Shown here: positions 1 to 64,000 of the stretch, piece by piece
How positions within the stretch are numbered: the stretch's first letter is position 1
Layout: each line of letters starts with the position of its first letter
NCBI GenBank assembly: GCA_900316905.1
Contig: ONET01000003.1
Coordinates: forward strand, 12,770 to 76,769
DNA length: 64,000 nt
DNA from: an uncultured Treponema sp.
GTDB taxonomy: Bacteria > Spirochaetota > Spirochaetia > Treponematales > Treponemataceae
Reading direction: 5' to 3'
Made by a program: the position numbers and the translations under genes
Notes under the pieces: model-generated
Told to the model about the DNA's origin: nothing
Seen by the model: the letters and a program-made list of their open reading frames with translations, nothing else
Database searches by the model: none

Positions 1-259
1 CATTCGAACTGAACGAAAGCTTAAAAATACCTAGTTTGTTCAGTCTGATACGGTTTGAATTCTTCAGATAGAATGGCATCTTATCCAAGAAACTCTCGAT
101 AACTGCCACAATATCAGCCGGCGTCAGCGTGCAAGTCTTAGAAATATCCTTTGCCAAATCATTGACATCGATTTCTTCGCCATACACAGGCGACGCATAA
201 TACTTAGAATCCGCTTCTCGATCCAACGGATTCTGACGTTTTGTAGTAGTGTACATCAT
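1..259 (-). CDS. HU-related DNA-binding protein (Bacteroidales-type HU_rel family); 5' part only, runs off the window edge
   Basis: Manual translation from ATG 259 gives MMYTTTKRQNPLDREADSKYYASPVYGEEIDVNDLAKDISKTCTLTPADIVAVIESFLDKMPFYLKNSNRIRLNKLGIFKLSFSS. This fits the HU_rel pattern (NP...KYYA, LA..IS..ctlt.aDI.aVi, v.L..lG.F). GAGG RBS upstream. Not in the ORF track because it is truncated. Confidence 0.8.
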   Translation of the reverse strand, partial: MMYTTTKRQNPLDREADSKYYASPVYGEEIDVNDLAKDISKTCTLTPADIVAVIESFLDKMPFYLKNSNRIRLNKLGIFKLSFSSN

Positions 260-428
260 AGCTGTACCTCTTTTTGAATTGTGTTAGAAATGCTCTCTTA
301 TAAGCACCTCCGCATGCGATTTAATCGAGGCTTCAACGAAGTCCCATACCTTCGGCCGAAGAGTACAATTTGAATTTAATAAAATCCGAGGCAATCGGCA
401 AGTAAAAAATGAAAAAATTTTTGTTCTT

Positions 429-495
429 CCAAAATTCTCAGTAAATTTTAGAAAAATTCTCAAAGGATTTTAAAAAATATTTACTGAGTTTTTGG
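429..495. repeat. AT-rich inverted repeat with an internal 22-bp-period direct repeat
   Basis: CTCAGTAAAT (437-446) pairs with ATTTACTGAG (479-488). AAAATTCTCA occurs at 431 and 453. Confidence 0.55.
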
Positions 496-586
496 GCAAA
501 AGTCAGTGGGAATTTCCTCCCCATTCCGTGAGGATTTATTGAAAATTCAATAAAATCGTGGTAAAATCTGATTGTTAGAGGTCAAG

Positions 587-814
587 ATGACTGCCGTTCC
601 TGCAAAAGACAAAATAGAATTTATGGTTGCTCTTGTAAGCGATTTTGCAAAAAAGTATTCGCTTTCTACCACACAGGCATTCAACTACCTTGACCGCTTT
701 AATGCCATTGCACTTTTGTTGCAGCATTACAAAATTGCGCATACGCTTTCTTTTGCAGAAGTTATTGACGACATTGCATTCTATTGCAGAAATCACGGAG
801 GAGAGCTGCAATGA
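587..814 (+). CDS. DUF3791-family small protein
   Basis: IEFMVALVSDFAKKYSLSTTQAFNYLDRF...HYKIAHTLSFAEVIDDI...RNHGG fits the DUF3791 pattern. Its stop overlaps the hsdR start (ATGA 811-814). Start chosen at ATG 587. Confidence 0.75.
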   Translation: MTAVPAKDKIEFMVALVSDFAKKYSLSTTQAFNYLDRFNAIALLLQHYKIAHTLSFAEVIDDIAFYCRNHGGELQ

Positions 815-3303
815 GCGACATTTTTGAAAAGAAGGAAATGTCTGAAGAAGACATCAAACTGCAATATATTACTCCTGCGTTGACCGCAAAATGGGATGTC
901 AAAAAAATCACAATGGAAACTTCTCCCGTCAATAATTTTACGGACGGAAAAGTGCGCATAAAAGGCAACATACCAAGCCGCGACAAAGGAAAGCGCTGCG
1001 ACTACGTTCTTTGGCACAACAAGGGAACGCCGCTTGCAATCGTAGAGGCAAAGGACAACAACCATTCTTCTTCATTTGGAATGCAACAGGCAATTACTTA
1101 TGGCGTGATGATGAACGTTCCCTTTGTCTACACTTCTAACGGCGACAGTTTTTTTGAGCATGATTTTACGACAGGCCTTGAAAGAGAGTTTCCGCTGGCG
1201 GATTTTCCAACGGCGGAAGAGCTTATGGCAAGATGGAAAAAGGACGCTGTCGAGAAAAACTTTGAGGCGATAGACAAAAAGCGATATTACATAGACGGAA
1301 AATCAGAAGTATACGACGTTCCGCTTTATTTTGAAGAAAAGTTGATGGACACGCCCTTCTATTCCGGAGCTGACTGCTATCCGCCGCGCTACTACCAGCG
1401 CAACGCGGTAAACAGAACGCTGGAAGCGGTTTCAAAAAAACAGGACCGAATTCTTATCGCTATGGCCACTGGAACCGGCAAAACATATACCGCCTTCCAA
1501 ATAGTTTGGCGTTTGATTGAATCTGGAACTAAAAAGAAAGTTCTTTACCTTGCGGACAGAAATAATCTTGTGGACCAATCCATTCAGCAGGACTTTAAGC
1601 CGCTTGAAAAAGTGATTCATAAAATCAACTTTCAAAAAGAGGACAAGTCAAAAATCTCCGCTTATCAGGTTTACTTTGCCCTTTACCAACAGCTGGATTC
1701 CGCGAAGCATCACGGCGAAGAAGACGAAGAAACGGAAGAAGAAATCGAGCTTGAGATTTCAAAATACAAGGAATTCTTTACGCCGGACTTTTTTGACTTG
1801 ATTATTGTAGATGAGTGCCATCGCGGTTCCGCAAAGGCTGACTCACGCTGGCGAAAAATCCTTGACTACTTTAACGGCGCTACCCAAATCGGCATGACCG
1901 CCACTCCAAAAGAAACAAAGTACGTTTCGAATATCGATTACTTTGGAGAGCCAGTTTATTCATACAGTCTTAAACAAGGAATCGAAGACGGCTTCCTTGC
2001 GCCGTTCAAGGTGATTAATGTTCATACAAATATTGATGACGGCTGGCGACCAAAAAAAGGCCAAAGAGACATTGACGGTAACGAAATTGAAGACCGCGAA
2101 TACAATCTTTCTGACTACGATTACAGCATAATCATTCAAGACCGAATTGACGAAGTCGCGGCCGAGATAACAAAATACTTAAAGCAAACGGACAGAATGA
2201 GCAAAACGATTGTCTTCTGTCCTACGGAAGATGCAGCAGACAGAATGCGAGTTGCATTAAACAATTTGAATACAGACATGGTTTTGAAAGACAACCAGGG
2301 AAATGTAAAAGAGCAATATGTAGTCCGCATCACAGGAAGCGATAAATACGGTAAAGACAAACTCGATTACTTTATTTCTGTTGGTGAAAAGTACCCGGTA
2401 ATTGCAACAACTTCAAAACTGCTTTCTACCGGCAGTGACTGTAAAATGGTAAAGCTTATTGTCATTGATGAACTCATAAATTCAATGACTGAGTTTAAGC
2501 AGATTATTGGCCGCGGTACACGACTTAGATATAGTGAGGGTAAAACTCATTTTACTATTATGGACTTCCGAAGAGTAAGCCGTTTGTTTGCCGACCCTGA
2601 ATGGGATGGAGAGATTGAGCAGAGCGATGATTACGATCCAAAAGCTAAGCCAAAAACGCCGCCGCAACCAACAGGCACGGACGACCCCAGCGGCGGTGAC
2701 GGTCCTGATAGTACCGACCATCCAGGCTCAAATCCAAAACCGATTGTCGGTCGGGGCGGCGTAAGAGTGGATGTCCTTCAGCGCCTTGTTTCGATCTACG
2801 ACACAGACGGAAAGCTTTTAAAGCAAGAATCAATCGAAGATTACACAAAAGAGAGCATTCTTGGAACATACCAAACGCTTGAAAATTTCATTCGGACTTG
2901 GAACGGTGAGCAGAAAAAAGAAATCATTCGCAACATGCTCAAAGAAAAAGGCATCGACCTTGAGTTGATTAAAAAAGACCAGAACATGACCGACGTGGAT
3001 GACTTTGACTTTATCTGTCATATTGCTTTTAACCAAAAGCCGCTTACAAGACGTGAGCGGGCGGACAATGTAAAGAAGCGCGATGTGTTTAGCAAATACG
3101 GCAAGGACGCCCGCGATGTCATTGACGCGCTTCTTGACAAGTACGCGGAGCTTGGCATTTACGACATTGAGTCAACAGAGATTCTAAAGCAAAATCCATT
3201 CACAAAATACGGAAAGCCTGCCCGCATTGCCGCTTTGTTTGGCGGAAACGACAAATACCGCCAGGCGATAAGAGAGCTGGAAGCGGAACTTTACGCGGCG
3301 TAA
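811..3303 (+). CDS. hsdR: Type I restriction endonuclease subunit R (EcoAI/EcoEI-like)
   Basis: Nuclease motif DY...IVEAK; helicase motifs MATGTGKT, DECHR, GMTATP, QIIGRGTR; EcoEI-type C-terminus (PLTRRERA). Start ATG 811 after GGAG. Confidence 0.95.
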   Translation: MSDIFEKKEMSEEDIKLQYITPALTAKWDVKKITMETSPVNNFTDGKVRIKGNIPSRDKGKRCDYVLWHNKGTPLAIVEAKDNNHSSSFGMQQAITYGVMMNVPFVYTSNGDSFFEHDFTTGLEREFPLADFPTAEELMARWKKDAVEKNFEAIDKKRYYIDGKSEVYDVPLYFEEKLMDTPFYSGADCYPPRYYQRNAVNRTLEAVSKKQDRILIAMATGTGKTYTAFQIVWRLIESGTKKKVLYLADRNNLVDQSIQQDFKPLEKVIHKINFQKEDKSKISAYQVYFALYQQLDSAKHHGEEDEETEEEIELEISKYKEFFTPDFFDLIIVDECHRGSAKADSRWRKILDYFNGATQIGMTATPKETKYVSNIDYFGEPVYSYSLKQGIEDGFLAPFKVINVHTNIDDGWRPKKGQRDIDGNEIEDREYNLSDYDYSIIIQDRIDEVAAEITKYLKQTDRMSKTIVFCPTEDAADRMRVALNNLNTDMVLKDNQGNVKEQYVVRITGSDKYGKDKLDYFISVGEKYPVIATTSKLLSTGSDCKMVKLIVIDELINSMTEFKQIIGRGTRLRYSEGKTHFTIMDFRRVSRLFADPEWDGEIEQSDDYDPKAKPKTPPQPTGTDDPSGGDGPDSTDHPGSNPKPIVGRGGVRVDVLQRLVSIYDTDGKLLKQESIEDYTKESILGTYQTLENFIRTWNGEQKKEIIRNMLKEKGIDLELIKKDQNMTDVDDFDFICHIAFNQKPLTRRERADNVKKRDVFSKYGKDARDVIDALLDKYAELGIYDIESTEILKQNPFTKYGKPARIAALFGGNDKYRQAIRELEAELYAA

Positions 3304-3327
3304 AAAGTTAATAAGGTGGAATAATAT

Positions 3328-4830
3328 ATGAGCAACTTGAGCAGTTTTGTAAAACGTGTTCGTGATGTAATGCGTAACGATGCCGGAATTAACGGCGACG
3401 CGCAGAGAATTGAGCAACTGGCGTGGATGCTGTTCCTAAAAGTGTATGACGCAAAAGAAGAAGACTGGGAATTTGAAGACGAAAAATACGAGTCAATAAT
3501 CCCAGAAGAACTCCGCTGGCGCAACTGGGCTCACGCAGAAAACCAAGGCGACGGGCTTACCGGCGACAAACTCTTAAACTTTGTGAACAACAAGCTTTTT
3601 CCGACGCTCAAAAATCTTGAAATCTCTCCCGACACGCCAATCCGTCAAAGCATTGTGCGAACGACTTTTGAAGACGCAAACAACTACATGAAGGACGGCG
3701 TGCTTTTGCGCCAGATTGCCAACATTATTGACGAGCTTGATTTTGGAAGCTACGAAGAAACACATGCCTTTGGCGAAATCTACGAAACAATTCTTAAGGA
3801 ACTGCAAAGCGCGGGAAGCGCTGGTGAGTTCTATACACCTCGCGCTGTAACTCAATTTATGGCAAAAATGATTAGGCCACAGATTGGCGAGACAATGGCG
3901 GACTTTGCCTGCGGAACCGGCGGCTTTCTTTCAAGCTGGATAAAAGAGCTTGAAGAAGTGAAAAACGCGAAGGGCAGTGTCACAAACAAAGAGTCGGAAA
4001 AAATCTACAACTCGATTTACGCCGTGGAAAAAAAGCAGTTCCCTTACATGCTTTGCGTTACAAACATGCTTTTGCACGGCTTGGACAGTCCGCGCGTATA
4101 TCATGGGAACTCGCTCATTTACAAACTTTTGGACTACACCCAAAAAGACGCTTTTAACGTAATTCTAATGAACCCGCCTTATGGCGGAAGCGAAAAGGAC
4201 GACATAAAGCAAAACTTTCCCGCGGACTTACGTTCTAGCGAAACAGCCGATTTGTTTATGGCCGTCATTATGTACCGCTTGAAGAAAAATGGCCGCGCCG
4301 CCGTAATCGTTCCTGACGGATTTTTGTTTGGAAACGACAACGCAAAGAACAACCTTAAGAAAAAACTTCTTACGGATTTTAACCTTCATACAATTGTTCG
4401 CTTGCCTGGAAGCGTATTCAGCCCATACACAAGCATTACGACAAACATTCTTTTCTTTAACAACGAAGAGCCGACTGGAAAGACTTGGTTCTACCGTGTA
4501 GATATTCCAAGCGACAGAAAGCACTTTAGCAAAACAAAGCCGATGGAATTAAAGCATTTTGACGACTGCATCGCATGGTGGAACAAGCGCAAAGAAATCA
4601 CGGACAGCGACGGCAATCCAAAAGCAAAATGTTACGCCGCGCAGGAACTTATTGATTCAAATTACAACTTTGATGTCTGCGGTTATCCTCACGAAGAAGA
4701 AGAAATCTTAAGCGTTGCAGAAACAATCCAGAACTACGAAGAAAAGCGGACAAAGCTTAACGCCGACATAGACAATCTTTTGGCGCGGATTACAGAGCTC
4801 CATCAAAAAGCGCAAAAAGGGGAACTGTAA
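3328..4830 (+). CDS. hsdM: Type I R-M N6-adenine methyltransferase subunit M
   Basis: GEFYTPR, motif I DFACGTGGF, motif IV NPPY. Confidence 0.96.
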   Translation: MSNLSSFVKRVRDVMRNDAGINGDAQRIEQLAWMLFLKVYDAKEEDWEFEDEKYESIIPEELRWRNWAHAENQGDGLTGDKLLNFVNNKLFPTLKNLEISPDTPIRQSIVRTTFEDANNYMKDGVLLRQIANIIDELDFGSYEETHAFGEIYETILKELQSAGSAGEFYTPRAVTQFMAKMIRPQIGETMADFACGTGGFLSSWIKELEEVKNAKGSVTNKESEKIYNSIYAVEKKQFPYMLCVTNMLLHGLDSPRVYHGNSLIYKLLDYTQKDAFNVILMNPPYGGSEKDDIKQNFPADLRSSETADLFMAVIMYRLKKNGRAAVIVPDGFLFGNDNAKNNLKKKLLTDFNLHTIVRLPGSVFSPYTSITTNILFFNNEEPTGKTWFYRVDIPSDRKHFSKTKPMELKHFDDCIAWWNKRKEITDSDGNPKAKCYAAQELIDSNYNFDVCGYPHEEEEILSVAETIQNYEEKRTKLNADIDNLLARITELHQKAQKGEL

Positions 4831-4873
4831 ATTTATTGGAAATAATGATATAATATTTTAAGGAGGATTTGTT

Positions 4874-5068
4874 ATGGATCAGAATGAATTGGATTCAACC
4901 TGCGGCGTTTCGGATGACGATCTTACCAAACGCTTTATTGAAGCCGTGCGAATCGAAAATGAAATAAAGAAAGCAAAGGGAACTCCTATTTCCTGTTACG
5001 ACTCAGCAACAAACTCCGCTTATTTGCTTTATTCAGATGGAACAAAAAAATATGTGCGAGCAAATTAA
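4874..5068 (+). CDS. Small protein, probable partner/antitoxin of the downstream zeta-like ATPase
   Basis: 64 aa with a strong AGGAGG RBS and TGnTATAAT upstream; overlaps the ATPase start. Confidence 0.65.
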   Translation: MDQNELDSTCGVSDDDLTKRFIEAVRIENEIKKAKGTPISCYDSATNSAYLLYSDGTKKYVRAN

Positions 5069-5621
5069 AAAGCCAGAAATTATTGTTTTTGCAGGGCCAA
5101 ACGGAAGCGGAAAGACTACCGTTACAAAACTTGCAAAAGTAATTGAGCCTTATATAAACGCGGATGAAATAAAGCGGACGAACTACTGTTCTGATTTGGA
5201 AGCGGCGCAGCTGGCCGAAAAAATGCGGGAAGAATGTGTGGCTCAGAATAAAAATTTTACTTTTGAAACAGTGCTTTCCACAGACCGCAATCTAAAGCTT
5301 TTGCAAAAGGCGAAAGAAAAGGGCTATTTTATCCGCTGCATTTATGTTCTTACCCGTAACCCTGATATAAATGTTTCGCGCGTGGAATCCCGCGCGGCAA
5401 ACGGTGGACATTCCGTTCCCGAAGATAAAGTCCGCTCTCGTTACGAAAAAGCTCTTGCCCTTATTCCCGAGCTTGTGAAAGTTTGCGATGTCCTTCATAT
5501 TTATGACAATTCCACATTGCCGTTCAGAATATTCAAAAAACGCAAAACAGAATATTTTTATTGGCAGAACGAGGACTGGAGCAAAGAACAAATTCAGCAG
5601 CTTACTGGAATTGAACTATGA
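5052..5621 (+). CDS. Zeta-toxin-like / AAA_33 P-loop ATPase-kinase
   Basis: FAGPNGSGKTT, YINADEI, FETVLS, RV..R...GGHSVPEDKVRSRY, YDNS: the COG4185-type signature. Confidence 0.85.
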   Translation: MCEQIKKPEIIVFAGPNGSGKTTVTKLAKVIEPYINADEIKRTNYCSDLEAAQLAEKMREECVAQNKNFTFETVLSTDRNLKLLQKAKEKGYFIRCIYVLTRNPDINVSRVESRAANGGHSVPEDKVRSRYEKALALIPELVKVCDVLHIYDNSTLPFRIFKKRKTEYFYWQNEDWSKEQIQQLTGIEL

Positions 5622-7147
5622 CCGCTAAAGACTTAAAAAACGCGCTTTTACAAGAAGCCGTGCAAGGCAAGTTAGTTCCTCAGATTGCAAGCGAAGGCAA
5701 TGCAAAAGATTTGCTGGAAGAGATACGGAAAGAAAAAGCAAAACTTGTAAAAGAAGGAAAAATCAAAAAAAACACGACTAAAGCAAGTGCGTCTGGTCGT
5801 GCTCTACCTGAAATTACAGAAGAAGATATTCCGTTTGATATACCTGAGAATTGGTGCTGGTGTAGATTGGGAGAACTTGCTGAAATAATTACTAAAGGTT
5901 CATCACCTTCATGGCAAGGAATCAATTATGTTGATAAAGGCATTTTATTTGTTACAAGTGAAAATGTAGGAGATGAAGAATTATTATTATCAAAGAGAAA
6001 ATTTCTAGAACAAAAATTTAATGAAATTCAACCAAGATCAATATTACAAAAAGGAGACATACTTACAAACATCGTTGGAGCTTCTATCGGACGAACCGCA
6101 ATTTTTGATCTAGATATTAAAAATGCTAATATCAATCAGGCAGTTGCTTTAATTCGATTAAAAAATAAACAGTTAAACTCGTATATTGTAAAAGTTCTAA
6201 ATAGTAAAACCATAATAGACCAAATGAGTGATAATACGGTTAATACAGCTCGTGCTAATATAAGTTTAACTACAGTTGAAAACTTCAAAATTCCTCTCCC
6301 ACCACTAGCCGAACAAAAACGCATAGTTGCCGCAATCGAAAAGTTTATGCCGCTCATAGAAGAATACGGCAAAAAAGAAACAGAACTCAAAGCCCTTAAT
6401 GAACAAATCGGCGCGCTCACAAAAAAAGCAATCCTGCAGGAAGCCGTTCAGGGAAAACTTGTTCCACAGATTGCAGCCGAAGGGAACGCAAAAGATTTAC
6501 TGGAAGAAATAAAGAAAGAAAAAGCAAAACTTATAAAAGAAGGAAAAATCAAAAAAGAAAAGCCTTTACCAGAAATTACAGAAGACGAGATTCCGTTTGA
6601 TATTCCAGAAAACTGGTGCTGGTGTAGATTAGGAGAATTGGCAACACTTGTAACCAAAGGAACAACTCCACGAGGTGGAAATGTTGCGTATTCAAATGAA
6701 GGGATAGGTTTTTTACGTGCTGAAAATGTAGCAGGTATCAAAGATCTTGATTTATCAAATTTAAAGTATATTGATGAAGATACTCATAAAAACTTTTTAA
6801 AACGTTCAATAATTAATGAAAATGATTTATTGATAACAATTGCTGGTACTCTTGGAAGAACTGCAATTGTAAAAAAAGAAAACTTACCTTTAAATGCAAA
6901 TCAGGCTATATCAATTGTAAGATTAGTTAATTATGATTTAATCGATTTAATTTATCTGGTTTTTAGTATTAACTCACCTGAATTACAAAAAAAATTAATT
7001 GGTCAAACAAAAGTTACCGCTATTCCTAATCTTACATTAGAGATAATTGAGAACTGCATAATACCACTTCCGCCACTTGCAGAGCAAAAACGTATTGTCA
7101 CTGCAATCGAAAAAATGCTGTCATTATGCGAAAAACTTGGAGAGTAA
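5618..7147 (+). CDS. hsdS: Type I R-M specificity subunit S with two TRDs
   Basis: Duplicated conserved blocks (LQEAVQGKLVPQ...IPFDIPENWCWCRLGELA and IPLPPLAEQKRIV) flank two variable AT-rich TRDs. Confidence 0.95.
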   Translation: MTAKDLKNALLQEAVQGKLVPQIASEGNAKDLLEEIRKEKAKLVKEGKIKKNTTKASASGRALPEITEEDIPFDIPENWCWCRLGELAEIITKGSSPSWQGINYVDKGILFVTSENVGDEELLLSKRKFLEQKFNEIQPRSILQKGDILTNIVGASIGRTAIFDLDIKNANINQAVALIRLKNKQLNSYIVKVLNSKTIIDQMSDNTVNTARANISLTTVENFKIPLPPLAEQKRIVAAIEKFMPLIEEYGKKETELKALNEQIGALTKKAILQEAVQGKLVPQIAAEGNAKDLLEEIKKEKAKLIKEGKIKKEKPLPEITEDEIPFDIPENWCWCRLGELATLVTKGTTPRGGNVAYSNEGIGFLRAENVAGIKDLDLSNLKYIDEDTHKNFLKRSIINENDLLITIAGTLGRTAIVKKENLPLNANQAISIVRLVNYDLIDLIYLVFSINSPELQKKLIGQTKVTAIPNLTLEIIENCIIPLPPLAEQKRIVTAIEKMLSLCEKLGE

Positions 7148-7150
7148 ATT

Positions 7151-10100
7151 ATGGAATTATTTAGTAATGAACCAATATGTTTTGTCGTGATGGGATATGG
7201 AAGAAAATTTGACTATAGACATAAACGATATATTAATCTGGATGAAACATATAAAAGAATAATTGAACCTGCTGTAAAACGTGCTGGCTTTAAATGTATC
7301 CGTTGTGATTCAGATAAACATTCAGGCATTATAGATCTGAAAATGTATCAATATTTAAAGAACTCTGAATTTGTGATTGCCGATATTTCTACATTAAATC
7401 CAAATGCATTATATGAATTAGGAATACGTCATGGAATAAAACCTTATTCTACAATTCTAATGATGGAGAATAAAGGAAAAAAAGATTTACCTTTTGATCT
7501 TAGTCATGTATCAACATTTCCTTATGAACATAATGGAGAAACGATTGATGATGAAGAAGTGGATAATAAAACTGAAGAATTATATCAATTAATCATTGAA
7601 GTTCGTGAGAAACAGGAAATCGATAGTCCATACTTTACATTTATGGGTATTGAACCATGTGATAGTATAAAACAAATTTCTACTTCCTTGCACACTTTAA
7701 GCTTTGTTACTAATACAACTAATGAAAAATATGTAGTCTTATCTTTATTAGGAAGATGGAATGATAAAAATGAAAATGATAAAAAATTACTTGAAAAAAT
7801 AATTGGTAATAATTCTTTTAATTCTCTCGAATTAATTTCATATGCAAAAGAACAATCATCCTTTTTACATTTAGATGGAATTCATTGGAAATTTAACCAT
7901 AAAAAAGAAATAATAGATTTATTCAATAAATACAAAACCCCAAGTTTATTTGAAGATTTTAAGGAAGTCGCTATTGAGGTTTTATCAGAACTTGATCCGA
8001 AATACGAACTTGAAAAAGATAAGAGATTCATGGCTGCTATTACTGGATATAGTTGTAAGTATTCAAAAGATTTACGTTTTGGAATTTCAGAGACTTTAGT
8101 TTGGTTATCCATTAATAATGAATCACTTCTTGGTGAACAAAATAAATATCTTGTTTCAAATATTGTTTTTGAAATATTAAATACTCCTGATTGGCATTTG
8201 TGGGCAAGTCTAAACGAATTATTGCCAACACTTGCAGAAGCTTCTCCAGAGTCATTTTTGAAAGCTTTACAAGAGCAAATATCAAAACATTCAGAAGTTA
8301 TTGTTGAATTATTTAACCAAGAAGGTGATGGAATAATAAGTGGAAGTTTGATGACAGGTATCTTATGGAGTCTTGAAACAATTGCATGGTTTCCAAATAA
8401 CTTTCAGATGGTTGCAATTATTCTTGCAGAATTGGCTAGACTTGATATAGGTGGAACTTATACAAATCGACCAATCAATTCATTAAAGACTATGTTATTG
8501 CCTTGGATAAATACTACTACAGCATCGACAGAGGATAAAATGAAGGCTGTTCAGTATTTATTTGAAAATTATTCAGATATTGCCTGGAAAATTATTTTTT
8601 CATTATTACCATCAATGAATTCTACATCCTTTGGTTGTAGTGAACCAAAATATCGAAAATCATTATTGGAAAATTTTAAAAGGGATGTTTCAAGGTCTGA
8701 TTATGTGACGCAAATAACAGAATACTCAAATTATGCTATAGAATTAATGAAAAAAGATTTTAATCGTATATTTGTTGTTCTAGAAAATTTAAATGCTATT
8801 AATCCAGAATCTTATAGTTCTCTTTTTAAATATTTGGAAAACTATGATTTTGAAAGAATTACAGATGAAGATAAATTTACATTATGGGAAAAGTTGAACG
8901 ATTTAATAAAAAAGCATAAAAGATTTGCAAACTCTAAGTGGGCTTATAAAGAAGATATTATCGGAAATATCGAAAAGTTTGCAAAAAAAATACAACCAAC
9001 AGATAAAAGACTTTTATATCGTGCTTTGTTTACTTTACCGGATTACGAGTTATCTGATGAAGTATATGATGAACATAAAACTACAAATTGGGAAGCAGTT
9101 AGAAAAAATGCAACTGAAAAGCGTGAAACTGCATTTAATGAAATATTAAATGAATATGGATTAGAAACTCTTCCAGAATTTATTGTAAATGAGAGAATGG
9201 CTATTTCTGTAGCTACAATTTTAGGAAATAAAAAAAATGAAGAAATAGATTCATTTCTTATTCCGAAATACTTAAATTCAGAAAATGAATATATGAATTT
9301 ATTATGTTCGTCATATATAAGAGGTTCAAGTTATATTAGAGAAAAAGATTGGTTTTCTCATTTAAAAATTAATTCTTATGAGAATATATTAAAAACACAA
9401 TTCTTAATAAACTTGAAATTTGAATCAACAACCTGGGATCTAGCAAGAGAAATACTAGGTGAAGATTATGGTTTATATTGGGAAAATGTTAATCAAAATG
9501 TACTTGCATGTGAATCTGATTTAACAACAGCTATTAAGGAATTTAACAAAGTTAGCAGATTTGATGAAGCAACAGAATGTATACATAGTTCTATTTTCAA
9601 CAAACACTATATTGAACCAGAATTAATTATAGAAACTCTTTCTAATGTTTTACGTAATTCTCCAAGTGAAAAAACGGAAACATATAAATTAATAGAAATA
9701 ATTAAATATCTAGAAAACTCAACAACTGATAAAGAATCTCTCTGGAAAATTGAATGGGGATTTTATGGTCTTTTTATCTTTGATAATAAAAATGTACCAA
9801 ATACATTATATCAAAAGTTAGCAACTGCTCCTGAGTTATATGTAACATTTTTGAAACTTGGTTTTAAGGAAGATAATGACAAAAGAAAAAAAGAACTTTC
9901 CGAAAAAGAACAGGCATTAGCACAGTGCTCATGGAACCTATTAAATAATTTCCATTTATTACCAGGACTTGATACAAATGGATTGTTGGATTCTTCTGTA
10001 TTAATAGACTGGATTAATGAAGTATTAAAACTTGCACAAGAAGTAAACAGAATAGCATCTGCAAAATTATTTATTGGACACTTATTATATCATTCTCCTG

Positions 10101-10402
10101 CTGATAAGGATGGCTTTTGGATAGATAAGTCTGTCGCCAATATTCTCAATGATTTTAAGAATGGAGATATGCTTAGAGGCTACAAAAATGAAGATATTAA
10201 TTCTAGAGGAGCTCACGTAGTAGATACAACCGGTGCACAAGAAAATGCAATAGGAGATTTATGGAGAAAACGTGCAGAAGAATTAAGAAATGAAAATTAT
10301 CCATTTTTTGCAAGTGAAGCTGATTCTATTGCAAAATTTTATTATGATTCTGCAAAACAAAGTCAAAATATGGCTATACCGCCAGAAAGAGAATTAAACT
10401 AA
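7151..10402 (+). CDS. 1083-aa putative defence protein: N-terminal nucleoside 2-deoxyribosyltransferase/DRHyd (DUF4071-like) domain plus large alpha-helical C-terminal region
   Basis: N-terminus CFVVMGYG...YKRIIEPAV...CIRCD...VIADISTLNPNALYELGIRH...LPFD, with the Glu in YELG retained. The remaining ~900 aa look helical/repeat-like and have no clear Walker A. Very AT-rich. Confidence 0.7.
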   Translation: MELFSNEPICFVVMGYGRKFDYRHKRYINLDETYKRIIEPAVKRAGFKCIRCDSDKHSGIIDLKMYQYLKNSEFVIADISTLNPNALYELGIRHGIKPYSTILMMENKGKKDLPFDLSHVSTFPYEHNGETIDDEEVDNKTEELYQLIIEVREKQEIDSPYFTFMGIEPCDSIKQISTSLHTLSFVTNTTNEKYVVLSLLGRWNDKNENDKKLLEKIIGNNSFNSLELISYAKEQSSFLHLDGIHWKFNHKKEIIDLFNKYKTPSLFEDFKEVAIEVLSELDPKYELEKDKRFMAAITGYSCKYSKDLRFGISETLVWLSINNESLLGEQNKYLVSNIVFEILNTPDWHLWASLNELLPTLAEASPESFLKALQEQISKHSEVIVELFNQEGDGIISGSLMTGILWSLETIAWFPNNFQMVAIILAELARLDIGGTYTNRPINSLKTMLLPWINTTTASTEDKMKAVQYLFENYSDIAWKIIFSLLPSMNSTSFGCSEPKYRKSLLENFKRDVSRSDYVTQITEYSNYAIELMKKDFNRIFVVLENLNAINPESYSSLFKYLENYDFERITDEDKFTLWEKLNDLIKKHKRFANSKWAYKEDIIGNIEKFAKKIQPTDKRLLYRALFTLPDYELSDEVYDEHKTTNWEAVRKNATEKRETAFNEILNEYGLETLPEFIVNERMAISVATILGNKKNEEIDSFLIPKYLNSENEYMNLLCSSYIRGSSYIREKDWFSHLKINSYENILKTQFLINLKFESTTWDLAREILGEDYGLYWENVNQNVLACESDLTTAIKEFNKVSRFDEATECIHSSIFNKHYIEPELIIETLSNVLRNSPSEKTETYKLIEIIKYLENSTTDKESLWKIEWGFYGLFIFDNKNVPNTLYQKLATAPELYVTFLKLGFKEDNDKRKKELSEKEQALAQCSWNLLNNFHLLPGLDTNGLLDSSVLIDWINEVLKLAQEVNRIASAKLFIGHLLYHSPADKDGFWIDKSVANILNDFKNGDMLRGYKNEDINSRGAHVVDTTGAQENAIGDLWRKRAEELRNENYPFFASEADSIAKFYYDSAKQSQNMAIPPERELN

Positions 10403-10445
10403 TCCCGTTTTTCTAAAGAAAAAATCATTACACAAGGAGTTACAT

Positions 10446-10901
10446 ATGTGTAAAACAAATATTGAACCTACAGTTGAAAAAAAGTTACCCAGAGAAAACT
10501 TAATCAGTCAATGGAAATATAATAGTAAAAGAAGTAAACGTTATAAGAAATTATATTACTGGTTTGAAATTCCTAGTATTATATTAGGCGCAATGATTCC
10601 TGTAATTGTCATGATTAAAGATATTCCTTCTATTATTCCAGCAATTATCTCAGGTATTGTTGGTTGCTTAAAGACAATTTCTTTTTTTGGATGCTTTAAG
10701 AATTACTGGATATCATCACGGAATATTGCAGAGCAATTAAAGTCAGAATTAAGACAGTATGATGCCAAAATAAATGAATATGATGTAGAAGATGAAAAAT
10801 CAAGAAATAAAGCTCTAGCGAAAAAACTTGAAGCAATTATTCGTGATGGTAATAAAGATTGGATCACTTTAATTGAAAAAAATGAGGAAGATAAAAAATG
10901 A
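10446..10901 (+). CDS. SLATT-domain (DUF4231-like) two-TM protein
   Basis: Basic N-terminus, two hydrophobic helices (IPSIILGAMIPVIV; IIPAIISGIVGCL), then W...R..AEQLKSE..Y typical of DUF4231/SLATT. Confidence 0.8.
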   Translation: MCKTNIEPTVEKKLPRENLISQWKYNSKRSKRYKKLYYWFEIPSIILGAMIPVIVMIKDIPSIIPAIISGIVGCLKTISFFGCFKNYWISSRNIAEQLKSELRQYDAKINEYDVEDEKSRNKALAKKLEAIIRDGNKDWITLIEKNEEDKK

Positions 10902-11386
10902 GAGTATTTATATCACATAAAAGTGAAGATGCTGAATTAGCAAAACACTATGCAGAAGAGTTAAGTGAATTAAGTTTTGATTATTATCTTGATGAATATG
11001 ATATTCATATTAAAAATTCTTCTGATAGAGGAACTTTAATAAATAAAGAAATAAAAAAATCTACAGATTTATTAGTAATTGTTACTGAAAATACAAAAAA
11101 ATCTTGGTGGGTTCCTTTTGAAATAGGTTTATCTACAGCAGCTAATAATAGAATAGTAACTATCGTGCATGACGGTGCGCCTGAATTACCTTCATTTTTA
11201 AGAAAATGGCCTGTTATAGATACAGATGAAAAATACCAAACATATCTTTCTGAATTAGAAATAAATAATAGAAAATTGATAGTTGAAAGTAAACAGTTTT
11301 CAAAATCTATGGAAAGCATTTTTAAGTCTAATAACAGTGCGGACATTTTCCATAGCAATTTAATTAACAAATTTAGTAGATTGTAA
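10898..11386 (+). CDS. Stand-alone TIR-domain protein
   Basis: RVFISHKSED, YYLD, IKKSTDLLVIVT, SWWVPFEIG with the catalytic Glu. ATGA-coupled to the SLATT gene. Confidence 0.88.
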   Translation: MRVFISHKSEDAELAKHYAEELSELSFDYYLDEYDIHIKNSSDRGTLINKEIKKSTDLLVIVTENTKKSWWVPFEIGLSTAANNRIVTIVHDGAPELPSFLRKWPVIDTDEKYQTYLSELEINNRKLIVESKQFSKSMESIFKSNNSADIFHSNLINKFSRL

Positions 11387-12288
11387 TGGATCAAAAATTC
11401 CTAAAACGCCTTATTTCAGAATGTCCTCTTACAGATTTTTCACAAAACGGAAACGTTACTGAAAGAGAATTACAGCTTGATAAATATTTAGAGCAATTCA
11501 CAAACTTCCTTTATTCAAATGAGAATCAGCTTATTCAACATTTCTGGCAGGAATATATTGCATCTTCAGAAATTGGATTACTCCAGAATTCAAAAATGCT
11601 CAGAAGGTGTTTTATTTATTTGGATTGCGCGGTCGCAGTTTACAACTACATCGCCAAAAAGAGTAAAGAAAAGAAAAATACAGAATTAGCTAAACACATT
11701 TCAATTCAACTGCAAAATGATTTGAATCAATTTAAAAGCATGCTGCTTCTTGCGATGAACGGCTGTCTTAATAGCTTGATTATGGTGTATCGTTCATTGT
11801 ATGAAAGTTTTGTAATCGGGCAATACCTGGTTCAGAATCCAGATTTGGTTCCAATTTATAGCGAACATGCTGATTTTTTAAAATACCATCTTACGAAAGT
11901 TGTAGGAAACAGCAAGCCAGAATGGGATAAAAAATATAATGAATATATTGAAAAATATGGCGAAGAATTTATAGAGGATTACGGTTGGACAAAAAGCAAG
12001 CTTCCAAATAAAAAAGACAGGAAATTAGTCACAATTGTAAAAGCGTGTAAACTAGAGGAAGAGTTTTCAAAATTATATAAATTTTCTTGCAGTTATGTTC
12101 ATTCCTCCGCTTTTTCTGTTTCTAGCAGACCGGATTTAAACCAAATGAAGGTTTTCTTTAACGCGTCTATGCATATCATCGAATCGGAAGTAACAGATTA
12201 TATTCGGGAATTAAATATTCCAACAAAAGAAGGCGTAATACTGCGGAATATTTTGATATTCTTGTGGCAGGATTTTGAAAAAATATAA
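11386..12288 (+). CDS. DUF5677-like / HEPN-like protein
   Basis: YRSLYE...YL and LYKFSCSYVHS motifs. TAATG-coupled to the TIR gene. Confidence 0.6.
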   Translation: MDQKFLKRLISECPLTDFSQNGNVTERELQLDKYLEQFTNFLYSNENQLIQHFWQEYIASSEIGLLQNSKMLRRCFIYLDCAVAVYNYIAKKSKEKKNTELAKHISIQLQNDLNQFKSMLLLAMNGCLNSLIMVYRSLYESFVIGQYLVQNPDLVPIYSEHADFLKYHLTKVVGNSKPEWDKKYNEYIEKYGEEFIEDYGWTKSKLPNKKDRKLVTIVKACKLEEEFSKLYKFSCSYVHSSAFSVSSRPDLNQMKVFFNASMHIIESEVTDYIRELNIPTKEGVILRNILIFLWQDFEKI

Positions 12289-12298
12289 TTCCCCCCTC

Positions 12299-12658
12299 TT
12301 ACCTCCACCCCTCCCATACCTTTTGCGCCATGCCGACGGTGGCTTCGCTTTTGCCGTTGCGGCAGACGGGCTGGACTAGGAGCTTGGCTTGGTTTTCAAA
12401 GAGCTTTGACTCTTTGTCGCTGTCGTCAAGGTAGGCCACGCTGGAGTAGTCTTTGCTCTTTTGGTCGATTAGCGCTTCGATGGCGGCGGAACGGCTTCCC
12501 AAGTTTTTTGAAAGGGCCGCGACCACGCTTTCAAATTCGCCTTGGCTCATTTCTTTTTCCTTTAAATCGACAAATTGAAAGGGCAGGCGGCGTTCCTTAA
12601 AAAAACGCTGGGCCGCCTTGCAGTCAAATGACTTGTTGGTTCCAAAAATCTGAATCAT
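12299..12658 (-). CDS. ArsC/Spx-family protein
   Basis: IQIFGTNKSFDCKAAQRFFKERR..FQFVDLKEKEMS.GE; GGAGG RBS. Confidence 0.85.
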   Translation of the reverse strand: MIQIFGTNKSFDCKAAQRFFKERRLPFQFVDLKEKEMSQGEFESVVAALSKNLGSRSAAIEALIDQKSKDYSSVAYLDDSDKESKLFENQAKLLVQPVCRNGKSEATVGMAQKVWEGWR

Positions 12659-12663
12659 ATTCA

Positions 12664-13563
12664 TTACCTCCGTTGGCTTTTTTTGTAGTCTCTTGGCGAT
12701 TGGTTGAAATACTTCTTAAAAGTTTCGGCCATGTAGCTGGCGCCGGAAAATCCGGTGGCGTCGGCGATTTCTGTCATCGACATTTCGCTTGAGGCAAGCA
12801 GGTCGGCCACTTTGCGGCAGCGGTATTGCGCCAAATATTCTATCGGGGATTTTTCGGTAAGCTTGTTGAAGATTTGGTTGCAAAGGCTTTGGCTTACCCC
12901 GCCGGCGCGCGCGATGTCGTTCAAAGAAATTCGGTCGCGGTAACGCTCGTCGATAAAAAGCATCATCTCCTTTAGCCTTGAGTTGTGGCCGGAACTTTCT
13001 TCCATATTGTGGACGTGAACGCGGTACGCTTCTGTGAAGCGGCGCATGATGATGTCCCAAAGTTCAAAAAAATATTTTGTGATTAAAAATTCATTTCCCT
13101 TGCAATTGTCTTCCATCTCTATCATAAGCTGAAAGATTGATGGCGCGTCAAAATCTTCCGCCTTAAAATGCACAAAGGGAACGGTTTTATCGGCTACAAT
13201 CGGGCGCACCGCCTTTTGTTCCACCGCGAAAGAGGAGCAAATTATTTTTGGATGCAAAATCGCGATGACGTAGCGCGAAACGCGGTTTGTCGTGGAAAGC
13301 GAATAGTGTATCGCGCCGGAATTGACAAAAATCGTGTCGCCCTTTTTTAGCTTGACGAGCGTTCCTTCAACCATGTAGGCCATCTCGCCGCCCTTTATGG
13401 AAACGATTTCCACGTCCTCGTGGTAATGGGGAACGCGTTCCCAATCGCAGCCTTTTACGATGTAGCCGTCAAAGATGTATGACGGAAACGACGGGTCGTT
13501 GTATCGGACGACTTCCGAGCCGTCCTTGCGCTTTATGATGACGCCCCTTCTTATTTTTGCCAT
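12664..13563 (-). CDS. AraC-family regulator with cupin sensor
   Basis: Cupin HYHEDVE; C-terminal double HTH ending GFSGASYMAETFKKYFNQSPRDY. Divergent from the cupin/GNAT run. Confidence 0.92.
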   Translation of the reverse strand: MAKIRRGVIIKRKDGSEVVRYNDPSFPSYIFDGYIVKGCDWERVPHYHEDVEIVSIKGGEMAYMVEGTLVKLKKGDTIFVNSGAIHYSLSTTNRVSRYVIAILHPKIICSSFAVEQKAVRPIVADKTVPFVHFKAEDFDAPSIFQLMIEMEDNCKGNEFLITKYFFELWDIIMRRFTEAYRVHVHNMEESSGHNSRLKEMMLFIDERYRDRISLNDIARAGGVSQSLCNQIFNKLTEKSPIEYLAQYRCRKVADLLASSEMSMTEIADATGFSGASYMAETFKKYFNQSPRDYKKSQRR

Positions 13564-13699
13564 TTTTCCTCCAAAGGCCAAAATATTATAACAATTTTAT
13601 ATTCAATGCGCAATATTGTTATTAAAAAATGTAATTTTAATAATTTTCTTACATATAAATAATTAGTATGATATAATCAATTAAAGGCAGGAGGAAAAC

Positions 13700-14077
13700 A
13701 TGGAATTCATTAAAGCAAGCGACATTAAAGAACTGTCAAACCCGGGAGTAGTCTCACGACAGCTTTTGAACCCGGAAAATTCAACGAGCAAACGCGTTAC
13801 TATTACGGAAGTTCATCTTGTTCCCGGAGCAAGCCAGCCCCGCCACACTCACGACGCGTCGGAGCAAATCTGGTACGCCGTCAAGGGCAGCGGAAAGCTT
13901 CTTCTTGCCGACGACAAAGAAAAGGAATTCAAGGCGGGAGACGTTGCCCGATTCGCTGACAAGGATGTTCATGGACTTTTGAACGACGGCGACGGAGAGT
14001 TTGTTTACGTTTCTGTTACCGCTCCTCCAATCAATTTTGGATACGCGTATAAGGGAATTTCGGAGGAAAAACAATGA
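13700..14077 (+). CDS. Cupin-domain protein
   Basis: PRHTHDASEQIWY...G.G...HGL.N cupin_2 motif. Confidence 0.88.
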   Translation: MEFIKASDIKELSNPGVVSRQLLNPENSTSKRVTITEVHLVPGASQPRHTHDASEQIWYAVKGSGKLLLADDKEKEFKAGDVARFADKDVHGLLNDGDGEFVYVSVTAPPINFGYAYKGISEEKQ

Positions 14078-14544
14078 ACATAACATTTGGACAGGCTGAA
14101 AAATCCGATATACCGCAACTTATTCGCTTGCGCCATGCCTACATGCAAGATGATTTTGGCTCGGTTTCGGATTACGAAAAATCTTGCATGGAAAAACAGC
14201 TTCCTGATTATTTTGAGCGAAAACTCGGAAAAGAACTTTTTGCCTTTGTCGCTCGCGACGGCGAGAAAATTGTTTCGGTCGCCTTGCTTCTGACAATCGA
14301 AATGCCAGCAAATCCAAATGTCTTGAGCGGATTTTACGGTGAGGTTCTGAATGTTTTTACTCAAAGCGAATACCGGGGAAAAGGCTTGGCTTCAACCTTG
14401 ATGAAAAATTTAATCGAGTTTGCCAAAGAAAAAGGCCTTAGCCGAATTGACCTTAGCGCGACTGACGCAGGCTTTGGCATTTACGAAAAATTAGGCTTTA
14501 AAGAAAAGGAAAACCGCTACCGCGACATGCGGTTGAAGTTTTAG
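14074..14544 (+). CDS. GNAT N-acetyltransferase
   Basis: NVFTQSEYRGKGLA; YEKLGF. Confidence 0.9.
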   Translation: MNITFGQAEKSDIPQLIRLRHAYMQDDFGSVSDYEKSCMEKQLPDYFERKLGKELFAFVARDGEKIVSVALLLTIEMPANPNVLSGFYGEVLNVFTQSEYRGKGLASTLMKNLIEFAKEKGLSRIDLSATDAGFGIYEKLGFKEKENRYRDMRLKF

Positions 14545-14552
14545 GAATCAAC

Positions 14553-15203
14553 ATGAAAAAAGCCATTATATTTGACCTTGACGGGACTCTTTGGGATGCA
14601 ACAGGATGTTCCGTGGATATTTGGAACCGTGTTTTTGACAAGCATAAAAAAACGAGTATGCGAATGACACAGGAAATTTCTTCCAGTCTTATGGGAAAAA
14701 CCATGCCGGAGATTGGCGCGGCCTTGTTCCCGAACATGACGGAAGAAGAGCGTATGAGCATAGTCAATGATTTTGGAGACGAAGAAGTTAAATATCTGTC
14801 AGAACATGGAGCGAATGTTTTCGATGGCGTTGAGGAGACTCTTTCGGCACTTGAAAAGGACTATAATTTATACATTGTAAGCAATTGTCAGGATGGATAC
14901 GTTCCCGCCTTTTTGCATGCGCATAAGATGGGGCATCATTTTAAAGACATAGAAATGTCTGGCAGGACAGGTATGGACAAAGGCAGTAATATAAAACTGC
15001 TAATGAAGCGGAACGGTATTGACAATGCTGTTTATGTAGGCGACACTGCCGGGGATGAAAGTGCGGCAAGATATGCGGGCATCCCATTTGTCTGGGCAGC
15101 TTATGGATTTGGCAAAGCAAAGGCACCGGATGGGGTAATTCAGACCATTGGAGACTTGTCAAACTTGTTATTGCACAGGAAAGACGGTAAAATAAATTTA
15201 TGA
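14553..15203 (+). CDS. HAD-family hydrolase
   Basis: FDLDGTL, VSN, YVGDT..D. Confidence 0.9.
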   Translation: MKKAIIFDLDGTLWDATGCSVDIWNRVFDKHKKTSMRMTQEISSSLMGKTMPEIGAALFPNMTEEERMSIVNDFGDEEVKYLSEHGANVFDGVEETLSALEKDYNLYIVSNCQDGYVPAFLHAHKMGHHFKDIEMSGRTGMDKGSNIKLLMKRNGIDNAVYVGDTAGDESAARYAGIPFVWAAYGFGKAKAPDGVIQTIGDLSNLLLHRKDGKINL

Positions 15204-15775
15204 CAACAATTTATTTTGTAAGACATTGCAAGCCCGACGGAAAAATACAGGATGACAGGAACAGACCCCTGACAGAAGAAGGTCTTGAGGATTCAAATAA
15301 GGTGGCTGAAATTCTAAAGGACAAGAAGATTGACGTCTTTATTTCAAGCCCTTACAAGAGAAGCCATGATTCAATAAAAAAAGCCGCAGACTCTTACGGC
15401 AAATCGATTCAAACTGACGAACGGCTTCGTGAGCGCAAGGCTGGAGAAAATGGCAACAATCATGAAATGTTCAAAAAGCGTTGGGCTGATTTTGCCTTTG
15501 CCGAAGAAGACGGAGAATCTATTGGAGCCGTTCAGGAAAGAAACATCAAGGCGCTCAATGAAATTCTTGAGAAATATGACGGCAAGAACATTGTCATCGG
15601 AACTCACGGGACGGCGCTTTCTTCCATAATAAACTACTATGACAAAAGTTTTAACGGCGAAAGCTTTATGAAAATCATAGACTTTATGCCCTGGATTCTA
15701 AAGATGGAATTTGACGGAAAAAAATTTCTTTCCAAAGAAGATGTCTTTCACATACAAAAAGAGTACAAAGAATAG
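15200..15775 (+). CDS. Histidine phosphatase family protein
   Basis: FVRH, SSPYKR, LRER, GTHG. Confidence 0.9.
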   Translation: MTTIYFVRHCKPDGKIQDDRNRPLTEEGLEDSNKVAEILKDKKIDVFISSPYKRSHDSIKKAADSYGKSIQTDERLRERKAGENGNNHEMFKKRWADFAFAEEDGESIGAVQERNIKALNEILEKYDGKNIVIGTHGTALSSIINYYDKSFNGESFMKIIDFMPWILKMEFDGKKFLSKEDVFHIQKEYKE

Positions 15776-15783
15776 GAAAAACA

Positions 15784-16347
15784 ATGAATCACCTTGGAAC
15801 GCAAACGATTGAGACAGAGCGATTGATTTTGCGCCGCTTTGAATACTCGGACATTGATTCAATGCTTAGGAATTGGATTTCCGATGAAAAGACGCAATAT
15901 GATTACGGAGAGCCGTTCTACCTAAATCCAGAAGCGGTGCGGAATTTATTTGACACAAAGTATATCGTTTCGTATGCAAAGGATGATTATTACCGGTGGG
16001 CGGTTATAGAAAAAGAGTCGGGCGAATGCATCGGACAAATCGCTTATTTTACGATGGATACAAAGAACCTGCATGGCGAGATTGAGTATGTCGTAGGCCC
16101 GGCCTTTCAGGGAAAAGGATACGCCACCGAGATGACAAAAGCGGTCATAGCCTTTGGCTTTGAAAAAATCGGCCTGCATAGAGTAGAAATCGACTGCCGC
16201 CCGGAAAACACTGCGTCGCGAAAGGTCATCGAAAAATGCGGTCTGACTTATGAAGGATGCTTCCGCGATTTTTTCTGGCGCAAAGACCATTATGAAGGAA
16301 GAATGGTATTCTCTATCTTGAAAGAAGAGTATGAGGAAAACAAATGA
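15784..16347 (+). CDS. RimJ/RimL-type GNAT acetyltransferase
   Basis: IETERLILR, QGKGYATE, N.ASRKVIEKCG. Confidence 0.9.
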   Translation: MNHLGTQTIETERLILRRFEYSDIDSMLRNWISDEKTQYDYGEPFYLNPEAVRNLFDTKYIVSYAKDDYYRWAVIEKESGECIGQIAYFTMDTKNLHGEIEYVVGPAFQGKGYATEMTKAVIAFGFEKIGLHRVEIDCRPENTASRKVIEKCGLTYEGCFRDFFWRKDHYEGRMVFSILKEEYEENK

Positions 16348-16793
16348 CAATCAAAAAGACAGGCGCGAACGACATTGAAATGCTGATGCAAATCCGCCTC
16401 GAAATGCTGCGTGTTGTGAACAACCTAAAAGACGGCGATAGCTTTAGCGACCAGCTGCTTGAATGCAGCCTCGAATATTTTTTGAAGGGCGAGCAGACGA
16501 CAGTTTTTGCAATGGACGGAGACAAAATTGCGGGCTGCGCAAGTCTGAGCTACATCAATGTCATGCCCACCTTTGACCATCCCACGGGAAAGAGGGCTCA
16601 TCTTATGAACGTCTACACAAGGACTCAATTCCGCAGGCGTGGAGTTGGAAAAATGATGGTTGAGTTTTTGATTGAAGAAGCAAAATCTCGGGGCGTTACG
16701 GAAATCAGCCTTGACGCGACACAAATGGGCCATCCGCTTTACAAGAGTTTGGGCTTTAACGACAACGGCGAAGGAATGAATCTAATACTTTAA
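16344..16793 (+). CDS. GNAT N-acetyltransferase
   Basis: NVYTRTQFRRRGVG; LYKSLGF. Confidence 0.9.
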   Translation: MTIKKTGANDIEMLMQIRLEMLRVVNNLKDGDSFSDQLLECSLEYFLKGEQTTVFAMDGDKIAGCASLSYINVMPTFDHPTGKRAHLMNVYTRTQFRRRGVGKMMVEFLIEEAKSRGVTEISLDATQMGHPLYKSLGFNDNGEGMNLIL

Positions 16794-16804
16794 AAGGAGG
16801 CCTG

Positions 16805-17548
16805 ATGAACCCTATTTTTTTATTTGACCTTGACCAGACCTTGCTGAACTTCCACGCATCGGAAGAAAAGGCATTGGAAATAATCTCAAAAAAATACGGT
16901 CTTGCTTACTCCAAAGATACTTACAGTCATTTCAAAGATTACAACAAGTCTCTTTGGCTGGAACTGGAAAAAGGGATCATATCGCGAACAGATTTGTTCA
17001 GACTCAGGTTTACTGATTTTATTGCGCAGTGCAAAGGTGAGGCCCTGGGGCTTGATCCTCTTGCAATAAACAATGAGTTCATCGCGACAATGGCAGAAAA
17101 CGGAGTCCTGATGGATGGTGCATTGGAATTCGTCAGCAAACTCAAAAGTACAATTTCAGGCTGCAGAATCTACATCATATCAAATGGGGCAACCGTCAAT
17201 GCAAAAGGCAGAATAAATTCCACAGGCCTCAATGCATTTCTTGACGGAATTTTTGTAAGCGAAGAGATGGGAATTGCAAAACCGGCAAAAGAATTTTTTG
17301 ACCGAGTATTAAGTTCAATCGGAGCAAAAAAAGAGGAATGCATTGTCATAGGAGACTCTCTCATATCCGACATGGCAGGAGCAAAGAATGCCTCCCTTGA
17401 TTCAGTCTGGTTTATGCCTCAAGCTGGATGCAATTCAAGCATAGAAAATGAAATGGCACAATATGACATCAATTATTGCGCGAACAGTTTTGACGAAATG
17501 TACAAAATCCTAAAAAACTGGGCAGGACAGATTTGCAAAAGGAGATAG
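16805..17548 (+). CDS. YjjG-like HAD nucleotidase
   Basis: FDLDQTLLNF, ISNG, KPAKEFF, IGDSLISD..GA. Confidence 0.85.
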   Translation: MNPIFLFDLDQTLLNFHASEEKALEIISKKYGLAYSKDTYSHFKDYNKSLWLELEKGIISRTDLFRLRFTDFIAQCKGEALGLDPLAINNEFIATMAENGVLMDGALEFVSKLKSTISGCRIYIISNGATVNAKGRINSTGLNAFLDGIFVSEEMGIAKPAKEFFDRVLSSIGAKKEECIVIGDSLISDMAGAKNASLDSVWFMPQAGCNSSIENEMAQYDINYCANSFDEMYKILKNWAGQICKRR

Positions 17549-18387
17549 AATTGAAAAGCACATTTATTTTAAAAGACTATTTTTCTTATGAAGACAAAGA
17601 AAGCATTCTGGCTCAGATGCAGGCTCATTCAAAAGAATGGGGCGCGATTCCCTTTTTGACTTTTTGCGACAGGGATGAAATTGAAAGCGACCTCAAGCCA
17701 TGGATTGGATTCGTGTTCACAGCTCCAGCCTACCGTGGCCATCATCTTGCAGGACAAATAATCGAACACTGCATGAATAATGCCGCTACCCTCTACCCGG
17801 AATCAGAATATGTTTATGTTTCATCAGACGAAAAAGGCCTTTACGAAAAATACGGCTTTGAATTCGTTGGAAAGATGAAAAGTGTCTGGGGAGAAGACTC
17901 TGGAATTTTCAGAAGAAAAATAGAAAAAGAAGCAAACAAAATCACTTACAAGACACTTAGCCCTGCAGACTACGATGAACTTTGGGAACTCTGGAATCAG
18001 GTTGAGCAGACAAAGCGAGCCTTGAATCCTGTGGACGACAGCTGCGAAGGAATCACACGTTACATGAAGCGCAACCCTACGACATGCTTTGCGGCAACAA
18101 GCGGCGGAAAAATCGTCGGCGCGATCCTCACAGGCCACGACGGAAGGCGCGCGATCATCCACCATCTTTGCGTGCATCCAGATTTTCAGCGCATGGGAAT
18201 CGCCCGCGCTCTTGTCGCCAAGGCAGAGGAAGCCCTAAAAAAAGAAGGAATCACAAAAGCCTTTGGCCTTGTCTTTAAGGACAACGACAAGGCAAATTCT
18301 TTTTGGGAAAAGATGGGCTATTCGCTCAGAACCAATCTTAATTATCGCAACAAAAGTTTGGACGCGGACGTTCCGACTGGGGAATGA
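17533..18387 (+). CDS. Tandem GNAT-GNAT protein (first domain looks shortened)
   Basis: Domain 1 PWIGFVFTAPAYRGH..GLYEKYGF; domain 2 GHDGRR..HHLCVHPDFQRMGIA..FWEKMGY. TTG start is uncertain. Confidence 0.8.
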   Translation: MQKEIELKSTFILKDYFSYEDKESILAQMQAHSKEWGAIPFLTFCDRDEIESDLKPWIGFVFTAPAYRGHHLAGQIIEHCMNNAATLYPESEYVYVSSDEKGLYEKYGFEFVGKMKSVWGEDSGIFRRKIEKEANKITYKTLSPADYDELWELWNQVEQTKRALNPVDDSCEGITRYMKRNPTTCFAATSGGKIVGAILTGHDGRRAIIHHLCVHPDFQRMGIARALVAKAEEALKKEGITKAFGLVFKDNDKANSFWEKMGYSLRTNLNYRNKSLDADVPTGE

Positions 18388-18472
18388 AAGCGATAGAAAA
18401 ATCGCGGCGCTTTTTCTATCGCGGCCATCTTGCCGCCCCCTTTACAAAAACCTTTGATTCAATCAAAATGGC

Positions 18473-19438
18473 ATGATGGATTGGAAAACGCCGGCCCTGA
18501 CAGATTTGGAGACCCTTCAAAAATGCGCCGCGACTAACGGCTTTTTGGCCAACGTTTACGGCGCGGCCAATTGCGTCCTTTACGCAAAAAAGTTTGGAGC
18601 GCAAATCGCGCTGGAAGGCGGCTGGCTTTTTTTGCGCCTGTACGAAGACCAAAAGCCGCGCTTTTTCTTTCCGCATAAAATTGACGGCGGCCTTGAAGGC
18701 GCGGAAGAGGCGCTAAAACTTTTGGAGCGGGAAGCGCGCGGCTTTTTGGAAGCCGACAGCCGCTTTGAAAAAGAGCCGTTTGTCCTAAAGAACATTACCG
18801 CCGCCGAAAAGGAAATCGCCGCGCGCGTTTTTCCTGGCGCTCAATTCGCCGCCGCGCGCGAGTCCGGCGACTACATTTATCGGACGGAAGATTTGGCCGC
18901 CCTTGCCGGAAAAAAATACGGCAAAAAAAGGAACCACATAAAGCAGTTTAAGACAAAGAGGCCCGGCTGGCGCTTTGAGCCTTTGACAAGCGCAAATTTG
19001 CAAGACGCGCGCCTGGTTGAAGAAAAATGGCTTGAAGAAGTTTTGGCGGCCGCCTCGGCGGGCGCAAACAACGCGGCGGGCGACGACCTAAAAATAGAAA
19101 AGGAAATAATTTTTTCTGCGCTTGAAAATTTTGACCGCTTTGAAAAAGTTTGCGGAATGACCGGCGGCCTTCTTTATGTTGACGACAAGCCCGCCGCTTT
19201 TTGCGTGGCAAGCCGTTTGAGCGCGGCTATCACCGACGTTCACTTTGAAAAATGCCTTTTTGAATATGCCCGCGACGGAGGCTACGCTGTCATCAACAAC
19301 GAGTTTTCAAAAAGCGTAAAAACAGAATTCATAAACCGGGAAGAGGACTTGGGAATAGAAGGCCTTCGCAAGGCAAAGCTTTCCTACTACCCGGAAGAAA
19401 TATTGGAGAAATACAATGGAACAATTCATTCAGCTTGA
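18473..19438 (+). CDS. DUF2156-family protein
   Basis: DYIY...LAGKKYGKKRNHI, HFEK, INREEDLGIEGLRKAKLSYYP. Confidence 0.88.
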   Translation: MMDWKTPALTDLETLQKCAATNGFLANVYGAANCVLYAKKFGAQIALEGGWLFLRLYEDQKPRFFFPHKIDGGLEGAEEALKLLEREARGFLEADSRFEKEPFVLKNITAAEKEIAARVFPGAQFAAARESGDYIYRTEDLAALAGKKYGKKRNHIKQFKTKRPGWRFEPLTSANLQDARLVEEKWLEEVLAAASAGANNAAGDDLKIEKEIIFSALENFDRFEKVCGMTGGLLYVDDKPAAFCVASRLSAAITDVHFEKCLFEYARDGGYAVINNEFSKSVKTEFINREEDLGIEGLRKAKLSYYPEEILEKYNGTIHSA

Positions 19439-19862
19439 TGAATCGTATTTGAGCAAGGCCGCGCAGTTGTACAAGGAGGCCTTTGCCGGCGAACCTTGGA
19501 ACGACGACTGGAGCGACCAAAAGCAATTGATGGAATATATAAAGGAAGTTTCGGGCCACTACAACGCGCTCAATTACGGCCTTTTGATTGACGGAAAGTT
19601 GGTCGCGATTTCTTTGGGCCAAATCCGGCATTGGTGGGAAGGAGCCAATTACAACATTGAAGAATATTGCGTGTCAAAAGATTTGCGCGGCCGGGGCATT
19701 GGCTCTAAGTTTATGGCGATGATAGAGGCGGACGTCAAGAAGCGCGGCGTTGCGGGAATTTTTTTGCAAACCGACATCGACAAGCCTTCGTTCCGCTTTT
19801 ATACAAAGAACGGATTTTCAAATTTGGAAAAGCATGTAAGCTTATTTAAAGGCGTAAAATAA
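19416..19862 (+). CDS. GNAT N-acetyltransferase
   Basis: EPWNDDW, EYCV...RGRGIGS, FYTKNGF. Confidence 0.88.
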   Translation: MEQFIQLDESYLSKAAQLYKEAFAGEPWNDDWSDQKQLMEYIKEVSGHYNALNYGLLIDGKLVAISLGQIRHWWEGANYNIEEYCVSKDLRGRGIGSKFMAMIEADVKKRGVAGIFLQTDIDKPSFRFYTKNGFSNLEKHVSLFKGVK

Positions 19863-19876
19863 AAGGAGATGGCGGC

Positions 19877-20461
19877 ATGAAAATTTACGACATTTCGCAG
19901 GAACTTTTTGGCTGCGCCGTTTATCCGGGCGACCCTCAGCCCGAAAGGTTTGTGACGCTCAGCATTAAAAACGGCGACGTTTGCAATTTGACGGCATTTA
20001 AAATGTGCGCCCACAACGGAACCCACGTTGACGCGCCCTTCCATTTTTACGCCGACGGAAAGACAATCGACCAAGTTGACTTGGACCGCTTTATCGGATG
20101 GGCCTATGTCGCCGAACATGATGGAGACATAAGCGCCGACGACGCCAAAAACATTTTAAAGGCGGCCAATGGCTGCGAGCGCATTCTTGTAAAGGGAAAG
20201 GCGGTGGTCACAAAAGAGGCGGCCCAGGTTTTTGCGCAAGCGCGAATAAAGCTTTTTGGAAACGAGTCGCAGACCGTAGGGCCGATCGACGCGCCAAAAG
20301 AAGTTCACCTTATAATGCTTGGCGCGGAGATTGTTTTGCTTGAAGGAATCAGGCTTGAAAAAGTTCCGGCCGGAAAATATTTTTTAAATGCGGTTCCGCT
20401 AAATCTTGGCGGAGCGGACGGCTCTCCCTGCCGCGCGACTCTTTTGGAAATGCAGGAATAA
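19877..20461 (+). CDS. Cyclase / kynurenine formamidase-like metal hydrolase
   Basis: HNGTHVDAPFHF, VH..L, GADGSPCRA. Confidence 0.88.
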   Translation: MKIYDISQELFGCAVYPGDPQPERFVTLSIKNGDVCNLTAFKMCAHNGTHVDAPFHFYADGKTIDQVDLDRFIGWAYVAEHDGDISADDAKNILKAANGCERILVKGKAVVTKEAAQVFAQARIKLFGNESQTVGPIDAPKEVHLIMLGAEIVLLEGIRLEKVPAGKYFLNAVPLNLGGADGSPCRATLLEMQE

Positions 20462-20527
20462 GGCGGCGGCCGGATTAAGGCGACTTTTTCTTGTTTTTTT
20501 GGGCAAAACGCGCTATAATGGTTGAAT

Positions 20528-22555
20528 ATGGCAGATGATTATTCCGGCCCTTCCAAGCCCAAAGCGGTTTGGGAGCCTGGCACGCTTGACGCTACAAGAA
20601 AGAATATCGGAGCGATTGACAAGGAAGAAGCCGCCCGCATGACAAAAATTTTGGGCGGCGAAATAATGACTGAAAAGTCAACGCCCATTGACTACTCAAA
20701 ATTGCCTAAGCGGGCGCCGTCAAACCGCGTTGTCCGTTCCACAAATGTTTCCAGCCAAATGGCCAAAAACGCGTCGTCAAGCGCCAGCTCTTCTTCAAGT
20801 TCCGCGCCAAGCGAGCCAAAGCGCAAAGTGACAAAAGCCGCCAATTTGCCCCAAATTTCCGCCAAAGACAACGCAAAGATAGACAAGCTTATGATGAGCG
20901 ACGTCTACGCCATAAAGCCGAATTACGGCTTGTTCAACTTTCTAAAAAAATTGGCAAAAGACGGTTCCGAAAAGGTGATTCCAGAATTTGCCGAAATCAC
21001 GCTAAAGGCGCACCTAGACCACATCAATGTCTTTATAACTGTAATAAAATCCATAATTCAATTTTCGCCCGACACATACAAGGCGCGCATTCAAAACGAG
21101 ACCGACATGAAATTCCGCTTTTTGCGGAAAATTTCCGAATGGTCCACAAAAGACGCGAAGCTCGCTTACGTCAACCTTGAAACCTTGCAAGACACTCCGG
21201 TTGTGGCTGACTTGGTTCCCTTTGTAAAAGCGGTTTACAGGCTTTTGATTACGATTCATTATATCGGGGAACCTGCGGTAGTGCGCGCGATTAAGGAAAT
21301 ATACGCGGATTTGTTGCATTACCCCAACGCCGACAAAGACAAATTTTCGCGCTTGGCAAAAGAGGCCATCACGGAATGGGTTTATTTGTACGGCCAAATC
21401 ATCAAAGGCCTTTATCCGCTTTTGATGCGCATGTGCGGAACTCCTTATGACGAGTTTCCGCATTTCTTTGTCGCGCAAGTTTCGTCGATACTGAACTTTT
21501 TGGGCCTGAAAAAATTCGACCTGCTTTTGCCGGAAAAGAAAGTTGACCCCGAAGAAGTTCGCAAGGCAAAAGAGGCGGAAGACAAGGCAAAGGAAGCCGA
21601 GCAAAAAAAGAAGGAGCAGGAAAAAGAAGCGGCCAGCCAATCTGAAATGACTGAAAAAGGCTTGGCCTTGCTTGACCGCTTGTTCCCCGGAGCGGGCTTT
21701 AAAAAACTGGACACTTTCCCCGACATGTGGCCATACTTTGACCCGCTCTATGATTTTGACGAAGCCTACTTGATGCTGGCTCCAGAAAATCCAATCCAGA
21801 TTACAATCATTCTTTGCGAAATTTTGCAAGACATTTTCCGCGCTTGCAACAAGATGCAGTTTAACGTTGAAGGAAATCCTTTCTTTTCTTCGCGCGAAGA
21901 CAACCTTGCAAAGGCTTTGAGCGAATGGCCAGTATATGTAGACACGCTCTTTAGCCGCGACTATGGCGAGCAACTAAAGCAGCTGGTAAACCAAACTTAC
22001 ACGCAGGCCAACTACGTCACGACCCGCGCCGGAAAAAAATGCGTCACCGACATTCTTTGGCTTACCAAGTACAGCTTCCTTCCGCACTTTACTTTTGAGC
22101 AGCTTTTGTTGGAACGCCCGATAAACAACAACAAGTATTTGGCGCTCTTTATTAGAACGGCCTTTTTGCGCGACGCCTTCAACGACCTTACAAAGCAAAT
22201 CGCGCAGGTTGAAAAGACAAAGGGCGCTGTCGGCGGCTTGAACAATCCGTGGGAACATTACGATTTTGAAATTACGTCGCCGATTTCAAAGCGCTTGGAC
22301 GTTTTGCTGAACGCAAAGGACAAGAGCGCCAACACTACGGCCAGCAACGCGAATGTAATAAAATACATTTCGTGCATTATTTCCGTTCTTGACTGGTGGA
22401 TCAACTCGCGCTCTTCGCCCGCTTACAAGGCCGACTCGCGCAGGATTTACCGCACTGTGCCGGGCACGCAGGAACCGGCTTTTTCCATCGAGCCGCGCGA
22501 AGACCAAGACCAGCTCTTTGCCGCCGCCATTCGCGCCGCCGTGCAAAAAAAGTGA
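20528..22555 (+). CDS. Large hypothetical protein (probably spirochaete-conserved)
   Basis: ~675-aa ORF with host-like codon usage, a Ser-rich linker and a K/E-rich coiled segment. TATAAT at 20514-20519. Confidence 0.75.
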   Translation: MADDYSGPSKPKAVWEPGTLDATRKNIGAIDKEEAARMTKILGGEIMTEKSTPIDYSKLPKRAPSNRVVRSTNVSSQMAKNASSSASSSSSSAPSEPKRKVTKAANLPQISAKDNAKIDKLMMSDVYAIKPNYGLFNFLKKLAKDGSEKVIPEFAEITLKAHLDHINVFITVIKSIIQFSPDTYKARIQNETDMKFRFLRKISEWSTKDAKLAYVNLETLQDTPVVADLVPFVKAVYRLLITIHYIGEPAVVRAIKEIYADLLHYPNADKDKFSRLAKEAITEWVYLYGQIIKGLYPLLMRMCGTPYDEFPHFFVAQVSSILNFLGLKKFDLLLPEKKVDPEEVRKAKEAEDKAKEAEQKKKEQEKEAASQSEMTEKGLALLDRLFPGAGFKKLDTFPDMWPYFDPLYDFDEAYLMLAPENPIQITIILCEILQDIFRACNKMQFNVEGNPFFSSREDNLAKALSEWPVYVDTLFSRDYGEQLKQLVNQTYTQANYVTTRAGKKCVTDILWLTKYSFLPHFTFEQLLLERPINNNKYLALFIRTAFLRDAFNDLTKQIAQVEKTKGAVGGLNNPWEHYDFEITSPISKRLDVLLNAKDKSANTTASNANVIKYISCIISVLDWWINSRSSPAYKADSRRIYRTVPGTQEPAFSIEPREDQDQLFAAAIRAAVQKK

Positions 22556-22559
22556 TATT

Positions 22560-22650
22560 GTCATTCTGCCGCATTGCGGCATTATGGCAAGGAAATTATT
22601 TACTTGTCCGCTCGCGCGGACTGTCATTGCCGGGCTTGACCCGGCAATCT
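22560..22650. repeat. ~90-bp composite intergenic palindromic element, copy 1
   Basis: GTCATT..GCCGC.TTGCG..TATGGCAAGGAAAT...CTGTCATTGCCGGGCTTGACCCGGCAATCT; near-collinear with 32961-33051. Confidence 0.8.
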
Positions 22651-22651
22651 T

Positions 22652-24289
22652 TTATCCCTCATTCTCGTAGGCCACCAAATGCTCTTGGCCGTAGATTTTG
22701 CGCAGTTTGGGCTTTTCGATTTTTCCCGTCGGGTTTCGCGGAACAGGCGCGAATATGATTTTGCGCGGTCTCTTGTAGCGGGGCAATTCCTCGCAAAATT
22801 GATTGATTTCGTCTTCGGTGGCGGTCATGCCTTCCTTTAACTGGATGACCGCGCCCGCGATTTCGCCCAAGCGCTTGTCGGGCAAACCTATGACGGCCAC
22901 GTCGTGAATTTTGTCGTTCTTGCGCAAAAAGTCTTCTATCTGAACTGGATACAAGTTTTCGCCGCCGCAAACGATGACGTCCTTGGCGCGGTCAACAAGG
23001 TAGTAAAAGCCTTCCGGGTCTTGCATGGCCACGTCGCCGGTGTCAAGCCAGCCGTCGTGTAGGACTTCCGCCGTGGCTTCAGGGTTGTTAAAGTATTCTT
23101 TCATCACGCCGGGGCCTTTGACGTAAAGGATTCCGGCCTGGCCCTTTTCCACTTCCTTGCCTGTCTCGTTGTCCACAATCTTACATTCCCAACCGTAGCC
23201 GGGCACGCCAATCGCGCCAACCTTGCGCGTGTTTTCCACTCCAAGGTGAACGCAGCCAGGACCGATGCTTTCGGACAGGCCGTAATTGGTGTCGTATTGG
23301 TGCTTGGGAAAGTATTCCAGCCAATGCCGCACAAGGCTTGGCGGAACGGGTTGGGCGCCGATGTGCATCAAGCGCCACTGGTCCAGCTGGTAGTCCGCCG
23401 CTTTTATTTTTCCGCTGTCCAAAGCGTCAAGAATGTCCTGCGCCCACGGAACCAAAAGCCAAACTATCGTGCATTTTTCGCGGCTTACGGCGCCCAAAAT
23501 GTATTCGGGCTTTGTTCCCTTTAGCAAGACGGCGCGGCTTCCCGACACTAGCGATCCAAACCAGTGCATTTTGGCGCCGGTGTGATAAAGCGGCGGAATG
23601 CACAAAAAGCAGTCCGAGCGGCTTGTGGAATGGTGCTTTTGCTCGACAAGCGCGGCGTGCGTAAGGGCGCGGTGGGTGTGCAAAATCGCTTTTGGAAAGC
23701 CCGTCGTTCCGCTTGAAAAATAAATGGCCGCGTCGTCGTCGTCCTTCAATTCGATTTCCGGCGCCTTGCTGGGGTAGTCGGCCACAAGCTCGCGGTAGCT
23801 TTCGGCAAAGGTCGGACAGTTTTCGCCAACGTAAATCAAAAGGCGGTTCTTGTTAAGCTTTTCCTCTATCTGCTCAACGCGGCCGATAAATTCCGGCCCA
23901 AAAAGCAATACGTCAACTTCGGCCAAGTCGGCGCAATACAAAATTTCGTCGGCGGAATACCTAAAATTCATCGGAACTACAATCGCGCCCGACTTTAAGA
24001 CGCCAAAGTAAATCGGAAGCCATTCCAAGCAGTTCATCATCAAAATGGCAACCTTGTCGCCGCGCTTGATTCCCCGCGCCAAAAGCATGTTGGCCATGCG
24101 GTTGGCCTTTTCGTCAAAGACGCGCCAAGTGATTTCGCGGCGGTAAAAGGTCTTGTCGGTCGGCTGAATCAAGTCGTAGTCTTTCCAAGTTATTTTTCGC
24201 GTTTCTTCCTGTTCAGGATTGACTTCCACCAAAGCGACTTCGTCGCCGTAAAGCTTGCGGTTTTTTTCCAAAAATTCAGTGATTGCCAT
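22652..24289 (-). CDS. AMP-dependent acyl-CoA synthetase/ligase
   Basis: YFSSGTTGFPK, YGLSE, TGD, RAKD, GKIEK. Confidence 0.93.
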   Translation of the reverse strand: MAITEFLEKNRKLYGDEVALVEVNPEQEETRKITWKDYDLIQPTDKTFYRREITWRVFDEKANRMANMLLARGIKRGDKVAILMMNCLEWLPIYFGVLKSGAIVVPMNFRYSADEILYCADLAEVDVLLFGPEFIGRVEQIEEKLNKNRLLIYVGENCPTFAESYRELVADYPSKAPEIELKDDDDAAIYFSSGTTGFPKAILHTHRALTHAALVEQKHHSTSRSDCFLCIPPLYHTGAKMHWFGSLVSGSRAVLLKGTKPEYILGAVSREKCTIVWLLVPWAQDILDALDSGKIKAADYQLDQWRLMHIGAQPVPPSLVRHWLEYFPKHQYDTNYGLSESIGPGCVHLGVENTRKVGAIGVPGYGWECKIVDNETGKEVEKGQAGILYVKGPGVMKEYFNNPEATAEVLHDGWLDTGDVAMQDPEGFYYLVDRAKDVIVCGGENLYPVQIEDFLRKNDKIHDVAVIGLPDKRLGEIAGAVIQLKEGMTATEDEINQFCEELPRYKRPRKIIFAPVPRNPTGKIEKPKLRKIYGQEHLVAYENEG

Positions 24290-24390
24290 TAAAGTTCTCC
24301 AAAGTTGAATGTTCTATTATACCACGCTTCGCTTGAATTTGCAAATAAATGCCGCTTGTATATGCCGCGTTTTTTTGGTAAAGTCAGCGT

Positions 24391-24861
24391 ATGTTCTTAA
24401 AATACCTTTGGATTTTTTTCATAAGCATGGTTCCGCTTATTGAATTGCGCGGCGCCATTCCCGTTTCGCAGGCCTTGGGCTTGCCGATAATTCCTTCTTA
24501 CGCAGTTTGCATTGTCGGGAACATGATTCCCGTTCCGATAATTTTTTGGTTCGCGCGCCGATTTTTGGAGTGTGGCCAGGACAAAAAATTTGTTGGCGGA
24601 ATTTGCCGCTTCTTTTTGGTCAAGGGAAGTGACGCCGGCAAAAAGCTTCAGGCCAAGGCTGGCCGAACGCTTTTTGTGGCTTTGTTTTTGTTTGTCGGAA
24701 TTCCGCTGCCGGGAACCGGAGCGTGGACTGGAACCTTGGCGGCCAGCCTTTTGGACATGGATTTTAAGGAAACGGTCATCGCCGTCACGCTCGGCGTTTT
24801 GCTCGCCGGCGTGATTATGATGGCCTTAAGCTTCGGTCTCTTCGGCGCCATTCTCGGCTGA
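24391..24861 (+). CDS. Small multidrug export-like membrane protein (COG2426)
   Basis: [28 protein letters not shown]. Leaderless promoter TTGTAT-17-TAAAGT. Confidence 0.88.
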
Positions 24862-26955
24862 TTCGGATTCCGCTTCTTTAGCTTCCTCTTCAACCTTAAA
24901 CAAGCTGATTTCTCCAGAAACGCGCTCAATGCTTTCGCTGTTTTCTTTTGTAATGTTGTTCACTTGCTGTATTGAGTTGTTGATTTCGTTTACGCCAATG
25001 CTGATTTCGTTCATGGCGCCGTTGATTTGCTGCGTTACAGAAGCCAGCTTGTCCATTTCGGCGAGCAACTTTTTCTTGCCGTCTTCCATGATTCCGGCGC
25101 TGGTTTTGACGTCGGCGGTAATCGTGTTGATTTCATTGACGGAATCAAGCACTTGCTCGCCGCCCTTGGTCTGCTCGTCCATCGCCGCCTTGATTTCGTT
25201 TTCCTGAATGCTGACGGTCTGCGTGTTGCTGAAAATCGTCTCGAATTGCGCCTGGGTCTGAGAAGCGTCTTGAACCATCGAATCGATTTGCTCTCGCATT
25301 CTCTTCATTACATTGTTGATGTTCTTTCCCTGCTTGTTGGAATCTTCGGCAAGCTTTCTGATTTCGTCGGCTACAACCGCAAAGCCCTTTCCGGCCTCGC
25401 CGGCGTGCGCGGCTTCGATGGCGGCGTTCATTGACAAAAGGTTTGTCTGGCGGGCGATGTTTTGGATTACCGCGCTGGCTTCGATAAGGCCGGCGGAATC
25501 TTCGGCAATCTTCTTTGTCATCTCAACGCTCTTGGAAACGATTTCTTTTCCGATGGCGGCGGAATCTGAAAGAAGCTTTACGCTCTGAGAGTTCTTGGCC
25601 AAAATGCTGTTGACTGAATTGATGTTGGCGACCATCTGCTCAACCGCCGCCGACGAGCGCGAAACGCTTTCGGACTGTGAGTTGATGTTGCTGGTCAACT
25701 TTTCAATGCTTTCGCTCATTTCGTTGAGCGTGACGTTGGCTTCTTGCACGCCGGTAGATTGGTTGCCTACGTCGTTCTTGATGCTGTCGATGTTGGCGCT
25801 GATTTGCGTGATGGCGCCGGCGACGTCGTCCATGTTGCTGGAAAGGTTTCGGCCGATGTTTTGCATGTTGCCGGATTCCACGATGATGGACTTCATCGAG
25901 CTGGCGATTTTTTCAATCGTAAGGTTGAAGTATTCGGACAAGCGGCCGATTTCATCTTTTGTCTTTACCGGCAGGCGCACGGTCAAGTCGCCGTCGCCCT
26001 CGGAAATGTTCTTGAGGATGCCGGTGATTTCGATGATCGGCTTAGTGAAGCTGCGCGCCATCAAGCTGGCGACCAAAATGGAAATTATGATGCCCAAAAC
26101 CAAGGCGACAATCACCGCTTCGATGATTTTTGTCGTTCCGCCGTTGATGACGGACATCGGGATTACCAAAACATAGTCCAAAGAGTAATAGTCGTTTGAC
26201 GAAGGAAGAGCGCGGATTTCGCACTTTGTTCCGTCAAGCATCTTGTCGCGGGAAGTGTTGTAGGCGCCGGGCGCAAAATTCTCCACGCTCTTCAAGCCGA
26301 TGTCGTTGACTTTTTGAAAGGTCAATTCGTCGCTGAAAGGGTTAAGCAAAACGTTGCAGTCTTGGTCAACAAGGATGTATTTGATGTCGCCCATGCTGGT
26401 GGAGTCTCCCAAAAGGATTCCAAAAAGGCGCGCGTCGATTTCATAAGCCGCTACGCCGACCATGTCGCCGTATTCGTCGGTGATTGTTTTTGAGGCGGTA
26501 AAGGCAAGCTTGCCGTCGGACAATTCGTGCAAAGTTGAAAAACGCGCCACGCCGTCATAGTCAACCGCCTCGATGTACCAGTTTTCTTCTTGCGGATTGG
26601 CGGGAGCGTAGTCTTGCGGATAATAATAGGATTCGCCGCTTTCCAATGTAATCGAAGCCGCCAAGACCGTGTCGTTGTTTTCAACAAATGAACTTTCGTA
26701 TTCAGTCAGCGCTTCTTCCATCGTGTCGGGGTTGTTTTTTGCCATCAAGTATGAATTTCCAAGCAAAGAAAGTTCCGCGTCCGAACCGTTCAAAAAGGCT
26801 GAAATGGTCGTGTCTGTAAGGCGCATTATGTTGCCCAAGTTTTCCGTGAACTGAATGTCGTTGATAGATTTTTCACGGATGAAAACCATGATTCCAAGCG
26901 CCAGCAAAAGCGAAATAGTCATAAGGTTTATGCCCATGACGATTTTGCCGGCCAA
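24826..26955 (-). CDS. Methyl-accepting chemotaxis protein (Cache-HAMP-MA)
   Basis: Two TMs, HAMP (GDLT...DEIG), [38 protein letters not shown]. The true start may be ATG 26992 across a frameshift (see findings). Confidence 0.93.
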
Positions 26956-27151
26956 TGTCTTTTCTTTTCTTCCTTTTTTGCGTAGTTTCCATAAGATCCT
27001 CTCAAAAAGATACTGCGTTTATTCTATAGATTATAACATGGAATTTAAAAATAATAAAGTATTTATTGTAATTTTTTTAAACCTATGCTATTATATACGT
27101 ATACAGACAGTCCAGCCCAAAAAAAATCCGCTGGCTGCCAGGAGAAGAATT

Positions 27152-27949
27152 ATGAAGAAAATTTTTGCATTGCTTGCGGCGTGCGCCTTGTTCGCTTCTG
27201 CCTCTTTTGCGGAAGACGCGGCTTCAATCGCCAACAAGTCTGTCAGCATCACTCCGCCTGAATTCACTGCGACAAACGTAAGCTTTCAGTTTTTTGACAA
27301 AAACGGAAAGCTTGAGCGCGACTTGGTTCTTGACCAGTACGGCCGCAACCGCGCGGATTTGGTAGAAACAGTTTTTGCCTTTACAGCCGACGCTGACATC
27401 AAAAACACCCGCTTGCTTCAGGCCGAAAAGAAAGGAAAGCAGGACGACAAATGGATTTTCTTGCCGTCAGTGGGAACCGCCCGCCGCGTTTCTTCAGCCG
27501 AACGCCAAAAGTCATTCGTAGGCTCTGAATTCGCCTATGACGACATGTCTTTGCGCGACGCCGCTTTGGACACTCACACAATGATCAACGAGAACGTTTC
27601 AAAGAAGGTTGCCGCCACAACCTACAACTGCTGGCAGATTGAGTCAGTTCCTATTAAAAAAACCGACTCTGGCTACTCAAAGCGCGTTCAGTTCATCGAC
27701 AAAAAGACTTACTTGCCTGTTTACGTTGAGTACTACGACCGCAAGGGCGCCCTTCTTAAGACTTGCGCCATTGAGGAAATCCGCACCGGCACAGGCGTAA
27801 CGGGAAAGACCTATCCTATCCGCTGGAAAGTTCGCATGGAAAACAAGCAGAACGGCCGCACGACTTTGGTAACGCTCAAAAAGCAGACAATTGACAAGCC
27901 GGTTCCTGAAAAGACATTCACTCAGGGCTGGCTCGTTTCAGGAAAGTAA
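27152..27949 (+). CDS. LolA-like 'outer membrane lipoprotein-sorting' periplasmic protein
   Basis: Signal peptide MKKIFALLAACALFASASFA; WIFLP...RR.....SFVGSEFAYDDM, YSKRV, EYYD. Start ATG 27152 after GGAG. Confidence 0.82.
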   Translation: MKKIFALLAACALFASASFAEDAASIANKSVSITPPEFTATNVSFQFFDKNGKLERDLVLDQYGRNRADLVETVFAFTADADIKNTRLLQAEKKGKQDDKWIFLPSVGTARRVSSAERQKSFVGSEFAYDDMSLRDAALDTHTMINENVSKKVAATTYNCWQIESVPIKKTDSGYSKRVQFIDKKTYLPVYVEYYDRKGALLKTCAIEEIRTGTGVTGKTYPIRWKVRMENKQNGRTTLVTLKKQTIDKPVPEKTFTQGWLVSGK

Positions 27950-28011
27950 GAGACTTGTTCCTTTTGCGACGCGGACTGTCATTGTCGCGCCGCAATAATA
28001 ACAGCCAAGAC

Positions 28012-28042
28012 AAAAAAACCGCGCGGTCAGCGCGGTTTTTTT
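28012..28042. terminator. Bidirectional Rho-independent terminator
   Basis: A7-CCGCGC-GGTCA-GCGCGG-T7 between convergent genes. Confidence 0.85.
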
Positions 28043-28055
28043 ATGCCATTTCAAA

Positions 28056-28081
28056 AGATGTCCGGGCAAGCCCGAACATGA
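28056..28081. repeat. REP-like palindrome
   Basis: AGATGTCCGGGCAAGCCCGAACATGA; its reverse complement nearly matches 48834-48860. Confidence 0.7.
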
Positions 28082-28084
28082 AAA

Positions 28085-29464
28085 TCACTTTACTTTCTTA
28101 ACAACGACATTCTTAATCACAATGTCCGCCGTGGAGCCTTGGTTTCCCATGTTGAATTCCACGCGGCCCATCGCGTCCGTCTTGTCCTTCATCGTAAAGT
28201 TGAATGAAAAATGCTGTTCCTTTTTGGTAAGCTCAACCTTTGTGTCCTTAAAGTAGCGGATCCAGTTGCGTTCCGGCGCGGACACGGCGGCGAGCATAGT
28301 TCGCGGCGCGGAAGCTTTTGCGTCAAACGAAAACTCGTATGTACAGCCTTCCTCAATCGGAATGCCGACATGGAAAACCTGCACGCTGTATTCTAGCGAG
28401 CCGGCCTTTTTGGTTTTTATCGTAAGAGCGCCGCCGCCGATTGTGGCCGAGCCTTCTCCGCCGCCAGCCGTGTAAAAGTCCCAGCCGCTTCCGTCGCTCA
28501 TGTCCTCTTTTTCGGTGAACTTGGAGTTGCGCACATAGTTTCCTTCCGCGTCTGGCTCGCGCAAGACGACGACCTTTTCGGGCATCTTTACGTTTTCGTC
28601 GTATTCCTTCTTTTGGTAGACGCGAACGTAGTCAACGATGAGCCGCGCGTTTTCGGCGAATTTGGCGTTCTTTTCGGGGTATCCGACCCAAGTTCCGCCG
28701 ACGGCAAGGTTCAGGATAATGTAAAACTGCTTGTTAAATGGCGCGGGATAGGGACGCCCGTCTCCGTTGGCGCGGGGTCTGGTGAACCATTCGTTGGTCT
28801 TGTAGTAAAGCTTTCCGTCGATGTACCAGCGGAATTCGCCCGGATCCCATTCCAAGGCGTAAACATGGAATTCCTTGGAAAAGTCGCCTTGCTCAAGAGT
28901 GTATTTTCCCTGCTGCTGCGTGTGCGGCTCTCCGTAGTGAATCGTTCCAAAAACGCGCTTTGTTTCGTCGCCAAGCACTTCCATGATGTCAATCTCGCCG
29001 CATCGGGGCCAGGGGCCGTAATAGTCTTCGCTTGACGGCATCATCCAAAAGGCCGGCAAAAAGCCTTTGCCGCTAGGAACCTTTAGGCGGGCCTCAAAGC
29101 GGCCGTATTTAAACACATGCTTTCCGAACGTGTTGATTCTTCCGGAAGTGTATTCGTTTGTCTTTTTGTTCTTGAGCGCCTGGATTACAAGGCAGCCGTC
29201 CTTGACGTAAGTGTTTTCTGTCGAAGTTCCGTAGCTTTGCAATTCCTTGTTCACCCAGCCGGCCTCGTGCTCCTCGTATTTCCAGTTGTCCATGTTAAGC
29301 TGGTCGCCGTCAAAGTTCTCCTCCCAAACCAAATCCGCGTCGGTGTACATGTCGCTTTGCAAGGCTGGCGCGGGCGTTGTGGGCGCGATGGCGTCTTTTT
29401 TTTGCGAGCAGCCCATGGCCAAGAAAAGCATGGCCGCGGCCGCTGACTTTAATAGCATTTTCAT
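28085..29464 (-). CDS. GH16 beta-1,3-glucanase/laminarinase-like lipoprotein with C-terminal CBM4/9
   Basis: Lipobox LAMGC; YTSGRI, PAFWM, catalytic EIDIME, LNLAVGG; CBM-like C-terminus. Confidence 0.9.
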   Translation of the reverse strand: MKMLLKSAAAAMLFLAMGCSQKKDAIAPTTPAPALQSDMYTDADLVWEENFDGDQLNMDNWKYEEHEAGWVNKELQSYGTSTENTYVKDGCLVIQALKNKKTNEYTSGRINTFGKHVFKYGRFEARLKVPSGKGFLPAFWMMPSSEDYYGPWPRCGEIDIMEVLGDETKRVFGTIHYGEPHTQQQGKYTLEQGDFSKEFHVYALEWDPGEFRWYIDGKLYYKTNEWFTRPRANGDGRPYPAPFNKQFYIILNLAVGGTWVGYPEKNAKFAENARLIVDYVRVYQKKEYDENVKMPEKVVVLREPDAEGNYVRNSKFTEKEDMSDGSGWDFYTAGGGEGSATIGGGALTIKTKKAGSLEYSVQVFHVGIPIEEGCTYEFSFDAKASAPRTMLAAVSAPERNWIRYFKDTKVELTKKEQHFSFNFTMKDKTDAMGRVEFNMGNQGSTADIVIKNVVVKKVK

Positions 29465-29477
29465 AGTTCCTCTTGCC

Positions 29478-29960
29478 TTAGTTTTTTCCTGTCTTGAACG
29501 CGGTTTTTGTCAAAGTTATTTTGCTGTCTATCGCGTCGTCATACATCAGCTGAACTGTGACGTCTTTTTTAGGCTCCGCGACAACTTTGTACAAAAGCTC
29601 GCCTTCAATCGTCTCGTTGGCCTTGATGTTTTTTACGGCTTCGTATTGGTTGGAAATTTGCAGCCAGTATTTGGCAGCGGGCGAGTTGTCGATTACGGCC
29701 ATCACCAAGGCGGGAAGGTCCTTGTTGCTGGTCAGCTTGAAGTGGACTTCGATTGTGTCGCCCGGCTTGGGCAGGCTTCCGGCAAAGTATTTTGTGAAGG
29801 TGGGCGGATTGGTGTTTTGGTAGTTCTTTCCGTAGGGATTTTTGCCAATCGTCACTGTCTTTCCGTTGGTCGTGTCGGCCAAGTCAATTACATAGGTTTC
29901 CGCGCAAAGCGAACCCAAAAACATCGCTCCGACAAGAGCGGCTAAAATGAATCTTTTCAT
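29478..29960 (-). CDS. Secreted beta-rich hypothetical protein (possible carbohydrate-binding module)
   Basis: Signal peptide MKRFILAALVGAMFLGSLCA, AGGAG RBS, promoter TTGCCA-17-TAAAAT. Co-oriented with the GH16 gene. Confidence 0.7.
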   Translation of the reverse strand: MKRFILAALVGAMFLGSLCAETYVIDLADTTNGKTVTIGKNPYGKNYQNTNPPTFTKYFAGSLPKPGDTIEVHFKLTSNKDLPALVMAVIDNSPAAKYWLQISNQYEAVKNIKANETIEGELLYKVVAEPKKDVTVQLMYDDAIDSKITLTKTAFKTGKN

Positions 29961-30068
29961 AATGAACTCCTTGTGTATATAAAGATAATTCTTAATTTTA
30001 GCGCGCTTTTTGCGTTTTGGCAAAAAAAATAAATAACAAAATATTTAAGAAGTTTTTTAAAAAAGCGC

Positions 30069-30130
30069 TTGACGAAAAAATGCAAGCGCCGTATATTATG
30101 TTTATCCGTTCAATTATTTGAACAGATAAA
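30069..30130 (+). promoter_or_regulatory. sigma70 promoter plus palindromic operator (candidate ArsR site) of the MMPL operon
   Basis: TTGACG-17-TATATT, then TTTATC-C-GTTCAA-TTAT-TTGAAC-A-GATAAA (30101-30130). Confidence 0.7.
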
Positions 30131-30156
30131 CCAATTACATCTTGACGGAGTTTTTT

Positions 30157-32922
30157 ATGAAAAACCTCTTAAAACATCCAAAGTTGATTGTTTTTATTTG
30201 TCTTGCGTTGACAGTCGCTTTGGCGGCGCCTTTGGTCTCAGTTTCAATTGAGAACACCGTCCGCCGTTACATGCCTCCAAAGAGCGACTCATACACTCGC
30301 TTGATTGACACGGAAGACCAGTTTGGCAGCATGATTTCCATCGGAATCTCGCTGGAGACAGACGACGAAACTATCTTGACGCCTGAATACTTGGAAGTCA
30401 TCCGAAAAATCACGGATCAAATCGATTCGTTGGACGGAATCAAGTCTATCAATTCCATCACAAAAATCGATTATGTTTACTCGCTTGACGGCGGACTTGC
30501 AGCCGGCCAGTTGCTTGACGACGACTACACTGGAAGCAAGGCCGACATTCAAGCCGTAAAGGAAAAAATCATCGATTGGCAGGACATGTACAACCGCGTC
30601 ATCATCGACGACGATTTCCAGGCGGCCCAAATCGCGGCCACAATCGACCCCGACTTTGGCTCAACCCAGCAAATCGAGCTTTTGCACAAAATCCAAAAAA
30701 TCGCCTACGAGGCGATCGAAGGCCACAACCTTGAGGTCCGCTTTTACGGCGACCCTGTCTTGAGCGACAACGCCTCCGACTACATGATCCACGACTTGCT
30801 CACGCTCATTCCGCTTGTAACTCTCGTGGTTCTTCTTTCTTTGTACTTCTCTTTCCATACGTTCAGCGGAACTTTGCTGCCCTTGATTTCTGTCTTGATG
30901 TCCACAATTTGGTCTTGCGGAATCATGTCGTTGGCGCATGTCACGTTCACAATTGTGGCCAGCGTAATCCCAGTATGCTTGATTGCCTGCGGCTCGGCTT
31001 ACGGAATTCACGTAATCACCCACTATGAGGCCGCCGTCAAGAAGATTGAGGGCGAAATCACAAAAGAAAAGCACTTGGACGCCATTTGCGCGGGATTGAA
31101 GGACGTTTGGATAGCCGTTTTGTTGGCGGCCGTAACGACAATCGCGGGCTTCATTTCTCTTGTCACAAGCCCCATCGAGCCGCTAAAGAGCTTCGCCATT
31201 TTCTCCGCGACGGGCGTGGCTTTCTCATTGCTCACTTCAATCACCTTCATTCCGGCCGCGCTTTCATTGCGCCCGCTCAACCGCATCGGAAAGCGCCGTT
31301 TTAACCAGCTTTCAGAAAAAATCAAGGCCAAGGTCTTGCGCGAGCGCGAGCGTCTTGGAGGCCACAAGGCGGAGGCGCGCGGCCGCACCTTGTACAACAT
31401 TTACCATTTCTGCGCCGGCACAAAGCCGCGCCTGGTGATTTTCTCAGTCTTGATTTGCTTGTTCTCATTCTTGGGAGTGAAGCAGCTGGTCATCAACACC
31501 TCGCTTGTCGGCTATTTTCCGCCGGACAGCAAATTCCGCAAGGACATCGACTTTGTTGACGAAACCTTCGCCGGAACCAACGACGTTTACTTTGTAATCA
31601 GCGGCCAGGAAAAGGGCGACATGACCAAGCCCGAAATCCTAAAGAAAGTCGACGACTTGCAAAACCATCTTCTTGACGAATACCCTGAGCAAATCGGAAA
31701 GGCGGTTTCTTTCACCACGTTCATCAAGAGAATGAACCAAGTTATGCACGCGCCGATGGTCGGCGCTTCCGACAGCGCGGACGACTTTGCCGCCGCCGAT
31801 TCAGGCGACTACGCCGAAGACGATTGGGGCGATTCCGGAGATGACTGGGGAGACGCTTCCGGCGACGAATGGGCGGACGCGGGCGACGACTGGGGAGATT
31901 CTTCCAGCGACGAAAGCGAGGCGCAAACAGCCGCCGAAACAAAGGAATGGGTTGACCCCAACATTCAGCACGCAAAGGACTTGCAGCAACAGGTAACAGT
32001 CCAGCAAGCATTGGAAATGTTCGCCACAGCCTACACGGCGGCCGGCGGAAAAAACGCCACCGTCGAAGGAATGGTCAAAGAGCTTGAAAGGCTTTTCAAC
32101 TTCAACGGCATAGACTACTACGAAGTTCCTTACGACTTGGACAAATATCCCGCCGCCACCCGCGAAGGCTTGGCCAACCTCGTAAGCCAGTACTTGCTTC
32201 TTTACAGCGGCTCGCTTGACAGATTCAGCGACGACCAGCTTGCGCCAAAGACAATCCGCATGCAGGTTCAGCTTAGATGCCACGACACCCACAAAATCAA
32301 GGAAATCATCACCGAGGCCCAGGACTACGCCAAGGCCAACTTCCCGGCGGGATACACTTTGGTTCCCACAGGAAACGGCGAGATGGAAGTTTCAATGACC
32401 GACATGGTCATTTCAAGCCAAATCACCAGCATCTTGTTCTCAATCTTCATGGTCTTTGTAATCATCGCGGTTTCATTCAAGTCGCCTGTGGCCGGCTTGC
32501 TTGGCGCGATTCCGCTTGCCTTTACGATTATCCTAAACTTCATGACGATGGGCTTTACGGGCATCCATCTTGACTTGGTCACCAGCATCATCGCCAGCGT
32601 GGCCATCGGCGTTGGAATCGACTACACGATTCACTTTATGGAAAGCTACAAGGCCGAGCGCGCCAAGAGCGACAATGTTGAGGAAGTCACTATGAGGACC
32701 TTTGCTGTCAGCGGCTTGGGAATTGTGACCAACGCGCTTGCCGTAGGCTTGGGCTTCTTGGTGTTGCTTTTGTCAAACTTCCAGATTTTGCGCTGCATCG
32801 GCTTGCTGGTCGCCATCGTAATGTTCTCAAGCTCTTTCTTGGCCATGACGGTAATCCCCGGCGTTCTCAACGCCTTTGATCCCAAGTTCATCAGGCCAAA
32901 GGAAGAGAAGCAACAACAGTAA
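30157..32922 (+). CDS. MMPL/RND-family transporter with acidic DDWG-repeat insert
   Basis: Two halves, each a periplasmic domain plus TM bundle; GSAYGIH and GVGIDYTIH motifs. Confidence 0.9.
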   Translation: MKNLLKHPKLIVFICLALTVALAAPLVSVSIENTVRRYMPPKSDSYTRLIDTEDQFGSMISIGISLETDDETILTPEYLEVIRKITDQIDSLDGIKSINSITKIDYVYSLDGGLAAGQLLDDDYTGSKADIQAVKEKIIDWQDMYNRVIIDDDFQAAQIAATIDPDFGSTQQIELLHKIQKIAYEAIEGHNLEVRFYGDPVLSDNASDYMIHDLLTLIPLVTLVVLLSLYFSFHTFSGTLLPLISVLMSTIWSCGIMSLAHVTFTIVASVIPVCLIACGSAYGIHVITHYEAAVKKIEGEITKEKHLDAICAGLKDVWIAVLLAAVTTIAGFISLVTSPIEPLKSFAIFSATGVAFSLLTSITFIPAALSLRPLNRIGKRRFNQLSEKIKAKVLRERERLGGHKAEARGRTLYNIYHFCAGTKPRLVIFSVLICLFSFLGVKQLVINTSLVGYFPPDSKFRKDIDFVDETFAGTNDVYFVISGQEKGDMTKPEILKKVDDLQNHLLDEYPEQIGKAVSFTTFIKRMNQVMHAPMVGASDSADDFAAADSGDYAEDDWGDSGDDWGDASGDEWADAGDDWGDSSSDESEAQTAAETKEWVDPNIQHAKDLQQQVTVQQALEMFATAYTAAGGKNATVEGMVKELERLFNFNGIDYYEVPYDLDKYPAATREGLANLVSQYLLLYSGSLDRFSDDQLAPKTIRMQVQLRCHDTHKIKEIITEAQDYAKANFPAGYTLVPTGNGEMEVSMTDMVISSQITSILFSIFMVFVIIAVSFKSPVAGLLGAIPLAFTIILNFMTMGFTGIHLDLVTSIIASVAIGVGIDYTIHFMESYKAERAKSDNVEEVTMRTFAVSGLGIVTNALAVGLGFLVLLLSNFQILRCIGLLVAIVMFSSSFLAMTVIPGVLNAFDPKFIRPKEEKQQQ

Positions 32923-32960
32923 ATTGTTGGCGTTCCGCCACATTGTGACGGAATGCCGCT

Positions 32961-33051
32961 GTCATTCCGCCGCTTTGCGTCGGTATGGCAAGGAAATGAT
33001 TAACAAGCGCTCTCGCGAGTGCTGTCATTGCCGCGCTTGACGCGGCAATCT
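32961..33051. repeat. ~90-bp composite intergenic palindromic element, copy 2
   Basis: GTCATTCCGCCGCTTTGCG..TATGGCAAGGAAAT...CTGTCATTGCCGCGCTTGACGCGGCAATCT. Confidence 0.8.
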
Positions 33052-33086
33052 AAAATAAAACTATTTACCTTAAGGAGGGTAGATTT

Positions 33087-33881
33087 ATGAAAATGACAAA
33101 AATTATCGTAGCGGCTGCCGCCGCTCTAACAGTTGGAACTATGGCTTTCGCCCTTGACGGAAGAACAGTTATGCAAAACGCCGACGACGTAAAAAAGCCG
33201 GCCTTTACCCGCGCGCAAGTTCAGATGATTTTGATCGAAAAGAGCGGCGCCAAGGAAGTCCGCGTAATCGACGAATGGGGAAAGAACGAGGGCGGACTTT
33301 CAACGGTCGTAATGCAGTTCAACACTCCCGCCAGCGTAAAGGGAACCCGCTTTAGCCAAAAGGAAAACGCTTCCGGCCCGGACACAAAGTTCATCTTCTT
33401 GCCTGACGTCGGAACAGTGCGCCCTGTAGCCGCAAGCCAAGGCTCCAGCTCGTTCATGGGAAGCGACGCCACATACGACGACATGTCAACCCGCGAAGTG
33501 GACGCCGACACCCACGAATTGCTTGCCGAAACGGAAGCCAAGAACGGATTCGCCAACTGCGCCAAAGTAAAGTCAACTCCCAAAGACCTCAAGGAAGCCC
33601 AGTACGCCTACCGCATTTCTTGGGTGGACAAGGACACTTGGGTTCCGGTTTATGTTGAAATGTACAGCAAGAAGACAGGAAAGATTTGCAAGGTTTTGGA
33701 GGTAAAGAGCCTCAAGGTAATCAAGGGCTATCCCACACCGCTCATCAACGAAATGACAAACGTTGAGACCGGCCACAAAACTCAGCTTGTAATGAACGAA
33801 GAGCGCCTAAAGTTTGACGAGCCCATCAATCCGGCTTACTTTAGCAAGGGCTTCTTGCAGAACGGAAAGGTTTCAAAGTAA
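33087..33881 (+). CDS. LolA-like 'outer membrane lipoprotein-sorting' protein (paralog of 27152-27949)
   Basis: Signal peptide; PASVKGTRF, FIFLP, SFMGSDATYDDM. Confidence 0.85.
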   Translation: MKMTKIIVAAAAALTVGTMAFALDGRTVMQNADDVKKPAFTRAQVQMILIEKSGAKEVRVIDEWGKNEGGLSTVVMQFNTPASVKGTRFSQKENASGPDTKFIFLPDVGTVRPVAASQGSSSFMGSDATYDDMSTREVDADTHELLAETEAKNGFANCAKVKSTPKDLKEAQYAYRISWVDKDTWVPVYVEMYSKKTGKICKVLEVKSLKVIKGYPTPLINEMTNVETGHKTQLVMNEERLKFDEPINPAYFSKGFLQNGKVSK

Positions 33882-34028
33882 CTTGCCGGCGCGAATGAAA
33901 GCGTCGCGCCGCGCAACAACAGTGGAGCGGGAATTTTGCCCGCGCCATTTGCAATAATATGCAAAAGTTGCTATAATTTTTGTTTGTTAAAAAAGTCAAA
34001 ATCTACATTACAGTTAAAGGAGATGATT

Positions 34029-35519
34029 ATGACTGTATGCAAAAAGATTTTCGCTGTAAGCTTGGCCTGCGCCTTGTTGGCGGCGAATGTTTATGCCCAA
34101 GACGATTGGGGAAGCGACGAGTCCTCTGTTGAGGAAACATCTGAACCGACATTTTGGGACCGATTCAAAATTAGCGGAGACGCCACTTTGGCCGGCCGCT
34201 CGTATTTTAACAGCAACAGTGTTTATACTACAGAAGTAACCGCAATTCCTCGCTTTAAGCTTGGCTTTGACTACGAAGGAAACGCCACAAAATTCAGCTC
34301 AAAGATTCGCCTTGACGAGCAGACATTGCGCTACGACAACGAGATGATTCTTGACGAATTTAGCGCCGACTTGTTCGTTGGCAACTGGGTTTTGAGCGCC
34401 GGAAAGATGAAAGTCGTTTGGGGAAAAGGCGACAAGCTTCATGTGCTTGACAACTTCAACTCAAACAACTACTACGACTTCTTGATTCCTGACTACCTTG
34501 ACCGCCGCAATTCAGAGTACATGTTCCGCGCGCAGTACAACAGCCCGCTCGGCTTCCGCATTGAAGGAATTTACACTCCGATTATGCACGCAGAAACTTA
34601 CGCGCAAAAAGGCCCTTGGGTTCCAGAAAAAGTTAACACACTAAAATCTACTATTGGATCATTTCCTTTAACTATAAATAGCTACGAGGACTTGATAAAG
34701 GCCGCCTCTAAACAAGACGACCTTTATCCCAACACACATAAACTTGACTACGGCCAGTTTGGCGGCTATTTCAACTTCACTCTAGGCCTCTTTGACTTTG
34801 GCGTTTCTTACTACAATGGCCGCTACAAGCAGGTTTCGGCTGATGTTTCAGGAGTAATTTACGCTGGTATCGCAAAACAATACCCGAAATTCGCGCCTTA
34901 TGTAGCTTCGTTTATCAAAATGCCTACTCTTGAATATGACAAAGTTCAATCATTTGGCCTCGACATGCAGACAGCGCTTGGACCTTTCACAATCCGCGCG
35001 GAAGGCGTCTACAACATGACAAAAGACTTCGATGGCAGCGACCCGTGGATACACAACAACAGCATCGGCTACCTCTTTGGCTTTGACGTAAGCCTTCCGG
35101 TTCACAACGTGACATTGAACGTTCAGGGAACAGGAAACATGATTTTAAAAAAGGGTGAAATCAGTGACTACAAACTTCCCGCTACATTGGCTGCCGCTTC
35201 CGGCATGAAATCTGTTCCTAATACAAAGCAATATGACGTAGATTACGACCCCACAAGCTGCTACACAAACCACAAGGTTGTCGTTCAGTTGCAGGACACA
35301 TTCTACTACGAAAAGATTACAGCCACCGTCAAGGCGATTTACGGAATCGAGCGCTATGATTTGCTTGTTATGCCCGAACTTTCGTTCAAGGTTCGCGACG
35401 GTTGGAAGATTAGCGCAAGCGGATTGTATATCCACAACTTTAACAAAGACGAAAACAGCGAATTCAAGGGCTGGCTTGACAACAGCTTTGTGCAGTTGGC
35501 TGTCAACTACACATTCTAA
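34029..35519 (+). CDS. Outer-membrane beta-barrel protein (DUF1302-like)
   Basis: Signal peptide, GKMKVVWGKGD motif, C-terminal LAVNYTF beta-signal. Own promoter TTGCAA-17-TATAAT (33949-33977). Confidence 0.75.
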   Translation: MTVCKKIFAVSLACALLAANVYAQDDWGSDESSVEETSEPTFWDRFKISGDATLAGRSYFNSNSVYTTEVTAIPRFKLGFDYEGNATKFSSKIRLDEQTLRYDNEMILDEFSADLFVGNWVLSAGKMKVVWGKGDKLHVLDNFNSNNYYDFLIPDYLDRRNSEYMFRAQYNSPLGFRIEGIYTPIMHAETYAQKGPWVPEKVNTLKSTIGSFPLTINSYEDLIKAASKQDDLYPNTHKLDYGQFGGYFNFTLGLFDFGVSYYNGRYKQVSADVSGVIYAGIAKQYPKFAPYVASFIKMPTLEYDKVQSFGLDMQTALGPFTIRAEGVYNMTKDFDGSDPWIHNNSIGYLFGFDVSLPVHNVTLNVQGTGNMILKKGEISDYKLPATLAAASGMKSVPNTKQYDVDYDPTSCYTNHKVVVQLQDTFYYEKITATVKAIYGIERYDLLVMPELSFKVRDGWKISASGLYIHNFNKDENSEFKGWLDNSFVQLAVNYTF

Positions 35520-35536
35520 TTTTTCGCAGGCGACTT

Positions 35537-35947
35537 ATGAATCAGGAAGAAGAACTTTTAACTTTGTTTAAAAATGTAAATGATTTTATTCCCATTTTTC
35601 AGGCTCTTGCTGATTCAGAGCGCCTGTTGATTCTGCTAAAGCTCTTTTACGCCGGTTCCAAGGGAAAGAACGTGACTGAGCTTAGCGGAAAAACCCGCCT
35701 TTCGCGTCCGGCCGTAAGCCACCACCTAAAGGTGCTTAAGGCCGCGCGCATCATCAATTCCCGCAAAGACGGAACGCAAGTCTATTATTCGTTGGACGCC
35801 AAAGACAAAATCGCAAAGATTGAAAACTTGGTCAATGTTTTGCTTCAACACCTAAAGACTATTGACGCAAACCAAGACGAGGTTATAGAAGGCGCGGCCT
35901 TGGAGAGCTTGGTCGCCAAAGCCCGCGACATGATAAAAAGCGCATAA
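35537..35947 (+). CDS. ArsR/SmtB-family regulator
   Basis: FQALAD..RL.IL, LSRPAVSHHLKVL, G..VYY. Confidence 0.9.
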   Translation: MNQEEELLTLFKNVNDFIPIFQALADSERLLILLKLFYAGSKGKNVTELSGKTRLSRPAVSHHLKVLKAARIINSRKDGTQVYYSLDAKDKIAKIENLVNVLLQHLKTIDANQDEVIEGAALESLVAKARDMIKSA

Positions 35948-36892
35948 TCAGAGTCCGGTTCCTTCGTCAATGCCCATCATAATGTTAAGGCACTGAACCG
36001 CGGCGCCGCTGGCTCCCTTTCCTAAATTGTCAAAGCGGGAACACAAGCAAATCCTGTCGTCGTTTCCGTAAACAAAAATCTGCATGTTGTTGGTTCCGCT
36101 CAAAGTGTTGGCCGGAATAAAGGCTTCAGGCAAAACGCCTTGGCCCATCAGCGGCGCCACCTTTACGAATCGGCATCCGTCATAGTGGGCGGCCAACTGG
36201 TCGCGAAGATCCGCCGCGCCATTTTTTTTGGCCAGCAGGCGGCCGTGCAAAGAAACAGTGACGGTCATTCCGCTAAAGTAATCGCAAACATAAGGATTAA
36301 AAATCGGCTCTTCCGCAAGGCCGCAAATTTGCTTCATTTCCGGCAAGTGCTTGTGCGCCTGCGTCAAGGCGTACTGGCGCGGCGATTTTAGCTCTGGGTT
36401 GCGGTTGGGATCCTCGTATTGCGCGATGGCTTTTTTTCCGGCGCCGCTGTAACCCGAGACCGCGTGGCAGACAAGCGGATAGTCGGGCGCGATAATTCCA
36501 TGCTGGACAAGCGGGTAAACCAAGCTGATAAAGCCGCTCGCGTAACAGCCAGGAACCGCCACGCGCTTTGAAGAAACGATTTTTGCGCGGTGGGCCGCCG
36601 ACAATTCAGGAAAGCCGTATGCCCAATCGGGATTGGTTCTGTGGGCTGTAGAAGCGTCGATGATTCTTGTGTTGGGATTTGTACAAAGGTTTACGGCTTC
36701 GCGGGAGGCCGCGTCGGGCAAGCACAAAAAAGTAAAATCAGAAGCGTTTATGCATTCGGCGCGGGCGGCGGGGTCCTTTCGCTTTTCGTCGTCTATAAGG
36801 ATAAGCTCGATGTCCTTGCGGCCGGCAAAGCGCTCGTATATTTTTAGGCCGGTTGTGCCTTCCTTTCCGTCAATAAAAATTTTGTAAGCCAT
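35948..36892 (-). CDS. argC: N-acetyl-gamma-glutamyl-phosphate reductase (type 2)
   Basis: IFIDGKEGTTGL, DASTAHR, PGCYASG, SGYSGAG, DNLGKGASGAAVQ. Confidence 0.95.
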   Translation of the reverse strand: MAYKIFIDGKEGTTGLKIYERFAGRKDIELILIDDEKRKDPAARAECINASDFTFLCLPDAASREAVNLCTNPNTRIIDASTAHRTNPDWAYGFPELSAAHRAKIVSSKRVAVPGCYASGFISLVYPLVQHGIIAPDYPLVCHAVSGYSGAGKKAIAQYEDPNRNPELKSPRQYALTQAHKHLPEMKQICGLAEEPIFNPYVCDYFSGMTVTVSLHGRLLAKKNGAADLRDQLAAHYDGCRFVKVAPLMGQGVLPEAFIPANTLSGTNNMQIFVYGNDDRICLCSRFDNLGKGASGAAVQCLNIMMGIDEGTGL

Positions 36893-36966
36893 AACATTTC
36901 CTTTAATTAGAATGAGCCGCCCGAGCGTTTGGCGCTAAGACAGCAGTTTTTGTTTATAGTAAAATA

Positions 36967-37806
36967 TCAAATTAAAACGAATTGTTCAACAAAATCCGCG
37001 ATTCCGTCCTGGTCGTTTGTGAGCCTGGTCACAAAAGCGGCCTCGTCCTTTATCTTGTCCAAGCCGTTTGACATGGCAACGGAAAGGCCGCACTTTACAA
37101 TCATCGACTCGTCGTTCATGCTGTCGCCAAAGGCCATGACATCCTTCATGTTTATTCCAAGGCGGCCGCACAAAAATTCCAAGGCCTCGCCTTTTCCGCA
37201 GTTAGCCGGGAGAATTTCCAAAAAGTAGGGCTTGCTTATCAAGACCACGGCGCGGCCCTCAAAGCGCGCGGCCAGCTCCTTTTGCAAGCCGACCAAAATT
37301 TTTGGGTCGCCCGGAACCATCATTTTGGCAAAACCGCTTTTTACAAAATTTTCAAAGTCAGGAACCACTTCCGAAGGAACGCCGGTAAGCTTGGAATCCA
37401 TTCTTGTGTATTCGTTGTCCACGCTGGCGTAAACCATTGAGCTGCTGTAAACCTGGCACGGAAGGCCAACCTTGTCCGCCGCCTTCTTGGCCTGCGCCAA
37501 AACGTCTCCGTCAACCTTCGCCGAATATATTTCCTCGCGCTTATGCAAGTCAACCACAACCGAGCCGTTTGACGCGACCGCGTAACGGCCTTGCTCCGTT
37601 CCCGCCAAATCCAGGCGGCGGACAAAGGGCAAAATCGCGCTTGGCGACCTTCCCGAACATATGACGACGTAAATATTTTGTTCGGCGGCTTTTTGCACGG
37701 CGGCCACCGTTCTGTCAGAAATCAAAAGCTCGTTGTTCAAAAGGCTGTCGTCCAAGTCAAGGGCGACAAGCTTTGGAGCGACTTTGCCGCTTGGTAGTTT
37801 TTGCAT
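36967..37806 (-). CDS. Cof-type HAD hydrolase
   Basis: LDLDDSLL, CSGR, KGEAL, FGDSMND. Confidence 0.9.
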   Translation of the reverse strand: MQKLPSGKVAPKLVALDLDDSLLNNELLISDRTVAAVQKAAEQNIYVVICSGRSPSAILPFVRRLDLAGTEQGRYAVASNGSVVVDLHKREEIYSAKVDGDVLAQAKKAADKVGLPCQVYSSSMVYASVDNEYTRMDSKLTGVPSEVVPDFENFVKSGFAKMMVPGDPKILVGLQKELAARFEGRAVVLISKPYFLEILPANCGKGEALEFLCGRLGINMKDVMAFGDSMNDESMIVKCGLSVAMSNGLDKIKDEAAFVTRLTNDQDGIADFVEQFVLI

Positions 37807-37825
37807 TTTTTCCTCTTATTGTTTT

Positions 37826-39313
37826 TTATTCCGCCTTTTGCCTGCCGGTGTCGCGAATCACGCCGGGAATGTATTCCGGGTCTTTTGTCCGGACAATCGT
37901 TCCAGCCTGCAAATCGTATTTAGTGTAAATGACGCATTCATGGCCGTCGCAAGCCCAAAACTGTTCCAGGCCGCTTTCAGGGTCGATGAAAAGCCAAGAG
38001 TCTTTTTGGCTGACCACGGCAGTTACGTCAGGGCTTACGAATTCAATCTCTTGCCCGGCCTTGACCATGTTCATCGGTTGGTAGCGGTAGGCAAACCAAC
38101 CATCGCGGGCTGCGACGGCTGGCGGCGCCTTTTGGGGATGCTTTTTGTTGTCGGCCAAGCGCGCCTCGCGGGCGGCAGGGTGCATCGCGTCCAATTCCTT
38201 TTGGCGAGCCTCAATCGCGCTTTTGCCTTTGCGCAAAAGTTCGCGCAGCTCCGCGCCTGAAAGCCGGCCGCCGATTATCGCCGCCAAGTCGTAGGGGCTG
38301 TCGCTCGCGCCTGTTGTCGTCTCGTTTGCGTCGGCCGCGTTGTAGTAAAAGCCGGTGGTCGATTCGCGGTGGGCAACGTTTTCCAGTTCCGCCACAAAGG
38401 GAGCGGCTTCTTCTTGGCTGATTTTTCCTTCAAGCGCGTCCAAGGCCTTGCGGTAGGCCCGCGTGACAAGGGCAACGTAATAAAGGCTTTTCATGCGGCC
38501 TTCAATTTTTAGCGAGTCAACGCCGGCGGCCTTGAGGTCGGCCAAATGCTCTATCATGCGCAAGTCCTTGCTTGAAAGTATCGCGGTGAAATTTTCGCCT
38601 TCAAAAACCGGATGGAATTCTCCCGGCCTGGATTGTTCCTCCAAAAGAAGGGCGCCGCTCTGGGCTATTTGTTTTGCGCTTTTTTCGGTCAAGCGGCCGT
38701 CGCTTCCTAACTCAAAGTTCCACCTGCAGGCGTGGGAACAAAGGCCGCCTTGCGCGCTGCGGTTGGTCAAATAGGCGCTCATAAGGCAGCGGCCTGCGTA
38801 GGCTATGCACATCGCTCCGTGGACAAAAACTTCCAGCTCCATGTCGGGAACCGCGTCCTTGATTTGGCGGATTTCGGACAAGCCAGCTTCGCGGCCAAGC
38901 ACGACGCGGCTAAAGCCCATCGACTTGTAGATTTTTACGGCCTCGCGGTTTACGCAAGAAGCCTGGGTGCTAAGGTGCAGCGCGGCGTTGGGAAAATGCT
39001 TTTGCAGTATCGGAACGATTCCAATGTCCTGAACGATAAAGGCGTCTATCGGATATTGCTTAAAGTAATCCACGCTGTCCAAAAGCGCGTCGATGTCTTT
39101 GTTGTGGAATATTATGTTCAATGCGCAGTGAAGTTTTTTTTGCGGGAACTGTTCCTTTAGCGTCCGGACGCGCGCGATGTCGTCTTCATAAAAGTTGTCG
39201 GCCTTGGCTCGCAGGGAAAATTTTTTTAGGCCGATGTAGGCCGCGTCGGCGCCGTATGCGTATGCGTAATAAAGTTTTTGCGAGTTTCCCGCCGGGCTAA
39301 GAAGTTCCATCAA
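37826..39313 (-). CDS. U32 peptidase family (TrhP-like) protein
   Basis: ELLSPAG, HLSTQA, HGAMCIAYAGRCLMS...C...CRW, SLKIEGRMK. Confidence 0.9.
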   Translation of the reverse strand: MMELLSPAGNSQKLYYAYAYGADAAYIGLKKFSLRAKADNFYEDDIARVRTLKEQFPQKKLHCALNIIFHNKDIDALLDSVDYFKQYPIDAFIVQDIGIVPILQKHFPNAALHLSTQASCVNREAVKIYKSMGFSRVVLGREAGLSEIRQIKDAVPDMELEVFVHGAMCIAYAGRCLMSAYLTNRSAQGGLCSHACRWNFELGSDGRLTEKSAKQIAQSGALLLEEQSRPGEFHPVFEGENFTAILSSKDLRMIEHLADLKAAGVDSLKIEGRMKSLYYVALVTRAYRKALDALEGKISQEEAAPFVAELENVAHRESTTGFYYNAADANETTTGASDSPYDLAAIIGGRLSGAELRELLRKGKSAIEARQKELDAMHPAAREARLADNKKHPQKAPPAVAARDGWFAYRYQPMNMVKAGQEIEFVSPDVTAVVSQKDSWLFIDPESGLEQFWACDGHECVIYTKYDLQAGTIVRTKDPEYIPGVIRDTGRQKAE

Positions 39314-39315
39314 TC

Positions 39316-40320
39316 CTAAGCCTCTGCGGTTATGCTGTTTTCCAAAATCGGAGCGCGGCTCAAAGTCTGTTCGTCAACCGCTTCTCTTTTGAATGTGACA
39401 AGCTTTCCGACGCGTTCAATGGCCAAGTGCGATTCCGGCAAAAACTCATCGGCCATTTGGAACATGAACATCATGTCGGGCCATACGTCAAGCTCGCAAA
39501 CTTTTCCGGCTTTTTTGAAAATTTGTTGAAATGTTTTCGCGTCTTCAAGCAACATTTCTTTTTCTCCCATTTGTATAAAAACGGGAGGAAAATTTTCCAA
39601 GGCTTCTTCCGTGATGAACATTGGCGAGACCATTGGGTTTTCCAAGTTGCCGGAATATGTGTAAATGTCGCCGCTGCTTCTTAAAGCTTCGGAAGACAAA
39701 ATTTCATCGCGACTCTTTTTGTTTTTTATCAGCGCCGAATTTGGAGAAAGGCTTAGCCAGGGCGAAAAGAAAATCACTTGCTTGATGCAAGACCGGTAGC
39801 GTTCGCGCAACGACAGTATCAAAGCCATGGCTTGGCTCGCTCCGGATCCGTCGGCGGCGATGATTATTTCCGGCGAAAGGGGCGCTTTTCCGTCTACTGA
39901 GTCCAAAGAACACGCGACTTGTTCCTCTGTAAAAACATTTCTAAAAACGCTTTGCAAATCTTCCACGGACGCCGGAAAAGCGTAGGCGGGCGCAAGCCTG
40001 TATTCAGGAACTATGATTCTGCAAGAAGTCGCCGCCGCCAGCGTGGCGCAAAATTCCCGCCATGAATTTTTTGAGCCGCCGACAAAAGAGCCTCCGTGAA
40101 CGTAAATCATGATTCGATGCGATGAATACATTTCTGGAACAAGAACGTCGCACTGGATGTTTGCGTAAGCTTGTTCCGAACATTCAACATGGTTTGGCAA
40201 TATCGGGCAAGAAAATTTTTTGTCGATGTTTTTTCTAAAATCTTCTATTTGCTGTCTTGGCGTGTAAACAAGCGAGCGCAGTTTTTTTACAGCTGACTTT
40301 CTATCGGCGAGATTTTTCAT
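39316..40320 (-). CDS. HSL-like alpha/beta hydrolase fold protein with degenerate catalytic motifs
   Basis: YVHGGSF, YRLAP..FPA; DGSGA in place of GDSAG. Confidence 0.8.
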   Translation of the reverse strand: MKNLADRKSAVKKLRSLVYTPRQQIEDFRKNIDKKFSCPILPNHVECSEQAYANIQCDVLVPEMYSSHRIMIYVHGGSFVGGSKNSWREFCATLAAATSCRIIVPEYRLAPAYAFPASVEDLQSVFRNVFTEEQVACSLDSVDGKAPLSPEIIIAADGSGASQAMALILSLRERYRSCIKQVIFFSPWLSLSPNSALIKNKKSRDEILSSEALRSSGDIYTYSGNLENPMVSPMFITEEALENFPPVFIQMGEKEMLLEDAKTFQQIFKKAGKVCELDVWPDMMFMFQMADEFLPESHLAIERVGKLVTFKREAVDEQTLSRAPILENSITAEA

Positions 40321-40365
40321 AATTCTTTCATTTTAGCGCATTTCGCTCCATTTTGGCAAATGCTT

Positions 40366-43233
40366 TTAGTGGAACTGGCCCCAGTTGGAGCCGCTTTCTA
40401 TCGACACGCGCAGGGGAATCGAAAGCTGGACCGCGCCTTCCATTTTTTGGCGGAGGAGCGCGATTGTCTGCTCGATGACTTCCGGCTTGTCGGGACATTC
40501 CAAAATCAATTCGTCGTGGACTTGAAGCACGATGTCGGCGGCGCTGCCTTGAACGGGCGTGTTGACCGCGACGCGCTCGGCGGCGGCTTTTTCCACCTTG
40601 TTCTTGCTGTTGATGTTCATCACGCGGCGGCGGCGGCCCATGATTGTTTGGACATGGCCGCTTTCTTCCGCGCCTTTAATCGTGTCGTTGATAAAGGCGT
40701 TGATGGCGGAATATTGCTTAAAGTAATTTTCGATAAAGCTTTGCGCCTGCGTTCGCGGGATTCCAAGCTGCGCGGCCAGCCTAAAGGCGCTCATTCCGTA
40801 GATTACGCCAAAGTTGATTGTCTTTGCCGTCCGCCGCATTTCGGGCGTGACTTGGTCGGCGGGAACTCCGTAAATGAGCGAGGCCGTGGCCTTGTGAACG
40901 TCGTCGCCGTTGATGAAGGCCGCGCGCATGTTTTGGTCGCCCGAAAGGTGCGCCAAGACCACAAGCTCGATTTGCGAATAGTCGGCGCTTATCAACACTG
41001 TTCCCGGAACGGCTGTAAAGGCCGAGCGGATTTTGCGGCCCGCTTCGTTGCGGACCGGAATGTTTTGCAAGTTGGGGTCGCGGCTAGAAAGGCGGCCAGT
41101 CGCCGTTCCTGTTTGCATGAAGGATGTGTGGACGCGGCCTTGCTTGTCGGCCAGTTTTGGAAGGGCCTCGACATAGGTTGACTGCAGCTTTGAAAGCTCG
41201 CGGAATTTTAGTATTTTTGCCGGAACGGGGTCCAGCTCGGCAAGCTCTTCCAAAACGCTTGTGTCGGTTGAGTAGCCGGTCTTGGTTTTCTTTCCGTGCG
41301 GAAGGCCGCGCTCGGTGAACAAAACTTCCTGCAATTGCTTGGGCGAGGCGATGTTGAACTCGTGGCCGACTTGCTCGTAGATTTCTTTTTCGGCGGAGGA
41401 AATTTCTTTTTGCAAATCCTTGTTGTAGGAATCAAGCGCCGCCGAGTCCAAGTGGATTCCGGCCAATTCCATTTCGCCAAGAATTTTTATGAGCGGCATT
41501 TCGATTGTTTCAAAAAGTTCCAGCAAATTTTTATGCTTTAACTCGTCATAAAAAATTTTGTAAAGCTGGAAGGTAAAGTCCGCGTCTTCGGCGGCGTAAG
41601 GAACTGCCTTTTCAAGCGGAACGTCGCGGAATGTTTGTCCCTTGCCAACCAAGTCCTTGAACTCGATTCCGACAAGCGCGAGCTTTGTTTGGCCCAGCGT
41701 TTCAAGCGAGTAGGGCGAATGTCCGATTTTGTCCGGGTCCAAAAGCCAGGCAGCGATCATCGTGTCAAAAATTTTTGCCCTGCAATCTTCTTCGCGCAGG
41801 CCCGCCGTCCGCAAAACTTCGTAGTCAAACTTTGCGTTGTGCAGAACAAGCGTCCAATCCGCCGCCTTGAACAAGCGCGAGATTTGCTCCACCGCGTCTT
41901 GTTGGCTTACGCCGTCGCTAGAAAAAAGCGAGTCGCCTTGCGAGGCCACGGGAATGTAAAAGCCCGCGCCGTTTTTGTTTGAAAGGCTAAAGCCCACAAG
42001 CTGGGCCTCGGTTGTTTTTAAGGAATCGGTTTCGGTGTCCAGGGCGACGATTTTTTGCGGCGAGGAAAGGATGCCGTCCACCAATTTTTTTAGCTCGTCC
42101 GCGCTTGTGACGGCCTTGTAGTCGCCTTGGTTTTTGCGCAGGGGAAGAGGCGCGGGCACATCTTGGTTTTGCGAACCATAATCGGAAACTGACCCAGAAG
42201 CGGCGGAAGCGCCGGATTGGCCAGAAGCGTTGGACGAGGCGGAAACGCTTTCTTTACCAGAAACGCCGCCGCCTTGGCCGGCCGCGCCTTCCTGGCCAAA
42301 AAGTCCGTCCGCGCCATTTGCGTCGTCCAAAACTTTTTCGCCAGCCTCAACCGCCAGCGCGGCGAATTGCTTGGCCGGCTGAAAGGCCTGGTAGGCCTTT
42401 AACTTTTGGGCGGCGGCGGCGTAGTGGAATTCTGTCTTCGCGACGTTTTCCAATTCCTTGCCGGGAACCGTGTCGCAAAGGGTGATCAGTTTTTTGGAAA
42501 AGAAGGCGCTGTCTTTTCCGTCGCGAATCTTTTGTCCGATCGCGCCTTTTATTTCGTCCGCGTGTTCGTAGATGCCTTCGAGAGAGCCGTATTGGTCCAA
42601 AAATTTGCAGGCGGTTTTTACGCCTACGCCTTTTACGCCGGGAACGTTGTCAGCGGTGTCGCCGTAAAGCGAAAGCAAGTCCAAAAGCAGCTTGGGCTCC
42701 ACGCCCCACTCGGCCTTCACTCCTTCCGCTCCCACGACTTTCCAAACGTCGGCGTGGTCGGGCTTAAGGATTTGGACGCGCTCGCCGACCAATTGCATCA
42801 AGTCCTTGTCGCCCGAAAGTATGCGGACGCTTTTTCCTTGCTCCACCGCTTTGCGCGTGACGGTGGCGATGACGTCGTCGGCTTCGTAGCCTTCAACCCG
42901 CAAGGAAGGAACGCCAAGCGCTTCCAAAGTTTCCTCAATCCACGGAATTTGCGCGTGTAGGTCTTCGGGAGTTTTGGGGCGCGTGGCCTTGTAGTCGGAA
43001 TACATTTCGTGGCGGAAGGTTTTTCCTTTTGAGTCAAGGGCGGCGATCAAGGTCTTGGGCTTGTAATGCTCAATCATCGCGCGCAGGTTCCTAAAAAAGC
43101 CAAAGAGGGCGCTGATGTTGCGCCCGTTGGAATCTGTGAGCGGCCTTGAAATGAACGCGAAGTAGCAGCGGTAAATCAGGCCGTATGAGTCGATTATATA
43201 AATTGTGTCGTCGTTAAAAATTTCGTTTGCCAT
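40366..43233 (-). CDS. polA: DNA polymerase I
   Basis: 5'-3' exonuclease (YEADD, SGDKD, GDTADNVPG), DTET, TGRLSS, DYSQIEL, RRTAKTINFGVIYG, QVHDEL. Confidence 0.97.
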   Translation of the reverse strand: MANEIFNDDTIYIIDSYGLIYRCYFAFISRPLTDSNGRNISALFGFFRNLRAMIEHYKPKTLIAALDSKGKTFRHEMYSDYKATRPKTPEDLHAQIPWIEETLEALGVPSLRVEGYEADDVIATVTRKAVEQGKSVRILSGDKDLMQLVGERVQILKPDHADVWKVVGAEGVKAEWGVEPKLLLDLLSLYGDTADNVPGVKGVGVKTACKFLDQYGSLEGIYEHADEIKGAIGQKIRDGKDSAFFSKKLITLCDTVPGKELENVAKTEFHYAAAAQKLKAYQAFQPAKQFAALAVEAGEKVLDDANGADGLFGQEGAAGQGGGVSGKESVSASSNASGQSGASAASGSVSDYGSQNQDVPAPLPLRKNQGDYKAVTSADELKKLVDGILSSPQKIVALDTETDSLKTTEAQLVGFSLSNKNGAGFYIPVASQGDSLFSSDGVSQQDAVEQISRLFKAADWTLVLHNAKFDYEVLRTAGLREEDCRAKIFDTMIAAWLLDPDKIGHSPYSLETLGQTKLALVGIEFKDLVGKGQTFRDVPLEKAVPYAAEDADFTFQLYKIFYDELKHKNLLELFETIEMPLIKILGEMELAGIHLDSAALDSYNKDLQKEISSAEKEIYEQVGHEFNIASPKQLQEVLFTERGLPHGKKTKTGYSTDTSVLEELAELDPVPAKILKFRELSKLQSTYVEALPKLADKQGRVHTSFMQTGTATGRLSSRDPNLQNIPVRNEAGRKIRSAFTAVPGTVLISADYSQIELVVLAHLSGDQNMRAAFINGDDVHKATASLIYGVPADQVTPEMRRTAKTINFGVIYGMSAFRLAAQLGIPRTQAQSFIENYFKQYSAINAFINDTIKGAEESGHVQTIMGRRRRVMNINSKNKVEKAAAERVAVNTPVQGSAADIVLQVHDELILECPDKPEVIEQTIALLRQKMEGAVQLSIPLRVSIESGSNWGQFH

Positions 43234-43353
43234 GCGCGTATTGTAGCGCGCATTTTAGGCTTTTTCTATAGGAACAGGCAAATATCCAGTGTCATCTGCA
43301 GATTGGACTGGAATAAAATAGTCATACCCTAATACTTTATAATTCGCGTCCAT

Positions 43354-44220
43354 CTACTTTTCTTCCTCATCTTCCAAAAAGACAGAGGCCTTTGTATCTT
43401 CTGTAAGACCGATGCCGTCTCTTGCATTGAGTGGCGTAACGACTTTCTTTCCTGTTTTCTGCTCAAGTTCAATGCGGGCATTTTTTGCGATGCTTGCGCC
43501 GTCTACTGCATTCTTTACATGGTCGCTAAAATTTTTAGGGTCGTTGGATTCAGAGATTTCTTTTGTAGAAAGTTCCGCCAGCATATTCAAGACAAGTTCC
43601 TTGTTTGTCATATTATCGCGTAGATTCTCTTTTTTGAGGCCTTTGTATTCCTTGTATTCTTTTGCAGTTTTACCTGCCCAAGTTTTGTAAATAATGTCAG
43701 TAAGAGTGGCAAACTGAACGCCCTCTTTTAAACCGTGCTTTTTCCATTCGTCAGTAAGGTCTTTGCGGATTTCTATAGATTTTAGCCGCTGGTTTATCCA
43801 GTTTTCTGAGTATCCTAAGGCCCGGTATTCTGCCAAAGCCCGCCGTATTCCCTGTTCAGGATCCTGCATTTCGTCAAGACGTTCTTTTGCAACCTGAGCC
43901 ATCCAAAGTTTAAATGGCTCGGCCTTTGGAGAAGGAATTGACTGAATCAGGCGGAAAAGCTGCTCGGTATTAAGGCAATCTGTAAGACGCATTTTACCAT
44001 CTGGAGCTTGCATTTTCAAAGCGTGACAATTTGTCACGGTTTCATTTCCTTCTTCTTTGAGCCGTTGTTTTAGTTTTCGCCAATAGGCCGGAGCGTCTTT
44101 GCTTTCCGTCAAAATAGCAACTACATCCACAACCGAAAAATACCATTCTTCGCTTTCTTTATCCCAAAGGGCGCGGACTTTTTTGTCTTCAAAAAGCTTT
44201 ATCTGGGTATTTTCTGTCAT
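43354..44220 (-). CDS. Bro-N domain protein (antirepressor/DinD-like)
   Basis: WYFSVVDVV, YWRKLKQRL, DGKMRLTD, RLIQSIPSPKAEPFKLW, NLRDNMT. Confidence 0.87.
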   Translation of the reverse strand: MTENTQIKLFEDKKVRALWDKESEEWYFSVVDVVAILTESKDAPAYWRKLKQRLKEEGNETVTNCHALKMQAPDGKMRLTDCLNTEQLFRLIQSIPSPKAEPFKLWMAQVAKERLDEMQDPEQGIRRALAEYRALGYSENWINQRLKSIEIRKDLTDEWKKHGLKEGVQFATLTDIIYKTWAGKTAKEYKEYKGLKKENLRDNMTNKELVLNMLAELSTKEISESNDPKNFSDHVKNAVDGASIAKNARIELEQKTGKKVVTPLNARDGIGLTEDTKASVFLEDEEEK

Positions 44221-44402
44221 TCAATCACCTCCCAGTGACCATTCTTGTCTGCGCCTACTCGTTTGAGTAAATTCATTTTTTCAAGTTTTCATTGTAACAT
44301 GCTCCGCGTTGTTTTGCTAGTGTCAATATCAGCGCAACATGCGTCAAAATCATAAATTGACAGCGAAAAAAACTCGCCTCTATAATGGCGGCGGAGGAAA
44401 TA

Positions 44403-45446
44403 ATGAAAAAGTATTTTAGATTCGCCGCCAATTTTCGCGCGGTTGTGATTTTTCCATTTGCCTTTTGCGTCGCATTTTTTGCGGAGTCGTGCAGTTCCAG
44501 CGGAGAGAATGTAGGAGAGAATGTTGTTCTTGACAATGTGGAACTGAACAAAACAAGCTGCGCGGTAGTCATTCCAAAAGGAAAGACGGCGACGGTGGAT
44601 GTTACGGACGGATCTTATTGGGACAAGATTGTTTTTAAGGAAAGTGTGGAAGAATGGCGCGGTGTTTTTGTGCAAAATCGAAAAATAATATTGAGCGCCT
44701 TTTGCATGGGCCAGTATCCTGTCACGCAAGAACTGTTTGAAAAAGTCATGGGCTACAATCCCTGCTTGTTTAAGGACGACATTCCTGGCGAATCAACCGC
44801 GTTGCGCGCGGCGGACACAATTTCTTGGTTTGAAGGAATTGTCTTTTGCAACAAGCTTACGCAAGCGACGATGAAAGATTCCGATTGTGTTTATTACGCG
44901 AATTCCTCCTGCAAAAAAATCTATGACGAGGCGGACATGAAAAAGCGCGTCGTTCCGTTCTTCAACCAAAAGAAAAAGGGCTGGCGGCTCCCGACCGAAA
45001 CTGAATGGGAATACGCGGCCCGCGGCGGAATCGAAAATTTTGACAAAAGAAATTTCGCTTTTTCCGGAACGGCCAGCGCGGGCGGAAAGCTTGTCCTTGA
45101 CGGAAAAGGCAATGTGTTCACCGACGCCAACTTGGACGAATACGGCTGGTACCGCGCCAACTCAAACAAATCGACGCATGAAGTTGGATTAAAGAAGCCC
45201 AACGCGCTTGGCCTTTACGACATGACCGGAAACGTTTGGGAATGGATTTACGATTGGATTGACCACCACCTTGCGGAAGGAACCATTAAAAACCCGATTG
45301 GTCCGGAAACTGGCGCCGACCGTTGCCTGCGCGGAGGCTCTTGGTTTGACAACGCCTACGACTGCGTCCTTTGCAGGCGCTTTCACAACGCCCATCCCGG
45401 CATCGGACACTCGTATTTTGGCTTTAGGGTTTGCAGGAGTCTATAG
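44403..45446 (+). CDS. Formylglycine-generating-enzyme (SUMF1/CLec-fold) domain lipoprotein
   Basis: VTQ, RLPTETEWEYAARGG, PNALGLYDMTGNVWEW, RGGSW, GFRV; N-terminal lipobox-like Cys. Confidence 0.9.
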   Translation: MKKYFRFAANFRAVVIFPFAFCVAFFAESCSSSGENVGENVVLDNVELNKTSCAVVIPKGKTATVDVTDGSYWDKIVFKESVEEWRGVFVQNRKIILSAFCMGQYPVTQELFEKVMGYNPCLFKDDIPGESTALRAADTISWFEGIVFCNKLTQATMKDSDCVYYANSSCKKIYDEADMKKRVVPFFNQKKKGWRLPTETEWEYAARGGIENFDKRNFAFSGTASAGGKLVLDGKGNVFTDANLDEYGWYRANSNKSTHEVGLKKPNALGLYDMTGNVWEWIYDWIDHHLAEGTIKNPIGPETGADRCLRGGSWFDNAYDCVLCRRFHNAHPGIGHSYFGFRVCRSL

Positions 45447-45463
45447 GTAAATTCCGCGCTGGC

Positions 45464-45601
45464 AAGAAAAGAGCCCCGCGCGCGCGAGGCTCAGTTGTGA
45501 GAATGAAACAGAAAAACTGTTTTTGTTTGGTACAGAATCCTCTCCTTTTTTATTTATTTTCCCACCAATAAAAATTGTAGCGCGCCTTTGCAAAAACGCA
45601 A
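45464..45601 (-). ncRNA. Candidate stand-alone small transcript (sRNA or 14-aa peptide)
   Basis: Minus-strand TTGCGT-16-TACAAT promoter, AAAAGGAG, CTG-start ORF 45535-45491, then a GC hairpin followed by TTTTCTT. Confidence 0.45.
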
Positions 45602-45642
45602 TTGACTAATAATGCGAGCGCCTATACTTTTAATTGGAGTTT

Positions 45643-46392
45643 TTATTTTGAGCGTTTTTCAAACTTAAAGGCGTCCAAGAATTTTTGAGCGCGCTCAGTT
45701 TTGGGGGAATTGAAAAAATCGTCGGGCTTTCCTTCTTCCACAATTACGCCGTCGTCGATGAATACAATTCTGTCGGCCACCGCGCGGGCGAATTCCATTT
45801 GATGGGTAACAATCAGCATTGTGCGCCCTTCCTTGGCCAGGTCCATCATTACATCCAAAACTTCGCGAACCATTTCCGGGTCAAGCGCGGCGGTCACTTC
45901 GTCAAACAATAGAATTTCTGGATTCATGCACAGGGCGCGGACGATGGCCACGCGCTGTTTTTGGCCGCCCGAAAGCTGGCGGGGGAATGCGGATTTTTTT
46001 TCCAAAAGGCCCACGCGTTCCAAAAGTTTTTCGGCTTGCGCGGTCACTTGGGCCTTGTCGCGTTTTTGCGCTTTTACAGGGCCGAGCAAAACATTTTTTA
46101 GCACGGTCAAATTGGGGAACAAGTCGTAGCTTTGGAACACCATTCCGATTTTTTGGCGGACCAAGTGCATGTCGTTTTTCCTGTTGCTGATGACTTCGCC
46201 GTCCAAAAGAATTTCTCCGCCTTGTATTGATTCCAAACCGTTCACGCAGCGCAATAGAGTGGACTTTCCGCAGCCGGACGGACCAAGAATTACGACGACC
46301 TCTCCGCGCTCAACGTCCAGCGAAACGCCTTTTAAAATTCCGCCGGCCTCTTTGTATGACTTTACAAGATTCTTTATTTGCAATATTGGCAT
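45643..46392 (-). CDS. Polar amino acid ABC transporter ATP-binding protein
   Basis: GPSGCGKST, LSGGQKQR, LFDEVT.ALDPE. Confidence 0.95.
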   Translation of the reverse strand: MPILQIKNLVKSYKEAGGILKGVSLDVERGEVVVILGPSGCGKSTLLRCVNGLESIQGGEILLDGEVISNRKNDMHLVRQKIGMVFQSYDLFPNLTVLKNVLLGPVKAQKRDKAQVTAQAEKLLERVGLLEKKSAFPRQLSGGQKQRVAIVRALCMNPEILLFDEVTAALDPEMVREVLDVMMDLAKEGRTMLIVTHQMEFARAVADRIVFIDDGVIVEEGKPDDFFNSPKTERAQKFLDAFKFEKRSK

Positions 46393-46410
46393 AATTGTCT
46401 CCGCGTTTTC

Positions 46411-47106
46411 CTAGTTTTTCTTTTCTATTTTGTCGGCCACAAGCGAAAGCGACCAGCATACGATGAAGTACATGAAAAATATTACCGAATAAACCGCGAT
46501 CGACGCGGTCGGAATCGTTAGGCGGTTGGCCTCGATTATTTGCTGGCCAATTTTGACCACTTCTATCACTCCAACAAAAACCACCAGCGACGTTGTCTTT
46601 ATCATTCGCGTTATCAAATTCATGCTGACAGGAACAAGCCGCTTTACAGTTTGCGGAAGAATCACATACATAAAAATCTGCCGCTCGGTAAGGCCGATAG
46701 CCCGGCCGCTTTCGTATTGGTGGCGTGGAATCGACTGCAAGGCGCCTCTGACCAAGTCGCCCATTTCGGCGGTTCCCCAAAGCGAAAAGACCAAGATGGA
46801 CGCGGCCTCGCCGGAAATCGAAATGTCAAAGGCGCGCGTAAGGCCAAAGTAGGCCAAAAAAAGCAAGACCATTTGCGGCATTATCCGCATGAATTCAAGG
46901 TAAAGCGCGCAGACGGCGCGGACAAAACGCTTTTTGGAATTCATCACAAGGCCGAACAAAAAGCCCAGCGCGATTGAAATCAGCACTGATACGGCCGCGA
47001 TCCAAATGGTCACGCCCATTCCGCCAAGAAGCCGCGCTACGTTCCTTCCTTTTAAAAGAACGCTAAAGGCTGTCTTTATCGCCTCAAACGTTTCCGTACT
47101 GGCCAT
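46411..47106 (-). CDS. Polar amino acid ABC transporter permease
   Basis: Hydrophobic; EAA-like loop and IKTTSL. Confidence 0.92.
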   Translation of the reverse strand: MASTETFEAIKTAFSVLLKGRNVARLLGGMGVTIWIAAVSVLISIALGFLFGLVMNSKKRFVRAVCALYLEFMRIMPQMVLLFLAYFGLTRAFDISISGEAASILVFSLWGTAEMGDLVRGALQSIPRHQYESGRAIGLTERQIFMYVILPQTVKRLVPVSMNLITRMIKTTSLVVFVGVIEVVKIGQQIIEANRLTIPTASIAVYSVIFFMYFIVCWSLSLVADKIEKKN

Positions 47107-47749
47107 AGCGCAGCCTCCTTTCGGCGATGTGCGACAAAATTGAAATTGGAAGCAGGATTATAAAATACGCCGCGACCAAAAGCAAGAGCGCCTCTTCGGT
47201 TTTGTAGTAAAGGCCAATCAAGTCCTTGGCCACAAACATCAAGTCGGCCAAAGCGACGGCGCTAAAGACAGAAGTTTCCTTTAACAAAAATATTATGTTG
47301 GCCACCACTCCTGGAACGGACACGGTCGCGGCTTGCGGAAGAACCACATATTCCACCAGCTGCCGCTTGTTAAGTCCCACGCAAAGGCCGCTTTCTATTT
47401 GAACGCGGCCGACGGTGCCCAAGGCGCTCCTAAATGTTTCGGCCATGTAAGAGCCGCCCAAAAAAGTAAGGCCGATGATTCCGCATTGCTCGCTGGAAAA
47501 TTTTATTCCCATTCTGGGAAAGGCAAAATATAAAAAGAAAAGTTGTATCAAGAGGGGCGTGTTGCGTGAAAATTCAGTGTATGCCCTGACAATGATTTTT
47601 AAGACTGGTATTTTCCAGTAGCGGACCAGGGCGCAAAATATTCCAACAACAAATGAAAGCAGTATTCCAATAAAGCCTATCCGCAGCGTCAAAAATGCCG
47701 CCTCTTTGTAAAGCGGAATAACTTCTTTTATAAATTCATAATCCATCAC
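47084..47749 (-). CDS. Polar amino acid ABC transporter permease
   Basis: RNTPLLIQLFFLYF, GGSYMAE, LKETS. Confidence 0.92.
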   Translation of the reverse strand: MMDYEFIKEVIPLYKEAAFLTLRIGFIGILLSFVVGIFCALVRYWKIPVLKIIVRAYTEFSRNTPLLIQLFFLYFAFPRMGIKFSSEQCGIIGLTFLGGSYMAETFRSALGTVGRVQIESGLCVGLNKRQLVEYVVLPQAATVSVPGVVANIIFLLKETSVFSAVALADLMFVAKDLIGLYYKTEEALLLLVAAYFIILLPISILSHIAERRLRYGQYGNV

Positions 47750-47753
47750 AACC

Positions 47754-47818
47754 TACAGGTTGGCATAAAAAAATTGCCCGGTTTGCCCGGGCAATTAAAG
47801 GGTTGCCAACGGCCTGTA
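47754..47818 (-). terminator. Hairpin after the SBP gene (REP-like; terminator or stabiliser)
   Basis: AATTGCCCGG-TTTG-CCCGGGCAATT (47772-47796) with a minus-strand T-run, enclosed by a TACAGG..TTGGCA / TGCCAA..CCTGTA outer stem. Confidence 0.6.
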
Positions 47819-47822
47819 TATA

Positions 47823-48665
47823 TTACAACTTTCCGCCTTCTACTACAAGACTGTCGGCGTCGGAATCTTTTCCGTACACGCTGCGGAGCGTGGCCTCGTA
47901 GTCGGCGTGGAAGAACTTTTCTTTTCCAAGCTGGACAATCTCGTTGTTGAGCCAGTCAAGCAAGTCCTTGTTTCCCTTTTGAACGGCGGGAGCGATCGCG
48001 TCAAGGCTTCCGATTGAGTCGGCGCCGGCTCCGACAGCGAACGTCGGGTTTTCAATCGCCCAGGCAAGGACTTCCGTGTTGTCGGTTGAAAGGCCGTCGC
48101 CGCGTCCGTCCAAAAGCGCGTTGTAGGCTTCTGAATACTGGTCAAACTTTAGAAGCTTGATTTTGGGATAGTTCTTTGAAAAGTAGGACTCGGCGGTCGT
48201 TCCCTTGGCGATAATCAAAGTCTTTCCGTTAAGCTGGGCGGGGTCTGTGATCAAAGCCTTTTTGGGCGAGACGATTCCCAAGGCCACCTTCATGTAGGGA
48301 AGGGCAAAGTCAACCTTTTGCGCGCGCTCGGGCGTAACAGTAAAGTTGGCGAGAACGATGTCAACCTTTCCTGTGGCCAAAACCTCGACGCGGGCCGCGG
48401 CTTCCACCGGAACGTACTTTACTTTTACTCCCAAATCTTTTGCGATGCGGTTTCCAAAGTAAACGTCGTAGCCCTGATATTCGCCGTTTTCGTCAACGTA
48501 GCCAAAGGGCTTTTTGTCGCTGAAAACCGCGATTTTAATTGTCTTGCTCTTTTTGATTTCCGCTACAGTTCTGCCTTCCTTTCCTTTGGCAAAAATCGAA
48601 GACATGGCCATAGAAACCAGTACCAACGCCAACGCAACTTTCTTTGCAATAGAACCAATTTTCAT
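47823..48665 (-). CDS. Amino acid (cysteine-like, CjaA-type) ABC substrate-binding protein
   Basis: Signal peptide, VFSDKKPFGYVD, VDIVLANFTVTPERAQKVDF. Start ATG 48665 after AGGAGG. Confidence 0.9.
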   Translation of the reverse strand: MKIGSIAKKVALALVLVSMAMSSIFAKGKEGRTVAEIKKSKTIKIAVFSDKKPFGYVDENGEYQGYDVYFGNRIAKDLGVKVKYVPVEAAARVEVLATGKVDIVLANFTVTPERAQKVDFALPYMKVALGIVSPKKALITDPAQLNGKTLIIAKGTTAESYFSKNYPKIKLLKFDQYSEAYNALLDGRGDGLSTDNTEVLAWAIENPTFAVGAGADSIGSLDAIAPAVQKGNKDLLDWLNNEIVQLGKEKFFHADYEATLRSVYGKDSDADSLVVEGGKL

Positions 48666-48803
48666 AAGAATTCCTCCTTTTTTTGTTTTACCTACTATTC
48701 CGATAGGTTTTATTGATATTGAATATATACAGCGCCTGCGCTTTTTTGTCAACAGGTTTTTAAAAAAAATTTTATTTTTCTTGCGGAACTTTGGCGCAAA
48801 AAA

Positions 48804-48860
48804 ATGCCCGGGCAAGCCGGGCAATGACAAGCGTCATGTTCGGGTTTGGCCCGGACATCT
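48804..48860. repeat. Two back-to-back REP-like palindromes downstream of pheT
   Basis: ATGCCCGGGCAAGCCGGGCAATGAC and GTCATGTTCGGGTTTGGCCCGGACATCT; same GTCAT...GCTTG.. family as 22623 and 33024. Confidence 0.7.
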
Positions 48861-48876
48861 TTTGATTGGCTTGCGC

Positions 48877-50598
48877 TTACATCAATTCCTCAAGGTCAAG
48901 CTCGCCGGCGATGCAGGGAACCTGGATCGACCAGTTTTCCAGCACTTGCGGGTGAAGCTCGCCAAAGATTCCGACTTGCTTTCCGTTGACCATGATGCCG
49001 GCTTGGCGGCCTGGAATAAAGCGCGGGTCGCTGGTTTCCACAACCTTGTACTCGTGGTCAAGGTAGTAGAGGAGCGACGACACTTCGCTGGCCGCGCTGT
49101 TGAAGTTGGCGTTGGAGGCCGCGGTGACAAAGCCAAGGGCTTGGCGCGTGCGCGTTCCGGTGTTCTCTTCGGGGCAAATGTAGGCGACTTTTCCAATTTC
49201 AAAAATCTTGTGAGGGAAAATCGCGTTGGCGCTTTGGGCTTCCGCGCGCAAAAGCGACGGAATGATTGACGGGCGGACAAACTGGTAGTTTTCGCTCATC
49301 GGGTTGGCAACCTCAATCGCGTTGTCGGCGCTTACGTTCATGCGCTCGATGTAGTCCTTTTTGCTTCCAAGATAGTTGAAAATCATTTCCTGGTAGTTAA
49401 GGCCCACCATGATTTCCTTTGTCTTGCGGCTGTAAACCGTAAGGTCGGACAGCTTTCCGATTGTGAATGCGTTGGGCTTTTGCGGGGCAAAGTCCTTTAC
49501 GCCGCAGCCAATCATAACGTCTTCGATTACGTCAACTTCGTGCAAGAAGTCGTTGCGGTAGGGCGCCGGGCTAAGAACGATTTCCCAGTCGTCGCCAACC
49601 TGCTTTGTCTCAACCTTGCTTCCCATGCGGGTAAGGGCGTCGGCGACCTTCTTAATGTCAAAGTCGCTTCCGAGCAATTTGTTGACGGCGCTGAGCGTGG
49701 CCTTTGTTGTGGGCTGGAAATAGAAGGGAACCATGATGTCCTTTCCAAAGCCAGTGTCGTAGGGATGCTTTACCAAAATCGGCTTAATGTCGTAGCCTTG
49801 GTCGATGAAGTCGCAGGCAACGATGTTGGCGCTCAAAATCAAGCCTTCCATGTTGTCGCCCGTAAGCTCAACCATCAAATCCTTGTCTCCAACTTGAACC
49901 GCTCCAAGCGTGGCGCTGTTGATTATCGGAGCCATAGACATAACTTCGTCCTTTGCGTCCGACAAAAGCGGGAACTTTTTGCAGTCCTTTAGAATCCAGC
50001 CAAAGTCCTTTCCCTTGGGATGGTCGGTCAAAATCTGGCGGCAAGTCATCGGGCTTTCGCACTGGAGCGGAACAAAAGAAGTTTTGTCCGGATCGACGGC
50101 GTGGTATTTTACCGGGAACTTGATTTGGTCAACGCGGTAAACGCCCATAGAAATGGACTTGCGCTTGCGGCCAAAGTTCCATGCCAGTTTTTCCTGCGTT
50201 TGGATTATGTCCTTTAGCATGGGGTCGTCGATGGCTTTTCCGCAAATCATAAAGGCCACCATGTAGGGGCGCACGTCCTTAAGCTCCGGGTCAACGGTCA
50301 CGACGCGGTCGCCGTAGTCGCCGTTTCCCATGTTGGACATGTATTTGTAGTAGTCGGCGGTCTTTCCGCCCGCGTGCAATTTTAGCTGGCGGGCCACGCC
50401 GTTTGTGGACCAAAGGTCGGGGCGGTTTGTGTCGTTCAATTCGATTTTGATGGCGCGCTCGCTTTCGGGGAGCGTCGTGTCGGGCTTTTCGTCAAGCTCG
50501 GCCTTTGCGCAGGGCAGAACGTCTTCCAGCGCGGCGTAGTCGTATCGCTTTCCAACAGCGTCAAAAAACAGTTTTTCGTTTACTTCTATTTTTGGCAT
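48877..50598 (-). CDS. pheT: Phenylalanyl-tRNA synthetase beta subunit (short archaeal/spirochaete type)
   Basis: 573 aa; NRPDL, QEKL...GRKRK, PIINS, YRNDFLHEVDVIED, FEIG, GELHP. Confidence 0.93.
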   Translation of the reverse strand: MPKIEVNEKLFFDAVGKRYDYAALEDVLPCAKAELDEKPDTTLPESERAIKIELNDTNRPDLWSTNGVARQLKLHAGGKTADYYKYMSNMGNGDYGDRVVTVDPELKDVRPYMVAFMICGKAIDDPMLKDIIQTQEKLAWNFGRKRKSISMGVYRVDQIKFPVKYHAVDPDKTSFVPLQCESPMTCRQILTDHPKGKDFGWILKDCKKFPLLSDAKDEVMSMAPIINSATLGAVQVGDKDLMVELTGDNMEGLILSANIVACDFIDQGYDIKPILVKHPYDTGFGKDIMVPFYFQPTTKATLSAVNKLLGSDFDIKKVADALTRMGSKVETKQVGDDWEIVLSPAPYRNDFLHEVDVIEDVMIGCGVKDFAPQKPNAFTIGKLSDLTVYSRKTKEIMVGLNYQEMIFNYLGSKKDYIERMNVSADNAIEVANPMSENYQFVRPSIIPSLLRAEAQSANAIFPHKIFEIGKVAYICPEENTGTRTRQALGFVTAASNANFNSAASEVSSLLYYLDHEYKVVETSDPRFIPGRQAGIMVNGKQVGIFGELHPQVLENWSIQVPCIAGELDLEELM

Positions 50599-50695
50599 AA
50601 ATTACTCCAATTTGTGAATTATATTAAATAATAGAAAAAAGTTCAAGAAATATAAAAAAACGCGGGCAAAATGGGGCGGGTCCCAGCGACGCGCT

Positions 50696-51139
50696 TTAGG
50701 CGGCGAAGGGGTTTTGGATGCGCGCGCCGGCGATGATTTGTTGGTCGTTCAAGTCTTCGGAATAAACGGTGGCGCAGCCTGTGTCGCTGGCCGCCGAAAT
50801 AATAAGCGAGTCCCAAAACGAAAACTGGCTTTTTATGCTTATGTCCACGGCGGACAAAATCAGCGGAACCGAGATTTTTGCAACCGAGATGTTTTCGGAA
50901 AACATTTTTACCATTTTCTTTGCCTTTTCTTTGTCGCACAAGAATTTTTTTGTGACCACATTGTAGAATTCCTGAAGGCATTGCGTTGAGATCACTCCGT
51001 TCCCGGAATCAATCGCGTCTTTTATAAGGGCCGTCGCGATTTTTTGTTTTCGCGCGTCGCTTTCGTCCGCGTAATAAACGAGAATGTTTGAGTCAAAAAA
51101 GACTTTGCCTTCCGCTGATTTAATTTGCTTATCTTTCAT
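50696..51139 (-). CDS. vapC: PIN-domain (VapC-like) toxin
   Basis: FFDSNILVY, STQCLQEF, FSFWDSLII.AA, YSEDL, NPF. Confidence 0.9.
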   Translation of the reverse strand: MKDKQIKSAEGKVFFDSNILVYYADESDARKQKIATALIKDAIDSGNGVISTQCLQEFYNVVTKKFLCDKEKAKKMVKMFSENISVAKISVPLILSAVDISIKSQFSFWDSLIISAASDTGCATVYSEDLNDQQIIAGARIQNPFAA

Positions 51140-51680
51140 AGAGCTCCTCCCGGGTCCATTTTTGGCCGTGTGAATTTAAATGCAGGCTTTTTACAAAGTC
51201 TTCCATTTTTTGATACGCCTGCATATGCTTGTCGGGCTTGAGCTTTTCTTCGGTAGCCGCTTGGACCATGCCAGAAATTTTTGCCAGCACCTTTAGCTGT
51301 TCTTGGTAGACCAGCTTGGGGAGCATTTGGAGGATTGCGTTAAGATAGTAGGAAGGAGCGCGACGAACCGCCAAATAGTCCGCGCCTGCGCCCGCGCCGG
51401 AATCGTGGACGGCGAGGCTTTCTTCTTCCTTTCGTTCTATTTCGTAGGACGTTTCAGGATGCTCGCCTTGCTCCTCGCCAAAGGAATTGAGCTGGTCGTC
51501 CAAAATAACGTCGTAGGGAACATGGTAAAAATTGGCAAGGTTTACCACGGTTTTGACGGGGGGAACCGCCTCGCCGCTTTCGTACTTAATGTACATTTGC
51601 CGCGAGATTCCCAAAAAGGAAGCGACCGCCGCCTGCGAATAATTGTTCTGAATCCTAAGATTTAAAAGGGTCCTGTGCAT
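51129..51680 (-). CDS. XRE HTH protein with antitoxin-like C-terminus
   Basis: HTH (SQAAVASFLGISRQMYIKYESG), C-terminus WTREELYER. Overlaps the PIN gene; leaderless promoter TTGACT-17-TATACT. Confidence 0.82.
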   Translation of the reverse strand: MHRTLLNLRIQNNYSQAAVASFLGISRQMYIKYESGEAVPPVKTVVNLANFYHVPYDVILDDQLNSFGEEQGEHPETSYEIERKEEESLAVHDSGAGAGADYLAVRRAPSYYLNAILQMLPKLVYQEQLKVLAKISGMVQAATEEKLKPDKHMQAYQKMEDFVKSLHLNSHGQKWTREELYER

Positions 51681-51819
51681 GCGGACAGTATACAGCGCGT
51701 TCTTTGATAAGTCAACTAGAATTTACAAAAAATGTAATGAAAAATTTACTATTTGGGTGGCAAAGCTGGCCGAGCTAAAGCGTATGTAGGTGCCTTGCTG
51801 GGCCTGCTTTGGCGCCGCG

Positions 51820-52371
51820 TCACTCGTCGCGGACGATAGCGTCGTCGGCGATGATGTCGCGGTTTTTCCAGGCCAAGAAGGCGATGGCCGCGCCGGCCAG
51901 CATAAGGGCGGCGCCGCCGATTCGTATGATTGTGAATCCTATGGAGCTTGGCAAAAGGAACAACACCACGGCCAGCGCGAAAGAGGCCGCGATTTCTATG
52001 GCGTAGCGCTTTACCGGAAGGCCGTCGCGGCGCAAGGTGAGCGCTATGGGGATTTCCAAAATGGCCGAGGCCAGCGAGTAAACGGCAAAAATGCAGACCA
52101 TTGTTTGCCAAGCGAACTGAGCCACGCGCAAGGGAATCACAACGCACAAAATTCCGATGACGATTCCCACGGCGGCCCTGATGTAACACTGCGTTTTAAA
52201 TGTCTTGTCGTCGCTTAGGGGAGCCACGGCCGCCAGCATAAAGCCGCCGCTCAAGATGGCCGAAATTCCCAAGACAACCACAACGACTTGAACCACAGGT
52301 TCCGCCGCCAAAAGCATCATAAGGCCAACGATGGCCGTCATAATTCCCAAAAAATAATTAGAATTGTTCAT
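51820..52371 (-). CDS. DUF308/HdeD-like membrane protein
   Basis: About six hydrophobic segments. ATG 52371 lies 6 nt after TATAAT. Confidence 0.72.
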   Translation of the reverse strand: MNNSNYFLGIMTAIVGLMMLLAAEPVVQVVVVVLGISAILSGGFMLAAVAPLSDDKTFKTQCYIRAAVGIVIGILCVVIPLRVAQFAWQTMVCIFAVYSLASAILEIPIALTLRRDGLPVKRYAIEIAASFALAVVLFLLPSSIGFTIIRIGGAALMLAGAAIAFLAWKNRDIIADDAIVRDE

Positions 52372-52571
52372 TCTACTATTATAGCGCGCTTCGCGTGCTT
52401 TTGCAAATTTGAAATTATTGACGTTCGCGCCTCGCGGCGCGGAGGCAATACCGCGCTTCGCCTGATTTCGCAAATTCTTTCCGTTTTTTCCCCAAAACAT
52501 AAATTTTTGTTTTATGTTGAATTTATGCGGAACATGGTGTATAATGTTAAAATTATAGCAGGAGTTTTCTT

Positions 52572-53399
52572 TTGGGCAAACGAATATTGTTGATAGGAAA
52601 CAACGAACAGAGCTTTTTGATAAAAGCGTTGGTAAAAAACTTAAAAGGCGCTTCTTACGAAGTTGACTTTTGCCCGCCGGAGGGCAACTATATCAACGCG
52701 CGAATGGTCTCGGACAATCCGCCGGAAATTTTGATACTCTATCTTGAGCGCTTGGAAGACAGCGACAACGCTTTTTTCCAATGGGTCAACACTTTCATAA
52801 CTGGCGAAGGAAAAAAATGCCGCCTGTACTTTATCGGCAACGCCGGCGAAATCAACATGGCCTACGAATTCATCCATCGCGACTATGTAAAGTACGCCTT
52901 TGAGCGTCCGGTGGAAATGCCCGAGTTCCTTAAGATTTTGGAAAAGGACGGCGGCGACTATTCTTTTTCTGACGGCGTAAAGGAATACGAGCTGGACGAG
53001 ACAAAGAAAACGATATTGGTCGTTGACGACGAGCAGGTTCAGCTGCACGCTATGGACCGCTGGCTTAACAAAAACTACAATGTTCTTACGGAAAAGTCAG
53101 GAACAAACGCAATAGCGCTTTTGTCGCACTACAAGGTTGACATGATTTTGCTGGACTACGAAATGCCGGTTCTTTCGGGCTTGGACGTGTTCCAGCTTTT
53201 AAAGTCTGATCCTTCCACCGCGAACATTCCTGTGGTTTTCTTGACCGCCAACGACGACAGCGAAATCGTAAAGCAAGTGATCGCCGCGCGTCCTGTAGGC
53301 TATCTTTTAAAGAACACGCCGCCCGGAATTTTGGTTCAAAAAATCGCCGACATTTTCCAAAGGTTGGCGGACGCAAAAAAGCCCAAGAGACCCTTTTAG
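52572..53399 (+). CDS. Response regulator (degenerate receiver plus intact receiver)
   Basis: C-terminal ILVVDD, LLDYEMP..SG, FLTA, YLLK. AGGAG RBS with TTG start. Confidence 0.85.
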   Translation: MGKRILLIGNNEQSFLIKALVKNLKGASYEVDFCPPEGNYINARMVSDNPPEILILYLERLEDSDNAFFQWVNTFITGEGKKCRLYFIGNAGEINMAYEFIHRDYVKYAFERPVEMPEFLKILEKDGGDYSFSDGVKEYELDETKKTILVVDDEQVQLHAMDRWLNKNYNVLTEKSGTNAIALLSHYKVDMILLDYEMPVLSGLDVFQLLKSDPSTANIPVVFLTANDDSEIVKQVIAARPVGYLLKNTPPGILVQKIADIFQRLADAKKPKRPF

Positions 53400-53423
53400 C
53401 GGCGAGATGTTTGGAGGCACGAT

Positions 53424-53765
53424 ATGACTATAGACACAGCACACGGAATGGAATATTCGATGGACGATAAGGACATGTACAAAGACATGATCCAAATGTT
53501 CGTTGACCAAAGGGAACAAAACCTTTCCGACATAAACGGAGCCTTTGAAAAAAAAGACTGGGACAACTACCGCATCAAGGTTCACGGCTTAAAGAGCAAT
53601 TCCCGCTTGGTTGGCGGAATGGACTTGGGCAACCTTGCCGAAAAGTGCGAGCACGCGGCCCGCGACAAAGACGAGGCTACAATTCTTGCCGAGCATCAAA
53701 ATCTTTTGGCGCTTTACGACGAGACAATCGCCGCTCTAAAGGCCGTTGATTTTAACGCGCTGTGA
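53424..53765 (+). CDS. Hpt phosphotransfer protein
   Basis: VHGLKSNSRLVG...LAEKCE. Confidence 0.88.
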   Translation: MTIDTAHGMEYSMDDKDMYKDMIQMFVDQREQNLSDINGAFEKKDWDNYRIKVHGLKSNSRLVGGMDLGNLAEKCEHAARDKDEATILAEHQNLLALYDETIAALKAVDFNAL

Positions 53766-53802
53766 CATGGCGGCGGACAATAAATAATTTCATTGCCGCC
53801 AC

Positions 53803-53832
53803 TTGACAAAGTCTTATTTTTTATGTTATTAT
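53803..53832 (+). promoter_or_regulatory. sigma70 promoter of the tRNA operon
   Basis: TTGACA-18-TATTAT with TGn extension. Confidence 0.75.
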
Positions 53833-53845
53833 CGTAGAACATTTT

Positions 53846-53930
53846 GGAGCGATGGCAGAGTGGTCGAACGCGGCGGTCTTGAAAACCGTTGTACCGCAAG
53901 GTACCGGGGGTTCAAATCCCTCTCGCTCCG
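53846..53930 (+). tRNA. tRNA-Ser(TGA)
   Basis: GGAGCGA/TCGCTCC acceptor, anticodon loop CTTGAAA, long variable arm, GTTCAAATC. Confidence 0.95.
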
Positions 53931-53937
53931 CATATTT

Positions 53938-54023
53938 GGAAGCGTGGTAGAGCGGTAATACGCCGGATTGCTAATCCGTGGGTTCCAATTTGGGCCCGGC
54001 AGGTTCGACTCCTGTCGCTTCCG
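53938..54023 (+). tRNA. tRNA-Ser(GCT)
   Basis: GGAAGCG/CGCTTCC acceptor, loop TTGCTAA, long variable arm, GTTCGACTC. Confidence 0.92.
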
Positions 54024-54045
54024 TTTTACAAGCTTCAGCTTGAAT

Positions 54046-54120
54046 GAGATTGTAGCTCAGCTGGATTAGAGCGCCACCCTGCGGAGGTGGAGGTCGCACG
54101 TTCGAATCGTGTCAGTCTCA
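54046..54120 (+). tRNA. tRNA-Arg(GCG)
   Basis: GAGATTG/CAGTCTC acceptor, CCACC-CTGCGGA-GGTGG anticodon arm, GTTCGAATC. Confidence 0.93.
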
Positions 54121-54125
54121 TAATT

Positions 54126-54162
54126 AAGGTCGTGCCACCAAGCTCGGCCTTTTTTTATTTTT
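54126..54162 (+). terminator. Rho-independent terminator after the tRNAs
   Basis: AAGGTCG...CGGCCTT followed by a T-run. Confidence 0.6.
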
Positions 54163-54238
54163 AAGTGGGCCTAACGAGCCGATTCGAAGCGGAGCGAACG
54201 GTCAAAAAAATCGCGAGCAATGCGAAAGCCGGGCGATT

Positions 54239-55438
54239 TTAATCCTCGGAATACTTTTCAAAAAGATTTTTGATGTACAAGGAAATTTGCAGCGCGGTTC
54301 TTGTCTCGCCGTCGGAAAAGTCCAGGTTTAGAAGCTCTTCCATTTTGTTGATTCTGTAGATGATTGTGTTTCTGTGCGCGTGGTTTTGCTCGGCGACTTT
54401 TAAAATGTTTCCGCCGTTCTTTAGGTAGGCGCTTAGGGTTTTATAAAAGTCCTCGCGCTTTAGCGGCTCCAATTCGTCAAGCTTTCCGAGATTTTCTTTG
54501 TAGAAATTTTTTAGTATTTCCTTGTTGCGCGCGTCGATGAGGATTTTGTAAATTCCCAAGTCGCCGTAGAAATTCATTTTTTGCGGGTTGGCGTTAATTT
54601 CCAGAGCCGCTTGGGCGTGCGCGAAAATTTCGCTTAAGCCGTCCACTGTTTTTGCCGCGTCGGAAATCGAAACGTTTGAGTCTTTGAAAAGCTTGTCGGC
54701 CTTTGCGGTGTTGAAAATTTCTTGTATGTCGTAAAAGCCCGCGTCCTTTAAAACAAAAATGATTTTGTTGTTGTGGACAAAGCAAACGTATTTGTTGTGG
54801 CTTATGTTCAGGCGCGAGCAAAAATTATATTCAACGTAGCGCTTGATTTTCATCATGTCGTCGTTGAACAGCTCTTCGTTCAGTTCAACAAGGACAATCA
54901 GAAAATCTTTCGCGTCCCTAAAAGGCGTGTTCTTTATTTGCAAGGGATCGCATTCGTTCTTTTCAAAAATCGCCTTGTAAAAAAATTTTTCAACTGACTT
55001 TGTGTTTAGGTTGTCGTTGGCAATCATGTTGCCTATTTCTTGCATCAAGTCTATCGTGTGGATTTCCCAAGGCATCGAAAGAAGGGGAAAGCCTTTTTTG
55101 TCGCAATAGTCAATCAGCTTTTTTGGAATTTCCTTTATGTATTTTCCGGTGTTTATTACAAGGCCAGTCGCGTCGTGCTTGATGAACTCGTCGACAAATT
55201 CCTTGAGGTAGTCGAAAATGTGTTTGTCCGATTTTATTCCGTGGTTGTCTTTGCTGCGCTCGTAGTTTACTCCAAGCGTGATGGCCAGCTCGTTGCCTCT
55301 TATGAATTCAATTGTCTCGGTGTCTTCGGCGTAGCAAACCCAGCTGACGTTTTTTTTGATTCCTTGCCGGCCCGCCAAAAGCTTTAGCTTGAAAGGCGTT
55401 TCCGTAAAGTTGATTATTGTCTGTAGGGAAAGAGCCAT
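54239..55438 (-). CDS. PucR/CdaR-family regulator
   Basis: LLAGRQGI...VSWV, GNELAITLG, PWEI; C-terminal HRNTIIYRINK HTH. Confidence 0.92.
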   Translation of the reverse strand: MALSLQTIINFTETPFKLKLLAGRQGIKKNVSWVCYAEDTETIEFIRGNELAITLGVNYERSKDNHGIKSDKHIFDYLKEFVDEFIKHDATGLVINTGKYIKEIPKKLIDYCDKKGFPLLSMPWEIHTIDLMQEIGNMIANDNLNTKSVEKFFYKAIFEKNECDPLQIKNTPFRDAKDFLIVLVELNEELFNDDMMKIKRYVEYNFCSRLNISHNKYVCFVHNNKIIFVLKDAGFYDIQEIFNTAKADKLFKDSNVSISDAAKTVDGLSEIFAHAQAALEINANPQKMNFYGDLGIYKILIDARNKEILKNFYKENLGKLDELEPLKREDFYKTLSAYLKNGGNILKVAEQNHAHRNTIIYRINKMEELLNLDFSDGETRTALQISLYIKNLFEKYSED

Positions 55439-55559
55439 ATCGTTCACCCCGCATTGTAAATTTTTATATAAGAAAATAAAAAAAATTGTGCATATTGTCA
55501 ACAACCAAAAAAAGCATTTGCGCTATTTTTGCTTCATTCAATGAACTTGGAGGTGTTTT

Positions 55560-56888
55560 ATGAACGCAAGCGAAATAGCGAAAACGCAAACGTCAAACGT
55601 TTTGTTGGGATGGAGCAAGCAGGGCGGCCTTAACCCGATTGTGGTTGACCATGCGGAAGGAATTTACATTTACGACACGGAAGGAAACCGCTACGCCGAC
55701 ATGTCTTCCGAGCAAGTGAACGTGAACGCCGGTTACGCTAACAAGGAGATGAACGAAGCGATAAAGGCCCAGCTAGACAAATACGCTTATGTTCAAGGCT
55801 CGTGGGGAGCGGAGCCGAGGGCGCTTTTGGCCAAGTCGATAATCGACCGCCTTCCAAAATCTTTTGGTAAAATATTTTTCACCAACGGCGGAGCGGACGC
55901 AAACGAAAACGCGATTAAGATGGCCAGAATGTATACGGGCCGCTTTAAGGTGATGAGCCAATACCGCTCTTACCACGGATCCACTTTTGGCGCCGGAAAC
56001 CTTACGGGCGAGCCGCGGCACTTTGCGCTGGAACCGGCGATTCCGGGCTTTATCCATTTTAGGGGGCCCTACTCTTACCAGGAGAAAATAAAGTTTGAGT
56101 CGGAGGATGACGAGTGCGAGTATTACGTTGACAAGCTTCGCGAGCAAGTGATTTTTGAGGGCGGCGACAGGGTCGCGGCGATTATTTTGGAAACGGTAAT
56201 CGGCTCTAACGGCGTGATCATTTATCCAAAGAATTATCTTAAAGGCGTTAGAAAAATTTGTGACGAGTTTGGCATTGTGATGATTTGCGACGAAGTCATG
56301 GCCGGCTGGTACAGAACCGGCAAAATGTTCGCCTATATGAACTTTGACGTGACTCCCGACATCATAACGTTTGCCAAAGGCGTAAACTCCGGCTACATTC
56401 CGCTTGGCGGCGCGATTGTGAAAAACGACATCGCCCATTTCTTTGACGACAAGTATTTGAGCTGCGGCTTGACTTATTCCGGGCACCCGCTTGCCTGCGC
56501 GGCAGGAGTGGCTTGCCAAGAGTTTTATCTTAAGAACGACATAGAGGCTCACGTTCAAAAAGTAGGAAAGCATTTGGGGCAAGTCCTTGAATCGATTAAG
56601 GCAAAGCATAAGTCTGTCGGCGACGTTCGCTACATCGGCTTGTTCAGCGGAGTGGAACTGGTTAAGGACAGAAAGACGCGCGAGCCTCTTGTTCCTTGGG
56701 GCCAAGACCCGCAGGGCATTATGGGCTCGATTGTCAAAGAGTTGAAGAGCCGCGGCTTTTTCACCTATTCCCACGAAAACGTCATTATGGTCGCGCCGCC
56801 CCTCATCATCACGGAAGAGCAAATCGACGAGGAGCTTGCTAAGCTGGACGAAGTTTTGACAATCGTTGACGAAAAATACGTTTTGTGA
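55560..56888 (+). CDS. Class III (omega-amino acid) aminotransferase
   Basis: GGADANE, SYHGST, DEVMAG, TFAKG, TYSGHPL. Confidence 0.93.
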   Translation: MNASEIAKTQTSNVLLGWSKQGGLNPIVVDHAEGIYIYDTEGNRYADMSSEQVNVNAGYANKEMNEAIKAQLDKYAYVQGSWGAEPRALLAKSIIDRLPKSFGKIFFTNGGADANENAIKMARMYTGRFKVMSQYRSYHGSTFGAGNLTGEPRHFALEPAIPGFIHFRGPYSYQEKIKFESEDDECEYYVDKLREQVIFEGGDRVAAIILETVIGSNGVIIYPKNYLKGVRKICDEFGIVMICDEVMAGWYRTGKMFAYMNFDVTPDIITFAKGVNSGYIPLGGAIVKNDIAHFFDDKYLSCGLTYSGHPLACAAGVACQEFYLKNDIEAHVQKVGKHLGQVLESIKAKHKSVGDVRYIGLFSGVELVKDRKTREPLVPWGQDPQGIMGSIVKELKSRGFFTYSHENVIMVAPPLIITEEQIDEELAKLDEVLTIVDEKYVL

Positions 56889-56900
56889 AAGGATTGGGGA

Positions 56901-58058
56901 ATGAACTTTTCTTTTAGCTCTGTTCCTAAAATTTATTTTGGTGACGGTGCGCTAAAAAACGCCGCTCCCGAAATGGCCGCCTTTGGAAAAAAGGCTTTGA
57001 TCGTCACTGGAAAAATCATCACCAAAACTGGCTTGGCAAAAGAGGTTTCCGACCTTTTGGCTTCGCTTGGAATCGAGGCGGCTTTGTTCAACGATTTGCC
57101 GGGCGAGCCGACCGACCAAATGATCATGGCTGGAGTGGACGTCTTTAAATCCGAGAAATGCGATTTTATCGTTGGTCTTGGCGGGGGAACGCCGCTCGAC
57201 GCCGCCAAGGCGATTGCTGCGATGGCCGTCCTTCCAGGAAAGCTGGCCGACTACAAGGGCAAAGAGATAAAGGGAAATTTCGCGCCTCTGGTATTGATAC
57301 CGACGACGGCCGGCACCGGTTCCGAGGTGACAAGATATTTTGTCTTTACCAACACGGCGACGGAAGAAAAATTGCTTTTTAAAGGCGACGCTCTTTTGCC
57401 GAAAATCGCCGTAATCGATTACAAGTACACAATCACGGCGCCGCAAAGCGTTACGATGGCCACCGGCATGGACGCGCTTTGCCACGCGGTGGAAAGCTAC
57501 ACCAGCCGCGCCGCTAATCCCGTGACCGACAATTTTTGCCTTGACGCGGTGAAAAGAATTTTTGAATATCTTCCAAAGGCTTGCCAAGACGGCGGCGACG
57601 AAGAGGCGCGCGAGAACATGAGCTTTGCGGCTTACGAAGCGGGCGTCGCCATTAACGGAGCGCCTACGACAATCATTCACGGAATGAGCCGTCCTATCGG
57701 CGCTTGCTTCCACGTTCCGCACGGAATTTCAAACGCGATGCTGGCCGTTGAATGCCTTAAGGCGGTTATGGACGGCTGCTGTGAAAGGTTCGCGCAGCTT
57801 GCCGTAGCGATTGGCGCCGCCGAAAAGGGCTGCCCGGCCAAGGAGGGCGCCGAAAAGTTCATCACCGCTTTGGAAGCGCTTACAAAAACTTTGCGCGTTC
57901 CGACGCTTAGGGAATACGGAATTGACTTGGAAAAATTCGCCGCGCTGGAAGAAAAGATGGCCGGAGATTCCGTCGCTTCCGGCAGTCCCGCGAAGTGCTG
58001 GAAAATTCTTTCCAAGGAAGAGCAGGTGAAAATTTACGATTTGTTGAGAAACAAATAG
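56901..58058 (+). CDS. Iron-containing alcohol dehydrogenase
   Basis: GGGTPLDAAK, PTTAGTGSE, DALCHAVE, HGMS..H..HG. Confidence 0.93.
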   Translation: MNFSFSSVPKIYFGDGALKNAAPEMAAFGKKALIVTGKIITKTGLAKEVSDLLASLGIEAALFNDLPGEPTDQMIMAGVDVFKSEKCDFIVGLGGGTPLDAAKAIAAMAVLPGKLADYKGKEIKGNFAPLVLIPTTAGTGSEVTRYFVFTNTATEEKLLFKGDALLPKIAVIDYKYTITAPQSVTMATGMDALCHAVESYTSRAANPVTDNFCLDAVKRIFEYLPKACQDGGDEEARENMSFAAYEAGVAINGAPTTIIHGMSRPIGACFHVPHGISNAMLAVECLKAVMDGCCERFAQLAVAIGAAEKGCPAKEGAEKFITALEALTKTLRVPTLREYGIDLEKFAALEEKMAGDSVASGSPAKCWKILSKEEQVKIYDLLRNK

Positions 58059-58069
58059 GCAAAAAGTGT

Positions 58070-58118
58070 ATAGCCAAAGCGCACAATAAAAAAAAATAAT
58101 TTTGTGCGCTTTGTACAA
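58070..58118. promoter_or_regulatory. Paired PucR-type operator candidates
   Basis: CAAAGCGCACAA (58075-58086) and TTGTGCGCTTTG (58102-58113) form a perfect inverted repeat. TTGT-N9-ACAA at 58102-58118; a related TTGTGCATATTGT lies at 55486. Confidence 0.6.
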
Positions 58119-58160
58119 TGCAATAAAAGCCGATTTTTGTTAGGTTTGCATCATCAGAAC

Positions 58161-58256
58161 GTCAGCAAAGACGCTGTGCATGAAAAGATGTCGTATGACA
58201 TCTTAATCTTTCGCGCAAAGATCTTTGCTGTCTTTTCAGAAAAGTTCTTTGCGAAA
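58161..58256 (+). promoter_or_regulatory. ANTAR-like antitermination leader
   Basis: CAGC-AAAGAC-GCTG hexaloop hairpin overlaps a long alternative stem (CAGCAAAGA / TCTTTGCTG) followed by TCTTTT. Confidence 0.55.
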
Positions 58257-58270
58257 ACAAGGAGCTGAAT

Positions 58271-59437
58271 ATGAAGAGACTTCAGACGGCAATTGTTCTT
58301 GGAGTTGTCGCTCTTTTTGCGATGACGAGTTCTTTTTCTGCCCCTAAGCAGAAAACAATCAAGCTTGGATTTAACATTCCTCTCACTGGCGATTCTCCCA
58401 AAGTAGGCGAGAGCGCCAAATTCGCGGGCGAAATCATTAAAAGCGAAGTCAACGCCGCCGGCGGCTTGGACGTTAAGGGCGAAAAGTATTTTCTTGACTT
58501 TGTCTATGTTGACAACGAGCTCAAGTCTGATTCCGCTATCAACGCCGCCAATAAGTTGATTGACATCGACAAGGTTTTGGCCTCAATTGGTCCTGAAGGT
58601 TCCGGCCGCGCGATTCCCGCCGGCGAAATCTACAACGACATGAAAGTGCCGATGATCACTCCTTGGGCTACAAACCCCAAGGCCACGGCCGGACGCCCCT
58701 TCTGTTTCCGCGCTTGCTTCCTTGATCCTTTCCAGGCTCCTGTAGCCGCAAAGTTTGCGAGCGAGACATTCGGCGGAAAGAACGTAGCCATCGTCTACAA
58801 CCTTGAGGACGACTACTCAAAGACTTTGGCCGAGCTTTTCAAAAAGGAGTGGGAGTCAAAGTACGGTAAGGTCGTTGTGTTTGAATCCTTTGGACAGAAG
58901 GACCAAGACTTTAGCGTCCAGCTTACAAAGGTTGTCAACTCAAAGGCGGACTTCCTTTACCTTCCCGACTACTACAACTTTGTAGGATTGATCACTTCGC
59001 AAGCCAAGGACTTGGGTTGGTCAAAGCCGGTCATGGGCTCCGACTCGTGGGGTTCCGCGGACTTGTTCCCGCTTTCAAAGGGAGCGGTTGTCGGCGCTTA
59101 CTTTACGACCCACTACGCCGCCAAGGGAGCCACGGGAAAGACAAAGGAGTTCATCACAAAGTATCAAAAGGCTTACGGCTATGTTCCTGACGACGTTGCG
59201 GCCCTTACATATGACGCGACTTATATTGTCCTCCAGGCAATTCAAGACGCGGGGCTTACGGGCAACTTGAAAAAGGACCGCGTGGCCATCAAGGACGCGA
59301 TGGGAAAAATCAAGAGCTTTGCCGGCGTAACCGGAAACATGAAGTTCACTCCTGACGGCGACCCGATCAAGGACGCGGTTGTAGTCAAGGTAACAAAGGA
59401 CGGCGAGTTTGAATTCGTAAAGAGTTTGCAACCGTAA
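58271..59437 (+). CDS. Branched-chain amino acid-type ABC substrate-binding protein (LivK-like)
   Basis: Signal peptide, PLTG, ATNP, FRACFLDPFQ, DDYS. Confidence 0.9.
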   Translation: MKRLQTAIVLGVVALFAMTSSFSAPKQKTIKLGFNIPLTGDSPKVGESAKFAGEIIKSEVNAAGGLDVKGEKYFLDFVYVDNELKSDSAINAANKLIDIDKVLASIGPEGSGRAIPAGEIYNDMKVPMITPWATNPKATAGRPFCFRACFLDPFQAPVAAKFASETFGGKNVAIVYNLEDDYSKTLAELFKKEWESKYGKVVVFESFGQKDQDFSVQLTKVVNSKADFLYLPDYYNFVGLITSQAKDLGWSKPVMGSDSWGSADLFPLSKGAVVGAYFTTHYAAKGATGKTKEFITKYQKAYGYVPDDVAALTYDATYIVLQAIQDAGLTGNLKKDRVAIKDAMGKIKSFAGVTGNMKFTPDGDPIKDAVVVKVTKDGEFEFVKSLQP

Positions 59438-59518
59438 CTTTTCTTAAGTTGCCGGGGGCTGGCCAAAAGATTTTGAATGAGATTTGGTTGGCCCCCAGTT
59501 TTCACGATGGAGGCGTCT

Positions 59519-60430
59519 ATGACCTTTTTTATACAAAATATTTTCAATGCCCTTCAATGGGGCAGTTTTTATTCAATGATCGCTCTCGGATACTGCCTTG
59601 TTTACGGCGTTTTGAGGCTCATAAACTTCGCTCATGGAGACATCTTCATGACGTCAACCTACATCGCGTTTTTTGTTGTCGCTTTTATCACGGCAAAAAT
59701 TTCTGGATTGGTTGGAATCCCCTTGTTTGTAATCACGCTTGTTAGCACGATGGCGCTGACAGCTCTTTTGGGCGTGGGAATAGAAAAGGTCGCCTACAAG
59801 CCGCTTAGAGCAAAGGGCGCCAACAGACTTTACGTTGTCATCACCGCTTTGATGATCGGCTTTATTCTTGAAAACGGAAACCTTGCCATTCTTGGAGCTT
59901 CGGCAAGAAGCTTTCCGGACATCCTTCCAAAATATGTTTGGAACATTGGTCCTGTCACAATCACAAGCCTAAAGGTTTTGGTAATTGTCAGCGCCGTTTT
60001 GATTTTCGCGATTTTGCAGTTCATCGTTCAAAAGACCACTTTGGGAATGAGCATGCGCGCGATTTCCTATGACAAGTTCGCGATTCCTCTTATGGGAATC
60101 CCTGTAAATACAGTAATCACTTTTACTTTTGCGCTTGGCTCCGCGTTGGCGGCTGTAGCCGGAATTCTTTTTGGAATGTCATATCCTGTAATGGATCCTT
60201 ACATGGGAATGATTATCGGATGGAAAGCCTTTATCGCCGCGGTTGTCGGAGGAATCGGCGACATCAAGGGAGCCTTTATCGGCGGATTCTTGCTTGGATT
60301 TATCGAGATTTTTGTTACGGCGTTCTTGCCGTCAAGCTACAAGGATTTGGTTTCGTTTGTAATCCTTTTGGTTATTCTAACAATTAAGCCGACAGGATTT
60401 TTTGGCTTGGCCAAGAGCACAAAGATTTAA
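59519..60430 (+). CDS. livH: LivH-like ABC permease
   Basis: GSFYSMIALGY..VYGVLRLINFAHG, KAFIAAVVGGIG. Confidence 0.9.
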   Translation: MTFFIQNIFNALQWGSFYSMIALGYCLVYGVLRLINFAHGDIFMTSTYIAFFVVAFITAKISGLVGIPLFVITLVSTMALTALLGVGIEKVAYKPLRAKGANRLYVVITALMIGFILENGNLAILGASARSFPDILPKYVWNIGPVTITSLKVLVIVSAVLIFAILQFIVQKTTLGMSMRAISYDKFAIPLMGIPVNTVITFTFALGSALAAVAGILFGMSYPVMDPYMGMIIGWKAFIAAVVGGIGDIKGAFIGGFLLGFIEIFVTAFLPSSYKDLVSFVILLVILTIKPTGFFGLAKSTKI

Positions 60431-60439
60431 GGAGCGCTT

Positions 60440-61507
60440 ATGAATAGAAAGCTGATAATGCCTTTGATGACAATCGCGATGATTTTAATCATTACGGTTC
60501 TCGCCAAGTTTGAAATAATAAACAACTACTTTCAGACAATCATCGTGACGATTTGCATTAACGCGATAATGTCGGCGAGCTTGAACATCGTAAACGGCTA
60601 CATGGGAGAATTCAGTTGCGGCCACGGCGGCTTTATGGCCACCGGCGCTTATGTCTCAGCCGTCGCGTCGCTGATTTTGTTCAAGGACGGAAACTCAATC
60701 ACCGGCAGCGCGCTTTTGCCAGAAAACCTTGCAGTAATCGGCTTTCCGATTTGCATTTTGCTTGGAGGACTTGGCGCGATGCTGGTAAGCCTAATCGTCG
60801 CCATTCCTTCGTTCAAGACGCGCGACGACTATCTTGCGATTATCACGGTGGCCGCAAACTTTATCGTCACGACGGCGATAAACAACATTCCTTTGGTTGG
60901 CGGAAGCCGCGGCCTTATGGGAATGAAGAGCGTAATGAACAGCATGGGCGACGTTTTTGACGTTCCGTGGATTTTGATTTGGGCGCTTGTCTTTGCGGTC
61001 TTTGCGATTGTTTCAATTCACTTTCTTATGAATTCAACTTTGGGAAAGGGAATCAGCGCGGTTAAGTACGACGAGATTTCGGCGGAAATCATGTCGGTCA
61101 ACACCAACAACATGAAGCTCATCGCATTTACCTTCAGCTCATTCTTGGCCGGAATCGCAGGCGGCTTGTTCGCGCACTTGCTTGGCTTTATCAATCCGGC
61201 AAGCTTTGGAATCATGAAGTCAACCGAGTCTTTGGTAATGGTTTACCTTGGCGGCATGGGCTCGCTGAGCGGATCGGTTCTTTCGGCGGTTGTGTTTACG
61301 ATTTTGCTGGAACTTTTGCGCCCGGCCCAAATCTTAAAGTGGGTAATCATTCCGTTAATCTTGATTTTGATTATGGAATTCCATCCCGAAGGAATCATGG
61401 GCTCAAAGGAATTGACGCAGGTTTTCCCGCGGCTCAAGAAGCTCTTCCCTGTGGACAAGAACCTAGTTAGGGAAGCTAACGCGGCTTGCGAAGGAGGCGT
61501 GGCATGA
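60440..61507 (+). CDS. livM: LivM-like ABC permease
   Basis: GYMGEFSCGHGGF, DYLAIIT, MVYLGGMGS. Confidence 0.9.
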   Translation: MNRKLIMPLMTIAMILIITVLAKFEIINNYFQTIIVTICINAIMSASLNIVNGYMGEFSCGHGGFMATGAYVSAVASLILFKDGNSITGSALLPENLAVIGFPICILLGGLGAMLVSLIVAIPSFKTRDDYLAIITVAANFIVTTAINNIPLVGGSRGLMGMKSVMNSMGDVFDVPWILIWALVFAVFAIVSIHFLMNSTLGKGISAVKYDEISAEIMSVNTNNMKLIAFTFSSFLAGIAGGLFAHLLGFINPASFGIMKSTESLVMVYLGGMGSLSGSVLSAVVFTILLELLRPAQILKWVIIPLILILIMEFHPEGIMGSKELTQVFPRLKKLFPVDKNLVREANAACEGGVA

Positions 61508-62328
61508 GCGAAACATTATTGAAGATAGATCATCTTACGCATCGCTTTGGCGGCTTGCAGGCTTTAACGGACATCAACGTTGACATAAAGAAGGGTTCGG
61601 TAAACGCATTGATCGGACCAAACGGCGCGGGTAAGACAACCGTGTTCAACTTGGTGAGCGGCTTTTACGTTCCGTCCGAAGGCGACATTGTTTTTGACGG
61701 AACTAGAATAAACGGCATGAGGCCGCATGTCATCGCCGACTTGCAGATTGGACGAACGTTCCAAAACATTCGCCTGTGGAGCGACATGACAGTTCTTGAC
61801 AACATTTGCATCGCGCAACATTCGCGGCTTGGCTTTGGCTTGAAGGACGTTTTTCTTAGGACAAAAAAGTACAAGGAGCGCGAGGCGCAAATTCATAAAG
61901 TGGCGTGGGAGCTTTTGGAAAAGTTCAGCCTTGCGGACAAGGCTTTGGACTTTCCAAAGAATCTTCCGTACGGAATTCAGCGCCGCGTGGAAATCGCCCG
62001 CGCCCTTAGCTTGAATCCAAAGCTTTTGATGTTGGACGAACCGGCCGCAGGACTTTCCACTTCCGACCTTGACGGATTGATTTCTTACATTAAATGGATT
62101 CACGACACCTTTGGCATCACGATTTGGATGATCGAGCACCAGATGCAAGTCGTTAACACGCTGGCGGACAACGTAAAGGTAATCAATTTTGGAAAGGAGC
62201 TTGCGGAAGGAACGCCCGAGCAAATCCAAAAAAATCCGGCCGTCATCGAGGCTTATCTTGGAAACGCGGACATCAGCATTAAGGACGCATATTCAGGATT
62301 GCCTTCAAAGAGGGCAAAGGAGGTTTGA
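61504..62328 (+). CDS. livG: LivG-like ABC ATPase
   Basis: GPNGAGKTT, RTFQNIRL, LPYG.QRRVEIARAL, IEH, YLG. Confidence 0.92.
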   Translation: MSETLLKIDHLTHRFGGLQALTDINVDIKKGSVNALIGPNGAGKTTVFNLVSGFYVPSEGDIVFDGTRINGMRPHVIADLQIGRTFQNIRLWSDMTVLDNICIAQHSRLGFGLKDVFLRTKKYKEREAQIHKVAWELLEKFSLADKALDFPKNLPYGIQRRVEIARALSLNPKLLMLDEPAAGLSTSDLDGLISYIKWIHDTFGITIWMIEHQMQVVNTLADNVKVINFGKELAEGTPEQIQKNPAVIEAYLGNADISIKDAYSGLPSKRAKEV

Positions 62329-62330
62329 TT

Positions 62331-63074
62331 ATGTTGCTTGAAGTTAAGAATTTAAAGGTTGGTTACGGAAACATAGAGGCCTTGCACGGCATAAGCTTTA
62401 CGGTGGACAAAGGAGAGATTGTCACGTTAATCGGAGCGAACGGCGCGGGAAAGACTTCGACTTTGCTGACGCTGTCGCGTTTGCCAAAGCCTGAGGCTCC
62501 GACCGTTCTTGAAGGAGATATTCTTTATGACGGCCGCAGCATTCTCAAAACCGAGCCGCAAGACTTGATTAAGAGAAAGATGATGTGCCTTGTGCCTGAA
62601 GGCCGCCATATTTTTGGAAACCTCACGGTGGAAGAAAACCTACAAATGGCTTGCTACGGCCGCAAGAACGAAGAGCACCACGAAATGCGCACGATGGAAT
62701 TGTACGAACTGCTTTATGATTTGTTCCCGCGCCTTTACGAGCGCCGCAAGCAGCGAAGCGAACTTTTGTCGGGCGGCGAGCAGCAAATGCTTGCGGTGGG
62801 CCGGGCGCTTATGACTGACTGCGACTTTATTATGTTGGACGAACCCAGCATGGGACTCGCGCCAAAATTGATGTTCGAAATGTTCCGCGCCCTTAAGCGC
62901 TTGAACATTCAAAAAAAGATGACGCTTCTTTTGGTCGAACAAAACGCCAAGGTCGCGCTTGACTTTGCCGACCGCGGATATGTTTTGCAAACCGGTGAAA
63001 TAATCGCGAGCGGAAAAAGCGAAGAGTTGGCGGCAAACCCGGAAGTGCAAAAGGCTTATCTTGGCGGGAATTAA
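62331..63074 (+). CDS. livF: LivF-like ABC ATPase
   Basis: GANGAGKT, VPEGR, LSGGEQQMLA, DEPSMGLAP, VEQN. Confidence 0.92.
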   Translation: MLLEVKNLKVGYGNIEALHGISFTVDKGEIVTLIGANGAGKTSTLLTLSRLPKPEAPTVLEGDILYDGRSILKTEPQDLIKRKMMCLVPEGRHIFGNLTVEENLQMACYGRKNEEHHEMRTMELYELLYDLFPRLYERRKQRSELLSGGEQQMLAVGRALMTDCDFIMLDEPSMGLAPKLMFEMFRALKRLNIQKKMTLLLVEQNAKVALDFADRGYVLQTGEIIASGKSEELAANPEVQKAYLGGN

Positions 63075-64000
63075 TGGATGCGGCGAAGATTGTCCTTGCA
63101 AGCGAAGATTCTCTGCAGATTCAGTTTGAGCAAAAAATTTGCCCGGAAGTGAACAGGCGAATATCCGCTTTTGTCGAAGAGTTCGCCTCTTTGACAAGGG
63201 ACATGCCGGAAGTCTATGAAGTCGTTCCGACTTATTGCGCCGCGAGCGTTTATTTTGACGAAAAAAAAAGCAAGCCGGCCTTGCTAAAAAAAATCGCGCT
63301 TGAAGCCCTTGAAAAAACTTGCGGCGCGGGCGCGGACGGCGCTGCTTGCGGAAAGACGATAAGGATTCCGGTTTGCTACGAGGGAAAAGAATTCGCGCCC
63401 GACCTTGAGCGCGTTTGCGCCAAGACGAAGCTTGCGGAAGATGATGTGGTTAAGATTCATTCTTCAACCAACTACTTGATTTACATGATGGGATTTTTGC
63501 CGGGCTTTCCGTATTTAGGCGGAATGGACGAGAGGCTTGAAACGCCAAGGCTCGAAACGCCTCGGACGAAAATCCCCGCGGGAAGCGTGGCCATCGGCGG
63601 AAAGCAAACCGGCCTTTATCCGATGGAATCGCCCGGCGGCTGGAACATTATAGGAAGAACGCCGCTAAAAGTTTTTGACATTGAGCGCGATCCTGTTTTT
63701 TTGTACAAGGCTGGAGATAAAATCCGTTTTGAACCCATCAGCAAAGAGGACTTTGAGCGTTTTGACGAAAAGAAATGGCTTGAAGAAATGGGCTTGGGAG
63801 GCACCGCCGCCAAAAGCGCGTTGAAAGAAAAATACGAGTGCGGCGGCGGAATAGAAATTCTTGAAGCGGGCTTGATGACTACGATTCAAGACGGCGGCAT
63901 TATTGGATTCCAAAAATACGGAATCTCGCAAAGCGGCGTAATGGACAAAACGAGCTTTGATTTGGCCAACGCGCTTTGCGGGAACGAAGAGAACGCCGCC
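63074..64000 (+). CDS. pxpB: 5-oxoprolinase PxpB-PxpC fusion (CT_C_D + CT_A_B); runs off the window edge
   Basis: Manual translation: VVPTYC, IPVCYE..APDL, MMGFLPGFPYLGG, IPAGSVAIGG.QTGLYPMESPGGWNIIGRTP, then in frame IEILEAGLMTTIQDGG..G.QKYG..SGVMD..ANALCGN, the PxpC N-terminus. Confidence 0.88.
   Translation, partial: MDAAKIVLASEDSLQIQFEQKICPEVNRRISAFVEEFASLTRDMPEVYEVVPTYCAASVYFDEKKSKPALLKKIALEALEKTCGAGADGAACGKTIRIPVCYEGKEFAPDLERVCAKTKLAEDDVVKIHSSTNYLIYMMGFLPGFPYLGGMDERLETPRLETPRTKIPAGSVAIGGKQTGLYPMESPGGWNIIGRTPLKVFDIERDPVFLYKAGDKIRFEPISKEDFERFDEKKWLEEMGLGGTAAKSALKEKYECGGGIEILEAGLMTTIQDGGIIGFQKYGISQSGVMDKTSFDLANALCGNEENAA

Follow-up and report, generated by a model that had tools for sequence, protein, structure and literature searches.

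The window, the whole stretch of 64,000 nucleotides analysed here, carries between hsdS and a DUF5677 gene a cassette of three genes, encoding a large protein, a small SLATT membrane protein and a stand-alone TIR. While the TIR and SLATT layout is already known, we found a new element in the large protein, where the TPR-S region found in DRHyd relatives gives way to a winged-helix-like and solenoid module of about 890 aa that is remotely homologous to the Avs8 sensor. The reading that we favour, tentatively and at slightly less than an even chance, is that the cassette comprises two parallel anti-phage arms, both predicted: one in which cADPR acts on the SLATT protein, and one in which a hydrolase is triggered by phage capsid independently of any signal.

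Table 1. Features of the locus, in window coordinates.
Feature	Coordinates	Strand	Length or residues	G+C (%)	Basis or role
hsdR	784-3303				Part of type I R-M
hsdM	3328-4830				Part of type I R-M
Zeta-toxin-like gene	5037-5621				Pfam; between hsdM and hsdS
hsdS	5618-7147	+		33.7	Pfam and PADLOC; upstream boundary of the variable slot; position kept in relatives
Large-protein gene	7151-10402	+	1083 aa	28.3	ORF listing
DRHyd / MilB-DNPH1-type nucleotide N-glycosidase domain	7151-7645	+	residues 1-165		Foldseek, profile, tree; predicted toxic effector
Low-confidence linker	7646-7717	+	about residues 155-189		pLDDT <50
Winged-helix-like start and alpha-solenoid	7718-10402	+	residues ~190-1083		Remote Avs8A (PD-lambda-4A) homologue; predicted capsid sensor
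SLATT_1/DUF4231 small membrane protein	10446-10901	+	151 aa	28.1	ThsH-like predicted effector
Stand-alone ThsB-like TIR	10898-11386	+	162 aa	26.4	E75 at catalytic position; predicted signal synthase
DUF5677 gene	11386-12288	+	300 aa	32.7	Fixed downstream anchor of the slot, outside the cassette

Four co-oriented ORFs follow hsdS closely, as a preliminary description of the locus had reported: the first opens after a 3-nt gap from the hsdS stop, 43 nt separate the large gene from the SLATT gene, the SLATT/TIR junction is an ATGA overlap at 10898, and the TIR and DUF5677 genes meet in TAATG at 11384-11388. The strong AT-richness that it described is equally clear, with 14/60 G+C on line 7801 against 36/60 on line 42661, and 26.4-32.7% across the four genes against 49.3% for the genome.

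The interval from hsdS to DUF5677 is a swappable defence slot, filled here by these three genes. In 15 of the 19 fetched regions from relatives the order is hsdS, unrelated cargo and then DUF5677, and the window's TIR and SLATT are absent between the two anchors in those 15. The cargo includes Hachiman (HamA/HamB, 286/1035 bits), PDC-S53 (1246 bits) and PDC-M43 (PDC-M43A/B, 119/117 bits), together with a PycC-like (39 bits) and a Sir2 (115 bits) gene, which bears out the anti-phage cassette predicted earlier next to a type I R-M operon, places it in a defence position and maps a defence hotspot in a little-studied genus. Full-length DUF5677 proteins occur at 69-85% identity in 13 other genomes of the genus. 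The preliminary description had counted the DUF5677 gene as a fourth, HEPN-like member. HEPN RNases are defined by the motif R-x(4-6)-H, and a regex search found none in the DUF5677 protein (Pfam DUF5677, 54.9 bits); with unrelated cargo before it in relatives, the gene is the fixed end of the slot and no member of the cassette.

The N-terminal domain of the large protein gave three best Foldseek matches that are all MilB (E 5.7e-4 to 9.6e-4, TMq 0.53-0.57), as well as a profile match to DNPH1/Rcl (E 1.4e-4). Its motif residues are F11, D62, D78, N83, N85, E89 and R93, and the YELG that contains E89 is in register with the YELG of DNPH1/Rcl, so that the NDT-like motif is intact as first described. 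The domain shares its fold and the YELG glutamate with MilB (4ohr, 4jem) and DNPH1/Rcl, but identity is 13-15%, the roles of those enzymes are biosynthetic or sanitising, and the catalytic Asp is out of register, the DNPH1 position being occupied by M65, which is no acid (alignment by eye). F11 appears at the position of MilB F17, again with the register set by eye, and we infer that the hydrolase would attack a ribonucleotide.

The N-termini of DRHyd-TPR-S proteins are 38-54% identical to this domain, and TPR-S is present in 18/18 sampled DRHyd relatives of 400-440 aa. In a quick tree the DRHyd domains of the fusion form one clade among the DRHyd-TPR-S proteins (SH-aLRT 95) and keep every column that is invariant in the TPR-S group; the sub-clade of the window lies on a long branch (1.74). 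TPR-S (PF20308) has no Pfam match in the large protein. We also considered the module as an expanded TPR-S and rejected it, the profile comparison between the two reaching 0.6%.

Between hydrolase and module the AF2 model (mean pLDDT 83.9, pTM 0.53) has only about 25 low-confidence residues and no central STAND NTPase; no NTPase was found in the module, and Walker A, present in all four Avs8A, is absent from the large protein. HHalign matched the module to Avs8A/PD-lambda-4A at 97.4% (E 1.4e-11, 631 columns, 16% identity, four template sequences), with controls at most 0.6% and a shallower module-Avs8 comparison at 0.4%. The alignment is collinear, residues ~197-901 pairing with 432-1121, and covers the winged-helix-like start and most of the solenoid, at a likeness far below family-level scores. 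PD-Lambda-4_A is the sole PADLOC model matching the module, in 4/15 relatives, and it matches neither the window protein itself nor the other 11. The module of the window protein has no match in Pfam, NCBIfam or PADLOC and none to Dsr, PDB sequence searches returned noise only, and ESM Atlas gave no named family. Foldseek with the whole model found generic HEAT-type solenoids only (TMq at most 0.27), and the VIA-align result came mainly from the Rossmannoid domain, for which MilB, TIR and receiver domains scored equally at Z 9-11. Upx was rejected by description, its nuclease being C-terminal (PMC13601566). The preliminary description had recognised no Avs relationship; the helical part is remotely related to the Avs8 sensor, a homology that points to the large protein as a probable sensor of infection, as that description had proposed.

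Relatives of the module form 6,663 clusters, widespread and unannotated, of “hypothetical” 860-1400-aa proteins in prophages, plasmids and defence slots. Elsewhere the module is fused to nuclease, SIR2, TIR and other effectors, DRHyd being absent from the 193 other N-termini fused to it; such a variety of directly borne effectors is what a self-sufficient sensor would be expected to show. Some relatives stand by themselves in prophages, where no adjoining TIR was seen (read by eye), and 51 with an N-terminus of ~370 aa align weakly to the nuclease-NTPase region of Avs8 (13%, E 0.002). Searches of 60 relatives, 400 family genomes and 340 phylum genomes (overlapping samples, many genomes incomplete) turned up no further full-length fusion, and no paper describing the fusion was found by title or abstract start, a search with subscription papers mostly outside its scope.

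Avs8 detects HK97-fold capsid proteins (10.1101/2025.07.02.662641; PMC13581612), and EcAvs8 and KpAvs8 differ in the capsids detected, among 13 of the 23 capsid rows. The module may belong to the Avs8 cluster of those authors, in which KpAvs8 has degenerate Walker motifs; remote sensor homologues can switch ligand. The window protein differs from Avs8/PD-lambda-4A in being without a STAND NTPase and in carrying a hydrolase instead of the Mrr/Cap4 nuclease. A precedent for NTPase-free wiring is Dsr1, in which, compared with Avs7, an Avs sensor is joined directly to an effector and still detects capsid (PMC13581612), but Dsr1 is a single-gene NADase and, as far as compared, its sensor is of another family.

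The SLATT protein matches NCBIfam SLATT_1 (NF033634) at 65.4 bits (cut-off 41) and Pfam DUF4231 (PF14015) at 58.7 bits, and it reaches E 1.6e-12 against a profile built from 14 SLATTs of DRHyd-TPR-S loci. Its initial identification stands, but the two TMs reported with it show as a single hydrophobic stretch, about residues 38-84, with room for two helices. The TIR matches Pfam TIR_2 (PF13676) at 49 bits (cut-off 28), PF08937 at 24.7 bits and PADLOC ThsB at a best E of 1.3e-12; its catalytic Glu is indeed intact, E75 in WVPFEIG being invariant in 22/22 aligned TIRs. The best of 66 TIR neighbours of DRHyd-TPR-S genes are 33-37% identical to it, and no close TIR was found in 337 genus genomes (overlapping the other samples, many incomplete). 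On the cassette genes, Pfam, PADLOC and NCBIfam gave no match to ThsA (SIR2-SLOG) or the Macro-TM effector of Thoeris types I/II, and a type VII model was likewise not among the PADLOC and NCBIfam matches.

Type VII Thoeris pairs a ThsB TIR with the SLATT protein ThsH, with cADPR as signal and SLATT as effector; in type VIII the TIR by itself produced cADPR, and ThsI, a CMP hydrolase with a TPR, is the effector, TPR-S being the presumed cADPR binder; mixed ThsH/ThsI (VII/VIII) operons have already been reported (bioRxiv 10.64898/2025.12.03.692087, with Fig. 5I legend). By layout the cassette resembles type VII in its adjoining TIR with catalytic Glu and SLATT membrane protein, and differs in the attached 1083-aa gene; with the mixed operons it shares an operon holding SLATT and TIR. 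ThsI, matched by description and not by sequence, has in common the MilB/CMP-hydrolase-like domain that nests among DRHyd-TPR-S, but its TPR-S (~250 aa) is replaced in the window by a module unrelated by profile comparison. The earlier statement that no Thoeris system matches is thus superseded, TIR plus SLATT being the type VII layout and hydrolase plus TPR the type VIII effector.

The order big-SLATT-TIR recurs in loci L005 and L006 (identities 45%/45%/87-94%). Indirectly, 23 of 80 big proteins have a longest contig of exactly the same size as that of a SLATT and/or TIR relative, and near-consecutive accessions link a big protein (MBR0099349.1) with a TIR (MBR0099351.1). Three big proteins that are 93-98% identical accompany a TIR only 51% identical (also indirect), so the TIR appears to be kept even when exchanged. 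The remaining 57 big proteins (clades P0007-P0020 and P0022-P0024) have no matched SLATT or TIR partner; co-occurrence therefore holds in part, and the three-gene unit applies to part of the family only. Among 117 DRHyd-TPR-S loci, the adjacent gene belongs to the TIR cluster in 50, is a SLATT in 14, and both are present in 13.

Under the two-arm reading, infection would lead the TIR to make cADPR, which would open the SLATT membrane protein, signal and effector being proposed by analogy with type VII Thoeris. The Avs8-like solenoid would bind the phage major capsid protein, as Avs8 does, and the capsid-bound large protein would switch on its own nucleotide N-glycosidase with no signal needed; the infected cell would stop growing or die. 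The ancestor would be a mixed type VII/VIII operon (DRHyd-TPR-S, SLATT and TIR) in which the solenoid then replaced TPR-S. More speculatively, and with somewhat less confidence, a type VIII effector may have exchanged its cADPR-binding TPR for a capsid sensor of Avs8 type without NTPase, so that a single operon would respond to phage both through a messenger and independently of one, and sponge or signal-degrading anti-Thoeris proteins would not silence it; the sensor family would then comprise >6,000 clusters of capsid receptors, NTPase-less or NTPase-degenerate, whose effectors are interchangeable. If true, a single domain swap would link second-messenger Thoeris with direct Avs-type sensing, ThsI-type hydrolase activity would become testable through a protein trigger, and a large family of hypothetical proteins would gain a name and a testable ligand.

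It is rather unlikely that the genes instead form one chain, with the large protein as upstream sensor whose phage-protein-bound DRHyd makes or converts the nucleotide signal of SLATT, or switches on the TIR. The three genes remain associated over identities of 45-100%, DrHyd members can be NADases or ADP-ribosyl cyclases giving cADPR (PMC9503650), and the long branch of the window's sub-clade could reflect a changed role. Against this, the type VIII hydrolase is described as an effector, with cADPR coming from the TIR alone (bioRxiv 10.64898/2025.12.03.692087), and we therefore treat the signal-making role first proposed for the NDT domain as a rival and not as the default; the other fusions of the module bear typical toxic effectors, and the independently varying identities of SLATT, TIR and big proteins fit recombination better than a tight partnership. 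Descent from DRHyd-TPR-S proteins, which often adjoin TIRs, and the TIR retained beside the large gene would suit a ThsI-like effector still dependent on the TIR signal, either by itself or in an AND gate with a phage protein, but we consider this unlikely, as the presumed cADPR binder is missing and relatives of the module stand alone in prophages.

Slightly less probable again are two arms in which the solenoid detects another phage protein or a host perturbation. The low identity to Avs8A would allow it, the sensor comparison left aside Avs7 and Avs10-24, and at least 13 different phage proteins are detected across Avs families (PMC13581612); yet no named sensor family other than Avs8 was matched, and that over a long alignment, and the relatives with ~370-aa N-termini lean towards Avs8 as well. 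We regard as very improbable the four-gene system with DUF5677 as a HEPN-like RNase effector: the gene overlaps the TIR stop and follows TIR in L005 and L006, but elsewhere it follows unrelated cargo with neither this SLATT nor this TIR, the RNase motif is lacking, and its G+C is nearer to that of hsdS than to that of the cassette.

The hsdS gene is likewise AT-rich, and the zeta-toxin-like gene upstream of it was unmentioned in the preliminary description. A promoter and terminator scan gave a signal no better than chance. RNA runs yielded short pieces only, and in one run of unrecorded kind a single contig spans 7103-11440.

The preliminary description had proposed a candidate four-gene anti-phage cassette that it could not match to Thoeris, CBASS, Pycsar or Avs. 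Its four open reading frames, their junctions and the G+C counts were reproduced exactly, and the defence cargo is real; however, the cargo comprises three genes, with DUF5677 outside it, and it is more explicable than that description supposed. G+C content is 26–28% in the cassette genes, 32.7% in DUF5677, 33.7% in hsdS, 44–45% in hsdR/hsdM and 49.3% in the genome. The products of the small genes exceed the curated cut-offs for SLATT_1, DUF4231, TIR_2 and DUF5677. The 1083-aa large protein has no meaningful match in Pfam or NCBIfam, PADLOC effector models reach only its first ~150 residues, and its close homologues bearing a name come from Treponema sp., which suggests a Treponema-like host.

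Features at the hsdS–DUF5677 locus (window coordinates; hsdS and the genes from 7151 to 12288 are on the + strand)
Feature	Start	End	Note
Zeta-toxin-like gene	5037	5621	in hsdM–hsdS gap
hsdS	5618	7147	
Slot	7148	11385	between hsdS and DUF5677
Large gene	7151	10402	1083 aa; hydrolase (DRHyd), residues 1–165; module, residues ~190–1083
SLATT	10446	10901	
TIR	10898	11386	
DUF5677	11386	12288	

DUF5677 matches were found in 41 of 301 genomes of the genus, counting the window's own, and full-length copies at 69–85% in 13 others. Among 19 regions fetched from these matches, DUF5677 lies downstream of an hsdS in 15, none of which carries the cassette's SLATT or TIR and one of which has a short, distant DRHyd-like gene. 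A PADLOC scan of 14 cargo proteins from nine regions identified Hachiman (HamA 286 bits, HamB 1035 bits), PDC-S53 (1246 bits), PDC-M43A/B (119/117 bits), a PycC-like cyclase (39 bits) and a Sir2 protein (115 bits), with weak matches to GajB and PD-T7-4; a kinase came from a region without hsdS, and four of the 14 had no PADLOC match. Because the defence cargo between the two genes varies in relatives, hsdS and DUF5677 flank a swappable defence slot, occupied here by three genes. DUF5677, in which the R-x(4-6)-H motif was not found, may serve the R-M system as a fixed accessory, or may act independently as a defence gene.

The slot is a defence hotspot of the genus (regions L186–L204 of other genomes), with DUF5677 at 69–85% behind it whatever the cargo. 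Candidate new systems, with no or weak family matches, encode proteins of 261 + 723 aa (L190/L198), 502 aa (L193), 298 aa (L202) and 281 + 301 aa (L192). The hsdM–hsdS gap is a second variable position, holding other small genes in relatives (L186–L195).

Full-length relatives of the large protein form 24 clusters (39–98% identity). The order hsdS, large gene, SLATT, TIR, DUF5677 is kept in L005 and L006, at 45% identity to the window for the large protein, 45% for SLATT and 87–94% for TIR; in L007, hsdS and the large gene are followed by the contig end. An indirect test, in which proteins were paired when their longest contigs had exactly equal lengths, assigned a SLATT and/or TIR relative to 23 of 80 large proteins, all in the 70–100% identity groups or the group of relative P0021. 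Groups P0007–P0020 and P0022–P0024 yielded no partner in searches that returned 3 SLATT and 50 TIR matches, which may reflect this shallowness or true absence. Identities are mosaic across the three genes, a 51% TIR accompanying three near-identical large genes. The hydrolase–module fusion is rare among species-representative genomes: no second full-length one was found in overlapping samples of 60 relatives, 400 family and 340 phylum genomes. Relatives P0002–P0004 are 52–55% identical to the window's protein in the hydrolase and 97% beyond residue 480; from this comparison, the large gene has evidently recombined internally.

Residues 1–167, predicted alone (pLDDT 83.1), give a model whose best structural match is the CMP hydrolase MilB, followed by DNPH1 and NDTs, and the hydrolase profile matches DNPH1/Rcl at E 1.4e-4 with YELG in register. 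The DNPH1 triad is described as Y24/D80/E104, and F17 of MilB as admitting ribose (PMC10603095). In an alignment read by eye, the hydrolase has no Asp in register with the DNPH1 catalytic Asp; its F11 appears equivalent to MilB F17, which hints at a ribonucleotide substrate. Its closest relatives are mostly 400–460-aa proteins (117 of 136 ORFs are complete and 380–490 aa), with TPR-S in 18 of 18 sampled. Among the 117 DRHyd loci, a TIR-cluster gene adjoins in 50, SLATT in 14 and both in 13; five of 66 TIR-cluster neighbours were checked in Pfam, all being ThsB_TIR, and two further neighbours are TIR_2. In a quick-search, midpoint-rooted tree, 25 fusion hydrolase domains form one clade (support 95) within the 117, and they keep every column invariant in the TPR-S group.

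In the full-length model (pLDDT 83.9, pTM 0.53), a loosely structured linker joins the hydrolase to a winged-helix-like start (secondary structure read by eye), which leads into a long helical solenoid and leaves no space for an NTPase. The profile of the module, a predicted sensor, matched 6,663 clusters when E values up to 0.001 were accepted, and 3,793 at 1e-30. Of the 239 relatives that could be placed, 46 begin at or close to the module and 193 carry an N-terminal extension, the extensions falling into groups of 110 and 51 members, which from their motifs we take to be Cap4-like and Mrr-like nucleases, respectively, and small groups. DRHyd occurs in none of these 193, and a Walker-A-like string in three, at implausible positions. 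Pfam revealed module fusions to SIR2, TIR, metallophosphoesterase, SMEK and HTH; members are also encoded by solitary genes in viral contigs (19 loci) and on plasmids, and RefSeq continues to list the E. coli member as a "hypothetical protein". Split forms encode effector and 850–945-aa sensor as adjacent genes (L009:30-1828, L149, L219, L272).

Next to known systems, the module remotely resembles Avs8. A 123-sequence module profile matched four genuine PD-lambda-4A (Avs8A) proteins (772–2488 bits) at E 7e-10 to 3e-7; the top-scoring one among 84 decoys reached 5.6e-3. HHalign against PD-lambda-4A gave 97.4% (E 1.4e-11, 631 collinear columns, 16% identity), compared with at most 0.6% for reversed, five column-shuffled and TPR-S controls; a shallower comparison, of a 19-sequence profile with one Avs8A, gave 0.4%. 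With PADLOC, PD-Lambda-4_A matched weakly, in one region, 4 of 15 further members (E 9e-5 to 5e-3), no other model matched the module in those 15, and in 23 others scanned at E 1e-5 it was unmatched. Published work equates PD-lambda-4 with Avs8 and names capsid proteins of the HK97 fold as its activators (10.1101/2025.07.02.662641; PMC13581612); it also describes degenerate Walker motifs in KpAvs8 and use of the Avs7 sensor by Dsr1 without an NTPase (PMC13581612). The module may already lie within the Avs8 cluster of PMC13581612.

A preprint describes TIR + SLATT as type VII Thoeris and TIR + "CMP hydrolase + TPR" as type VIII, both with verified phage protection and canonical cADPR as signal, their effectors occasionally sharing one operon; for type VIII it only presumes cADPR binding by TPR and offers the hydrolase target as a hypothesis (bioRxiv 10.64898/2025.12.03.692087). 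We equated its hydrolase–TPR effector ThsI with DRHyd-TPR-S from this description, not by sequence. The cassette's TIR and SLATT show the testable features of type VII and would, by analogy, work like it. The large protein differs from ThsI in lacking TPR-S and from Avs8 in lacking an NTPase; it is therefore neither, and we read its sequence as a chimera of parts of both, of which no description was found in the literature searched. Distant relatives of the cassette TIR in the genus (L206–L211) lie, by eye, next to another TIR gene and to genes resembling caspases or cyclases.

Tentatively, with confidence somewhat short of even, we favour two arms. In one, by analogy to type VII Thoeris, TIR would signal through cADPR to SLATT; in the other, capsid protein would act through the solenoid on the hydrolase, an arm proposed because of the homology to Avs8 and because the module is so often fused to effectors directly. 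That the large protein instead acts upstream in one single chain seems a good deal less probable. It is unlikely that the large protein still depends on the TIR signal, and a little more doubtful that its trigger is something other than capsid; a four-gene reading including DUF5677 is very improbable.

Under the two-arm reading, PF09950-type capsid proteins of the genus would be natural candidate triggers; such capsid genes are present in 5 of 300 further genomes from the genus (L239–L243). A 1180-aa nuclease-like fusion of the module (WP_096935339.1; L212–L224, L231) is a lone gene near enterobacterial prophage tail genes. Present in 8 of the 5,426 complete genomes of E. coli, this fusion lends itself to a simple check of the predicted capsid sensing.
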